Below are positions 1 through 64,000 of a stretch of DNA of 64,000 bases, in pieces (the first letter of the stretch is position 1; every line of letters begins with the position of its first letter). A model generated the notes under the pieces. It saw only the letters and a program-made list of their open reading frames with translations. It did no database searches and had not been told where the DNA came from. This stretch comes from an uncultured Clostridia bacterium. GTDB taxonomy: Bacteria; Bacillota; Clostridia; TANB77; CAG-508. The stretch is from contig CALXFE010000002.1 of NCBI GenBank assembly GCA_944387545.1, positions 3,611 through 67,610 on the forward strand, read 5' to 3'. The translations under genes were made by a program, and so were the position numbers.

Positions 1-1
1 G

Positions 2-1423
2 AAAACCATATATATTACGATGGTCATTATATTCTTATTATTAATTTTTATGAATTGTATGTTTAAATATGCCAATAGCGGAAGTGAATATAATTACTAC
101 CTATATAATGAAGCGTATATAGAATCATTAAGAGGTGAGTTAGAAAGATTAAATCCGGATAAACCAAGTGATGTAACCACATATATTAACCTATTATCAG
201 AAATACAGTTAAGTGAAATGATGCAACAGTATAAAGATGCAGAATGGAAATTAGCCATTATTAATGAAAGAATAGCCCCATATATAACCGAAAGAAATAC
301 GTATCAATATGGAGCTGAAAAAAATGAAGCACAGGTAGAAAGTATTAATCAAGAAATTAATGCATTACTTGCAAAATTAGAAGAAAATGATTGGAAATAT
401 TTTGCAACAGCTGACTTAGAACAAGCAAATCAACAACTAGAAACATTAAATCAGCAAAAAGAACAAATAGAAGATACAGCCGTATTGCATAATATTGAAA
501 CAGAAATAAAAACGGCAGAAACAGAAAAGGAAATTGCCCAGTATCGATTAGACAAAAATATACCATATGGAAGTGATTATTTAAACAGAGCCATTTCTAA
601 ATTAGAAACAGCGAATAAGAATTTAGCAAACTATGATAACTTAGATAAAGAATTAGAATATGAAGAGCAATTAGAATATAACAGTTATTTAGAAGACCAA
701 GCAGAAAGTCGCTATATATTAGATACAGGGATAGATATTAATAAAACAGATAGTTTGAAAGGAATATTACAACATTTTTACTCACAATTTGGAATTTTCT
801 TAATTGTTGTGATTGTTATGATTGCAGGAACAATCGTAAGTGAAGAGTTTAATAAAGGAACTATAAAACTATTACTAGTAAAACCATATACAAGAAATAA
901 AATTTTACTAGCGAAATTTATAACAACATTGATTATGATTGCTTTTGTAATTGTAGTAACAATAATTATGCAAATGCTGATAGGCGGTATCTTATTTGGA
1001 TTTGATAGCTTAGCAGATCCAGTAGTCACTTACAATTTTAATACAAACACAATTCAAGAAATGAATATATTTGCGAACTTAGGTATACAAACATTAATGC
1101 AATTGCCAATGATTATTTTATTAGCAACACTTGCATTTGCAGTAAGTACGATCTTCTCAAATAGTACGCTTGCCATTACGATTTCTCTATTAGGTTATAT
1201 GTCAGCAAGTATTATCAATCAATTAACAATTGCATACAAACTACAATTTATGAAATATTTTGTCACAATGAATTGGGATTTAAGTATCTATGCAAATGGA
1301 GCTTTACCAAATATGGAAGGTATGAGTATGACAATGTCAATCATTATCTGTGCTGTATATTTCCTAATTATGATGATACCAACATTTATTGTATTTAAGA
1401 AAAGAAATATTAAAAATATATAA
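2..1423 (+). CDS. ABC-2 type transporter permease (5' end outside window)
   Basis: Frame open from window start; large extracellular loop, then AGTIVSEEFNKGTIKLLLVKPYTRNKILLAKF motif and several TM helices. Confidence 0.85.
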   Translation, partial: KTIYITMVIIFLLLIFMNCMFKYANSGSEYNYYLYNEAYIESLRGELERLNPDKPSDVTTYINLLSEIQLSEMMQQYKDAEWKLAIINERIAPYITERNTYQYGAEKNEAQVESINQEINALLAKLEENDWKYFATADLEQANQQLETLNQQKEQIEDTAVLHNIETEIKTAETEKEIAQYRLDKNIPYGSDYLNRAISKLETANKNLANYDNLDKELEYEEQLEYNSYLEDQAESRYILDTGIDINKTDSLKGILQHFYSQFGIFLIVVIVMIAGTIVSEEFNKGTIKLLLVKPYTRNKILLAKFITTLIMIAFVIVVTIIMQMLIGGILFGFDSLADPVVTYNFNTNTIQEMNIFANLGIQTLMQLPMIILLATLAFAVSTIFSNSTLAITISLLGYMSASIINQLTIAYKLQFMKYFVTMNWDLSIYANGALPNMEGMSMTMSIIICAVYFLIMMIPTFIVFKKRNIKNI

Positions 1424-1474
1424 AAGATTTATTTTATTTTCATACAGATTTTTATAAAAAGATGAGATTATAAG

Positions 1475-1503
1475 GAGCTTATCAAATATGATAAGCTCTT
1501 TTT
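1475..1503 (+). terminator. Rho-independent terminator
   Basis: gagcttatca-aata-tgataagctc followed by T run. Confidence 0.8.
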
Positions 1504-1618
1504 GTACAAAATGTAACAACTTTTCCCCTATTACCAGTTTTAAATTCTTTTTTATATTGTAAAATCCTAAAAAATGGTATATAGTTATAATGGAAAAATA
1601 GATAAAGGAGCGTGTTTT

Positions 1619-2713
1619 ATGAATTATCCAGAAAACTTAAAAATAGGGGATACCATAGGAATTTGTGCGCCATCAGGAGGGATTTCAGAAGGGGACGGAA
1701 TTAAAAAATTAGAATTAGCTAAAAAACAATTACAAGAAATGGGATATAAAATCATAGAAACAGAAAGTGTAAGAAAAGAAGAAAGAGGAAGAAGCGCATC
1801 AGGGGAGCAAAGAGCTAAAGAATTCATGGAGCTATTAGAAAATGATGATGTAAAACTAATCATATTTGCAGAAGGTGGAGATTTTCTAGTAGAAATGATT
1901 CCATATTTAGATTTTGAAAAAATAAAAACATTAAAACCAAAATGGATGCAAGGATATTCTGATATTACAGGTATTAATTATTTGTGGAATACTTTGTTAG
2001 AAAGACCATCTATCTATTGTGAAATGATAAAAAAATATGCCATGAGACCATTATTTAGAGATTTAACAGATGCTTTAAGAATAGCAAGTGGAGAAGAAAT
2101 TGAACAAACATCTTTTGAAAAACATGAAGAAATTATTGATTTTAGAATAGAAGATAATGAAAAAGCACTTGAAAATCAAGAAAGTATAGAAGAATTTAGC
2201 AAGGAAAATGAAGAAATCAGAAAGCAAGAATTGGAAAAAGGCTATGATTTAACACAAGAAACAAAATGGATAAACTTAAAAGGTGAAGAAAAAATAGAAT
2301 TTAAAGGAAGAGCTGTTGGTGGTTGCTTAGATTGTATAAAAGCATTTATTGGAACGAAATATGATAAGGTAAAAGACTATATTCAAAAATATAAAGAAGA
2401 TGGTATTATATGGTTTTTAGAAGTGTTTGAAATGAGTACACCAACTGTATATCTTACTTTATGGCAGATGAGGGAAGCAGGCTATTTTGAAAATTGTCAT
2501 GGTATTATATTTGGCAGACCATTATTTATCAGAAAGGATTATAATATTGATTTTAATGAAACAGTAAAAGATGTTTTAGAAGATTTAAATATACCAATTA
2601 TTTGTGATGCAGATATAGGACATGTTTCACCACAATTTGCCATGGTAAACGGAGCAATATTAGAAATTACATCACAAGATGGAAAGGGAAAAGTAAAAAC
2701 AATTTTGAAATAG
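1619..2713 (+). CDS. LD-carboxypeptidase, peptidase S66 (MccF/LdcA family)
   Basis: GDTIGICAPS, GYSD nucleophile motif, FLE, IGHV; RBS aaggag before ATG 1619. Confidence 0.88.
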   Translation: MNYPENLKIGDTIGICAPSGGISEGDGIKKLELAKKQLQEMGYKIIETESVRKEERGRSASGEQRAKEFMELLENDDVKLIIFAEGGDFLVEMIPYLDFEKIKTLKPKWMQGYSDITGINYLWNTLLERPSIYCEMIKKYAMRPLFRDLTDALRIASGEEIEQTSFEKHEEIIDFRIEDNEKALENQESIEEFSKENEEIRKQELEKGYDLTQETKWINLKGEEKIEFKGRAVGGCLDCIKAFIGTKYDKVKDYIQKYKEDGIIWFLEVFEMSTPTVYLTLWQMREAGYFENCHGIIFGRPLFIRKDYNIDFNETVKDVLEDLNIPIICDADIGHVSPQFAMVNGAILEITSQDGKGKVKTILK

Positions 2714-2801
2714 TAACAAAAAAAGTATAAAAAAATATAGTAATAGTGGCAATAAAATTATGAATATTGATATAATAGAATAGAAAGGAAAGTGAAAGAA
2801 A

Positions 2802-3422
2802 ATGAAAGTTGTATTAGTAAATGGAGGACCACATAAAGAAGGATGTACGTATACAGCATTAAAAGAGGTAGAAAAACAATTACATAAAAATGGAATTGAA
2901 ACAGAAATATTTTGGTTAGGTGTAAAACCACTAGCAGGCTGTATTGGATGTGGAAACTGTAAAAATACAGGAAAATGTTTTGTGGATGATAAAGTCAATG
3001 AATTTATAGAAAAAGCAAAACAAGCAGATGGATTTGTATTTGGAACACCAGTACATTTTGCTTCAGCAACAGGTGCTATAACATCTTTTATGGATAGAGT
3101 ATTTTATGCAGGAAAACCAGTATTTCAAAATAAGTTAGGTGCATGTGTTGTTAGCTGTAGAAGAGCTGGTGCAACAGCAACATTTGACCAATTAAATAAA
3201 TATTTTACAATTAACAATATGCCGATTGTATCATCACAATATTGGAATATGGTACATGGAAATACACCAGCAGAAGTTGTGCAAGATGAGGAAGGAATGC
3301 AAACAATGAGAACATTAGGAAACAATATGGCATGGTTATTAAAATGTATAGCACAAGGTAAAAAAGCAGGAATAGAAATACCTGAAAAAGAACAACCAAT
3401 TCGTACAAATTATATAAGATAA
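2802..3422 (+). CDS. Iron-sulfur flavoprotein / NADPH-dependent FMN reductase (flavodoxin-like)
   Basis: NGGPHKEGCT N-terminus, CIGCGNC-x5-C cluster motif, GTPVHF, SSQYWN. Confidence 0.88.
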   Translation: MKVVLVNGGPHKEGCTYTALKEVEKQLHKNGIETEIFWLGVKPLAGCIGCGNCKNTGKCFVDDKVNEFIEKAKQADGFVFGTPVHFASATGAITSFMDRVFYAGKPVFQNKLGACVVSCRRAGATATFDQLNKYFTINNMPIVSSQYWNMVHGNTPAEVVQDEEGMQTMRTLGNNMAWLLKCIAQGKKAGIEIPEKEQPIRTNYIR

Positions 3423-3526
3423 TATATAATATAAAGAAAAAAGTTAAAACAGAGAAGACAAGAATATAGAAAAATAAAAGGAACTAAAAATTTGAAATCG
3501 TAAATAAAAAACAAGAGGAAATAAGA

Positions 3527-4282
3527 ATGAATGAAAATGAAGCAATTGGAATTTTTGATTCTGGGATTGGTGGCGTAACAGTTTTAAAAGAAATATTAAA
3601 ACTATTACCAAATGAAAAATACATATATTATAGTGATTCTAAGAACAATCCTTATGGAGATAAAAGCGATGAAGAAATAAATAATTTATGTGAAAATATA
3701 GTGGAACAATTTATAAATCAGAATTGTAAGGTAATTGTGATAGCTTGTAATACAGCAAGTGCAAAATCAGCTAAGTATCTAAGAAAAAAGTATAAAAATA
3801 TACCATTTATAGCAATAGAGCCAGCCTATAAAATGGTATATGATTATGCTTATAATGAACCAACATTGGTTATGGCTACAAAAGGAACAATCGAAAGTGA
3901 AAAATTCAACTTGTTATATCATACATATGATAATCATAAAACCATTTTACTTCCTTGTGTAGGACTAGCTGATATCATAGAAGAGGGAAATAAGCATAAA
4001 ATAGAAACTTATTTAGAGGCACATTTAGAACAATATAAAGGAAAAGTAAAAAATGTTGTTTTAGGTTGCACACACTATCCACTGATAAAAGAGGAAATAA
4101 AAAAAGTTTTAGGACAAGTTGAATTTTTTAATGGAGCACCTTATTTAGCCAAACACCTGAAACAAGTTTTAGAAGAAAATGATTTAATTTGTGATAAAAA
4201 TGAGCCCTCAAAAATACAATTTATAGATTCATCAAACGACGAACAAAAGAAAAAAAGATTTTTTGAAATAATAAAGGAGTAG
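3527..4282 (+). CDS. murI: Glutamate racemase
   Basis: IGIFDSGIGG, PYG, IACNTAS, LGCTHYP. Confidence 0.95.
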   Translation: MNENEAIGIFDSGIGGVTVLKEILKLLPNEKYIYYSDSKNNPYGDKSDEEINNLCENIVEQFINQNCKVIVIACNTASAKSAKYLRKKYKNIPFIAIEPAYKMVYDYAYNEPTLVMATKGTIESEKFNLLYHTYDNHKTILLPCVGLADIIEEGNKHKIETYLEAHLEQYKGKVKNVVLGCTHYPLIKEEIKKVLGQVEFFNGAPYLAKHLKQVLEENDLICDKNEPSKIQFIDSSNDEQKKKRFFEIIKE

Positions 4283-4285
4283 TAT

Positions 4286-6221
4286 ATGAACCAATCATAT
4301 AATTTACAATTAACAAAGCAAGAAATAGAAGCATTACAAAATTATGCAGGATTTATGCATGCAAGAATGAATGCAATAGGGGATTTAAAATATGATAAAT
4401 TAGAAGCATCACAAAAAAGTGGATGGGATATGAATATGTCTACAAAAGAATTGGAAAAGATGATTTTAAAATTTGTAGATGTTTATGGTGCTATTTATAA
4501 AGCTGGTAATAGAGAGGCAAGAGGAAGGCTTTATAGAGGGACAAGTACGAAGGAAATAAGAAAAATAGAACATGAAAAAAATATAAATTCATTTCTTTCA
4601 ACATCTTTAGAAGAAGATATGGCAAAAACTTTTACAACATATGGAGATGAAGCAGCTATTTTAAGAATAAAGACAGAAGAAGGGTTACCATATTTATATG
4701 TAGAACCATATAAAGAAGATGGAAGAAAAGATGAAGAAGAAATTTTGATTTTACCATTTTCAAAAGTAAAAAAGATAGAGCATACAAGCACTTGGAATGG
4801 ATATAAATATTATGATGCAACATTAGAAAAGGAGAAATTAGAAGAAGTTCCAAAACAAGAGTTAGAAACATTAAAGGCGCAACTTATGGAAGGATATGAT
4901 TATTATAGAGAACAAGCAACTAAATGTATTGAATTAAAAGATGATGTAGAATATATGTATACGAAATTAAGACAAAGCCGGATTAAGTGGAGAAGATAAG
5001 AATTACTTATATGAACAAATACAAGAAAAAACAAATAGGTATACAGAATTAGAAAAAAATGTTAGCGAATATCAAAAACAATTTTCTAGAATGTTAAAAG
5101 GAATGTGTAAAGAAAAAGAAATAGAAATTGATAAACAACAAGAAGAGGAAGAAAAAAAGATACAAGCACAACAAAAAGAAAAGCAAGAAGAAGAGAAAAA
5201 ACAACTAGAGGCAGAAATTAGAAATCTAGAAGATGAAATAGAATGTGGTAAGACAGATATAGTAGAAATATTAGAAAAGTATGTTAGAAAGTTTGAAGCA
5301 AATGCGGACAAGTATCAAAGTATTGCAGAGGATTTAAAAGTTGGCTATTCTATGAGACCACATTTTAAAATATTAGAAAATGTCGAAGCAATAAAAAGAA
5401 AACTAGAAAAAGAGAATACACAAGAAGAGAAAGAAAAAGAGGAAAATCAAGAAGATAGAATGCAATTAGAGAACAAATATCAAGAATTGTTAAAGAAAAG
5501 GAAAGAATTAGCTAGTATAAAACAAATAATGGGAAGTTTTCCAGAATATTTAAAGGAACATGATAGAGAATCTTTTCAAGAAATAAAAGCAAACTTAAAT
5601 AAGAAGATACAAGGAATGATTACAAAAGAAAGAGTGGGACATTTACAGTTGGAAAAGCAACAAATTTCACAAGAAAAAGAATCAATATTACAACGAATAC
5701 TTTATGGAACTACTTTAAAAGAACAGAAATTAGCAAATATAAATGCAAAAATAGAATTAGCAAGAAGGCAAAGTGCAACAAGGAATCCAGAAAATCGTGT
5801 TAGTGTTATGATGGCAAATTTATATGATTGTTGTGCACAAGATTTAAATGGTGCATTTTCTCCAGAAATGATTGAAACAATCTATGCAATTAGAAGAAAT
5901 TTTAATAATTTACCAAATGAAGAAAGTTTAGCGCAACAGGCAAATGAGAAAGCTAATAGTCATTATCCAGCAATTATCGGAAAGAAAAAACTATCAAAAA
6001 GAAGACAAATAGATTATTATCGTGAAGATACAGATAGAACAAAGGCAGAAATATATAATCAAATACATCAAGATAAACCAATTCATCAAGAAATACAAAT
6101 TCATGCGCTTAACAAATTTGAACAAACAATCAATAATATAAAAACCACTTTAGAACAAGGTAAAGCGCAGTCATATAGTATGGATAGAGATAGTCAAATA
6201 ACAGAGTGGAATATAGAATAA
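4286..6221 (+). CDS. R-S-E clade ADP-ribosyltransferase domain plus long coiled-coil tail; single gene (~644 aa) joined by +1 shift at CGG-A 4979-4982
   Basis: LYRG / FLSTS / EEE(ILI) motifs in ORF 4286-4999; frame of ORF 5091-6221 is open back to 4971 and reads GLSGEDKNYLYEQIQEK...FSRMLKGM. Confidence 0.7.
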
Positions 6222-6246
6222 AACTTAAAATAAAGGGTGTGTAGAT

Positions 6247-6786
6247 ATGAAAATATTAAGAAATGAATTAAAAAATGAATTACATATTAGAACACAAAAA
6301 GATTTTCCAAAAGAAGGAATTGAATTTATTGATATGATGCCTTTAATAATACAAAAGGAAACATTTAAAGAGATTGTAGATAAATTAGTGGAAGAAATTA
6401 AAGATAAACATGCAGAATATATTGTAGGACCAGAAGCAAGAGGATTGATTGTTGGCGCAGCAGTAGCCAATGAATTAAATATTGGATTTATACCAGTTAG
6501 AAAAGCAGGAAAATTACCGCCAATAACAGTAGAAAAACAATTTGAATATGAAAAAGAATATGGAAAAGATAAATTAGAATTACCAAAACTAGTAAATGAA
6601 GAATATACAGGAAAAAGAGTGTATATAATTGATGATATATATGCAACAGGTAACACCATGAAAGCAATAAAAAAAGCCATAGAAGAAACAGGTGGAATTG
6701 TCGTTGGACAGGGGGTTATTATGAATATCAAAGAACTGAATGAAGCTAAAGATGTCTATTCTCTAATAGATATTAATGAAACATAG
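6247..6786 (+). CDS. apt: Adenine phosphoribosyltransferase
   Basis: DFPKEGIEFID, GPEARG, RKAGKLP, YIIDDIYATGNT PRPP loop. Confidence 0.93.
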   Translation: MKILRNELKNELHIRTQKDFPKEGIEFIDMMPLIIQKETFKEIVDKLVEEIKDKHAEYIVGPEARGLIVGAAVANELNIGFIPVRKAGKLPPITVEKQFEYEKEYGKDKLELPKLVNEEYTGKRVYIIDDIYATGNTMKAIKKAIEETGGIVVGQGVIMNIKELNEAKDVYSLIDINET

Positions 6787-6858
6787 AAAAAGGACAGGTT
6801 GGAATTATCTTAACAAATAAATGGTAAATAAGATAATTTTTATACCTGTTCTTTTTTT
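6787..6858. terminator. Bidirectional hairpin between convergent genes, with GGACAGGT arm
   Basis: aaaaaggacaggt (6787-6799) pairs acctgttcttttt; inner aattatctta/taagataatt. Confidence 0.65.
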
Positions 6859-6887
6859 AGTAATGACTTGGTCTAGAGAAATTTAAC

Positions 6888-7316
6888 TTATAAATATTTT
6901 TTTAATTTTTCCACGTTATTTTCTTGAAATTGAATAAAGTTTGTTAAAATATTTTTGATAGAATCTGTTGTTTCAGGATTATTATTTAGCAATTTAACTC
7001 CTTCAATAATACCCATATTGGTTCCTTTTATAAGCATTTCAGCAATTTTAGAATCAGAGTTATCCGTTAATGTACTCATTTGAATATCAAACCATCCCAT
7101 CATTTTTTGTGCGGGATTTAATTCTTTAGGAAATTCTTCATATTTTCCAAGTTCAGCATTTACATCATTTAAAATTTCGTTATATTTGTTATATTCGAAT
7201 TGCAAATCATCTTTTAATTTATCGTCAGTAACCTTTTCCGCAATAGAAGAAATAGAATCCATTCCCATTTTAATTCCTTTATTAATTTCATTTAAAATAT
7301 ATTCTGGTCTATTCAT
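6888..7316 (-). CDS. Conserved hypothetical protein, probable ferritin-like four-helix bundle
   Basis: 142-aa helical ORF with RBS ggagg; SKIAEMLIKGTNMG pattern typical of small clostridial ferritin-like proteins. Confidence 0.6.
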   Translation of the reverse strand: MNRPEYILNEINKGIKMGMDSISSIAEKVTDDKLKDDLQFEYNKYNEILNDVNAELGKYEEFPKELNPAQKMMGWFDIQMSTLTDNSDSKIAEMLIKGTNMGIIEGVKLLNNNPETTDSIKNILTNFIQFQENNVEKLKKYL

Positions 7317-7515
7317 GGTTTTACCTCCTAAAGTTTTCTGTATTTATAAAAGAATGCACAAAGATTTTGAATATAGATATAAAGCATTTATCTTGTCATG
7401 TACATTTTATTTATAAATTTAGTATGTACAAATAAATAAAAAATATGAATATAAATTTTAATTGCATAAAAAAATAAAAATAGGAAAAAATCTATATAGA
7501 ATATGAAAGTTAGGA

Positions 7516-7959
7516 GTGAAAAAAATGGAAGAAATGGTAAATAAGCTAAACGAATTTTTAGCAGATCTAAATGTATTTTATAGAAAATTACAAAATTATC
7601 ATTGGAATGTTAAAGGAAAAAATTTCTTTGTATTACATGAAAAATTAGAAGAATATTATGACAAAATTAACGAAGAAATTGATGAAATTGCAGAGCATAT
7701 CTTAACATTAGATAAACAGCCTTTAGGAACAATGAAGGATTATTTAGAGAAAAGCTGTATAGAAGAAGCACAAAATGCGAAAATAGAAGGAGATATTGTA
7801 TTAGATAAGATATTGAAAGACTATGAAACATTATTGCAAAAAGCAATGTGTATTAAAAAATTAGCAGATGAACATCATATTTATGCAACATCTAGTTTAA
7901 TAGACAATTATATTTTAGAATATAGTAAAATTATATGGATGTTAAAACAGCATAAATAA
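7516..7959 (+). CDS. dps: Dps family DNA-protection ferritin
   Basis: KLQNYHWNVKG...LHEKLEEYY...DEIAE, C-terminal WML; GTG start. Confidence 0.9.
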   Translation: MKKMEEMVNKLNEFLADLNVFYRKLQNYHWNVKGKNFFVLHEKLEEYYDKINEEIDEIAEHILTLDKQPLGTMKDYLEKSCIEEAQNAKIEGDIVLDKILKDYETLLQKAMCIKKLADEHHIYATSSLIDNYILEYSKIIWMLKQHK

Positions 7960-8001
7960 AAGAGTGATTTGTAAACAGTTTGTTTAATTAAGAATAAAAA
8001 A

Positions 8002-8070
8002 GAAAAAATGTTCGTAAAAAGTATTGACAATTTTTAAAATTGTCGGTACAATAAAGGCGAACATTTTTTC
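8002..8070 (+). promoter_or_regulatory. recN sigma-A promoter flanked by two LexA (GAAC-N4-GTTC) boxes
   Basis: gaaaaaatgttc (8002-8013) and gaacattttttc (8059-8070), one mismatch each, flanking TTGACA (8024)-17 nt-TACAAT (8047). Confidence 0.7.
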
Positions 8071-8137
8071 AATTATAAAAGGTTACATTTTCTATAATTG
8101 AAAAAGAACATAAAAGTGAAAGTAGAGGAAATAAGTT

Positions 8138-9772
8138 ATGATATCATCATTACATATTAGAAATATAGGGATTATAGAAGATTTAAGTATCGATTTTAAT
8201 AAAGGACTAAATGTATTAACAGGAGAAACAGGTGCAGGAAAAACCTTAATTATTGATTCTCTTCAAATTATATCAGGCGGAAGATTCTCTAAAGATATGA
8301 TAAGAAAAGGAGAAACCAATTCTTTTGTTGAACTTTGTTTATTTTGTCCAGAAAATGAAAAAGCAATCGAAGGAAATATTATTGTTTCAAGAGAAATCAA
8401 TATAAATGGAAAAAATATGTGTAAGATTAATGGAAGAATGGTTACTGTTAATGAATTAAAAGATTTTATGAAACAATTTATTGAAATTCATGGACAAAAT
8501 GATAATCAAAATCTGTTAGATAGTAAATTACATTTAAAATATTTAGATGGATTTATAGGAAAAGAGATTATAGGAGAATACAAAGTAAAATACAGACAAT
8601 TGTATAATCGTTATTTAGAAATTAAGGAAACGTTAAAACAAAATTATGGTGATGATAAAGAAAGACAAAGAAAATTAGATTTATTAAGATATCAAACAGA
8701 AGAAATCGAAGAAGCAAAATTAAAAGAAAATGAGGAAGAAGCATTAGAAGAAAAAAGAAAGTTATTTTTGAATTCAGAAAAAATTGTAGAAAACTTAAAT
8801 GAAGCAGATGGTTTATTATCAGAAAATACAATTGATAGTCTAAGTATGGCAATTCGAGCATTGGAGAAAATTGAAGATATAGATAAGAAATATGAAAAAG
8901 CAAGTAATCGTTTAAAGAGTTCGTATTATGAGTTACAAGAATTAGCCAGAGATATTAATAATTATAAAGAAGATATATATTTTGATGAAGAAGAAAGAAA
9001 TCAAATAGAAGAAAGATTGGATATTATATATTCATTAAAAAGAAAATATGGAAATAGTATAAAAGAAATAATCGCATATAATGAACAAATAAAGGAAGAG
9101 ATTCATCATATAGAAAATTTAGAAGAATATAATAACAAGTTAAAAGCAGAATTGGAAAAGATAGAAAAATCTATGAATATGATAGGAAAAAGGATGAATT
9201 TTGTAAGAACAGAATATGCAAGCAAGTTAAGTGATAGTATTAATCAGGAATTAATTGATTTAGAAATGAAAAATGCAAAAATCAATGTGAAAGTAGAATA
9301 TATAGAAAATGAATTTTTCAAAACAGGAAAAGATGTTGTTAAATTTTATATTACTACAAACTTAGGAGAAGACGAAAAAGAATTAGCCAAAATTGCATCT
9401 GGTGGAGAGATGTCAAGAACGATGCTAGCTATAAAGAAAGTATTAGCTGATACAGATAGTATACCAGTATTGGTATTTGATGAAATTGATACAGGAATTA
9501 GTGGAAAAGCAGCAAATGCCGTAGCAACAAAATTAAAAGCAATAGCCAATACACATCAAGTTATGTGTATATCGCATTTACCAAATATTGCAGCAATTGC
9601 AGATTACAACTATTTTATTAGTAAAAACGTGAAAGAAGAAAGAACTAAAACACAAGTTAAATTGTTAAAAGAAAATGAAGTTATAGAAGAAATTGCAAGA
9701 ATTTCTTCAGGAGAAATTAATGAAGTTACATTACAATATGCATATGAATTAAGAAATAAAAAAGCAAGTTGA
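8138..9772 (+). CDS. recN: DNA repair protein RecN
   Basis: LTGETGAGKT Walker A, IHGQ, ASGGE signature, FDEIDTGISG, ISHLP. Confidence 0.96.
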   Translation: MISSLHIRNIGIIEDLSIDFNKGLNVLTGETGAGKTLIIDSLQIISGGRFSKDMIRKGETNSFVELCLFCPENEKAIEGNIIVSREININGKNMCKINGRMVTVNELKDFMKQFIEIHGQNDNQNLLDSKLHLKYLDGFIGKEIIGEYKVKYRQLYNRYLEIKETLKQNYGDDKERQRKLDLLRYQTEEIEEAKLKENEEEALEEKRKLFLNSEKIVENLNEADGLLSENTIDSLSMAIRALEKIEDIDKKYEKASNRLKSSYYELQELARDINNYKEDIYFDEEERNQIEERLDIIYSLKRKYGNSIKEIIAYNEQIKEEIHHIENLEEYNNKLKAELEKIEKSMNMIGKRMNFVRTEYASKLSDSINQELIDLEMKNAKINVKVEYIENEFFKTGKDVVKFYITTNLGEDEKELAKIASGGEMSRTMLAIKKVLADTDSIPVLVFDEIDTGISGKAANAVATKLKAIANTHQVMCISHLPNIAAIADYNYFISKNVKEERTKTQVKLLKENEVIEEIARISSGEINEVTLQYAYELRNKKAS

Positions 9773-9784
9773 TAAAAAGAAAGT

Positions 9785-9821
9785 AAAATGTGTTTATATA
9801 AAAAATATAAACACATTTTTT
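9785..9821 (+). terminator. Rho-independent terminator
   Basis: aaaatgtgtttatat / atataaacacatttt inverted repeat plus T run. Confidence 0.7.
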
Positions 9822-9881
9822 GTATAGATTTCATGAAAATGTAAAAAATGTATATATATGTTATTAGTAAGGAGGAATTTT

Positions 9882-11144
9882 ATGAAAAAAAGTGCATTAA
9901 TTAAAAGTGTAGAGGCAATAGAAATTTTAGACTCAAGAGGGAATCCTACTTTACAAGTAGAAGTTGTAACCGAAGAGGGCATATGTGGTGTTGCAGCAGT
10001 ACCTTCAGGGGCTTCAACAGGAAGCTTCGAAGCAGTGGAATTACGTGATGGAGAAAAAAATCGATATGATGGAAAAGGTGTGACAAAGGCAGTTGAAAAT
10101 GTAAATAAAAAAATTAGTAAGAAAATAATAGGAATGAATGTTTTTTGCCAAAGAAAAATAGATGAAGAAATGATAAGACTAGATGATACTTTGAATAAGT
10201 CAAATTTAGGAGCAAATGCTATATTAGGGGTGTCATTAGCAGTAGCAAAAACAGCAAGTAATACATTAGGAATGGAATTGTATAGATATATAGGTGGAAT
10301 TAATGCAAAAGAATTACCAGTCCCAATGATGAATATACTAAATGGAGGAAAACATTCAGAAAATAATATTAGTATACAAGAATTTATGATAATGCCAATT
10401 GGTGATATTACATTTGCAGAAAGATTAAGAAGAGGAGCAGAAATTTACCATACATTAAAAAAAGTATTAAAAGAAAAGGGCTTTGATGTTGGTGTAGGAG
10501 ACGAAGGTGGATTTGCGCCAAATTTAGAAAATGAAGAAATGGCATTAGATGTTATTATAGAAGCGATCCGAAAAGCAGGATATGAACCAGGAAAAGATAT
10601 TGTGTTAGCGCTAGATGTTGCAAGTACAGAAATGAAAGAGGAAGCTAAAAAAATTGGAAAAGATGGTTACTATTTCTGGAAAACAGATATTTTTAAAAGC
10701 AATCAAGAAATGATTAACTATCTAATAGATTTGTGCAATAAATATCCAATTGTATCTATAGAAGATGGATTAGCAGAAGAGGATTGGGAGAATTGGCAGA
10801 TATTAACACAAAAATTAGGAAACAAAATACAACTAGTAGGTGATGACTTATTTGTAACCAATATGTCCAGATTAAAAAGAGGCATTGACAAAAAAGTGGC
10901 AAATGCAATACTCATAAAACCGAACCAAATAGGAACATTAACAGAAACATTAGATACAATTCAAATGGCAAAAGAAAATGGATATAGAACTATTATTTCA
11001 CACCGTTCTGGAGAAACAGAAGATACAACCATTGCAGATATTGCTGTGGGAGTAAATGCGATGCAGATAAAAACAGGGGCACCTTGTAGAACGGATAGAG
11101 TAGCAAAATATAATAGATTGCTAAAAATTGAAACGGATTATTAG
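9882..11144 (+). CDS. eno: Enolase
   Basis: [34 protein letters not shown]; RBS aggagg before ATG 9882. Confidence 0.97.
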
Positions 11145-11193
11145 GAAAAAGCCAAAATCTATGTGATTTATAAAAGCGTAGAGAAAAGAAATG

Positions 11194-11229
11194 AAAAGAG
11201 ATTTTTAATCAATTAAAAATCTCTTTTTC
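11194..11229. terminator. Bidirectional terminator
   Basis: aaaagagatttttaat / attaaaaatctctttt between convergent genes. Confidence 0.75.
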
Positions 11230-11245
11230 TAAATTTAATATTCTT

Positions 11246-12598
11246 TTATTGTTTCATATTTTTATTTGTAACAGTTAATTTCACTAATGAATAAATGAAT
11301 AATCCCGCACCTACAACAAATAGTGCAATCATAATAGGTGTACCAGCTTTAGGTAAAGTAGCAGGTGGTTCTGAAAGTCTTAATTTTGGAGTAACGTTTG
11401 AGGTATCAGAAACTGGGTTACCATCAAAATCTGTATAAGTAATATCTACTTTTTCATTGGTATCTAGGATTTTACCAACAATGCTACTGTCAAAATTCTC
11501 TTTTAATTTTAAAGTGTATTGAACAGTTGCTGTTTCTCCAGGATGTAGTTCTGGTATTGTCCAAGTAATAGAATTATCTTCAGTATTTACTTGGGTTGAT
11601 ATTGTTCCAATATTGGCTTCTGAAACATAGGCAAAATCAAAGTTATCAATAATTTCTTGAGGGAAATAATCGTTAATACTAATATTAGTTAATATTTTTT
11701 CAACTGGTAATAAATCATTATAGATATCTTCTGTAATGGTTTGTTCAATTTCACTATCTTGTACATAGTAGAATTTACCAACTGTTGGATTGGTTTCAGT
11801 TCCAAAAATTTCTTCTATAATATCACCATATGTTTTGTCATCTTCTCTAGTGGCAGGAACATCATCTTCATTAGAAATACCAGTAAGCATTGTAATAACA
11901 TCATATCCTGCAGTATCTAAAGCTTGTAATTGTGCTTTTGTTTTATTAATGACATCATCTGAATAATAAACTTTGTCATAATTTAAAGCAACATTTGGAA
12001 TACCATCTGTTAAGACAATAATATATTTGTTATTATCTTCTTCGGAAAAATATTGGCTAGCTAAGTTTAATCCGGATTCTAAATCGGTTCTAGGTCCTGT
12101 ATATTGAATATTAGAAATGGCAGAGATTAATGCTTGTGGATCAGTAGATAAATTAGAAATTAATGAAGCATCTTCAATAGTTCCTTCTTTAGAAACATCT
12201 TCATTTGTAGAGAAACTAACAGCACCTACTTTTAAGTTTTCATTTCCATTTAAAATTGTATTAATTAAGGTTTTAGCAGATTCTATAACCAAATCTTCTC
12301 TAGTAGTGGTTCCTTCTACAATATCTTCCATACTTTTTGAGTTGTCAATGACAAGCATAATTTCTCCTGTTGGTTGCATAGCTGCTTCTTCATTCGTTAC
12401 TTGTAATTGAAGAGTAACTTCTTTATTATTTAAATCTTTTTTAATCAATCTTTTTTCAAATTTTGAATTTTCTCCAATTTCTATTGTACAAACTGGTTCT
12501 TCAACAACTTCCATTGTAACAGTTTGATAAGTTGCAAAAGATAGGTTTGCGATTAAAATCAGAACTAAAAACAATGTAATAAAAACACTTTTTTTCAT
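11246..12598 (-). CDS. Sortase-anchored surface protein with von Willebrand A domain
   Basis: Signal peptide MKKSVF..., MIDAS-like VIDNSKSM, TDL, VLTDG, Ig-like tail, LPKAG + TM + basic tail. Confidence 0.85.
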   Translation of the reverse strand: MKKSVFITLFLVLILIANLSFATYQTVTMEVVEEPVCTIEIGENSKFEKRLIKKDLNNKEVTLQLQVTNEEAAMQPTGEIMLVIDNSKSMEDIVEGTTTREDLVIESAKTLINTILNGNENLKVGAVSFSTNEDVSKEGTIEDASLISNLSTDPQALISAISNIQYTGPRTDLESGLNLASQYFSEEDNNKYIIVLTDGIPNVALNYDKVYYSDDVINKTKAQLQALDTAGYDVITMLTGISNEDDVPATREDDKTYGDIIEEIFGTETNPTVGKFYYVQDSEIEQTITEDIYNDLLPVEKILTNISINDYFPQEIIDNFDFAYVSEANIGTISTQVNTEDNSITWTIPELHPGETATVQYTLKLKENFDSSIVGKILDTNEKVDITYTDFDGNPVSDTSNVTPKLRLSEPPATLPKAGTPIMIALFVVGAGLFIYSLVKLTVTNKNMKQ

Positions 12599-12731
12599 AC
12601 ATAAATTCCTCCCATAATTTGATTTCATATATATATTTTAACACAAGAAATAAAAAATACAACAAATTTGTAGAAAAAAACATAAAAACGTGATAAAATA
12701 GAATACGCAAATTGGTATAAAAGGTGATAAA

Positions 12732-14616
12732 ATGTTAGAAAATATAAATTTTCCAAGTGACTTGAAAAAATTAAGTATTTTGGAGAAACAAAAATTAGCT
12801 GAAGAAATAAGAAAATATCTGTTAGAAATTGTATCTGAAAATGGTGGACATTTAGCTTCAAATTTAGGGGTGGTAGAGTTAACAATTGCATTACATAGTG
12901 TTTTTAACTTAAAAACAGACAAAATTGTATGGGATGTAGGACATCAAACATATGTACATAAGCTATTGACAGGAAGAAAAGAAAAATTAAAAACATTAAG
13001 AAAGTTAAATGGGATAGCTGGTTTTCCAAAAACATGTGAGTCAGAATATGACTTTTTTAATACAGGACATAGTAGTACATCTATATCAGCCGCATTAGGA
13101 ATGGCAAGAGCAAGAGACTTAAAAAAACGGAAATTATTCTGTATTAGCAGTCATAGGAGATGGTGCTTTAACAGGCGGTATGGCACTAGAAGCTTTAAAT
13201 GATGTCGGGTATAGTAAGACAAAAATGACAATTATCTTAAATGATAATGAAATGAGCATATCACCAAACATTGGTGGACTAAATATGCTACTTAGCAAAT
13301 TAAGAGCTAAAAAGATGTATACTAGATCTAATATTATTATGAAAAAAAGAATCAGTAAAATACCAATTGTAGGAAAACCAACTGTGAAATTTGTACAAGC
13401 AGTAAAAAGAAGTATCAAACAGTTAATTATACCTAAAATGTTTTTTGAAGATATTGGATTTACGTATTTAGGACCAGTAGATGGGCATAATATAGAGGAA
13501 TTACAAAGTATATTAACACTTAGTAAGCAAATAGATAATCCTGTACTAATTCATGTATTAACGAAAAAAGGAAAAGGATATGAAATTGCAGAAAAAAATC
13601 CAGATAAATTTCATGCAACAGGACCTTTTGATATTGAAACAGGGAAAAGTAAAAAAGAAAAGGGAAAAGACTATTCAAAAGTATTTGGAGATAAATTAGT
13701 AGAACTAGCAAAGAAAAATGAAAAAATTGTTGCTATAACAGCTTCTATGAAGGATGGGACTGGACTTACAAACTTTAGTAAAGAATTTCCAGAACGCTTT
13801 TTTGATATCGGAATTGCAGAGCAACATGCATTAGGTTTAGCAGCAGGAATGGCAATAGATGGAATAATTCCAGTTGTACCAATATATTCGTCTTTCTATC
13901 AAAGAGCATATGATCAAGTAATTCACGATATAGCACTTCAAAATTTACATGTTATTATGTGTGTAGATAGAGCAGGAATTGTTGGAGCAGATGGAGAAAC
14001 ACATCAAGGTATGTTTGATATGGCATTTTTTAGATTAGTACCAAATTTAGTTATATTAGCACCAAAAGATTTTCAAGAATTAGAAGATATGTTAGAATTT
14101 GCAGTAAACTTGAAAAAACCAGTTGTTATTCGATATCCAAGAGGTGGAGAAGATAAGGAAAAATTGATAAATCACGAACCAATAGAGGAAGGAAAAGCAG
14201 AAATATTAAAAGAAGGAAAAGATATATCTATAATAGCAATAGGAAAAACAGTTGCAAGAGGTATGAAAATAGCTGGAAAACTAAAGGAACAAGATATAGA
14301 TGCTGAAGTCATCAATGTAAGATTTTTGAAACCATTAGATAAAGAAACCATAAAAAAATCAATTGAAAAAACAAAAAATGTAATTACAATAGAAGATGGA
14401 ACGATTATAAATGGACTAGGAACTACTATAAAAGAATTAATCGTCGATGAAGATATAAAAGATGTAAAAATCAAAGCATATGCTTATCCAGATACATTTA
14501 TTCAACATGGAAGTGTTGAAGAATTAGAAAAAATATATCATTTAGACGAAGAAAGCATCATGAAGGATTTGTTGGAGAAACAATTGAAAAAAGCAAAAGA
14601 TGAAAATACGAAATAA
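12732..14616 (+). CDS. dxs: 1-deoxy-D-xylulose-5-phosphate synthase (~627 aa) joined by +1 shift at CGG-A 13128-13131
   Basis: [28 protein letters not shown] in ORF 12732; +1 frame resumes [24 protein letters not shown] (ThDP motif), IAEQH, DRAG. Confidence 0.93.
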
Positions 14617-14710
14617 TTAGAAAATGTAAATAAGTATTTTGTATGGAATTGAATATGTTAAAATTTATAAAAAGATGATTCAGAAAAAAAGAGGAGAGAT
14701 AAACTTTAAA

Positions 14711-15514
14711 ATGAATAAACAAGACTTATTAAAAGACTATAAAAAACAAGAAGATAAATTATGCTTATCACAAGTATTAGATAAGATAGAGATATCATCA
14801 AAAAGAGAAAAAATAGAATATACAGATTTTTTAGATATGTATCAAGTAGCATTAGTAGAAAATTTTCTAAGAAAAATACAATATAAAAACTACAAACTAT
14901 ATGGTGGATATGAAGATGCAGAAAGAAAAATATGTATCATATATCCTGAAAAATTTGATGATAAAATGTTAGAAAAAAACTATGATAAGATTTTAAAAGT
15001 AGTAAGAATCATATTACCAGAAGAAGAAAAAGGAAAATATTCACATAGAAACTACCTAGGCGGAATCGTAAAATTAAGCTTAAAAAGAGAAAAAGTAGGA
15101 GATATTATTGTAGGAGAAGATGGAGCAGATGTGATAACATTAAATGAATTTGCAGATGTTTTAAAAACACAATTACCATCTCTTACAAGATTTGAAAATG
15201 CTCAAATTACGATAGAAGAAATACAAAATGTAAGAAAATTAGAATTAAAAATAGAAGAAATAAGCATTATTGTACCATCACTTAGATTGGATAATATCGT
15301 ATCAGACTTAGCAAGAACCTCTAGAAGTAAAGCATCAGAAATTATAGCACAAGAAAGAGTCTTTATAAACGGACAAAATGAAACGAAAAATTCAAAAACA
15401 GTAAAATTAGGAGATGTCATCACGATTAGAGGAAAAGGCAGATTTATCATCAAAGAATTTACAGGAACAACAAGAAGTGGAAGAACAGTCGTATTAATTG
15501 AAAAATACGTTTAG
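14711..15514 (+). CDS. ylmH: YlmH/Sll1252 family S4 RNA-binding protein
   Basis: TDFLD, GGYEDAER, HRNYLG, SLRLD, S4 domain ITIRGKGR. Confidence 0.9.
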   Translation: MNKQDLLKDYKKQEDKLCLSQVLDKIEISSKREKIEYTDFLDMYQVALVENFLRKIQYKNYKLYGGYEDAERKICIIYPEKFDDKMLEKNYDKILKVVRIILPEEEKGKYSHRNYLGGIVKLSLKREKVGDIIVGEDGADVITLNEFADVLKTQLPSLTRFENAQITIEEIQNVRKLELKIEEISIIVPSLRLDNIVSDLARTSRSKASEIIAQERVFINGQNETKNSKTVKLGDVITIRGKGRFIIKEFTGTTRSGRTVVLIEKYV

Positions 15515-15833
15515 GGACGTGCCAAAATGGACAAAAATTGACCAAAAGGGACAGACCTGTTAGAAAAAGAAAAGTTCTTGAAAATATTATATTTCTTAAT
15601 TTATGAAATGACGAATGTGAATGAAATCATATTAGAAAAAATTAAAGTATCTAATAGGAGAATCTCAAAACTTGATTTTGAGTGGTGCCTATTAGATACT
15701 TTTAGTTTTTCTTTATGATGTAATGTTAGCCGAGGAATGTAATAAATTAAGAAATATAATATTTTTATATAATGAATATTTTCATAGGTCTGTCCCTTTT
15801 GGTCAATTTTTGTCCATTTTGGCACGTCCCTAA
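15511..15833. repeat. REPIN/MITE-like composite palindrome: perfect 48-bp inverted arms enclosing a long hairpin
   Basis: 15511-15558 ttagggacgtgcc...gggacagacct is the exact reverse complement of 15786-15833. Confidence 0.9.
15581..15765. repeat. Long-hairpin element copy 1 (structured ncRNA or ssDNA element)
   Basis: 24-bp outer stem 15581-15604/15742-15765, central bubble, 15-bp stem 15644-15658/15688-15702, apical ctcaaaa/ttttgag; homologous to 37276-37475. Confidence 0.8.
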
Positions 15834-16957
15834 TGTTTCATAAGAATGGCATCATATTGGTTATCATAATATTTTTTTCTTCTGCCACATTCTTTAAAAC
15901 CAAATTTTTGATATAAGGAGATGGCAGAAAAGTTTTCTTCATTAACTTCAAGATGTATGGTTTCGATGTTTTTTTCTTGACAAATATGAAGAATATGATT
16001 TAATAGTAAGGTTGCAACTCCTTGTCTTCTGTAATTTTTCATTACAGCTATATTCATAATGTCAGCTTCGTCTAAAATGATTTTAATGCCAGCAAAACCA
16101 ACAACGGTATTTTCTAATGTTGCACAAATAAATTTAGAATTTTCACTTTTTAATTCATCTTTTAAAATATCTATATTCCAAAAATCATCAAATTTAGAAA
16201 TGTCTAAATTATCTAAATCAGAAATTTGCATGTCTTTGATAACCAGGCTTTTTCCTTCCAATTGTCTCTGTGCTTGAGGCTTTTTTAAATAAAGGGGAAG
16301 TAAGTCTTTATCTTCACCTTGTTGATTATATTTATGAATGCCAGCAATACCTAGATGATAGACATCAATAGTATGAATATTTGTATCTGTAAGGTTAGAA
16401 ATACTATTGGGAATTACAAATTTTGAAGATTGGTTTTGTATGATTTGTTTATAAATAAGGGAACCATCTCCAACAAAGGTAATTGTAGAATTTGCATATC
16501 TATAATTTAAAAAATTCAAACAATTTTCTATACTATCAGCTTTAGGTGGTTCTAATAAAGAATATACATTGTTTTTTAATTCATATAAAGCATAATAACA
16601 ATTATTATTTTTACAATCTAGTATACTACAAATGATGCCATCATTTGTAACATTATAAGCTAATCCCTCAAGAGAAGAAATGCCAACAGAAGGGATTTGT
16701 AAACTATCAGTAAAAGCTTTGATAGTTGCTACACCAATTCTAATTCCAGTAAATGAACCAGGTCCAATATCGCAAACGAGTAAATCCATGTCAGATAATT
16801 TTAGCTTTGTGTCCGCGAATATTTGCTTAATCAATGGCATTAGGGATTCTGAATGTGTTAATCGATTATGCAATTCTATTTTTTTTACTAAATGTGTATC
16901 TTCTAATATGGCTACACTACATATTTTACTAGAAGTTTCTATACTTAATGTTTTCAA
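15830..16957 (-). CDS. tsaB: TsaB-RimI fusion (t6A biosynthesis TsaB + N-acetyltransferase)
   Basis: LSIETSS, HSESLMP, GPGSFTGIRIG, PLYL; C-terminal GNAT NIAV...YRRQGVA...LEV...AISLY...RKKYY; TTG start. Confidence 0.9.
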   Translation of the reverse strand: MKTLSIETSSKICSVAILEDTHLVKKIELHNRLTHSESLMPLIKQIFADTKLKLSDMDLLVCDIGPGSFTGIRIGVATIKAFTDSLQIPSVGISSLEGLAYNVTNDGIICSILDCKNNNCYYALYELKNNVYSLLEPPKADSIENCLNFLNYRYANSTITFVGDGSLIYKQIIQNQSSKFVIPNSISNLTDTNIHTIDVYHLGIAGIHKYNQQGEDKDLLPLYLKKPQAQRQLEGKSLVIKDMQISDLDNLDISKFDDFWNIDILKDELKSENSKFICATLENTVVGFAGIKIILDEADIMNIAVMKNYRRQGVATLLLNHILHICQEKNIETIHLEVNEENFSAISLYQKFGFKECGRRKKYYDNQYDAILMKH

Positions 16958-17054
16958 TTTTATCCTCCCACTATTATTTTTTACAATTATTTTTAAAACT
17001 ATTTTTGCGAACAGTAAATCAATTTTTAATAATGCCTATCATTATAAGGTATAA

Positions 17055-17519
17055 TCATATAAGTTTAGTTAACAATTCATCATATTTTTCACCATAGGAA
17101 ATAGCATTAAGAATTCTTACAGAATCATTCATTTCATCTCTTTCAAATGTAATATGTATATATTCTTTTGGAAGTGCGTCTTTAATAATTTCACCCCATT
17201 CAATAATGCAAATACCATTTTCAAAATATTCTTCTCCTCCGATAGCATAAAATTCAGAAGAATCTTCTAATCGATATACATCAAAGTGAAATATATTGAT
17301 GTCATTTTTCGTATATGTATTAACAATAGTAAAAGTAGGACTAGAGATTTCATCTTCTAATCCATAATAGCTTAAGATACCCTCTGTTAATTTTGTTTTT
17401 CCGGAACCTAACTCTCCAGTTAAGACGATAGTATCTCCTTTTTTTAAAAGGCTAGCTAATTTTTTTCCAAAATTTAAAGTTTCTTTTTCATTATTGGATA
17501 TTACTTTTAAATGCTTCAT
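17055..17519 (-). CDS. tsaE: t6A biosynthesis ATPase TsaE
   Basis: LTGELGSGKT, SSPTFTIV, HFDVYRL, IEW. Confidence 0.95.
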   Translation of the reverse strand: MKHLKVISNNEKETLNFGKKLASLLKKGDTIVLTGELGSGKTKLTEGILSYYGLEDEISSPTFTIVNTYTKNDINIFHFDVYRLEDSSEFYAIGGEEYFENGICIIEWGEIIKDALPKEYIHITFERDEMNDSVRILNAISYGEKYDELLTKLI

Positions 17520-17749
17520 AACAGTACCTCTAAATTAATATTTTACAAGCATTATTATACTATAATTTATACGAAAATTCAAATAGAAAATAAAGTGAAA
17601 GAAATATAATATAATAAAAAGCAATGAAGAGAAAAAAGAGTGAAGAAATTTGAATATTACAATTCTGTTACATTCAAAAAAAATGTTGAAATATGTGATA
17701 GATTCATATATAATAAAATTGTATAAAGCTTTAAAAAAGGAGGAAGTAG

Positions 17750-18553
17750 ATGGATACATTTGCTAACTATATTTTAGATGAAAAAGATTTAGCTGCTAAA
17801 ATGGAAATAACATATTATTTAGCAAAAAAAACAAAAATATTTTTTGATAAATCCGTTATCTTCAAAACAGAAATAGCAAGAATGTTTATAGACTATATGA
17901 AAATAGATGTAGACAAAAACTTGGTATTAACAGCATGCCTATTATGTAATTGTAAAAAAGTTGATAATGCACAAGATATAGAAAAAATTCATTCATATGC
18001 AAAAAAAGGAGCAGACTATTTATTAACATTAGGATTTGATAACAAATTTTGCAAAATGTGTGAAGAAGTTAATAGATATAGTAATAGTAATCCAAGAGAA
18101 AAAGAAAGTGATATATTAGAATTAGTAGACCAATTTGGAGGAATGTTATTAGATAGACCAGAAAGAATAGGTTTTAAACCAGATGAAGCAATGGTTTTAT
18201 TAGAACATAGAAATTTAAAAGATCAATATAATAGATTTTTACATACATTTGGAGAGTTTGTCCAAATGATGGAACAAATAGAATTAAGTGATTTTACATC
18301 TATAAAAGCTTTGAGAAAATTGGTAAAAATACATAATGAGACAGCAAACGTAAAAGATTTTATAAAAAAAGTATGTTATGAATATGAACCTAAAATAGAT
18401 AAAGCTGTTGAAAACGAGAGAAAAGAATTAAAAGATCAGATGTTTAAAGATACGAATAGACCATTATTTAGTGAAGAAACAACGAAAAAAATATTAGCAC
18501 ATATAGCAGAAGAAAATATGCAAGGAAAACAATTAAAAAATGAAAATGAATAA
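17750..18553 (+). CDS. Hypothetical protein with degenerate HD-GYP-like fold
   Basis: ACLLCNCKK in place of AALLHDIGK; ILELVDQFGGMLLDRPERIGFKPDEA resembles the HD-GYP C-terminal motif. Confidence 0.55.
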   Translation: MDTFANYILDEKDLAAKMEITYYLAKKTKIFFDKSVIFKTEIARMFIDYMKIDVDKNLVLTACLLCNCKKVDNAQDIEKIHSYAKKGADYLLTLGFDNKFCKMCEEVNRYSNSNPREKESDILELVDQFGGMLLDRPERIGFKPDEAMVLLEHRNLKDQYNRFLHTFGEFVQMMEQIELSDFTSIKALRKLVKIHNETANVKDFIKKVCYEYEPKIDKAVENERKELKDQMFKDTNRPLFSEETTKKILAHIAEENMQGKQLKNENE

Positions 18554-18557
18554 TTTT

Positions 18558-18594
18558 GGGACGTTAGGGATACGCCAAAACGTTCCATTTTTTT
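18558..18594 (+). repeat. Short GGGAC-type hairpin / terminator after stop codon
   Basis: gggacgtt...aacgttcc followed by T7. Confidence 0.5.
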
Positions 18595-18671
18595 CTGAAA
18601 GTTTAAAGAAAAATAAATGTGAGAAATGATAGAAAAGTTTGAATAGGACATTTAAGGAAAGAGGTAATAAA

Positions 18672-19859
18672 ATGTACGAAATATTTGCAGATTTACATGT
18701 ACACATAGGAAGAAGCGAAAATGGAAAACCAATAAAAATAACAGCCGCAAGGTCTTTGAATTTTGCGAACATTGCAAAGGAATGTGCAGATAGAAAAGGA
18801 ATTAATGTGGTGGGAATCATTGATTGTGCTTCTCCATATGTTATAGAAGATATAGAGAATTTTTTAAAAACAGGAGATGCATATGAATTACAAGATGGTG
18901 GAATCATATACAAAGATAAAGTTTGTATACTACTAGGAAGCGAAGTAGAGACATCAGAACAAGGAAGAAATGGAAAAAAAGGAGCAGCCCATAATATTTG
19001 CTTTTTTCCACATTTAACAGATATAAAGGGATTTTCAAATGAATTAAGCCATCATTTGAAAAATATTACATTAAGTACACAAAGGTCAGATTTATCAGGA
19101 TATGATTTAATCGATATGGTAGAACGATATCATGGAATATTGATTCCTGCACATATATTCACACCACATAAAAGTTATTATGGAAATTGCACAGATAGAT
19201 TACAGAATATATTTAAAGAAAAATATGATAAAATATTTGCTGTTGAATTAGGACTAAGTTCAGATACTTATTTGGCAGATATGATTTCAGAATTAGAAAA
19301 TAAGACATTTGTGACAAATTCAGATGCTCATTCTTTACCTAAAATTGCAAGAGAATATAATAAAATGCAGGTTGAAGATATATCGTTTAAAGAAATTGTA
19401 AAAGCATTAAAAAATGAAGATGGGAGAAAAGTCCTTGCTAATTATGGATTAGATCCAAAACTTGGAAAATATCATAGAACATATTGTGATGATTGTGAAA
19501 AAGCAATAGAAACCAAAGAACCTGTGGAAACTTGTCCATACTGCGGAGGAAAGAATGTAACTTTTGGCGTTTTTGATAGAATAGAATTAATTAGAGATAA
19601 ACAAGAATCAAAAAGCCCAGAAAATAGACCACCTTATGTATATCAAATTCCATTAGGATTTATCCCAGGGGTTGGTGGAAAAACAATAACAAAATTATTA
19701 GATACCTTTGATACAGAAATGAATATTCTTCATAAATTATCAAAAGATGATATAGAAGCGGTTGTGGGAGAGAAAATTGCAGATACAATTGAAAAAGCAA
19801 GAAATGGAGAATGTAAAGTACAATCTGGAGGCGGTGGAAACTACGGAAAGGTAGTTTAA
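18672..19859 (+). CDS. PHP-domain endonuclease Q family protein (YqxK-like)
   Basis: ADLHVH, IPAHIFTP, ELGLSSD, NSDAHS, GKYH, CxxC...CPxC zinc finger; upstream of spoIIM-xerD as in other Firmicutes. Confidence 0.85.
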   Translation: MYEIFADLHVHIGRSENGKPIKITAARSLNFANIAKECADRKGINVVGIIDCASPYVIEDIENFLKTGDAYELQDGGIIYKDKVCILLGSEVETSEQGRNGKKGAAHNICFFPHLTDIKGFSNELSHHLKNITLSTQRSDLSGYDLIDMVERYHGILIPAHIFTPHKSYYGNCTDRLQNIFKEKYDKIFAVELGLSSDTYLADMISELENKTFVTNSDAHSLPKIAREYNKMQVEDISFKEIVKALKNEDGRKVLANYGLDPKLGKYHRTYCDDCEKAIETKEPVETCPYCGGKNVTFGVFDRIELIRDKQESKSPENRPPYVYQIPLGFIPGVGGKTITKLLDTFDTEMNILHKLSKDDIEAVVGEKIADTIEKARNGECKVQSGGGGNYGKVV

Positions 19860-19968
19860 AAAGCTGAAATAGTATAAATAGGAAATAAATACAATATAAA
19901 TTAAAAATAGTAGTTCTATAAATCTTCTTATCGAATACACATTATGTATAAACGATAAGGAGATTTTT

Positions 19969-20607
19969 ATGAAAGAAAAAAGACAATTTAGATTATTAAA
20001 AATGATAAAAGAACATGTACTGAATAATAAAAAAGAATATTGTATTATATTTTTAGTATTTGTGATTGGAATATTTAGCGGTGTATTTTATATTAATAAT
20101 ATGCAAGAAACTCCAAAAACGGAAATAACCAATTATTTAAACCAATTTATAGAAAAATTTAAAGGATTAGATAGTATAAATAACATAGAATTATTAAAAA
20201 ATTCAATTACACAAAATGTACTATTAGCAGTAACAATCTGGTTTTTTGGAACGACAGTTATTGGAATTCCAATTGTATTTGCAATTATTTTATACAGAGG
20301 TTTTTGCTTAGGATATACGATCTCATTATGTATAGCAATCATGGGACTTGGAAAAGGAATCAGTTTTGTTTTGGTTACGTTATTATTACAAAATATTTTA
20401 TTCATCCCAGCGATTTTAGCATTAGCTGTGAGTGGCACAAAATTATATAAATCAATTGTAAAAGACAAACGAAAAGAAAATATAAAATTAGAGATATTAA
20501 GACACACTATATTTTCTGTAATCATGTTAATTATATTACTAATGGCATCTGTCATAGAAATATTTATGTCTACAAATTTATTAAAGCTTGTGATTAAATA
20601 TTTTTAA
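19969..20607 (+). CDS. spoIIM: Stage II sporulation protein M
   Basis: Multi-TM protein with GIP...RGF.LGYT...QN..FIPA; yqxK-spoIIM-xerD synteny. Confidence 0.88.
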   Translation: MKEKRQFRLLKMIKEHVLNNKKEYCIIFLVFVIGIFSGVFYINNMQETPKTEITNYLNQFIEKFKGLDSINNIELLKNSITQNVLLAVTIWFFGTTVIGIPIVFAIILYRGFCLGYTISLCIAIMGLGKGISFVLVTLLLQNILFIPAILALAVSGTKLYKSIVKDKRKENIKLEILRHTIFSVIMLIILLMASVIEIFMSTNLLKLVIKYF

Positions 20608-20706
20608 AAAAATAGAAAAAATGTATTTACAATTTTGAAATAGTTTGATATAACATATATAGTTTATGTAAATATAATTCAAAAAATATAGAGGTAGGGG
20701 AAAAAA

Positions 20707-21588
20707 ATGGAGAGACAATTAAAATTCTTTTTTAACTTTTTAGAGAATGATAAGAAATTATCACAAAATACATTGCAATCATACAAAAGAGATTTAAAGC
20801 AATTTAGAAAATACTTAGAAGAAAATGGGATACACTATAATAGAGTAAAAGAAAAAGACATACAAAATTATATTAAAGAAATGCAAGAAGAAGGAAAAAA
20901 AGCTTCAAGTATTTCTAGATGTATTGCATCTATTAGATCATTTTATCAATTCATTCTAAAAAATAGAAAGATAAAAGTAGATCCAACAGCCAATATTCAA
21001 TCTCCAAAGATAGAAAAAAGAACACCAAGTGTATTAACTGCAAAAGAAGTAGAATTATTATTAAAACAACCAGATGATGTTGACTTAAAAGGAATCAGAG
21101 ATAAAGCAATGTTAGAGTTTGCCTATGCCACAGGTATGAGAGTTACAGAAATTATTTCATTAAATATAGATGATGTCAATTTAGAAGAAGCTTATGTTAT
21201 CTGTAAAAGTGGAAACAAACAAAGAATTATTCCGCTAGGTACCATGTCATTGAAAGCTTTAAAAGAATATATAAATGATGCAAGAGGAATCTTAATAAAA
21301 AATGAGGATGAAAAAGCCTTATTTGTTAATATAAATGGTGGAAGACTTACAAGACAAGGATTCTGGAAGATTATAAAATATTATAAAGAACAAGCACATA
21401 TAACAAAAGATATAACACCACATGTGTTAAGACATTCATTTGCAACACACTTATTGCAAAATGGAGCAGATTTAAGAGCTATTCAAACAATGCTTGGACA
21501 TTCCGATATATCATCAACACAAGTTTATATGCAATTTCAAGATGAGGGATTAAAAAATATATATAAAAAAGCACATCCAAGAGCATAA
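20707..21588 (+). CDS. xerD: Tyrosine recombinase XerD
   Basis: NTLQSYKRDL, RDKAMLE..YATGMRVTE, TRQGFWK, TPHVLRHSFATHLL, LGHSDISSTQVY, HPRA. Confidence 0.93.
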   Translation: MERQLKFFFNFLENDKKLSQNTLQSYKRDLKQFRKYLEENGIHYNRVKEKDIQNYIKEMQEEGKKASSISRCIASIRSFYQFILKNRKIKVDPTANIQSPKIEKRTPSVLTAKEVELLLKQPDDVDLKGIRDKAMLEFAYATGMRVTEIISLNIDDVNLEEAYVICKSGNKQRIIPLGTMSLKALKEYINDARGILIKNEDEKALFVNINGGRLTRQGFWKIIKYYKEQAHITKDITPHVLRHSFATHLLQNGADLRAIQTMLGHSDISSTQVYMQFQDEGLKNIYKKAHPRA

Positions 21589-31552: not shown

Positions 31553-32260
31553 ATGTATAATATATTAGTTGTTGATGATGATAAAGAAATTGTAAATGCT
31601 ATTGAAATCTATTTATCACAAGAAGGATATCATATTATCAAAGCTTATGATGGAGAAGAAGCTTTAGAAAAGCTAAAAGAAAATGAGATTCACTTAATTA
31701 TTCTAGATATTATGATGCCCAATAAAGATGGAATCGAAACATTGCAGGAAATTAGAAAAGATAAAACCATCCCTGTTATTATGTTGTCAGCAAAATCAGA
31801 AGACTATGATAAGATTTCAGGATTAAATACAGGTGCTGATGACTATGTTACAAAACCATTTAATCCATTAGAATTAATTGCAAGAGTAAAATCTAACATT
31901 AGAAGATATGTAGATTTTAATCATACAACTGTAAGAAATGAATCCAAAACAGAAAAACTGTTAAAAACAGGAACATTAGAGATGAATGATGAAACAAAGA
32001 AAGTGACAGTGGATGCAAAAGAAATAAAATTGACAGCAACAGAGTATAATATCTTAAAATTTCTATTAAAGAATAAAGGAAAAGTATATTCTATAGAACA
32101 AATTTATGAAAATGTATGGAATGAAGAAAGTTATGGTGCAGAAAACATCATAGCTGTACATATCAGACATATAAGAGAAAAAATAGAAATTAATCCCAAA
32201 GACCCCAAATATTTAAAAGTCATCTGGGGAATTGGGTATAAAGTAGAAGATATAAAATAA
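31553..32260 (+). CDS. OmpR-family response regulator
   Basis: LVVDDD, LDIMMP, GADDYVTKPF, winged-helix VWGIGY-like end. Confidence 0.95.
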   Translation: MYNILVVDDDKEIVNAIEIYLSQEGYHIIKAYDGEEALEKLKENEIHLIILDIMMPNKDGIETLQEIRKDKTIPVIMLSAKSEDYDKISGLNTGADDYVTKPFNPLELIARVKSNIRRYVDFNHTTVRNESKTEKLLKTGTLEMNDETKKVTVDAKEIKLTATEYNILKFLLKNKGKVYSIEQIYENVWNEESYGAENIIAVHIRHIREKIEINPKDPKYLKVIWGIGYKVEDIK

Positions 32261-32382
32261 TAGATAATAAATAGAAAATATATGAATGATTATGGGTAAT
32301 CAAAAGAAGGAACGTGTAAAAACATAAGAAAAGAATAGAGAAAAAATAGATAAAGAGGAATAACAAAAAAGAAGGTGAATAT

Positions 32383-34467
32383 ATGCAAAATGTAAGAGAA
32401 TCCATATTATTAAAATTTTTATGTTATATATTGATTCCTGCTATGATTTTTGTCTTAGCAATTAGCATTATTGATGTATCCATTACTTCACAATATGGAG
32501 AAATGGAAGGACCAGAAGAATATATTGAAACAGAAGAATTTGGAAGAGAATATTTATTAACATTAATCTATAATGTTCGAGGGATTAACAATGACAAGAG
32601 AAAAATGAAAGTAAACACAGAAAATACAAATACCTTAGAAACATCTGAAAGACCATCACAAACGACAAGTGAAAATCCATATGATAATTATAGTGAAATA
32701 GAAGATGAAAGTTATGCATATCCAGTCTATTATGAAGTGATAAATTATAATAATACGATGATAAGCCAATATATTCAGTATATTATTATTGATAAAGAAA
32801 ATGGTAATATGTTTACCAATATTAGGTCAAACAATTATCCAGAAGAAATAAATAAATTGCAATCAGAAAAAACCAACTGGAGTTATCAAGATGGAAAAAT
32901 AACAACCAACATTCATACAATTAACCAAGAAAGTACCAAATATATAACATCATCTAGCTATTCAATTGATAATTTTGAAGGATATGAGGTATATTCTAAT
33001 ATAGACCCGACGGCACTAACTTATTCAAATACTTTATATGTGCAACAGACAGTATATAATATATTTAAAGAACATGAAAACTTACCTGCGTATTTAATAC
33101 CATTGTCAGCGATTTCAATTATTATTATGATTGTGTATTTAATTTGGGCGACAGGACATGAAAAAGGAAAAGAAGGCATTCAATTAAATAGTATTGATAG
33201 AATTTCTTATGAAATCATTTCTATTGTAATTATGATTGTCATTGGTATGATGATGAGCTTTGCAATTGCGAGTGTAGAAACACAAATTCCACAAAAGATT
33301 TTAATATCTGTATTTTTACTATGTTACTTAATTGGATATGCATGTTTGGCAGTATGGGTTAGTACCACAATTAGAAGACTAAAAGCAAAACAATTTATCC
33401 GTTCATTCTTAACCTACAAAATTTGTAGATGGATAAAAGTAACGATTCAAAAAATCTTTAGAAAAGTAACAGATAAAGAAAATACAAATCGTAAAATCAC
33501 AATTATTTATTGGGGATTTGTTGCTATTAGTATGATATTAGCATGTACTATGTGGAGCGGAATTGGTTTTATTGCATTGATTGCTTTTTGGGTATGGGTA
33601 TATTACAAATTGCTACAATATAATAAAAAAGTACAAAAAATCAATGAAGCCTTAAGAAATATATATGAAGGAAATCCAAATGTAAAATTAAATGAAGAAG
33701 AATTAGAAGGAACATTAAAAATCATGGCAAAATATATTAATGACATTGCAGGCGGATTTACCAATGCGATTGATCAAAGTTTAAAATCTGAGAGATTAAA
33801 AACAGAACTGATTACAAATGTATCACATGATATCAAAACACCATTAACATCTATTATCAATTATGTGGATTTATTGAAAAAAGAAGATATCCATAATGCC
33901 CAAATAGAACAATACATTGCAGTATTAGATAAAAAATCACAAAGATTAAAGAAATTGATAGAAGATTTAGTAGAAGCATCAAAAGTATCATCTGGAAATG
34001 TGACATTAAATATAGAAACAATTAACCTAAAAGAGTTATTAAATCAAACTGTAGGAGAATTTGAAGATAAATTAGAAAAGAAAAAATTAAAACTAGAAAT
34101 GGATTTACCAAATGAAAATGTATTCATTAAAGCAGATAATCGATATTTATATAGAGTTATCGAAAATGTATTTAGTAATATTTCAAAATATGCTTTAGAA
34201 GGTTCTAGAGTCTATATAAATTTATATGAAGAAAATAAAAATGTTAAATTAGAAATAAAAAATATATCAAAAGAGAAATTAAATATTAGTGCAGAAGAAT
34301 TAATGCAACGATTTGTAAGGGGAGATAAATCTAGATACACAGAAGGAAGTGGTTTGGGGCTTTCTATTGCAGAAAGTTTAACAGAATTACAAGGTGGAGA
34401 ATTTAAAATTGATATTGATGGTGATTTATTTAAAGTAGAAATTAAATGGAAAGGAACTGATATGTAA
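32383..34467 (+). CDS. Sensor histidine kinase
   Basis: Multi-TM N-terminus; NVSHDIKTPLTS H-box, N..KY, GSGLGL. Confidence 0.95.
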   Translation: MQNVRESILLKFLCYILIPAMIFVLAISIIDVSITSQYGEMEGPEEYIETEEFGREYLLTLIYNVRGINNDKRKMKVNTENTNTLETSERPSQTTSENPYDNYSEIEDESYAYPVYYEVINYNNTMISQYIQYIIIDKENGNMFTNIRSNNYPEEINKLQSEKTNWSYQDGKITTNIHTINQESTKYITSSSYSIDNFEGYEVYSNIDPTALTYSNTLYVQQTVYNIFKEHENLPAYLIPLSAISIIIMIVYLIWATGHEKGKEGIQLNSIDRISYEIISIVIMIVIGMMMSFAIASVETQIPQKILISVFLLCYLIGYACLAVWVSTTIRRLKAKQFIRSFLTYKICRWIKVTIQKIFRKVTDKENTNRKITIIYWGFVAISMILACTMWSGIGFIALIAFWVWVYYKLLQYNKKVQKINEALRNIYEGNPNVKLNEEELEGTLKIMAKYINDIAGGFTNAIDQSLKSERLKTELITNVSHDIKTPLTSIINYVDLLKKEDIHNAQIEQYIAVLDKKSQRLKKLIEDLVEASKVSSGNVTLNIETINLKELLNQTVGEFEDKLEKKKLKLEMDLPNENVFIKADNRYLYRVIENVFSNISKYALEGSRVYINLYEENKNVKLEIKNISKEKLNISAEELMQRFVRGDKSRYTEGSGLGLSIAESLTELQGGEFKIDIDGDLFKVEIKWKGTDM

Positions 34468-34614
34468 GTTCCTTTCTTTTGTTTTTAAATACTTTATAGA
34501 ATCCGCTCATTCAAATGTCGAAAACTTCTAATAAAACGACAAAACTTCCTATTTTTCGCTCTTGGAAAATAATGGAAAAAGGAATATAATACCAAAAGAA
34601 TATTAAAGGAGGAT

Positions 34615-34938
34615 ATGATGGAATCAAAATTTTATGAAGAGGACAAGTTATTGGTATTTAGAATAACGGAAGAAATTGATGATTTTAGTGTTCAAAAGAT
34701 AAGGAGGAGGGCTGATTATGAAATTGAAAGATATATGCCTAAAAAAGTTGTATTTGATTTTGATCGTGTTACATTCATGGATAGCGCAGGGATAGGACTC
34801 ATTATAGGAAGGTATAAATTTGCCAAAATGTTAGGAGGAACCGTTGAACTTGCCAATTTAACAAATAGTATCAAAAAAATATTTGAAATGAGTGGCATTT
34901 TAAGATTAATACCTGTCACCAATTTAGAAATTATATAG
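34615..34938 (+). CDS. spoIIAA: Anti-sigma F factor antagonist
   Basis: STAS domain FMDSAGIG..GRYK; first gene of spoIIA operon. Confidence 0.93.
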   Translation: MMESKFYEEDKLLVFRITEEIDDFSVQKIRRRADYEIERYMPKKVVFDFDRVTFMDSAGIGLIIGRYKFAKMLGGTVELANLTNSIKKIFEMSGILRLIPVTNLEII

Positions 34939-35022
34939 GCGCATAGAAGCATGTTTCATAACAAAAAAGGTTTATAGGTAATACCGAATAAAAAACCTAA
35001 ATATATATTAAAGGTAAGAAAA

Positions 35023-35505
35023 ATGAAAAGTGAAATTGAAAATGAAATGAAATTAGAATTTATTAGTAAATCTGCAAATGAAGCATTTGCAAGAATTACG
35101 GTTGCAGCTTTTGCATCACAATTGGATCCTACGATAGAAGAATTAGCAGATATAAAAACAGCAGTTTCTGAAGCGGTTACCAATTGTATTATTCATGGAT
35201 ATGACAAAAAACAAGGAATTGTCAAAATATTTGCAAGACTAAAAGAAAATGAAATTATGATAGAAATATCAGATAAGGGAAAAGGAATAGAAAATATCGA
35301 TATAGCAAAAGAACCTCTATATACGACAAAACCAAATCTAGAAAGATCAGGAATGGGATTTACAATAATGGAAAGCTTTATGGATACAGTAGATGTTGAA
35401 TCTGTTGTTGGATTAGGAACAAAAGTAACGATGAGAAAAATAATAAAAAATAAGATGGAAAATGACGAGGCAGATGATGAGTTTGAAATGATTACAAAAG
35501 AATAG
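35023..35505 (+). CDS. spoIIAB: Anti-sigma F factor
   Basis: [36 protein letters not shown]. Confidence 0.96.
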
Positions 35506-35514
35506 AGGTATACT

Positions 35515-36243
35515 ATGTTTGAAAACAGTGTTGAAGCAATCAAAAAGGCACAATCTGGCGATAAATATGAATTAGAAAAAATGATCAGAGATAACAATGG
35601 CCTTATATGGAGTATTGTCAAAAGATTTAATGGGAGAGGATACGAGTTAGAAGATTTATACCAGATTGGATGTATGGGATTTATAAAGTCAATTAAAAGA
35701 TTTGACACCAATTATGATGTGAAATTATCTACATATGCCGTTCCCTATATGATTGGAGAAATTAAAAGATATATAAGAGATGATGGACCAATAAAAGTAA
35801 GTAGAGGCATAAAAGAATTAGGAATGAAAATAAGAGAACTACAAAAAGAAAGCATAAGCAAAAAAGGAAAGGAATTAACGATTGAAGAATTAGAAAAAGA
35901 ATTAAAGATATCAAAAGAAGATATCGGATTAGCACTGGAAGCGAATAATACAGTGGAATCCATTGATAGTAACTTTTATACAGACAATAAAGATGGAAAT
36001 TGTATTCAGTTAATAGAAAAAATTTCAACAGATAAAAACGAAGAAGAAATTATCACAAATAAATTAGCAATAAAACAATTAATAGAAGGACTAGATAATC
36101 GAGATAAAGAGCTTATATTACTAAGGTTTTATAAAGATAAAACACAATCTCAAGTAGCAAAAATTCTTGGAATTACACAAGTACAGGTTTCAAGATTAGA
36201 AAGAAAAATTCTAGATAAGATGAAAATGAAGCTAATTTCCTAA
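35515..36243 (+). CDS. sigF: Sporulation sigma factor F
   Basis: EDLYQIGC.G, STYAVP..IGEIKR..RDDG, QVQVSRLE; follows spoIIAB. Confidence 0.92.
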   Translation: MFENSVEAIKKAQSGDKYELEKMIRDNNGLIWSIVKRFNGRGYELEDLYQIGCMGFIKSIKRFDTNYDVKLSTYAVPYMIGEIKRYIRDDGPIKVSRGIKELGMKIRELQKESISKKGKELTIEELEKELKISKEDIGLALEANNTVESIDSNFYTDNKDGNCIQLIEKISTDKNEEEIITNKLAIKQLIEGLDNRDKELILLRFYKDKTQSQVAKILGITQVQVSRLERKILDKMKMKLIS

Positions 36244-36256
36244 AGAAGGTGATCAA

Positions 36257-37273
36257 TTGAAAAAAGTTTTTATCTATTTTTTTGTTTTTTTATTTATCTG
36301 TTTCATTCTACCAGCATTATTAACCAAATGGGAAACCAGTACATATTCAGAAGCCAGCAGTGAGAATGAAGAAAATCCAAAAGAAGCATCAGAAGAAGCT
36401 TCAGATGCATATGTATATAATCAATATGGAACCATAAAGTTATTACATGCAGATACAAATGAAGTCGAAGAAGTAGCATTAGACAGCTATCTTTGTAATG
36501 TTGTATCAGCAGAAATGCCAGTAGATTTTGAAAAAGAAGCATTAAAAGCACAAGCAATTGTTGCAAGAACCTATACAATTTACAAAATGCATTACCAAAA
36601 ACATGATAATGCAGACATTTGTGATGATTCTACTTGTTGTCAAGCTTGGATTTCAAAAGAAGATCGATTTGCTAGATGGGATGGAGATAAAGAAGCAAAA
36701 TGGGATAAAATTGAAGAATGTGTCAATGAAACAAAGGGAAAAGTAATCACTTATGAAAATCAACCGATTAATGCTTTTTTTCATTCCAATAGTGGAGGAA
36801 AGACAGAACTACCAGTAGATGTATGGGGTGGAGGCAGTAATATGCCATATCTCCAAGTAGTAGAAACATTAGGAGAAGAAGGATATACGCAATATAATTC
36901 AGAAGTAGAATTAACAAATGAAGAAATTTTAGAAAAATTAAAACAAAAGTATGCAGATATTCAAATTGACTTTAATAATAATGAAGATATCAAAATATTA
37001 GAATATACAAGTAGTGGAAGAGTAAAAACTATAAAATTTGGAAATCATGAAATTTCAGGAACAGAAGCTAGAAGTATATTTGGATTGAAATCTACAAATT
37101 TTGAATTCGTAAAAGAAGAGGGAAAAATAAAATTTATCGTCAAAGGATATGGTCATGGTGTAGGAATGAGTCAAACTGGAGCAGACAGTATGGCAAAAAG
37201 TGGTAGTACGGCAGAAGAAATTATTCAGCATTTTTATGTCGGTGTAGAGATTAAGGAAGTTAATTCTCTGTGA
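36257..37273 (+). CDS. spoIID: Stage II sporulation protein D (lytic transglycosylase)
   Basis: AEMP..FE.EALKAQAIVARTY, CQAW, GYGHGVGMSQ.GA; TTG start. Confidence 0.93.
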   Translation: MKKVFIYFFVFLFICFILPALLTKWETSTYSEASSENEENPKEASEEASDAYVYNQYGTIKLLHADTNEVEEVALDSYLCNVVSAEMPVDFEKEALKAQAIVARTYTIYKMHYQKHDNADICDDSTCCQAWISKEDRFARWDGDKEAKWDKIEECVNETKGKVITYENQPINAFFHSNSGGKTELPVDVWGGGSNMPYLQVVETLGEEGYTQYNSEVELTNEEILEKLKQKYADIQIDFNNNEDIKILEYTSSGRVKTIKFGNHEISGTEARSIFGLKSTNFEFVKEEGKIKFIVKGYGHGVGMSQTGADSMAKSGSTAEEIIQHFYVGVEIKEVNSL

Positions 37274-37275
37274 TT

Positions 37276-37475
37276 TGGCAGTTTCTAAAAACATATTATA
37301 TATTTTATTTATTACTCGGTTAACATTACATTATAAAGAAATTTTAAAGATAGCTAATAGGCACCTCTCAAAGAAAATTTGAGATTCTCCTATTAGCTAT
37401 CTTAATAATTTCTAATATAATTTCATTCACATTCGTAATTTCATAAAATATATAATATGTTTTTAGAAACTGCCA
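37276..37475. repeat. Long-hairpin element copy 2 (reverse orientation to copy 1)
   Basis: Perfect 33-bp outer stem 37276-37308/37443-37475; 15-bp inner stem 37347-37361/37389-37403; bubbles match copy 1. Confidence 0.82.
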
Positions 37476-37567
37476 GCATTTATAATAAACAAAAAAATAT
37501 TTTAAAAATGTATAATCTTTTTAAAAAAGGAAATACTTGTAATAACAAAGTATTTAAGGAGGATTAT

Positions 37568-38392
37568 ATGAGAAGAAATATGAATTTAAAAAATGTAAAG
37601 GAAAAAAATATAAATGATAAGATAATTTCATATATTGTTGTTGGAACAATTATAGTAGCTATCATTATTATTTCATTGTTATTATATAGCCAAAAAATAA
37701 ATAAAGATGTGAAAGATGAAACGATGTCATTAGGACAAATGGCAAATATAATAGGAGATACAGATGAAAATGATGAAGAAACAGAAAGTGCTAGTACAGA
37801 CATTGGTAAAACAGTTGAAGAGAGCGAAAAAGACAGCGAAGAACAAACCGGTGGAGAAAATGTACAAGCTCAAGAAAATGAAAATACGACACCGAGTGAA
37901 CCTGTAACAAGTAGTACAAATACCAGTAATACAGCACAAAATACAACAAGTGCAGAATCAAAAACAGAAAAACAAGAAATAAAGGAGCTTAGTTTTCAAA
38001 AACCAGTAGAAGGTGAAATCATACGAGAATTTGCACAAGATAATTTAATATATTCACAAACATTAGAAGAATGGGTAACACATAATGGGATAGATATAAA
38101 AGCAGATAAAACAACAGTAGTAAAAGCAGCTGAAGCAGGTGTTATAAAATCAATAAAAAATGATCCTAGATATGGATTAACCATTGTAATACAACATGAT
38201 GATGTATATCAAACTGTATATTCGAATTTATTGACGGCAGAATTTGTGGTTGAAGGAGAAACAGTAGAAAAAGGACAATCTATTGGTACAGTAGGAAATA
38301 GTGCTGTATTTGAAATCGCTGATGAACCACATTTACATTTTGAAATATTAAAAAATTCTATACAGGAAGATCCATCAATTTATATAAAATAG
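37568..38392 (+). CDS. M23 peptidase, SpoIIQ-like
   Basis: N-terminal TM, low-complexity linker, H.GID and HLHFE motifs; follows spoIID. Confidence 0.85.
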   Translation: MRRNMNLKNVKEKNINDKIISYIVVGTIIVAIIIISLLLYSQKINKDVKDETMSLGQMANIIGDTDENDEETESASTDIGKTVEESEKDSEEQTGGENVQAQENENTTPSEPVTSSTNTSNTAQNTTSAESKTEKQEIKELSFQKPVEGEIIREFAQDNLIYSQTLEEWVTHNGIDIKADKTTVVKAAEAGVIKSIKNDPRYGLTIVIQHDDVYQTVYSNLLTAEFVVEGETVEKGQSIGTVGNSAVFEIADEPHLHFEILKNSIQEDPSIYIK

Positions 38393-38458
38393 TAATTGAC
38401 TAAGAAATATATGTGTGGTAAAATAGGCTGGAAAAATAATAAAAGAAGGAATGAAGAA

Positions 38459-39550
38459 ATGAAATTAGGAATTGTTGGATTACCAAATGTAGGAAAAAGT
38501 ACATTATTTAATAGTATAACAAAAGCAGGTGCCGAGTGTGCGAATTATCCATTTTGTACAATTGAACCAAATGTTGGTGTTGTACCTGTTCCAGATGAAA
38601 GATTAGATGTATTAACAAAGATGTATCATCCTCAAAAAACAACACATGCTGTTATTGAATTTGTGGATATAGCAGGATTAGTAAAAGGTGCAAGTAGAGG
38701 AGAAGGTTTAGGAAATAAATTTTTATCACATATACGTGAAACAGATGCCATATGTGAAGTGGTAAGATGTTTTGAAGATTCTAATATTGTACATGTTGAT
38801 GGGAGTATAGATCCAATAAGAGATATTGAAACAATCAATTTAGAATTAATATTTGCAGATATAGAAACCGTTAATAAAAGACTAGAGAAAGCCAAGAAGA
38901 ATTTAAAAGCAGATAAAAAATATCAAGAGGAAATAGATGTACTTGAAAAGATAAAGGATACTCTAGAAAAAGGAATATCTGCTAGAGCAATTGATTTTAA
39001 TGAAGAAGAACAAACGTTAGTAAAAGATATGTTTTTATTAACAACAAAACCAATATTATATATTGCAAATGTTTCTGAGAATCAATTAAGTAATGCTGAA
39101 AATGACTTAAATGTCAAAAAAGTAAAGGAATATGCTGAAAAAGAAAAAGCAGAAGTCATACCTCTATGTGTGAAAGTGGAGGAAGAATTATCAGGATTAG
39201 ATGATAATGACAAAAAAGAAATGCTAGATATGTTAGGGTTAGAAGAGTCAGGATTAGATAAAGTGATAAAGAAAAGTTATGATTTACTTGGATTAATGTC
39301 ATTTCTAACAGCAGGAGAGCCAGAAGTAAGAGCATGGACAATCAAAAAAGGTACCAAAGCGCCACAAGCAGCAGGAAAAATCCATTCAGATATTGAAAGA
39401 GGTTTTATAAAAGCAGAAGTTGTTTCATTCAAAGATTTAATAGAACAAGGTTCAATGGCTTCGGCTAAAGAAAAGGGATTAGTAAGATCAGAAGGTAAAG
39501 AATATGTCATGCAAGATGGAGATATTGTGTTATTTAAATTTAATGTGTAA
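38459..39550 (+). CDS. ychF: Redox-regulated ATPase YchF
   Basis: GIVGLPNVGKSTLFN, NYPFCTIEPN, DIAGLV, TGS-domain end FKFNV. Confidence 0.98.
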   Translation: MKLGIVGLPNVGKSTLFNSITKAGAECANYPFCTIEPNVGVVPVPDERLDVLTKMYHPQKTTHAVIEFVDIAGLVKGASRGEGLGNKFLSHIRETDAICEVVRCFEDSNIVHVDGSIDPIRDIETINLELIFADIETVNKRLEKAKKNLKADKKYQEEIDVLEKIKDTLEKGISARAIDFNEEEQTLVKDMFLLTTKPILYIANVSENQLSNAENDLNVKKVKEYAEKEKAEVIPLCVKVEEELSGLDDNDKKEMLDMLGLEESGLDKVIKKSYDLLGLMSFLTAGEPEVRAWTIKKGTKAPQAAGKIHSDIERGFIKAEVVSFKDLIEQGSMASAKEKGLVRSEGKEYVMQDGDIVLFKFNV

Positions 39551-39748
39551 TAAAGTGTAATTTTTCTGTAATAAAAATGTAATAAAAAAAAAGAAAAAAA
39601 CTATTGACTAAAAAATAAAATAAGTATATTATATTTATAGTGTAAACAAAAGATAATAGTGTGTTTGTAAACTTGCAATTATTAAAAAAACGTGCTATAA
39701 TAATAATTGTTTATAGAGAAAAATAGATATGAAGTAAGGAGAGGTAAT

Positions 39749-40135
39749 ATGAAAAAATCAATTATTTTAAAAAGTTTTTTAGTAATTTTAGTTAGTGCAA
39801 TGCTTGTATTTATGACATCATCAGTATATGCAGCAACATCACCAGAAGATGGAGAATTTCCAGATATATTAGAAGAGAACACTTCATCAAATAGTGCAAA
39901 TACGAATACAAATTCAAATTCAAATACAAATAGCAATAGTGCGAATACAAATTCTAATGTTCAAAACTTAAATGCTTTAAGAAATAATACAAGTAATAGA
40001 GTAAACAACACATCTAATACTTTACCAAAAACAGGTATACAAGATTCTTTACCAACAGTATTATTGGTTGTTGTATTTGCAATCTCAGCAATTTATGCAT
40101 ATAAAAAAATAAAAGATTATAGAAATATTGATTAA
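39749..40135 (+). CDS. Small Asn/Ser/Thr-rich LPXTG cell-wall protein
   Basis: Signal peptide, NTNSNS repeats, LPKTG + TM + basic tail. Confidence 0.85.
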   Translation: MKKSIILKSFLVILVSAMLVFMTSSVYAATSPEDGEFPDILEENTSSNSANTNTNSNSNTNSNSANTNSNVQNLNALRNNTSNRVNNTSNTLPKTGIQDSLPTVLLVVVFAISAIYAYKKIKDYRNID

Positions 40136-40155
40136 TAAATATAGAATTGAAGATG

Positions 40156-40866
40156 TTAAACATCTTCAATTTTTGCTTTTATAATGATTCTATTACCATT
40201 AAAATTATTACAAGTAACCAATGTTAATTCAAAAGAATCTGTAAGTGTATCATATACAGGAGACAAATCATCAGATTTTACTTCATAATTTTTAATGACA
40301 GAATATATATATTTATTATCAGAAATATCATATAAAAATATTTTATCACGAATATTTAATTGTCTAATTTTACTAAAGAATTTAGAATTATCATAATTAT
40401 GTCCTGCAATACATAAATTTGAATTTGTGGTATTAGTAGTTAATTCAGAAGGAAAATCTCCATAAAATCGACAAGGAGATGTTTGAAGTAAGTCATCACT
40501 TAATTCATTGAAAATAGGATAAGAAATATTTAAACTTGGAATTTCTATAACACCAATAATAGAATCTGGCTCAAGAGGAACGATTTCATCTGAAATACCA
40601 TTCTTATTATCGTTATGATTAGAATATAATTTGGTTATACTATAATTATTAATTAATAAGTTTGAAAAATTTTCTTTATTATTTAATGATATTTTATAAT
40701 ATATAAATAGAGAAATGATAATCAAAATAGCTAGCATAGAGAGAAAAAACTGAATATTAAATATTTTTTTATAAATCTTTTTTGTGGAAGGTGTTTCTTG
40801 CGCATTATTCATATCTTTTGAATTGTCAACATTTTTATTGAAATCAATATTTATAATTTGATTCAT
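40156..40866 (-). CDS. Sortase
   Basis: IGVIEIP, NLCIAGHN, LTLVTC, RII. Confidence 0.92.
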   Translation of the reverse strand: MNQIINIDFNKNVDNSKDMNNAQETPSTKKIYKKIFNIQFFLSMLAILIIISLFIYYKISLNNKENFSNLLINNYSITKLYSNHNDNKNGISDEIVPLEPDSIIGVIEIPSLNISYPIFNELSDDLLQTSPCRFYGDFPSELTTNTTNSNLCIAGHNYDNSKFFSKIRQLNIRDKIFLYDISDNKYIYSVIKNYEVKSDDLSPVYDTLTDSFELTLVTCNNFNGNRIIIKAKIEDV

Positions 40867-41036
40867 GATTTATCCTCCCATTATGTTTATCTAAATTTAT
40901 CTTATTTAATAGTATTTCCGAATAAAAATAAAATATGAGATTTAAAAATATTAAAAAATGGAAAATTATATTTTACTTGACAAATAAAAAATAGCGTATT
41001 AAAATAGTTAGGCAACGAACTAAAAGAGGTGTTGGT

Positions 41037-41480
41037 ATGGGGAAAAATGAAATTGGAAAATATATTCAAATTGTTTCTAGACAATTAAAAAGAAATATGG
41101 ACGAAACATTAAGCAAATACAATGTGACAGGGGTACAATCGATGCTGATAGGATATATTTATAAAAAATCAAAACAAGGAGAAGTCTTTGCCAAAGATAT
41201 TGAAGAAGAATTTGATATGAGAAAAGCAACTGTTACAGGAATTATACAATTAATGGAAAGCAACGGACTTATCATAAGAAAAGCAAAACAAGGAGATTGT
41301 AGATTAAAAAGTATTGCGTTAACCCCAAGAGCATTACAAATAGAAAAAATTGCAAAAAAACAAATTAACATAACGGAAAAAGAGATAGTAAAAGAAATGA
41401 CAAAAGAAGAACAAGAAATCTTTTTAAAATTGTTGAAAAAGGCCTCATATAATTTATGTAATTTGGAAGTCAAAAAATAA
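41037..41480 (+). CDS. MarR-family transcriptional regulator
   Basis: KDIE....KATVTGII..ME..GLI.R....D.R...LT. Confidence 0.9.
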   Translation: MGKNEIGKYIQIVSRQLKRNMDETLSKYNVTGVQSMLIGYIYKKSKQGEVFAKDIEEEFDMRKATVTGIIQLMESNGLIIRKAKQGDCRLKSIALTPRALQIEKIAKKQINITEKEIVKEMTKEEQEIFLKLLKKASYNLCNLEVKK

Positions 41481-41553
41481 AAGAGAAAGAAGTTTTTTAC
41501 TTAAAAATTACTTAAAATATCTTTTAGGGGAATATAAAAGAAAGGAGAGAAAT

Positions 41554-43323
41554 ATGTTTAAAAAATTAGCAAGTTATATTAAAGAATACAAAAAAGAGAC
41601 TATATTAACACCTATTTTTGTTGTTTTAGAAGTGGTTATGGAGGTTGTTATTCCATTACTAATGGCAAAAATTATTGATGTCGGAATCCAAAATGGAGAT
41701 GTTCACTATATCTTAGAAATGGGTGTATTACTAATTATTTCAGCGATATTATCTTTAACTTTTGGAATGCTATCAGGAAGATTTGCAGCAAAAGCTTCAT
41801 CAGGATATGCTAAAAATTTAAGAAAAGCAATGTTTCATAAGGTTCAAGACTATTCATTTGAAAACATAGACAAATTTTCAACCTCAAGTTTAGTGACACG
41901 TATGACAACTGATGTTACTAATGTGCAAATGGCTTTCCAAATGATTATCAGAATTTTGGTTAGAGGACCAATTATGATGATATTTGCTTTGTTAATGGTT
42001 ATGTCTATTAGTTTGAAATTGTCAGCTGTCTTTTTCGTAGCCATACCAGTTTTAGGAGCTATATTGTTCTACATAGCCATAAAAGCACATCCTAATTTCG
42101 AAAGAGTATTTAAAAAATATGATAAATTAAATCGAGTTGTGCAAGAAAATGTATCTGCCATTAGAGTTGTAAAAGCCTATGTCAGAGAATCTTTTGAAGA
42201 AAAGAAATTCAAAGAAGTCAATGATGAAGTATATGATAATTTCAAAAAAGCAGAAAAAATTGTTGCATTTAATGGACCTGTTATGCAATTTACCATTTAT
42301 ACTTGTATTTTATTAATCTCATGGATTGGTACACAATTAATTGTTGGTGGAGAAATGGGAACAGGACAATTATCAAGTATTATTACATATGCATGGCAAA
42401 TCCTTGCAAGTTTGATGATGTTATCTTTTGTATTTGTTATGATTATCATGGCACAATCATCAGCAGAAAGAATTATAGAAGTTATTGATGAAGAACCAAC
42501 CATAAAAGATAAAGAAAATCCAGTAACAGAAGTAAAAGACGGTTCTATCAAATTTGAAAATGTTAGTTTTCAATATAGTGATGAAGAGAAAGATGATAAA
42601 TTTGCACTGGAAAATATTAATTTAGATATTAAAGCAGGAGAAACCATAGGAATTATTGGTGGAACAGGAAGTTCAAAATCAACACTTGTACAATTAATAC
42701 CAAGATTATATGATGTCACAAAAGGAAGCATCAAAGTAGGAGGCGTTGATGTTAAAGATTATGAAATTCACGCTTTAAGAGATGCTGTAGCTATGGTATT
42801 ACAAAAAAATGTGTTATTTTCAGGAACAATTGCTGAAAACTTAAGATGGGGAAATAAAGAAGCAGATCAAGAAGAATTAGAAGAAGCGTGTAAATTAGCA
42901 CAAGCAGATGGATTTATTAAAGAATTCCCTAGCAAATATGAGACTGTACTAGATCAAGGTGGTACAAATGTTTCGGGAGGACAAAAACAAAGAATTTGTA
43001 TTGCAAGAGCAATGCTAAAGAAACCAAAAATATTAATTTTAGATGATTCAACAAGTGCAGTTGATACCAAAACAGATGCGTTAATTCGTAAAGCATTTAG
43101 AGAAGAAATTCCAAATACAACCAAAATTATTATTGCACAGAGAGTTTCTTCAGTTGAAGATGCAGATAAAATTATCGTTTTAAATGATGGAAAAATAGAT
43201 GGAATTGGAACATCAGAAGAATTACTAAAAACAAATGAAATTTATAGAGAAGTATATGAATCACAGATGAAAGGAGGAGACGAAGATGGAGAAAGTGAAG
43301 GGCAAGAAAAGAAAGACAATTAA
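41554..43323 (+). CDS. Heterodimeric multidrug ABC exporter, subunit 1
   Basis: TM domain + NBD with degenerate Walker A GGTGSSKS, SGGQKQR, LDDSTSA. Confidence 0.93.
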   Translation: MFKKLASYIKEYKKETILTPIFVVLEVVMEVVIPLLMAKIIDVGIQNGDVHYILEMGVLLIISAILSLTFGMLSGRFAAKASSGYAKNLRKAMFHKVQDYSFENIDKFSTSSLVTRMTTDVTNVQMAFQMIIRILVRGPIMMIFALLMVMSISLKLSAVFFVAIPVLGAILFYIAIKAHPNFERVFKKYDKLNRVVQENVSAIRVVKAYVRESFEEKKFKEVNDEVYDNFKKAEKIVAFNGPVMQFTIYTCILLISWIGTQLIVGGEMGTGQLSSIITYAWQILASLMMLSFVFVMIIMAQSSAERIIEVIDEEPTIKDKENPVTEVKDGSIKFENVSFQYSDEEKDDKFALENINLDIKAGETIGIIGGTGSSKSTLVQLIPRLYDVTKGSIKVGGVDVKDYEIHALRDAVAMVLQKNVLFSGTIAENLRWGNKEADQEELEEACKLAQADGFIKEFPSKYETVLDQGGTNVSGGQKQRICIARAMLKKPKILILDDSTSAVDTKTDALIRKAFREEIPNTTKIIIAQRVSSVEDADKIIVLNDGKIDGIGTSEELLKTNEIYREVYESQMKGGDEDGESEGQEKKDN

Positions 43324-45148
43324 AAGATTATTGAAATATGTAACTGAAAATTATAAATTACAATTAGCAGTGGTTTTAGTTAGTATTATCATTAGTGCTT
43401 TAGTAGGTGTACTTGGTACGCAATTTATCAAATACTTAATTGATGATTTTATTACACCACTTTTAGGAAATGAGTCTCCAGATTATTCAGCATTATTAAA
43501 TGTGATTATGATAATGGCAGTTATCTATTTAGTAGGTGTGGTTTGTACATTTACATATAACCGATTAATGGTTAATATATCACAAGGTGTTTTAAATAAA
43601 ATTCGTACACAAATGTTTAATCATATGCAAAAATTACCAATCAGATATTTTGATAGCAGAACACATGGAGACATTATGAGTACATATACAAATGACGTAG
43701 ATACACTAAGACAAATGTTAAGCCAAAGTATTCCTCAAGTATTTTCAGCTTGTGTTTCTATGGTAGCTGTACTATTTGCAATGCTTGCAACCAATATCTA
43801 TTTAACACTTGTGGTATTAGCAATGGTTATATTGATGGTATTTGTTTCTAGATATTTAGGAGGAAACAGTTCAAGATTCTTCGTTAAGCAACAAGAAGAT
43901 ATTGGAAAAGTCAATGGATACATTGAAGAAATGATGGAAGGACAAAAAGTTGTCAAAGTGTTTAATTATGAAGAAGATTCAAAAGCAAAATTTGATGACT
44001 TAAACGAAGAATTATGTGATAGTATGACAAAAGCCAATATGTATGCTAATATTTTAATGCCTTGTATCATGAATATTGGTAACTTAGGATATGTATTAGT
44101 TGCTGTTATTGGTGGTATCTTATCTGTTAATGGCATCTTAACAATTGGTAGTATTGCGGCCTTTTTACAATATGTAAAAGCCTTCACAAACCCATTAGGT
44201 CAAGTTTCTCAACAAATGAACTCTATCATTATGGCACTAGCTGGTGCTGAAAGAATCTTTGATCTAATTGACCAAGAAGAAGAGGTGGATGAGGGATATG
44301 TAACATTAGTTAATGCAAAAATGGAAAATGGAAAAATTGTAGAAGCAGAAGAAAGAACAGGAATGTGGGCATGGAAACATCCACATAAAGATGGAAGAAT
44401 TACCTATACAAGACTTCGTGGTCAAGTAGAATTTGAAAATGTACAATTTGGATATGAACCAAAGAAACGAATTTTACATGATATTAGCTTAACAGCTAAG
44501 GAAGGTCAAAAAGTATCATTTGTTGGTGCAACAGGAGCAGGAAAAACAACGATTACAAACTTAATCAACAGATTTTATGATATACAAGATGGAAAAATTC
44601 GTTATGATAGAATTAATATTAGAAAAATAAAGAAAGATGACCTAAGAAGATCACTAGGAATGGTATTACAAGATACAAGTCTATTTACAGGAACCATCAG
44701 AGACAATATCCGTTATGGAAAACTAAATGCAACAGATGAAGAGGTTGAAGCAGCTGCAAAATTATCAAATGCAGACAAATTCATTAAACATTTACCACAT
44801 GGATATGATACCATGATAACTGGAAATGGAGAAGGGTTATCACAAGGACAAAGACAACTACTATCCATTGCAAGAGCAGCATTAAACAATCCACCAGTAT
44901 TAATCTTAGATGAAGCAACATCAAGTATTGATACCAGAACAGAAAAAATTGTTCAAGAAGGAATGGATAAACTAATGAAGGGAAGAACCGTATTTGTTAT
45001 AGCCCATAGACTTTCTACTATCAAAAATTCAGATTTAATTATGGTATTAGACCATGGTAGAATCATTGAAAGAGGAAACCATAACGAACTAATTGCCCAA
45101 AAAGGAACTTATTATGGTTTATATACAGGTGCAATTGAAATAGATTAA
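43286..45148 (+). CDS. Heterodimeric multidrug ABC exporter, subunit 2
   Basis: GATGAGKT, SQGQRQ, LDEATSS, IAHRL. Confidence 0.93.
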   Translation: MEKVKGKKRKTIKRLLKYVTENYKLQLAVVLVSIIISALVGVLGTQFIKYLIDDFITPLLGNESPDYSALLNVIMIMAVIYLVGVVCTFTYNRLMVNISQGVLNKIRTQMFNHMQKLPIRYFDSRTHGDIMSTYTNDVDTLRQMLSQSIPQVFSACVSMVAVLFAMLATNIYLTLVVLAMVILMVFVSRYLGGNSSRFFVKQQEDIGKVNGYIEEMMEGQKVVKVFNYEEDSKAKFDDLNEELCDSMTKANMYANILMPCIMNIGNLGYVLVAVIGGILSVNGILTIGSIAAFLQYVKAFTNPLGQVSQQMNSIIMALAGAERIFDLIDQEEEVDEGYVTLVNAKMENGKIVEAEERTGMWAWKHPHKDGRITYTRLRGQVEFENVQFGYEPKKRILHDISLTAKEGQKVSFVGATGAGKTTITNLINRFYDIQDGKIRYDRINIRKIKKDDLRRSLGMVLQDTSLFTGTIRDNIRYGKLNATDEEVEAAAKLSNADKFIKHLPHGYDTMITGNGEGLSQGQRQLLSIARAALNNPPVLILDEATSSIDTRTEKIVQEGMDKLMKGRTVFVIAHRLSTIKNSDLIMVLDHGRIIERGNHNELIAQKGTYYGLYTGAIEID

Positions 45149-45180
45149 TGTCCATTTGGGGACGTTTCTGTTTGGGACAT
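45148..45180 (+). repeat. Short GGGAC REP-like unit, copy a
   Basis: atgtccatttggggacgtttctgtttgggacat; 32/33 identical to 46570-46602; self-complementary ends. Confidence 0.8.
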
Positions 45181-45400
45181 TTTTAAACTTAACACAGGAT
45201 AGAGATAACCTATTCTGTGTTTTTTATGTATAGAAAAGCACTAGAAATTTAAGGGAAAATCCGTTTATAAGGTGTACAAAAAGGTATTCTTATGATAAAA
45301 TACAAAAGGAAAAATGAAATGAGAATATTCATAAATGCAATTATATATAATTGCATACTTGATGAATGAAAGGAATTTAATAAGAAAGGAAGAATGAAAA

Positions 45401-46564
45401 ATGAGTGATATGACAATTTCAAAGGATATGATTCATATTGGAGCAGGTGATAAACATATAAACATATTTGAGAATCAATATGTCTTAAAAAATGGAATGA
45501 GTTATAATTCTTATTTAATTAAAGATGAGAAAAATGTTGTATTAGATACAATTGATGAAAAATTAACAGATACATGGATAGAAAATCTAGAAAAGGCACT
45601 AAATGGAGAAGAACCAGATTATCTAATTGTTTCCCACATGGAGCCAGACCATGCATATAATATAGGGGTATTGGCAAAAAAATATCCAGAAATGAAAGTA
45701 GTCGGAAATCAACTTACCTTTAATATGCTTTCAAATTTCTTTAAAGAAATTGATTTTTCAAATAGGAAATTTGTTGTTATGGAAGGAGATGTACTAGACA
45801 TTGGAAAACATAAGTTACAATTCTTTATGGCACCAATGGTACATTGGCCAGAAGTTATGGTAACCTATGAACAAACAGAAAAAATTCTATTTTCAGCAGA
45901 TGCATTCGGAAAATTTGGAGCATTAGATGTAGAAGAAGAATGGGAAAGTGAAGCCAGAAGATATTACTTTGGAATTGTTGGAAAATATGGAATGCAAGTA
46001 CAAGCGCTATTGAAAAAAGTAGCAAATCTAGATATTCAAACGATATGTCCTTTACATGGACCTATTTTAAAAGAAAATTTAGAATATTATATAGATAAAT
46101 ATAATACATGGAGTAGTTATCAGCCAGAAGAAGAAGGCGTATATATAGCTTGTAGTTCTATTTATGGAAACACCTTAAAAGCCGCTAAAAAAATGGAAGA
46201 AATCTTAAAAGAAAAAGGTATAAAAAAAGTTGTTTTAGGAGATTTAACAAAACAAGATTGGGCAGAAGCTGTAGGAGAAGCTTTTAAATATTCTCACTTA
46301 ATTGTAGCATCTTCTAGTTATAATACAGGGCTATTTCCACCTATGAACCAATTCTTAAATCACTTAAAAGAAAGAAGTTATCAAAATAGAACGGTAGGAA
46401 TTATAGAAAATGGTTCATGGGCACCTTCAGCAGGAAAATGTATGAAGGGAATTTTAGAAGAAATGAAAAATATGAATATCATTGAACCAATTATTACGAT
46501 AAAATCAACAATGAGTGATGAAAATATAGCACAAATGGAAGAAATGGCAAATAGTCTTATGTAA
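45401..46564 (+). CDS. fprA: Flavodiiron protein (FprA/NorV family)
   Basis: GMSYNSYLI, SHMEPDH, HWPE, FSADAFG, PLHG, flavodoxin domain. Confidence 0.92.
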   Translation: MSDMTISKDMIHIGAGDKHINIFENQYVLKNGMSYNSYLIKDEKNVVLDTIDEKLTDTWIENLEKALNGEEPDYLIVSHMEPDHAYNIGVLAKKYPEMKVVGNQLTFNMLSNFFKEIDFSNRKFVVMEGDVLDIGKHKLQFFMAPMVHWPEVMVTYEQTEKILFSADAFGKFGALDVEEEWESEARRYYFGIVGKYGMQVQALLKKVANLDIQTICPLHGPILKENLEYYIDKYNTWSSYQPEEEGVYIACSSIYGNTLKAAKKMEEILKEKGIKKVVLGDLTKQDWAEAVGEAFKYSHLIVASSSYNTGLFPPMNQFLNHLKERSYQNRTVGIIENGSWAPSAGKCMKGILEEMKNMNIIEPIITIKSTMSDENIAQMEEMANSLM

Positions 46565-46569
46565 TGAAA

Positions 46570-46602
46570 ATGTCCAATTGGGGACGTTTCTGTTTGGGAC
46601 AT
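46570..46602 (+). repeat. Short GGGAC REP-like unit, copy b
   Basis: atgtccaattggggacgtttctgtttgggacat. Confidence 0.8.
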
Positions 46603-46638
46603 ATTGATAAACATAAGGAAACATATATTAACGAAATA

Positions 46639-46697
46639 AAAAAATGATTATTGAGAAAAAATTCGCTAAGGAACGAATTTTCCAATAATCATTTTTT
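46639..46697. terminator. Bidirectional terminator
   Basis: aaaaaatgattattg / caataatcatttttt with inner aaattcg/cgaattt. Confidence 0.7.
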
Positions 46698-46712
46698 GAA
46701 ATATAGAAGAAA

Positions 46713-47213
46713 TTAGTCATTATTTTCATTGGCTAAAACAGAATCTTCTGCCATGTTATTTTTAGATTGGATTGCTCTTAAAATTGCTCTACTAATAGGA
46801 CCAGCAACTAAGATATTTAAGAAAAATGCTGCACAAAAATTTCTAGGCCATCTAATAAAGAATTCATTAAAAATTGTTTGAGCATTATCTCCACCTAAAA
46901 ATCCACCAATAATTGTCATTACTAAAGACATTAAAGTAACAATAAAGAAACAATTAAATAGAATGTATGCATTTTTACTATCAGATTTATCAACAAATTT
47001 TTCTAATAATATATGATTGATTTTTCCAATAACTACATTTTCTAAAATAAAGGCAATGATAAAGGTTACAGGAAAAGCGATAATAGCCGTTTTTATAGAA
47101 TTTAAATTAAATCCACTTAGATGAATAGAAATATTTAAAAGCCCCATAAAAAATACCATAATCAAACACATACTAATTCCAAAAATAAGACCTTCTTTTT
47201 TATTTGTTGGCAT
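46713..47213 (-). CDS. DUF2798-like membrane protein
   Basis: MP.NKKE..IF...M...MV..M, WPRNF, VAGP..R; 4 TM helices. Confidence 0.75.
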   Translation of the reverse strand: MPTNKKEGLIFGISMCLIMVFFMGLLNISIHLSGFNLNSIKTAIIAFPVTFIIAFILENVVIGKINHILLEKFVDKSDSKNAYILFNCFFIVTLMSLVMTIIGGFLGGDNAQTIFNEFFIRWPRNFCAAFFLNILVAGPISRAILRAIQSKNNMAEDSVLANENND

Positions 47214-47454
47214 AACATAACCTCCTTTCTTACATAAAAATAACGTGTAACAAAACTGGATTTACGCCACTAAAGCTACGCGTTTACATACTTATATATT
47301 ATATCATATTTGGAAAATTGATGTAATAGTAAATTTTAAAAAAATCAAAAAATTTTTTCTTGTGTATAAAATATGAAAATGATATAATGCTGTCAAATGG
47401 GATGAACTTTAAAGACTTTCCTTAAAGTTCACAAAAACGAAGGTTGGTGATTTT

Positions 47455-47640
47455 ATGTCACATAAAAAAATGGAAACAGGATTAATTGTAATAAAACATT
47501 CAAAATTTGATAAAATAAGAAGAGGTCTGATGATGTTTTTTTATGGAAAAGATTATAAAATATTTGAGAATTACCAACAACTAATAAAAGTAAATAGACC
47601 AAAAAATATTATTATTCCAAAAGAAATCAAAGACCATTAA
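47455..47640 (+). CDS. Small hypothetical protein (61 aa)
   Basis: ggtg-type RBS, TGnTATAAT upstream, C-terminal IIIPKEI. Confidence 0.55.
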   Translation: MSHKKMETGLIVIKHSKFDKIRRGLMMFFYGKDYKIFENYQQLIKVNRPKNIIIPKEIKDH

Positions 47641-47660
47641 AATAAATGAAAGGTGAAAAT

Positions 47661-48635
47661 ATGTGTACTTGTATGACATTTAAAACAAAAGATGTTTATT
47701 TTGGAAGAAATTTAGATTTAGAATCTAATTTTGGAGAAAAAGTGATCGTAACACCTAGGAATTATGAATTTATTTTGAAGAACAATGAAAAAATGAAAAC
47801 AAAGTATGCCATGATAGGAATGGGAACGATTATAGAGGGATATCCATTATATGCAGATAGCGGAAATGAAAAAGGGCTATGTATGGCAGGATTATATTTT
47901 CCAGGAAATGCGGTCTATTTTGATGAAAAAGAAAATGTTATCAATATAGCTTCATTCGAATTGATTCCATGGTGTTTAGGAAATTTTTCAAGTATAGCAG
48001 AATTAAGAAACGTATTAGAAAAGATAAATATAACCAACCAACCAATTCAGAAAAATATACCAGTAGTAGATTTACATTGGATGATTAGTGATGAAAAAGA
48101 ATGTATTGTATTAGAACAAACGAATAACGGATTACAAATTTATGATAATCCTTATGGTGTTTTAACCAATAATCCACCTTTTGGTTATCATGATATCAAT
48201 ATAAATAATTATATGAATATATCTGCTAAATTTCCAACCAATACATTTTCAAGAGAAATTCCTTTGAAACCATATGGACAAGGAATGGGAATGATAGGAT
48301 TACCAGGAGATGCCACACCAGTTTCTAGATTTGTGAGGACAGTATTTTATAAATTTAATTCAATAACAGATGAAGATGAAGAAAGTTCTATTTCTCAATT
48401 TTTTCATATCTTAGATGCTGTTTCCATGATAAAGGGGAGTGTTATCACCAAAGAAAATCACTATGATATGACAACCTATTCTTCTTGTATGAATGCAAGC
48501 AAAGGCGTATACTACTTTAAAACTTACTATAATAATCAAATCAATGTAGTTTCATTAAATGAAAAAAATAAGAATGAAGATACATTGCAAATCTATGAAT
48601 TACCCAAAAGACAACATATACAATATTTAAATTGA
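47661..48635 (+). CDS. Choloylglycine hydrolase / bile salt hydrolase family (Ntn hydrolase)
   Basis: Cys2 nucleophile (MCT), GRNLD, NEKGL, VLTNNP, GLPGD...SRFVR. Confidence 0.9.
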   Translation: MCTCMTFKTKDVYFGRNLDLESNFGEKVIVTPRNYEFILKNNEKMKTKYAMIGMGTIIEGYPLYADSGNEKGLCMAGLYFPGNAVYFDEKENVINIASFELIPWCLGNFSSIAELRNVLEKINITNQPIQKNIPVVDLHWMISDEKECIVLEQTNNGLQIYDNPYGVLTNNPPFGYHDININNYMNISAKFPTNTFSREIPLKPYGQGMGMIGLPGDATPVSRFVRTVFYKFNSITDEDEESSISQFFHILDAVSMIKGSVITKENHYDMTTYSSCMNASKGVYYFKTYYNNQINVVSLNEKNKNEDTLQIYELPKRQHIQYLN

Positions 48636-48780
48636 AATGAAAGATGATTTGTCAAAAATAAGGCAAATACATCTTTTTTTCTTTGGAATAATGAAAAATC
48701 TAAAAAAAGATGATATAATAAAATATAGTAATGATTAACCAGTATCATAGGTATAAAAAAAATATAAGAGAGGAAAGAAA

Positions 48781-49806
48781 ATGAAAAATATTAAAGACTA
48801 TACATTAGACGAATTAAAAGAAGAGCTAAAAGAAATTGGAGAAAAACCATTTCGAGCAGAACAAATATATAAATGGCTATATGAAGCAAGAGTATCTCAT
48901 TTTGATGAAATGACAAATTTGTCATTAGAATTAAGAGAAAAGTTAAAACAAGAATATGTAATCAAAGAATTTAACATATTAAAAGAACAAGTAGCAACCG
49001 ATGGAACTATAAAATATTTATTTGACGTGTTAGATGGAAATGCCATTGAAACTGTATTGATGAAATATCATCATGGATATAGTATTTGTGTATCTTCACA
49101 AATTGGATGTAAGATGGGATGTAAATTTTGTGCATCAACAGGAATTCCATTTGTAAGAAATCTAACAAGTGGGGAAATCATTGAACAAATCATGGCTGCT
49201 GAAAGAGACGAAAATATTAAAATTTCGAATATCGTATTTATGGGAATTGGAGAACCACTAAATAACTATGACAATGTCGTAAAAGCAATTAGAATTATCA
49301 ATCATCCAAAAGGGTTAAACATTGGTGCTAGACATATTAGTATATCTACAAGCGGTTTAGTTCCAAGAATTTACAAATTGGCAGAAGAAAACATACAATG
49401 TACATTATCTATTTCTTTACATGCAACAACTAATGAGAAAAGAAGTGAAATGATGCCAATTAATAATGCATTTCCAATAGAAGAATTATTACAAGCTTGC
49501 AAATCCTATATAGAAAAAACACATAGAAGAATTTCTTTCGAATATGCCTTAGCAAAAGAAAATAATGATAATTTAGAAGATGCCAAACGATTAGTAAAAA
49601 TGTTAAAAGGAATGCTTTGTCATGTCAATTTAATTCCCATTAACAAAATAGAAAATGGAACATATACCAAAAGTTCAAATGAAAATATCATGAAATTCAG
49701 AGATTACTTAAATGACCATGGAATTGTAGCAACCATTAGGAGAGAATTAGGCTCAGATATAGATGCAGCCTGTGGACAATTAAGGAGAAAAAATTTGAAC
49801 CATTAG
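48781..49806 (+). CDS. rlmN: 23S rRNA m2A2503 / tRNA methyltransferase RlmN
   Basis: CVSSQIGCKMGCKFC radical-SAM motif, FMGIGEP, AACGQL. Confidence 0.97.
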   Translation: MKNIKDYTLDELKEELKEIGEKPFRAEQIYKWLYEARVSHFDEMTNLSLELREKLKQEYVIKEFNILKEQVATDGTIKYLFDVLDGNAIETVLMKYHHGYSICVSSQIGCKMGCKFCASTGIPFVRNLTSGEIIEQIMAAERDENIKISNIVFMGIGEPLNNYDNVVKAIRIINHPKGLNIGARHISISTSGLVPRIYKLAEENIQCTLSISLHATTNEKRSEMMPINNAFPIEELLQACKSYIEKTHRRISFEYALAKENNDNLEDAKRLVKMLKGMLCHVNLIPINKIENGTYTKSSNENIMKFRDYLNDHGIVATIRRELGSDIDAACGQLRRKNLNH

Positions 49807-50059
49807 GGACGTGCCAAATCGGACATTTTTTGTCCAAAAGGGACAGACCTAATTTGTTATTGTAATTAATATAAAAAATAAAACAGAAAAATTATACATA
49901 TTTATATATTTTTTTCTGTTTTATTTTGTTTTTTTGTGAATTCTTCTAATATAATAATTTATAATTACAAAAAATAATTATAGATAGTTATACACTTTTA
50001 TTAGGTCTGTCCCTTTTGGACAAAAAATGTCCGATTTGGCACGTCCCTAATGGTTCAAA
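49794..50059. repeat. REPIN/MITE-like composite palindrome: perfect 60-bp inverted arms
   Basis: 49794-49853 is the exact reverse complement of 50000-50059; inner 17-bp stem 49875-49891/49911-49927. Confidence 0.9.
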
Positions 50060-52338
50060 ATTTTAAGCAAACTTTCAATATCTTTTTTACAATTCATCAT
50101 TTCATAGTCTTTAATAGCTTTTTGACAAAATTCTTGTGCTTTTTCAAAATCATTGATATATACAGAATATATGGTTTGTAATCGATAATATAAAGCTTCA
50201 TTTCGGATATCATCTAAATCATTGTCTGTTAGAAAGTTTTCGCAAGCTTTTAATTGTGTATTTGCTTTTTTCAAAAGATTTGTGTCTTTATTAGTTGCAT
50301 AATTTTCTAATAGTAAAGAAATTAATAAAAGGCGATAATCTGCTTGACCACGGGTAAAATTGGCAAGTTTGGCTTCTTCTAGACGTTGAATTAACATGTT
50401 ATATTTTAAATCAAAGTTATTTTCAATTTTTAAATAACATCTAGTAATCCATAAATCTGTTACCAATTTTCGATATTCATTAATATAAGGAAAATAATTT
50501 TCTTTAATATTTATCCATATATCATAGCTTTCTTTATAATCCTTTAAACAGTTACAAGTATACAAGGCTTTTACATGATAAAATAAGCAAACAATACGTT
50601 TTTCTAAAGAATCTTTTTCTTTGTCAACAATTTTTGAGGCAATAGCTAAATATTTCTCTGCTTCTTCCTGATTTTGTGATTTAGACATGATATTAATATA
50701 ATCACACAAAGCTTCTAATTCTTCATTTTTATCTTGAATTTCATTTGCCATTTTTGCTCTTTTTAAATGGAGAGAATCCTCACCTTTATCCCACATACCT
50801 CTAACATAAATATAGTATTTTAGATTTCTAATAATGGTAATATATTCTTTGTATAATTTATTTTCTTCTAACATATTTAAAACTTGTTTTGTGATATTCC
50901 ATTCATCTAATTCATCAAATAGTTTTAATTTAGAAATATCGTTATAACATTCACCCACATATGCAGATTTATCTATATAAAATTTTGCCAAATGTTTTAA
51001 CAATATATCTTTATGAAAATCTTCTTCAGAAGCATTTACCAAGACAAGTGTTTTGATTAAATTGTGCATATCTAATCTAGGATGATTTTGAATAATTGGA
51101 ATTAATAAATCATTTGTATAACATTCTGTAATCGCTTCTTGCCACTCGTTTGATAATATATCTAAATGTAATATGTAAGAAACAAGTTCAATCGATATGG
51201 TATATTTGAAATTTGCACAAATGATGACGATTTTTTTAGCGATGGGACTTAATTCTTTCCATATGTCATGAATGATTTTTTCTGACATGAGTTTATAATC
51301 TTCATTTGTTTTTGTATATTTAGAAATGGCATTTTCCAAAGAAACACCTATCTTATTGGCATTCACAATTTTTTTCATTAGATAGATAGAGGCAAACGGA
51401 ATACCGCCAGTAATGGAATATAATGTATCAACTAATGAAGGTTGCATATCCATAATTTTTTTGAAATCTTCTATTGATGCAAGCATAGTTTTTAATTCTT
51501 CTTTAGAAATGAAATCATTAATACAAAAATTAGTGCAATAGGTATCTAACTGATTTTCATACTGATGATAAGGAATAGAGGTAATCATTACCATTTTTGA
51601 AAATTGAGAAAAGTTTTTTATAAATGCAATGGTTTCATCTTGTATAATATCATCATCAAAATCGAATATAAGGATAGATTTTGTGTTTTTTATAAACTGT
51701 AAACAAGCATCATATTTCTCTTCGAGTTTGATTTCTGCTTTATTTTCTAAGTTAAAAAGCAAAATGGTATCTAAAATAGTAGATAGTTGATTTTCCTTTT
51801 TTAGATTGATCCAAATCATATTTTCAAATTTATTTTTTAAGCTCAAATCATACATATATGCCATAACCGATTTTGATTTTCCACCTAATTTATATCCATA
51901 AATATAAGCAATATTAATAGGATGATTTACAAAATCATCTAAAAACGAAGTTAGTTTTTGAGAGCGAATAATTTTGCTTAAGTCTTGAGGAATTAGATTG
52001 TTTTTGGTTTGGATAGTTGTATCCTGAAAAATAACGGTGTTTGTAGCAGATAAATAATTTTTAGCAAATGTATCAATTTTAGAATCATCCACTTGTACCA
52101 ATTTTGCATATTCTAGAATTCCTTGAAGAAAACTAGGAATGTCTTTTGGAATACTACCAGTTAAAAATTTTCGGATACTCACTTCTGCATAATGTGTATA
52201 ATCTGAAATTCTGGTATAGATATATGTTTTGCTAGGTGATTCTCCTTTTATATTATGCTTTTTAATAGATAATTTTATTTCATTAATAAAATCATATAAT
52301 AATTTTGCTCTATTTGTTTTTAAGATATCTTGTTCCAT
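50047..52338 (-). CDS. HTH-NB-ARC (STAND NTPase)-TPR protein, probable transcription regulator/sensor
   Basis: XRE-like N-terminus (ISDYTHYAEVSIRKFLTG), Walker A YGYKLGGKS, Walker B ILIFD, MITS, GGIPFA (GxP), MHNL (MHD-like), helical-repeat C-terminus; RBS ggagg before ATG 52338. Confidence 0.75.
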   Translation of the reverse strand: MEQDILKTNRAKLLYDFINEIKLSIKKHNIKGESPSKTYIYTRISDYTHYAEVSIRKFLTGSIPKDIPSFLQGILEYAKLVQVDDSKIDTFAKNYLSATNTVIFQDTTIQTKNNLIPQDLSKIIRSQKLTSFLDDFVNHPINIAYIYGYKLGGKSKSVMAYMYDLSLKNKFENMIWINLKKENQLSTILDTILLFNLENKAEIKLEEKYDACLQFIKNTKSILIFDFDDDIIQDETIAFIKNFSQFSKMVMITSIPYHQYENQLDTYCTNFCINDFISKEELKTMLASIEDFKKIMDMQPSLVDTLYSITGGIPFASIYLMKKIVNANKIGVSLENAISKYTKTNEDYKLMSEKIIHDIWKELSPIAKKIVIICANFKYTISIELVSYILHLDILSNEWQEAITECYTNDLLIPIIQNHPRLDMHNLIKTLVLVNASEEDFHKDILLKHLAKFYIDKSAYVGECYNDISKLKLFDELDEWNITKQVLNMLEENKLYKEYITIIRNLKYYIYVRGMWDKGEDSLHLKRAKMANEIQDKNEELEALCDYINIMSKSQNQEEAEKYLAIASKIVDKEKDSLEKRIVCLFYHVKALYTCNCLKDYKESYDIWINIKENYFPYINEYRKLVTDLWITRCYLKIENNFDLKYNMLIQRLEEAKLANFTRGQADYRLLLISLLLENYATNKDTNLLKKANTQLKACENFLTDNDLDDIRNEALYYRLQTIYSVYINDFEKAQEFCQKAIKDYEMMNCKKDIESLLKILNH

Positions 52339-52617
52339 AGGTTCCTCCATAAATAACAAAATCTATTTCTATTATATCATTATTTTACATAAAAGTACAA
52401 GAATAGAGAGAAATATACCCATAAAGAAAATAAAAATTGATAATTTTTTTATCAATTTTGAAAAACTGTATTTTGAAAAGTTTATCAAACAAGATTAACA
52501 TAAAATAAAACAGGCATATATTGAGCGTAAAACTAAACGCTTGAAAATGCTAAACTTGAATTCTTTAGTAAAGGATTTGTAACCAAAAACATTTAATGTA
52601 AAAAAGGAGGAGACAAG

Positions 52618-53697
52618 ATGATTTACAATTTAACATTAAGTGACAGGACACAGAAGAAAGTGCTTCGGGAGTTAGAAACAACAAAAAAGTTGATTTCAAA
52701 AGTTGCTACAAAACTTTCATCAACGCAGAAAACTTGTGATATTTATGCAATGTCTGATTTAGGAATGGCACATAATGTTACAAGAATGCGAGGTGGCTTC
52801 TTTACAGGAGCTGCATATGTCTGGGAACAACCAGATACTCCATTCATTCCTGTAGATACCACAATTAATGTATGTGGTACAGCTTTGTATAAAATAAATT
52901 TTGATATGGGTATAACAGAATTTAAAAAGAGATGTAAGCAAGTTTTGGCAGATTCATCAAGGTATGACTGGAATTTTACCAATGGTAACCATTTTATTTC
53001 TTTATGTTATTCGGAAAATAACATGGGAATGCGGGAAGGTTACTATATGCTTGTCCATGCTTCAGCATGCGAATACAAGGAAGAGTTGTATCCAGTTATA
53101 GGGAACTGGTACTATCAAGATATTTGCACTGAAAGACTTAATCATTATCGATATATAAGATATATTAAAGGAGATAAAGCAGAGAAGTTATATGAATGGG
53201 CAAAATTGTTGGAATCTTATAACAGAGAGCGAAACCATAATTTCTGTAAGAACGTTTTATCAGGAGATATGGGAGATGAAATCTTAAGTGTATCTCATTA
53301 TGGAATGCCAAGTATACATGAAGCATTGATTGGTGTTCAAAAGACTGCAGGACTTGCAACATTGCTCACGAGTCCAGGGAAAAATGTGTATATAGTGAAG
53401 AAAACAGAAAACGCTAAAAACAGCTATATACCACATGGTTTTGGATTAGAACTACCAGAAAAAAGTGATTTCACCTATCATAAAAATAGTATACAAATAG
53501 GGGAAAAGAAATTTTATTCTGGAAGTATTACCATTGGAGAGGATGCGATTAATCGGCATAGCTTTTCTGAAACTGATGAAAGTTTAAGAAAGCATATCAG
53601 AAAAATAGTACAGATTAACGAATTAGAGATTTGTGCAGAATTAAAACAGATTTGTTCATTTTCTGCGAATGGATTTCAAGTATGGAGAGGTAATTGA
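52618..53697 (+). CDS. Divergent RtcB-fold protein
   Basis: Ordered motifs MSD...GGFFTG, INVCG, NGNHF, VHAS, SHY, PHGFG correspond to RtcB MPD, DINCG, GNHF, HSGS, HN, HGAG. Confidence 0.65.
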   Translation: MIYNLTLSDRTQKKVLRELETTKKLISKVATKLSSTQKTCDIYAMSDLGMAHNVTRMRGGFFTGAAYVWEQPDTPFIPVDTTINVCGTALYKINFDMGITEFKKRCKQVLADSSRYDWNFTNGNHFISLCYSENNMGMREGYYMLVHASACEYKEELYPVIGNWYYQDICTERLNHYRYIRYIKGDKAEKLYEWAKLLESYNRERNHNFCKNVLSGDMGDEILSVSHYGMPSIHEALIGVQKTAGLATLLTSPGKNVYIVKKTENAKNSYIPHGFGLELPEKSDFTYHKNSIQIGEKKFYSGSITIGEDAINRHSFSETDESLRKHIRKIVQINELEICAELKQICSFSANGFQVWRGN

Positions 53698-53698
53698 T

Positions 53699-54235
53699 AT
53701 GGTATATGTAACAAGACATGGAGAAACAGACTGGAACTTGTATGGAAAAGTACAAGGAAAAGCAGATATTTTGCTTAATAGTAAAGGAATAGAACAGGCA
53801 AAAGAAACAATGGAAAAGCTAAAAGAAGAAAATATTGATTTGATTATCTGTTCACCTTTAAAAAGAGCAAGACAGACGGCAGAAATCATTAATTCAGAGA
53901 AAAATATTCCCATTATCTTAGACGAAAGAATTTCTGAAAGAGATTTCGGAGAAATGGAAGGAATGTGTAAAAATGACTTTGATTTTCAGGCTTTTTGGAA
54001 TTATGAGAAAAATGTAACTTATGAAAAAGCTGAAAATATCAGAGTTTTCTTTAATAGAATATTTTTGTTTTTAGAAGATATAAAGAAAAGCTATAAAAAC
54101 AAGAATATTTTATTAGTAACTCATGGAGGTGTTAGTATAGCCATTAATTGTTATTTAAATGGAATACCTGAAAGTGGAGCATGTTTACCGCTATGTATTA
54201 AAAATTGTGAGGTAAAAAGTTTTCAATTTGAATAA
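53699..54235 (+). CDS. Histidine phosphatase (PGM/CobC branch)
   Basis: RHGET.WN, SPLKRA.QT, ERDFG.MEG, VTHGG. Confidence 0.92.
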   Translation: MVYVTRHGETDWNLYGKVQGKADILLNSKGIEQAKETMEKLKEENIDLIICSPLKRARQTAEIINSEKNIPIILDERISERDFGEMEGMCKNDFDFQAFWNYEKNVTYEKAENIRVFFNRIFLFLEDIKKSYKNKNILLVTHGGVSIAINCYLNGIPESGACLPLCIKNCEVKSFQFE

Positions 54236-54253
54236 CCGATTAGGAGAATGCAT

Positions 54254-54784
54254 ATGAAACAAATTGTTTTTTTGAGACACGCAGAAACTAACCTGAACAA
54301 AGAGGGACGGTTTTGTGGAGAAATAGATACAGATATTACAGAAGAGGGAAAAAAACAGGCAGAAAAAATGAGAGAAACATTTAAAGGCTATCATTTTGAT
54401 GCAATGTATTGTTCACCTCTTAAAAGAACCAAACAGACCTTAGAGGCTATTTTTCCAAACCGGAAATTCATTGAAGAAGATGGCTTTACAGAAATCAGTC
54501 TTGGAGATTGGGAAGGTAAAAAGAAAAAAAGCGTAAATCAATCTTTAAGAAAAGCTTTTCAAAAAGGAGATTATGTACCACCTCACGGTGAAAGGAATGC
54601 AGATGTGGAAGCAAGAGTAAGAGAAACAATTGAAAGGATTTTTGCAACTTATCCAGATGGTTCTGTAATTCTGGTATGCACAAGCAACGGAATTATGAGA
54701 ACAATTAAGAGAATCTATGACATCAAGAATGAAAAAATGATGTCAGGCAACTTAGAATACTTTTCCTTAAAGAGAGAAGCATAA
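54254..54784 (+). CDS. Histidine phosphatase family protein (atypical)
   Basis: RHAET, SPLKRT.QT, EISLGDWEG, PHGE; second His replaced (CTSNG). Confidence 0.85.
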   Translation: MKQIVFLRHAETNLNKEGRFCGEIDTDITEEGKKQAEKMRETFKGYHFDAMYCSPLKRTKQTLEAIFPNRKFIEEDGFTEISLGDWEGKKKKSVNQSLRKAFQKGDYVPPHGERNADVEARVRETIERIFATYPDGSVILVCTSNGIMRTIKRIYDIKNEKMMSGNLEYFSLKREA

Positions 54785-54795
54785 AGTGAAAATTA

Positions 54796-54835
54796 AAAAG
54801 AGGAGTCTAGAATAGAAAGTTCTAGACTCCTTTTT
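54796..54835. terminator. Bidirectional terminator at right end of accessory operon
   Basis: aggagtctagaa / ttctagactcct with A and T flanks. Confidence 0.85.
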
Positions 54836-54904
54836 AAATATGAACGAAAGTGGGGTTCTTTTGAACGAAAAACATTTAATTTTGCATGTTTCCAATGGTT
54901 CAAT

Positions 54905-56383
54905 TTAAAGAATGATACAAATCAATCCACCACTACCTTCATTAACAATTCTTTCTAATGTTTCTTGTAATTTAATTTGTGCTTCTTCAGGCATTTTTGC
55001 CAGTTTGGTTTGTAAGCCTTCATTTACCAATTCATGTAGACTTTTTCCAAAGATATTTGATTCCCAGATTTTTTGAGGATCACTTTCAAATCCTGAAAGT
55101 AAGTAATTGACTAATTCTTCTGATTGTTTTTCAGAACCAACAATTGGGCATACTTCTGTTGCAACATTTGTCTTAATAAGGTGAATAGAAGGAGCCATGG
55201 CTTTTAATTTTACGCCAAATTTTGATCCTTGTTTTACCATTTCTGGTTCTTCTAAGATTAATTCATCCATTGAAGGTGTTACAATTCCATAACCTTTTCT
55301 ATTAACTTCATCTAAGGCATAAGCGATTTTATCATATTTCTTTTTCACATCAGCTAATTCAGAAATAATACTAAATAAATCGCCTTCATTAGAAACTGGA
55401 ACACCTGTAATTTCTGTAAGCACTTGGTAGAATAATTCTTCTTTTAAGGTGATTTCTACATTTACTTTTCCAGTACCTAACTGAATATCTGTTATAGAAG
55501 TTTTAGAAATGATTTCTGTTTGTTTAATGGTATCTGCACAGCTGGATATTTCTTTTAATACATTTACATTAGAAAAAGCATCTTTAATTTCTTTATATAA
55601 TTCTGTTTTTAAAGGGTGTGACATATCTAATCCATCAATCCATCTAGGAAATTTGATGCAGATTTGGTCAACAGGGAATTCATATAATACTTTAGAAAAC
55701 ATGGTATTAATATTTTCAATCGTTAAATATTCACAATTAAGAGGCATAACAGATGTATTGTATTTTTCGCTTAGTTGTTCTGCAAGTTCTTTAGTATATT
55801 CTGAATCAGGATCATTTGAATTTAATAAAATGATAAAAGGCTTGTTTAAAGCTTTTAATTCATTGACTACTCTTTCCTCAGCTTTTACATAATCTTCTCT
55901 TGGAATATCGGTAATACTTCCATCGGTTGTAACTAAAATACCAATGGTAGAATGTTCTTCAATAACTTTTTTTGTTCCAATTTCAGCAGCAGTTTCAAAA
56001 GGAATTTCTTCGTCAGACCAAGGCGTTTTTACCATTCTAGGCATATCATCTTCTAAGTAACCAATAGCATTATCTACTAAATAACCTACACAATCAACAA
56101 GTCTGGTTTTAAATTTTAAATTATCATTTAAAGTAATTTCAATAGCCTCATTTGGAACAAATTTAGGCTCTGTTGTCATAATTGTTCTACCACCAGCACT
56201 TTGTGGCAGTTCATCTTTTGCTCTTTCTTTTTTGTATTCATTATCAATGTTGGGAATCACCAATAAATCCATAAATCTTTTTATAAAAGTAGACTTACCA
56301 GTTCTTACAGGACCGACAACACCTACATAAATATCTCCATCAGTCCTTTTTGCGATGTCTTGATACAATCTTGTATTTTCCAT
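54905..56383 (-). CDS. spoIVA: Stage IV sporulation protein A
   Basis: GDIYVGVVGPVRTGKSTFIKRF, DELPQS, GSGGLICIIL; 492 aa. Confidence 0.98.
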   Translation of the reverse strand: MENTRLYQDIAKRTDGDIYVGVVGPVRTGKSTFIKRFMDLLVIPNIDNEYKKERAKDELPQSAGGRTIMTTEPKFVPNEAIEITLNDNLKFKTRLVDCVGYLVDNAIGYLEDDMPRMVKTPWSDEEIPFETAAEIGTKKVIEEHSTIGILVTTDGSITDIPREDYVKAEERVVNELKALNKPFIILLNSNDPDSEYTKELAEQLSEKYNTSVMPLNCEYLTIENINTMFSKVLYEFPVDQICIKFPRWIDGLDMSHPLKTELYKEIKDAFSNVNVLKEISSCADTIKQTEIISKTSITDIQLGTGKVNVEITLKEELFYQVLTEITGVPVSNEGDLFSIISELADVKKKYDKIAYALDEVNRKGYGIVTPSMDELILEEPEMVKQGSKFGVKLKAMAPSIHLIKTNVATEVCPIVGSEKQSEELVNYLLSGFESDPQKIWESNIFGKSLHELVNEGLQTKLAKMPEEAQIKLQETLERIVNEGSGGLICIIL

Positions 56384-56572
56384 CTATATACCTCCTTCTA
56401 ATCACTTTCAAAATGTTTGTACTAAATTACTTTAATTAATGTATATTGGAGTTTTTTTGGGTTTATGACAAGTTTTATGAAAAACTTGATAAAAATATTC
56501 GAGTGTGATAAAATGTCAATATTAAAATAGAAACATATACTATACTATATTAGCTAAAAGGAGCGAAACAAA

Positions 56573-57817
56573 ATGGATAAAGTGCAGGATACAATAGACT
56601 TATTAAAAATGTACAATCAAGAACATATTATAAAATTGTTAGAAAAATTAGATGAAGATAAAAAGCAAGCATTAATAGATCAAATTAGCAAAATTGATTT
56701 TCATCAATTAAAAGAGTTATATGATAATACAAAAAAAGAAATAGAAATAAAAGAAAATAAAATAGAACCATTACCATATTTAGATAAGAAAAAATTATCA
56801 GAAGAACAAAAAGAAGAATTTCAAAAATTGGGAGAAGAAGTTCTAGAAAATGGACAATATGCGGTTGTGACAATGGCAGGAGGGCAAGGAACAAGATTAG
56901 GACATTCTGGACCTAAAGGTACCTTTAAATTAGATGTCTATGGAAAAGGAAAATATTTATTTGAAATATTAGCAGAAAATTTAAAAGAAGCCAATCAAAA
57001 ATATAAAAAGGTTATTCCATGGTATATTATGACAAGCAAAGAAAACAATGAAGAAACAATTCGTTTTATGGAAAAACATAATTATTTTGGATATGATAAA
57101 GCTTTTGTAAGATTTTTTGCACAAAGTGAATTACCATTATTAGATATAAATGGAAAATTATTAGTAGGAAAAGATATGAAAATAAAGGAAGCATCTGATG
57201 GGAATGGTGGCACATATTCTTCTCTAAGGGCAAGTGGATGTTTAGCAGAGATGAAGGAAAAAGGAATCAAATGGGTATTCATTGGAGGCGTGGATAATGC
57301 CTTATTAAAAATGGCAGATACCATTTTGTTAGGAATGGCAATTAAGAAAAAAGTACAAATTGCTTCAAAATCAATCGTAAAGGCAAATGCTCATGAAAGA
57401 GTGGGCGTATTTGGAAAAATGAATGGGCATCCAAAAGTTATTGAATATACAGAATTACCAGAAAAAATGGCAGAGGAAGTAGATGAAGATGGAGAACTAA
57501 AATATGGAGAAGCACATATTATGTGTAATCTATATACAATAGAAGCAATAGAAAAAATTAGTAAAGAAACCTTAATTTATCATAGTGCATTTAAGAAGAA
57601 TTCATATATAGATGAAGAAGGAAAAGAAATTATCCCAACAGAGCCAAATTCATATAAATTTGAATCATTTATCTTTGATGCATTTGAATTGTTTGATGAT
57701 ATCGCAATATTAAGAGGAAAAAGAGAAGATGATTTTGCACCAGTTAAAAATAAAGATGGAGTAGATAGTCCAAGAACAGCAAAAGAATTATATGAAAAAT
57801 ATTGGAATAGAAATTAA
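56573..57817 (+). CDS. UDP-N-acetylhexosamine pyrophosphorylase, UAP1/UDPGP family
   Basis: MAGGQGTRLG...PKG, WYIMTS, DGNGG, VDN, EYTE, KFESFIFD, FAPVKN. Confidence 0.9.
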   Translation: MDKVQDTIDLLKMYNQEHIIKLLEKLDEDKKQALIDQISKIDFHQLKELYDNTKKEIEIKENKIEPLPYLDKKKLSEEQKEEFQKLGEEVLENGQYAVVTMAGGQGTRLGHSGPKGTFKLDVYGKGKYLFEILAENLKEANQKYKKVIPWYIMTSKENNEETIRFMEKHNYFGYDKAFVRFFAQSELPLLDINGKLLVGKDMKIKEASDGNGGTYSSLRASGCLAEMKEKGIKWVFIGGVDNALLKMADTILLGMAIKKKVQIASKSIVKANAHERVGVFGKMNGHPKVIEYTELPEKMAEEVDEDGELKYGEAHIMCNLYTIEAIEKISKETLIYHSAFKKNSYIDEEGKEIIPTEPNSYKFESFIFDAFELFDDIAILRGKREDDFAPVKNKDGVDSPRTAKELYEKYWNRN

Positions 57818-57941
57818 GGGGATTTGGGAATGGACTCAAATTTCCCTTTTTAAAAATCAAATCTTTATTTTGAGATATATTTAACATTTTTAGGGCTTTT
57901 GTCTTTGCACAAAAATCCTAACTGAGAAAGGAATAAAAAAA

Positions 57942-58613
57942 ATGGAAGAATGTAAAATTAAGAATTTATATAATATGAATGAAACAATTGCAAAAGATTT
58001 ATTAGAAAAAAGTACATATCCATGGGAAGTGTTACCTAATATTGGAGATTACATTTTAGAATTAGGAGAAACATTAGACAAAGGCGAATATGAAAAGGTA
58101 GGAGATAATGTGTGGATTGCCAAAACGGCAAAAGTAGCGCCAACAGCATATATTCATGGACCTGCAATTATTGGTAAAGAAGCAGAGGTAAGACATTGTG
58201 CATTTATTAGAGGAAATGCCATTGTAGGAGAAGGTGCAGTGGTAGGAAATTCTACAGAATTAAAAAATGTTATTTTATTTAATAAAGTGCAAGTACCACA
58301 TTATAACTATGTAGGAGATTCTATTTTAGGATATAAGGCACATATGGGAGCAGGTTCTATTACATCAAATGTAAAATCAGATAAACAATTAGTGGTTATC
58401 AAAAATGGGAAAGAAACAATAGAAACCAATAGAAAAAAAGTAGGTGCTATGCTAGGAGATAATGTAGAGGTAGGATGTGGTTCTGTATTAAATCCAGGAA
58501 CCGTCATTGGAAGAAATTCAAATATTTATCCATTATCTTCTGTAAGAGGTGTGGTTCCTGAAAATCGTATTTATAAAAACAAAAATGAAATTGTTGAAAA
58601 ACAAGATAAATAG
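57942..58613 (+). CDS. Left-handed beta-helix acetyltransferase resembling the GlmU C-terminal domain
   Basis: Hexapeptide repeats, RHCAFIRG, NSTELKN, PHYNYVGDSILG, GAGSITSN, KVGA.LGD. Confidence 0.8.
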   Translation: MEECKIKNLYNMNETIAKDLLEKSTYPWEVLPNIGDYILELGETLDKGEYEKVGDNVWIAKTAKVAPTAYIHGPAIIGKEAEVRHCAFIRGNAIVGEGAVVGNSTELKNVILFNKVQVPHYNYVGDSILGYKAHMGAGSITSNVKSDKQLVVIKNGKETIETNRKKVGAMLGDNVEVGCGSVLNPGTVIGRNSNIYPLSSVRGVVPENRIYKNKNEIVEKQDK

Positions 58614-58841
58614 ATAATAAGATAGTCATATAATAAAAATAGCTTAAGTTACATCATTTCATGAGAATATTTTTTATAACAATTACAAAAGGAATTTACA
58701 AAAATTCCTTTATTTTTTTATTCTAATTGTATATAATAGGAAAAAATGAAAAATCAGATTGCCAAAATTATCATTTTCGTTTATAGCTGTTGGAAACTAG
58801 CAAAGTAAACGTTGACAAGATTGGCAAGGTGATAATTTTAA

Positions 58842-60857
<2,016 letters not shown>

Positions 60858-60884
60858 AGGTGGAAAGGGTGAAGAAAAAATAAA

Positions 60885-61139
60885 ATGGACGAAAAATATA
60901 CATTTGAAATGATGTGGGAGGATTTAGATGATGGGTATCAAATTTACTATACCTATGTAAGAAATCGATATTTATTGTTTAAAACAGCATCTAATTGTTA
61001 CACACAAAAATTATTATCAACCAATCCTAAAAATCCACAACCTAAAATGACAATGCTTACTTTAAAAAGAGTAAAAGAAATGTTTCCACATATGGAAGAT
61101 ATTGAGTATCGCATTGGAATAGCTGATGAAGAGCAATAA
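60885..61139 (+). CDS. Small conserved hypothetical protein (84 aa)
   Basis: Clean ORF directly after ligA, host-like codon usage. Confidence 0.65.
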   Translation: MDEKYTFEMMWEDLDDGYQIYYTYVRNRYLLFKTASNCYTQKLLSTNPKNPQPKMTMLTLKRVKEMFPHMEDIEYRIGIADEEQ

Positions 61140-61485
61140 CAAATGAATTCACACATAATTCACATTTCTTGCAAAAATTATCCATATATAAATAGTATAT
61201 TAATTATCATAAACATCCCCTTTTTTTCAAAGGCTATTCTGAAAAAAATAAAGACAGAATAGCTTTTCTTTTTTATATAGATAAAACGAGCAAACATAGA
61301 AGAAATATATAGCAATTTTTAAGGACAATAAATTTATAATTTTCAAAAATTTAAATAATAAAAAATGTAGAGAAAATTTTTGAATAAATGGTTTTATTCT
61401 TGCAAAAAGAAATGCGTTAGTATATAATCAGTTAAGAAAAAAAGAAAGGAGATATAGAGTATATATACTCTATAAAATAGAAGAA

Positions 61486-62334
61486 ATGGCTGTAATTATA
61501 GATGGAAAAACATTAGCAAAAAAAGTAAGAGAAAATTTGAAAATAGAATGTGAAAATCTAAAAGCAAAAGGAATCATACCGAAGTTTGCTGTTATCATGG
61601 TAGGAGATGATCCAGCGTCAAAAGTATATGTTAGAAATAAAAGCAAAGCATGTGACGAAATTGGCGTAAAATATGAAGAGCATATATTAGATGCCAATAT
61701 TACACAAAAAGAGTTGATTGAATTAATACATATATTAAATGAAGATAAAACGGTTAATGGCATATTATTACAAAGTCCTATCCCGAAACATTTGGATATA
61801 GATGAAGCTTTTAGAGAGATTTCATATGAAAAAGATGTGGACGGATTTAATCCAATAAATGTAGGGAAATTATTATTAAATCAAGATACGTTTGTATCTT
61901 GTACCCCATATGGTATTATGAAAATGTTTGAAGAATATCAGATAGATTTAGAAGGAAAGAATTTAGTCATCATTGGAAGGAGCAATATTGTAGGAAAACC
62001 ACTTATGGCATGTTGTTTAAATAAACATGCAACCGTTACCATTTGTCATTCAAGGACCAAAGACTTAAAAGAAAAAACAAGAAATGCAGATATATTAGTA
62101 GCAGCGATTGGAAAACCAAATTTTGTCACAGCAGATATGGTAAAAGAAGGTGCAGTTGTTATAGATGTGGGAATCAATAGAGGAGAAGATAAGAAAATAA
62201 CCGGAGATGTGGATTTTGAAAATGTGAAAGAAAAGGCAAGTTATATTACACCAGTTCCAGGGGGAGTGGGACCAATGACAGTTGCAATGCTTATGAATAA
62301 TGTTATTAAAGCAACAATGAATCAAAATAAATAA
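61486..62334 (+). CDS. folD: Methylenetetrahydrofolate dehydrogenase/cyclohydrolase
   Basis: IIDGK, YVRNK, KDVDG, GRSNIVGKP, TPVPGGVGPMT. Confidence 0.98.
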   Translation: MAVIIDGKTLAKKVRENLKIECENLKAKGIIPKFAVIMVGDDPASKVYVRNKSKACDEIGVKYEEHILDANITQKELIELIHILNEDKTVNGILLQSPIPKHLDIDEAFREISYEKDVDGFNPINVGKLLLNQDTFVSCTPYGIMKMFEEYQIDLEGKNLVIIGRSNIVGKPLMACCLNKHATVTICHSRTKDLKEKTRNADILVAAIGKPNFVTADMVKEGAVVIDVGINRGEDKKITGDVDFENVKEKASYITPVPGGVGPMTVAMLMNNVIKATMNQNK

Positions 62335-62344
62335 GATAAAATAA

Positions 62345-62376
62345 AAGGGGCACTTTTTTTAAAGTGTCTTTTTTTA
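62345..62376 (+). terminator. Rho-independent terminator
   Basis: ggggcacttt / aaagtgtctt followed by T run. Confidence 0.7.
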
Positions 62377-62465
62377 TTGGATAGGAAAAATCAATTTTTA
62401 TTATAATAAGCATAAAAAATCAATTGTCACTAAAAACATAGAATATATGTCAAGGAGGAGCAAAT

Positions 62466-63335
62466 ATAGAAAATTTAGAAAACAAAACATATTGGATATG
62501 GCTATCATTGATTGAAAAATTAGGCAGTAAAAGAAAACAAAAATTATTGGAAATATACAAAACACCTGAAAGGATATACCATTTAACAAGAAAAGATATA
62601 TTAAAGATAAAAGGTTTTAATGATACATTAGCAGATTATATTTTGGACAAAGAAAAAAGAGAAAACATAAATAAATATATAGAAAGCATGAAAAAAGAAA
62701 AAGTGAATATCATAACAATAAAAGATAAAGAATACCCAAAGCTTTTAAAAACGATATATGACTATCCTATATCTTTATATATAAAAGGAAACGCAAAACT
62801 ACTCAACCACCCATCTATTGGTATTGTAGGATGTAGAAATGCTAGTCCATATGGAATAAAGGTAGCACAATATTTTTCATATTATTTATCAAAAGAAGGA
62901 ATCAATATCATTAGTGGTTTAGCAAAAGGAATCGATAGTTATGCACATATAGGTGCAATATGTGCAAAAGGAAAAACAATAGGGATAATTGGAAATGGTT
63001 TAGATATTATATATCCTAAAGAAAATCAATATCTATATAATAAAATACTAGAAGAAAATGGCACTATTGTATCGGAATATCCATTAGGTGTAGAACCTAC
63101 CAAAATGAACTTTCCAGCAAGAAATAGAATTATCAGTGGAATGAGTAAGGGAATTATTGTCATTGAGGCAAAAAAGAAAAGTGGAACGTTAATAACAGTA
63201 GATTTTGCTTTAGAACAAGGAAGAGATGTCTATGTTGTACCAGGAAATATTGATTCTATCAATTCGGTAGGAACCAATGATTTGATAAAACAAGGTGCCA
63301 AAATTGTAACAACATATAAAGATATAGAGATATAA
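62466..63335 (+). CDS. dprA: DNA-processing protein DprA (probable ATA start)
   Basis: YP..L..I.D.P, IVGCR, ISGLAKGID, SEYP, FPARNRIISG, SGTLIT; frame extends upstream through YWIWLSL to ATA 62466 after AGGAGG. Confidence 0.92.
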   Translation: MENLENKTYWIWLSLIEKLGSKRKQKLLEIYKTPERIYHLTRKDILKIKGFNDTLADYILDKEKRENINKYIESMKKEKVNIITIKDKEYPKLLKTIYDYPISLYIKGNAKLLNHPSIGIVGCRNASPYGIKVAQYFSYYLSKEGINIISGLAKGIDSYAHIGAICAKGKTIGIIGNGLDIIYPKENQYLYNKILEENGTIVSEYPLGVEPTKMNFPARNRIISGMSKGIIVIEAKKKSGTLITVDFALEQGRDVYVVPGNIDSINSVGTNDLIKQGAKIVTTYKDIEI

Positions 63336-63443
63336 AAATAGATATTTTGACGAAAGATTTTAGGAGAAATTCACATATTGTATATTTACTTATCATATTT
63401 AAAATGATATAATGACAAAAATATAAAAAACAGGAGAAAATCT

Positions 63444-64000: not shown

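Follow-up and report, generated by a model that had tools for sequence, protein, structure and literature searches.

The locus considered here raises the question of what an RtcB-like protein does when it is encoded with two histidine phosphatases and divergently from a STAND-class regulator. A preliminary description of the sequence had offered two answers, namely an RNA end-healing or repair system (anti-ribotoxin or anti-phage) under a STAND sensor rather than RtcR, or a repurposed RtcB fold acting on a small phosphorylated metabolite. Its observation at the locus was confirmed, and its interpretation of the four-gene module is partly supported. The window, a 64,000-nucleotide stretch of contig CALXFE010000002.1 from an uncultured gut Clostridia bacterium, contains four open reading frames at positions 50047-54784, situated as described between rlmN (48781-49806; RlmN_N and Radical_SAM domains in Pfam) and the convergent right neighbor spoIVA (54905-56383). 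Both described borders were also found: on the left a GGGAC-rich, 65-nt inverted repeat (arms at 49789-49853 and 50000-50064, 98% complementary), and on the right a hairpin terminator with T-runs (54801-54831; 12 pairs, 5 of them G-C), common to the operon and spoIVA.

The plus-strand operon begins with a gene for a 359-aa protein (52618-53697; ribosome binding site GGAGGAG at 52606-52612) of an unnamed family that comprises 327 clusters at 50% identity. This protein had no match in Pfam at E <= 1, PF01139 included, none in NCBIfam or PADLOC, and none among PDB sequences with either the single sequence or a profile. Profile-profile comparison (hhalign) with a class-matched sample of 14 canonical RtcBs yielded E-values of 3.7e-7 (global) and 2.9e-4 (local) at 10-14% identity, and the proposed RtcB fold is shared over about 290 residues. 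According to the profile alignment, D47 corresponds to the MPD Asp, C86 to the Cys, N124-H125-F126 to NHF, H147 to the HSGS His, and H273 to the HGAG His. These residues and H227, all named in the earlier reading, are invariant across 29 stand-alone family members, and those paired in the profile alignment are retained in 30 fused members. H227 did not align in RtcB order: whether hhalign is run globally or locally, this invariant residue lies 10 columns off the HN His. The candidate nucleophilic His stands in an invariant P272-H273-G274 motif, aligned to HGAG, that reads PHGWGQ in the fused clade.

Other RtcB residues are altered, largely as had been suspected. In RtcB, the Asp at -3 from the Cys serves as a metal ligand, and the Glu of NHFxE, the Arg of HGAGR, and the C-terminal Lys-Gly contact guanine and phosphate. 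Asp at the -3 position was found in 0 of 29 family members (T82-x-N84-V-C86, with T82 opposite the Asp in hhalign), S128 takes the place of the Glu in a column that varies across the family, and the Arg position is occupied by L277, likewise a variable column (hhalign and family alignment). Owing to the losses of Asp, Glu, and Arg, the choice of NTP, and even nucleotidylation itself, may differ from RtcB. Loss of the terminal Lys-Gly applies to the window protein, which has no Lys near its C-terminus, but not to most relatives, which have SKxG. Relative to RtcB, a stretch of about 90 residues that separates the Cys from NHF is missing (hhalign). The point that the protein falls short of typical RtcB length was weak and has been abandoned: the same class includes canonical RtcBs of 366-374 aa, and the 14 sampled span 366-480 aa. 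No RNA-binding domain is present, and by pI the family and canonical RtcB could not be told apart.

The two genes that follow on the plus strand encode His_Phos_1 proteins. Phosphatase A (PGM-type; 53699-54235; Pfam E 8e-46) has its longest ORF from 53669 and most likely starts at ATG 53699, judging by GGAGAGG nine bases upstream. This ATG is one base past the TGA of the enzyme gene (53695-53697), in line with the tight coupling proposed earlier, and the 1-nt gap together with a ribosome binding site within the enzyme gene indicate translational coupling of phosphatase A. A complex prediction for the two proteins scored 0.00 and is uninformative either way. Phosphatase A carries the complete catalytic set of PF00300 (RHG..R..E..THG) and is canonical, as claimed. 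Phosphatase B (54254-54784; ORF from 54248; Pfam E 2.3e-39) probably starts at ATG 54254, with AGGAG ahead of it. It keeps the nucleophile (RHA), and since its set, RHA..R..D..TSN, ends in TSN with a Ser at that position, the distal His is missing, as had been pointed out; the same was seen in 14 of 14 orthologues examined. Partner phosphatases of every other clade retain the distal His. In NCBIfam the phosphatases come closest to phosphatases of metabolites (ribazole, phosphoserine), with every score under the cut-offs.

The divergent minus-strand gene (50047-52359) is a 770-aa ORF from TTG 52359, of which the start is probably ATG 52338 (763 aa), because homologues begin at a Met seven codons in. 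Neither Pfam, NCBIfam, PADLOC, nor PDB sequences returned anything for this protein, including a Pfam HTH; among 14 regulator family members NB-ARC was found in five and TPR in two, the window's own protein being in neither group. A P-loop NTPase is defined by Walker A (G155-x4-G160-K161-S) and Walker B (D233), of which GYKLGGKS and D233 are invariant in the family alignment, and the C-terminal half contains a winged-helix and helical, TPR-like repeats (about aa 450-770). Foldseek searches with the structure model (pLDDT 83) gave 149 matches at E <= 1e-3, the best being 6mfv (STAND with TPR, E 1.3e-11), followed by CED-4, Apaf-1, and plant NLRs; Avs3 and EfAvs5 were also among them. The N-terminus is a helical domain with an HTH-like stretch (about aa 10-106), for which the nearest named Atlas clusters were Cro/C1 HTH with a score of 0.88, under the 0.9 mark. 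Thus, within the HTH-STAND-TPR architecture first assigned, the STAND fold, Walker motifs, and TPR-like repeats are borne out while the HTH is a lead, and the model is that of a STAND NTPase with a TPR-like C-terminus and a probable N-terminal HTH. Similar proteins are known in MalT and GutR, STAND activators that combine an HTH, a STAND ATPase, and a repeat sensor and control one adjacent operon. The window regulator has the same architecture and a single adjacent operon, with HTH and control both predicted, but differs in having no sequence match to named families (Pfam, NCBIfam).

A candidate operator for this regulator lies in the divergent intergenic region, where the palindrome TTGATAATTTTTTTATCAA (52437-52455) has the form TTGATAA-N5-TTATCAA, with arms at 52433-52443 and 52449-52459 that are 100% complementary. 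It was found in the divergent promoter region of 26/26 STAND loci, always at the same spacing and with no more than 2 mismatches, compared to 0/54 loci without a STAND gene for the core upstream of the RtcB-like gene; the core occurs at 2 sites in the 1.63-Mb genome. This distribution lends the HTH assignment indirect support. A promoter-like site of the enzyme operon (52495-52522, plus strand; TTAACA-16-TATATT) and a minus-strand site overlapping the palindrome (52455-52427) are consensus matches only, in a region whose 21 promoter-like sites are fewer than in its shuffles (33.6). A LysR gene substitutes for the STAND gene in 33 of 80 stand-alone loci. The quick IQ-TREE phylogeny, built on the stand-alone loci minus two of the 80 whose RtcB-like ORFs are split or short, and with 10 of 80 fused loci as outgroup, placed this LysR swap once within the STAND group. 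Taken together, the operator distribution and the exchange for LysR make a dedicated transcription factor the most likely role of the STAND protein, and the conserved candidate operator fits the earlier proposal of a STAND sensor in the place of RtcR.

Linkage of these genes in other genomes was examined as well, and the RtcB-like gene and His_Phos_1 proved recurrently adjacent, the latter directly downstream on the same strand at 63 of 80 stand-alone and 75 of 80 fused-form loci, two clades that are about 28-30% identical. A divergent STAND gene lies upstream of the RtcB-like gene at 26 of 80 stand-alone loci, and the full four-gene layout is confined to a close clade (11 of 18 loci, L014-L031), in which spoIVA is downstream at 17/18 and rlmN upstream at 15/18, the remaining flanks being off the contig end. 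The earlier idea thus withstood both observations named as able to refute it, a fold other than RtcB and a lack of linkage in other genomes. A survey of the genus found the gene in 4 of 36 genomes (two with an in-frame stop, one as a fragment only), and it was found in none of 24 genomes from other families of the order. Stand-alone forms adjoin Mob_Pre, serine recombinase, or RepA_N in some loci. By tblastn, 72,556 plasmid records gave no relative and 50,697 phage records gave one; the 7.2-kb record in question is unverified, encodes a relaxase as well, and probably represents a mobilizable element. Viral contigs scanned with the fused-form alignment yielded none. Third components occur at some loci, including a GDPD fused to the phosphatase (scanned in L088 of the near-identical L087, L088, and L089) and an MBL-fold hydrolase next to the pair (tested in L049), the cluster of which is present in 6 loci. 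No transporter or further catabolic gene recurred beside the pair.

In the fused sister clade, the RtcB-like domain is joined to TIR or Metallophos amid defense and mobile genes. PADLOC matches of these proteins were limited to the N-terminal domains (TIR-TM, E 1e-22; PDC-S60, i.e. Metallophos, E 6e-29; 'Effector endonuclease'), the fused-form profile retrieved only TIR chains from the PDB, and a middle domain common to the fused forms had low Atlas scores only (DUF5919, 0.81). Neighbors include ThsB_TIR, ThsA_Macro, NACHT/nSTAND NTPases, an AAA_21 ATPase, and an Eco57I-type methylase, along with transposases and recombinases. One protein, P0147, combines a STAND NTPase, helical repeats, and an RtcB-like domain in a single chain, and its repeat region has a weak likeness to the window regulator (hhalign E 1.8e-4, probability 48%). 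P0147 may be a case in which the enzyme is fused straight to a relative of the sensor part, a further difference from MalT and GutR. Neither the LysR exchange nor the fused sister clade was visible to the earlier reading, and both change the picture it gave.

The explanation preferred here, held tentatively and with rather less than even confidence, is an inducible module acting on nucleic acids or nucleotides to process their phosphate ends. The locus would be a conserved, horizontally moving cassette in which the protein with HTH, NB-ARC-like ATPase, and TPR-like sensor binds the single palindromic operator between the divergent genes and, once a signal is sensed, turns on the RtcB-fold enzyme and its coupled PGM-type phosphatase(s). 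Probable retention of the RtcB Cys/His metal site, and retention of the His that becomes nucleotidylated in RtcB, suggest RtcB-type chemistry, in which a phosphate-ended RNA, DNA, or nucleotide would have its terminal or 2',3'-cyclic phosphate activated, or opened, via covalent His-NMP in a reaction dependent on metal and NTP. The phosphatase might then strip the leftover phosphomonoester or reset the substrate, and together the proteins could serve as an end-healing or repair module induced in stress or conflict. The fold, the conserved residues, the linkage of the genes, the class of regulator, and the conservation of the candidate operator are shown by the data, whereas DNA binding, induction, nucleotidylation, the substrate, and the part played by the phosphatase are inferred. 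In favor of this reading are the residues paired with RtcB, the recurrent and coupled phosphatase, the regulator with its candidate operator, the LysR exchange, the absence of canonical RtcB, archease (PF01951), and RtcA (PF01137) from the 97%-complete genome, and, weakly, metatranscriptome contigs of relatives. The phosphodiesterase third components (GDPD, MBL-fold, Metallophos) fit phosphodiester, cyclic-phosphate, or monoester end chemistry. Since removal of a 3'-phosphate would oppose RtcB-type ligation, 'repair' may be healing without sealing. Counted against this reading were the lost RtcB residues, the misalignment of H227, the metabolite-type regulators, and the lack of an RNA-binding domain, as well as rarity and partial decay in the genus (4/36).

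LysR and MalT/GutR-like regulators usually respond to small metabolites, and the prevalence of these types (LysR, 33/80; HTH-STAND, 26/80) is what one would expect of a small-molecule phosphoester pathway, which we consider possible but rather unlikely. A repurposed RtcB fold would act on a metabolite (such as a 2',3'-cyclic nucleotide, cyclic glycerol or inositol phosphate, or phosphorylated xenobiotic), opening a cyclic or diester phosphate or forming one, with phosphate released by the phosphatase and the substrate sensed by the LysR or STAND regulator. The phosphatase-GDPD fusion, the MBL-fold hydrolase at some loci, the missing Asp, Glu, and Arg of RtcB, and the sub-threshold likeness to ribazole and phosphoserine phosphatases are consistent with such a pathway, but the sister clade has the same residues fused to TIR or Metallophos amid defense and mobile genes, no transporter or further catabolic neighbor recurs, and mobilizable elements carry the cassette. 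That the protein is no more than a housekeeping RNA ligase, a far-diverged RtcB replacing the missing canonical enzyme, is highly improbable. Canonical RtcB (PF01139) was missing from the 97%-complete genome, and the protein has the RtcB fold and core residues; however, canonical RtcB is also missing from 46 of 61 genomes sampled in the class and is thus dispensable there, within the genus the gene is confined to 4 of 36 genomes and has an in-frame stop in two of them, several RtcB residues are gone, and RtcB operons are not known to have an obligatory phosphatase partner.

The fused forms lend themselves to a role in defense or conflict, in which the RtcB-like protein and phosphatase would be an immune core, with the enzyme as trigger or effector (e.g. 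sensing or altering RNA ends under phage attack) and the STAND protein as an NLR-like sensor, not merely a transcription factor. P0147, the TIR and Metallophos fusions, the Thoeris-like, NACHT/nSTAND, transposase, and recombinase neighbors, the patchy occurrence, and the mobile genes near stand-alone forms all point in this direction. We nonetheless judge it unlikely for the locus: the window's four proteins drew no PADLOC match, nothing in the stand-alone cassette is an evident toxic effector, conservation of the operator and its regulator's exchange for LysR suggest plain transcriptional control, and the spoIVA and rlmN flanks look vertically kept, unlike those of a shifting island. More broadly, it is conceivable, if doubtful, that the RtcB-fold enzyme and PGM-type phosphatase are the core of an unrecognized bacterial conflict-system family with outputs wired in three ways. 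The active site would read or rewrite a phosphate-ended RNA or nucleotide signal that the phosphatase resets, and output would pass through TIR or Metallophos fusion, through STAND fusion as in P0147, or, as here, via transcription through a STAND protein that had acquired an HTH.

Several known systems are comparable in part. Bacterial Pnkp/Hen1 heals and seals RNA ends with a Metallophos-type phosphoesterase and a ligase (ATP, 5'-P/3'-OH), and the fused clade too joins Metallophos to its RtcB-like domain; the two differ in the fold and chemistry of the ligase, neither a kinase nor a methyltransferase was found here, and the replacement of Metallophos by TIR argues for an effector role. As far as the available parts of the reports go, Rtc logic consists of an rtcBA repair operon under the divergent sensor-regulator RtcR (PMC11090510, PMC7790460). 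The window locus shares a dedicated, divergent sensor-regulator gene and the fold, with Cys, NHF, HSGS His, and HG-motif His aligned, and differs in its low identity, lack of PF01139, and altered residues, in a His phosphatase instead of the cyclase RtcA, and in an HTH-STAND-TPR or LysR regulator instead of the sigma-54/CARF protein RtcR. PrfH-RtcB2 is, in the accessible portions of its descriptions, a mobile two-gene ribosome repair module countering an RNA-cutting toxin (PMC9223846, PMC13166195); it is likewise a mobile accessory module around an RtcB-fold enzyme, but RtcB2 is recognizable there as RtcB and is partnered with a release-factor homologue, not a phosphatase. Avs-type and Thoeris-type defenses resemble the family in the STAND fold (Avs3 and EfAvs5 in Foldseek), the TIR/Metallophos fusions, and the Thoeris-like neighbors, but the window proteins lack PADLOC matches and the STAND protein has an HTH-like stretch and candidate operator, and no effector domain.

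To our knowledge, no well-studied fold other than RtcB joins 3'-phosphate to 5'-OH ends. The present family is a second branch of this fold, missed by sequence searches, with the catalytic core retained, a phosphatase partner, and, in relatives, attachment to immune effector domains. The literature covered, which did not include the RNA repair survey of Burroughs and Aravind (2016), held no description of the family or pairing. Knowing what the enzyme acts on might bring to light a new end-processing reaction on RNA or nucleotides, a useful ligase-like enzyme, or new repair or immune logic in gut Firmicutes, and the STAND regulator with its single, sharply conserved candidate operator could offer a clean model of NLR-like ATPases as transcription switches. 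With DNA carry-over possible, metatranscriptome contigs of about 90%-identical relatives (two runs) cover all four genes, and one such contig crosses the enzyme-phosphatase junction.

The cassette at 50047-54784 is real and conserved. An ORF and Pfam scan found exactly the four genes that a preliminary description, made from the sequence alone, had placed between rlmN and spoIVA: a 770-aa STAND gene on the minus strand and, on the plus strand, genes for a 359-aa RtcB-like enzyme and two histidine phosphatases (A and B). The window is AT-rich, with a GC content of 0.23-0.34 around the cassette.

The 359-aa protein had no match in Pfam, NCBIfam, PADLOC or PDB sequences, either as a single sequence or as a 29-sequence profile. 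There were 267 matches to it in a collection of 5.8 billion proteins, and 327 family representatives were recovered among 50%-identity clusters at E <= 1e-3, 130 of these at E <= 1e-30. In global mode, hhalign matched the family profile to 14 canonical RtcBs from genomes of the same class with 88% probability and an E-value of 3.7e-7; the local-mode values were 40% and 2.9e-4. The alignment pairs D47 with the Asp of RtcB MPD, C86 with the RtcB Cys, N124-H125-F126 with NHF, H147 with the His of HSGS and H273 with the His of HGAG. All of these residues, together with H227, which was not aligned with the HN His of RtcB, are invariant within the family and conserved in a sister clade of fused proteins described below. 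In RtcB, Cys and His residues form the metal site, the His of the HG motif is nucleotidylated, and further residues contact the nucleotide. The 359-aa protein has the RtcB fold with C86, H125 and H147 of this Cys/His core and the HG-motif His. Compared with RtcB, it fails membership of the family by sequence and is without several defining residues. As the preliminary description had observed, the Asp three residues before the Cys is not conserved (T82/N84) and the Glu of NHFxE is lost (S128, a variable column); the Arg of HGAGR is likewise lost (L277, also variable), and approximately 90 residues present in canonical RtcB between the Cys and NHF are absent.

Both downstream genes encode clear His_Phos_1 proteins (Pfam E 8e-46 for A and 2.3e-39 for B), for which the closest NCBIfam models were ribazole and phosphoserine phosphatases, all under curated cut-offs. 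The start of gene A is most likely the ATG at 53699, one base past the enzyme stop and preceded by GGAGAGG, in keeping with the 1-nt gap reported earlier. The earlier contrast between a canonical A and a B without the distal His was also borne out, as A has the complete RHG/R/E/H set while B has RHA and TSN in place of the distal His, a state shared by every one of the 14 orthologues in its clade. In every other clade the lone partner phosphatase retains the distal His. In a relative, one DNA contig joins 53848 to 54410, skipping 561 nt and merging the two phosphatase genes, and locus L023 (cf. L025 and L029) has only one phosphatase, which combines a type A RHG with a type B TSN; this junction and hybrid suggest recombination between the paralogous phosphatases.

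Stand-alone forms of the enzyme were surveyed at 80 loci on one-genome-per-species contigs. His_Phos_1 lies directly downstream on the same strand in 63 of these, and 3 further loci stop at a contig edge. The phosphatase, of PGM type, is an almost obligatory, translationally coupled partner of the enzyme. Linkage in other genomes, a condition set in the preliminary description, was seen for this pair at most loci of the survey; all four genes together were seen only in the rlmN-spoIVA clade, at 11 of 18 loci. Five others there have one phosphatase, one is cut off by the end of its contig and one (L028) retains the RtcB-like gene alone between rlmN and spoIVA. As a further sign of decay in that clade, the RtcB-like gene of L031 is split into ORFs of 107 and 245 aa. 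At L088 (L088:3265-5022), and presumably at its near-identical relatives L087 and L089, the partner phosphatase carries a fused glycerophosphodiester phosphodiesterase (GDPD) domain, giving 585 aa, and a RepA_N replication-initiator gene is immediately upstream of the enzyme.

Upstream of the enzyme, a co-directional LysR gene (Pfam) was found at 33 loci and a divergent STAND gene at 26. Fifty relatives of the 770-aa protein were found, with an invariant Walker A (GYKLGGKS) and Walker B (D233); Pfam NB-ARC was detected in 5 of 14 members and not in the window's own protein. The structural model of the latter (pLDDT 83) has as its top match 6mfv, a STAND protein with TPR repeats (E 1.3e-11), followed by CED-4, Apaf-1, plant NLRs and Avs proteins, and together with the invariant Walker motifs this supports the STAND-TPR class originally assigned. 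The N-terminal 100 residues are helical and include EVSIRKFLTG, an invariant stretch suggestive of an XRE-type HTH (nearest Atlas clusters Cro/C1 HTH, 0.88), which we treat only as a lead.

The divergent intergenic region contains a perfect palindrome, TTGATAA-N5-TTATCAA (52437-52455). It recurs in 26 of 26 STAND loci with fixed spacing and no more than two mismatches, also where the enzymes share only 42-50% identity, and did not occur in 2000 shuffles of one STAND-locus intergenic region. None of the 54 loci lacking a STAND gene had the palindrome core upstream of the enzyme gene. This restricted conservation argues strongly, if indirectly, that the STAND protein is probably a dedicated DNA-binding regulator. 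The core (TTGATA-N7-TATCAA) has just two sites in the whole genome, the sole other match being at G000:C12:9984-10002 (locus L190). By consensus match only, a promoter-like site of the operon is located approximately 40 nt downstream of the palindrome and another, on the minus strand, overlaps it. In a quick maximum-likelihood enzyme tree, the STAND-linked enzymes form one group (SH-aLRT 83) with a well-supported LysR subclade nested within it, so regulators have been exchanged. The STAND regulator has a candidate private operator and is interchangeable with LysR.

The cassette is mobile. Elsewhere it occupies unrelated chromosomal settings, e.g. beside rpoC, polC and yqfD, and some copies adjoin Mob_Pre, serine-recombinase or RepA_N genes. 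The gene is rare in the window's genus: of 36 genomes four carry it, an in-frame stop interrupts it in two of these and only a fragment is left in one. None of 24 genomes sampled from the order's other families had it. The two interrupted copies, G012:C3:72158-73273 and G016:C28:15035-16147, have one stop each (TAA and TAG).

Many family members are 760-1060 aa long and carry the RtcB-like domain C-terminally. Their N-termini carry TIR (PADLOC TIR-TM, E 1e-22) or Metallophos (PDC-S60, E 6e-29) domains, others having no assigned domain, and PADLOC, feature and profile searches found no identity for a middle domain of approximately 250 aa common to the fused forms. In one fused member (P0147), a STAND NTPase and helical repeats precede the RtcB-like domain, the repeats bearing a weak likeness to the window's regulator (E 1.8e-4, probability 48%). 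His_Phos_1 directly follows the fused gene in 75 of 80 metagenome loci, often with an overlap of a few bases. The sister clade is wired to immune effector domains, and its neighbours, which include ThsB-type TIR, ThsA Macro, NACHT/nSTAND NTPases, AAA_21 ATPase and Eco57I-type methylase as well as transposases, recombinases and group II intron reverse transcriptase, place it in a defence-island and mobile-element setting. At six fused loci (L111-L116) a ThsB-like TIR gene comes after the TIR-RtcB-like gene and phosphatase, and in five (L112-L116, e.g. L112:3412-7954) a ThsA Macro-domain gene is next in line. A 7.2-kb record labelled 'Bacteriophage sp.' (MT837290.1, unverified; L108) contains a relaxase fragment, an 856-aa fused gene directly followed by His_Phos_1, and ruvC; it resembles a mobilisable element or a chromosomal fragment more than a phage.

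The cassette shares with the rtcBA-RtcR operon the outline of a divergent sensor-regulator with an RtcB-fold enzyme, as described for the Rtc system (PMC11090510, PMC7790460), and differs from it in partner and regulator. In the literature that could be searched, no account turned up of RtcB-like proteins paired with histidine phosphatases or of TIR or Metallophos fusions in such a family, and an earlier mention is possible. Our tentative reading is an end-processing or repair module for nucleic acids or nucleotides that carry a terminal or cyclic phosphate. The regulator would sense a signal via its repeat half and bind the palindrome, switching the operon on; the enzyme would activate or open that phosphate by means of its metal site and a covalent His-NMP; and the phosphatase might strip the remaining monoester or reset the substrate.

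A small-molecule phosphoester pathway seems rather doubtful; in its favour are the kinds of regulator, the fusion to GDPD and the missing nucleotide-contact residues. A defence system with the STAND protein as sensor is unlikely, and a plain housekeeping RtcB is highly improbable. Canonical RtcB, RtcA and archease were not found in the genome (97% complete); RtcB is also missing from 46 of 61 genomes sampled in the class, so its absence here implies no essential role for the 359-aa enzyme.

Metatranscriptome contigs from chicken gut (two runs, relatives of approximately 90% identity) cover all four genes, one spanning 53544-54163 over the enzyme-phosphatase junction; since such libraries may contain DNA and a contig is not a transcript, this is only a weak hint of expression. 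Chicken-gut metagenome runs contain near-identical DNA.

The left border of the cassette is an inverted repeat (49789-50064) with 65-nt arms, 98% complementary and 146 nt apart, that enter the last codons of two convergent genes, rlmN and the 770-aa gene, and overlap their stop regions. An arm of approximately 50 nt is dispersed: the 1.63-Mb genome (54 contigs) contains 44 matches to it, often as inverted pairs 80-300 nt apart, and the element therefore looks like a putative MITE or REP. DNA contigs of relatives omit about 150-270 nt here, indicating that the insert is polymorphic. On its right side the cassette is bounded by a 12-bp hairpin with T-runs that it shares with the convergent spoIVA. 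Elsewhere in the window, a 329-aa ORF (47646-48635) has a Cys close to its N-terminus (MKGENMCTCMTFK...) and may resemble N-terminal-nucleophile hydrolases such as the bile-salt hydrolases.
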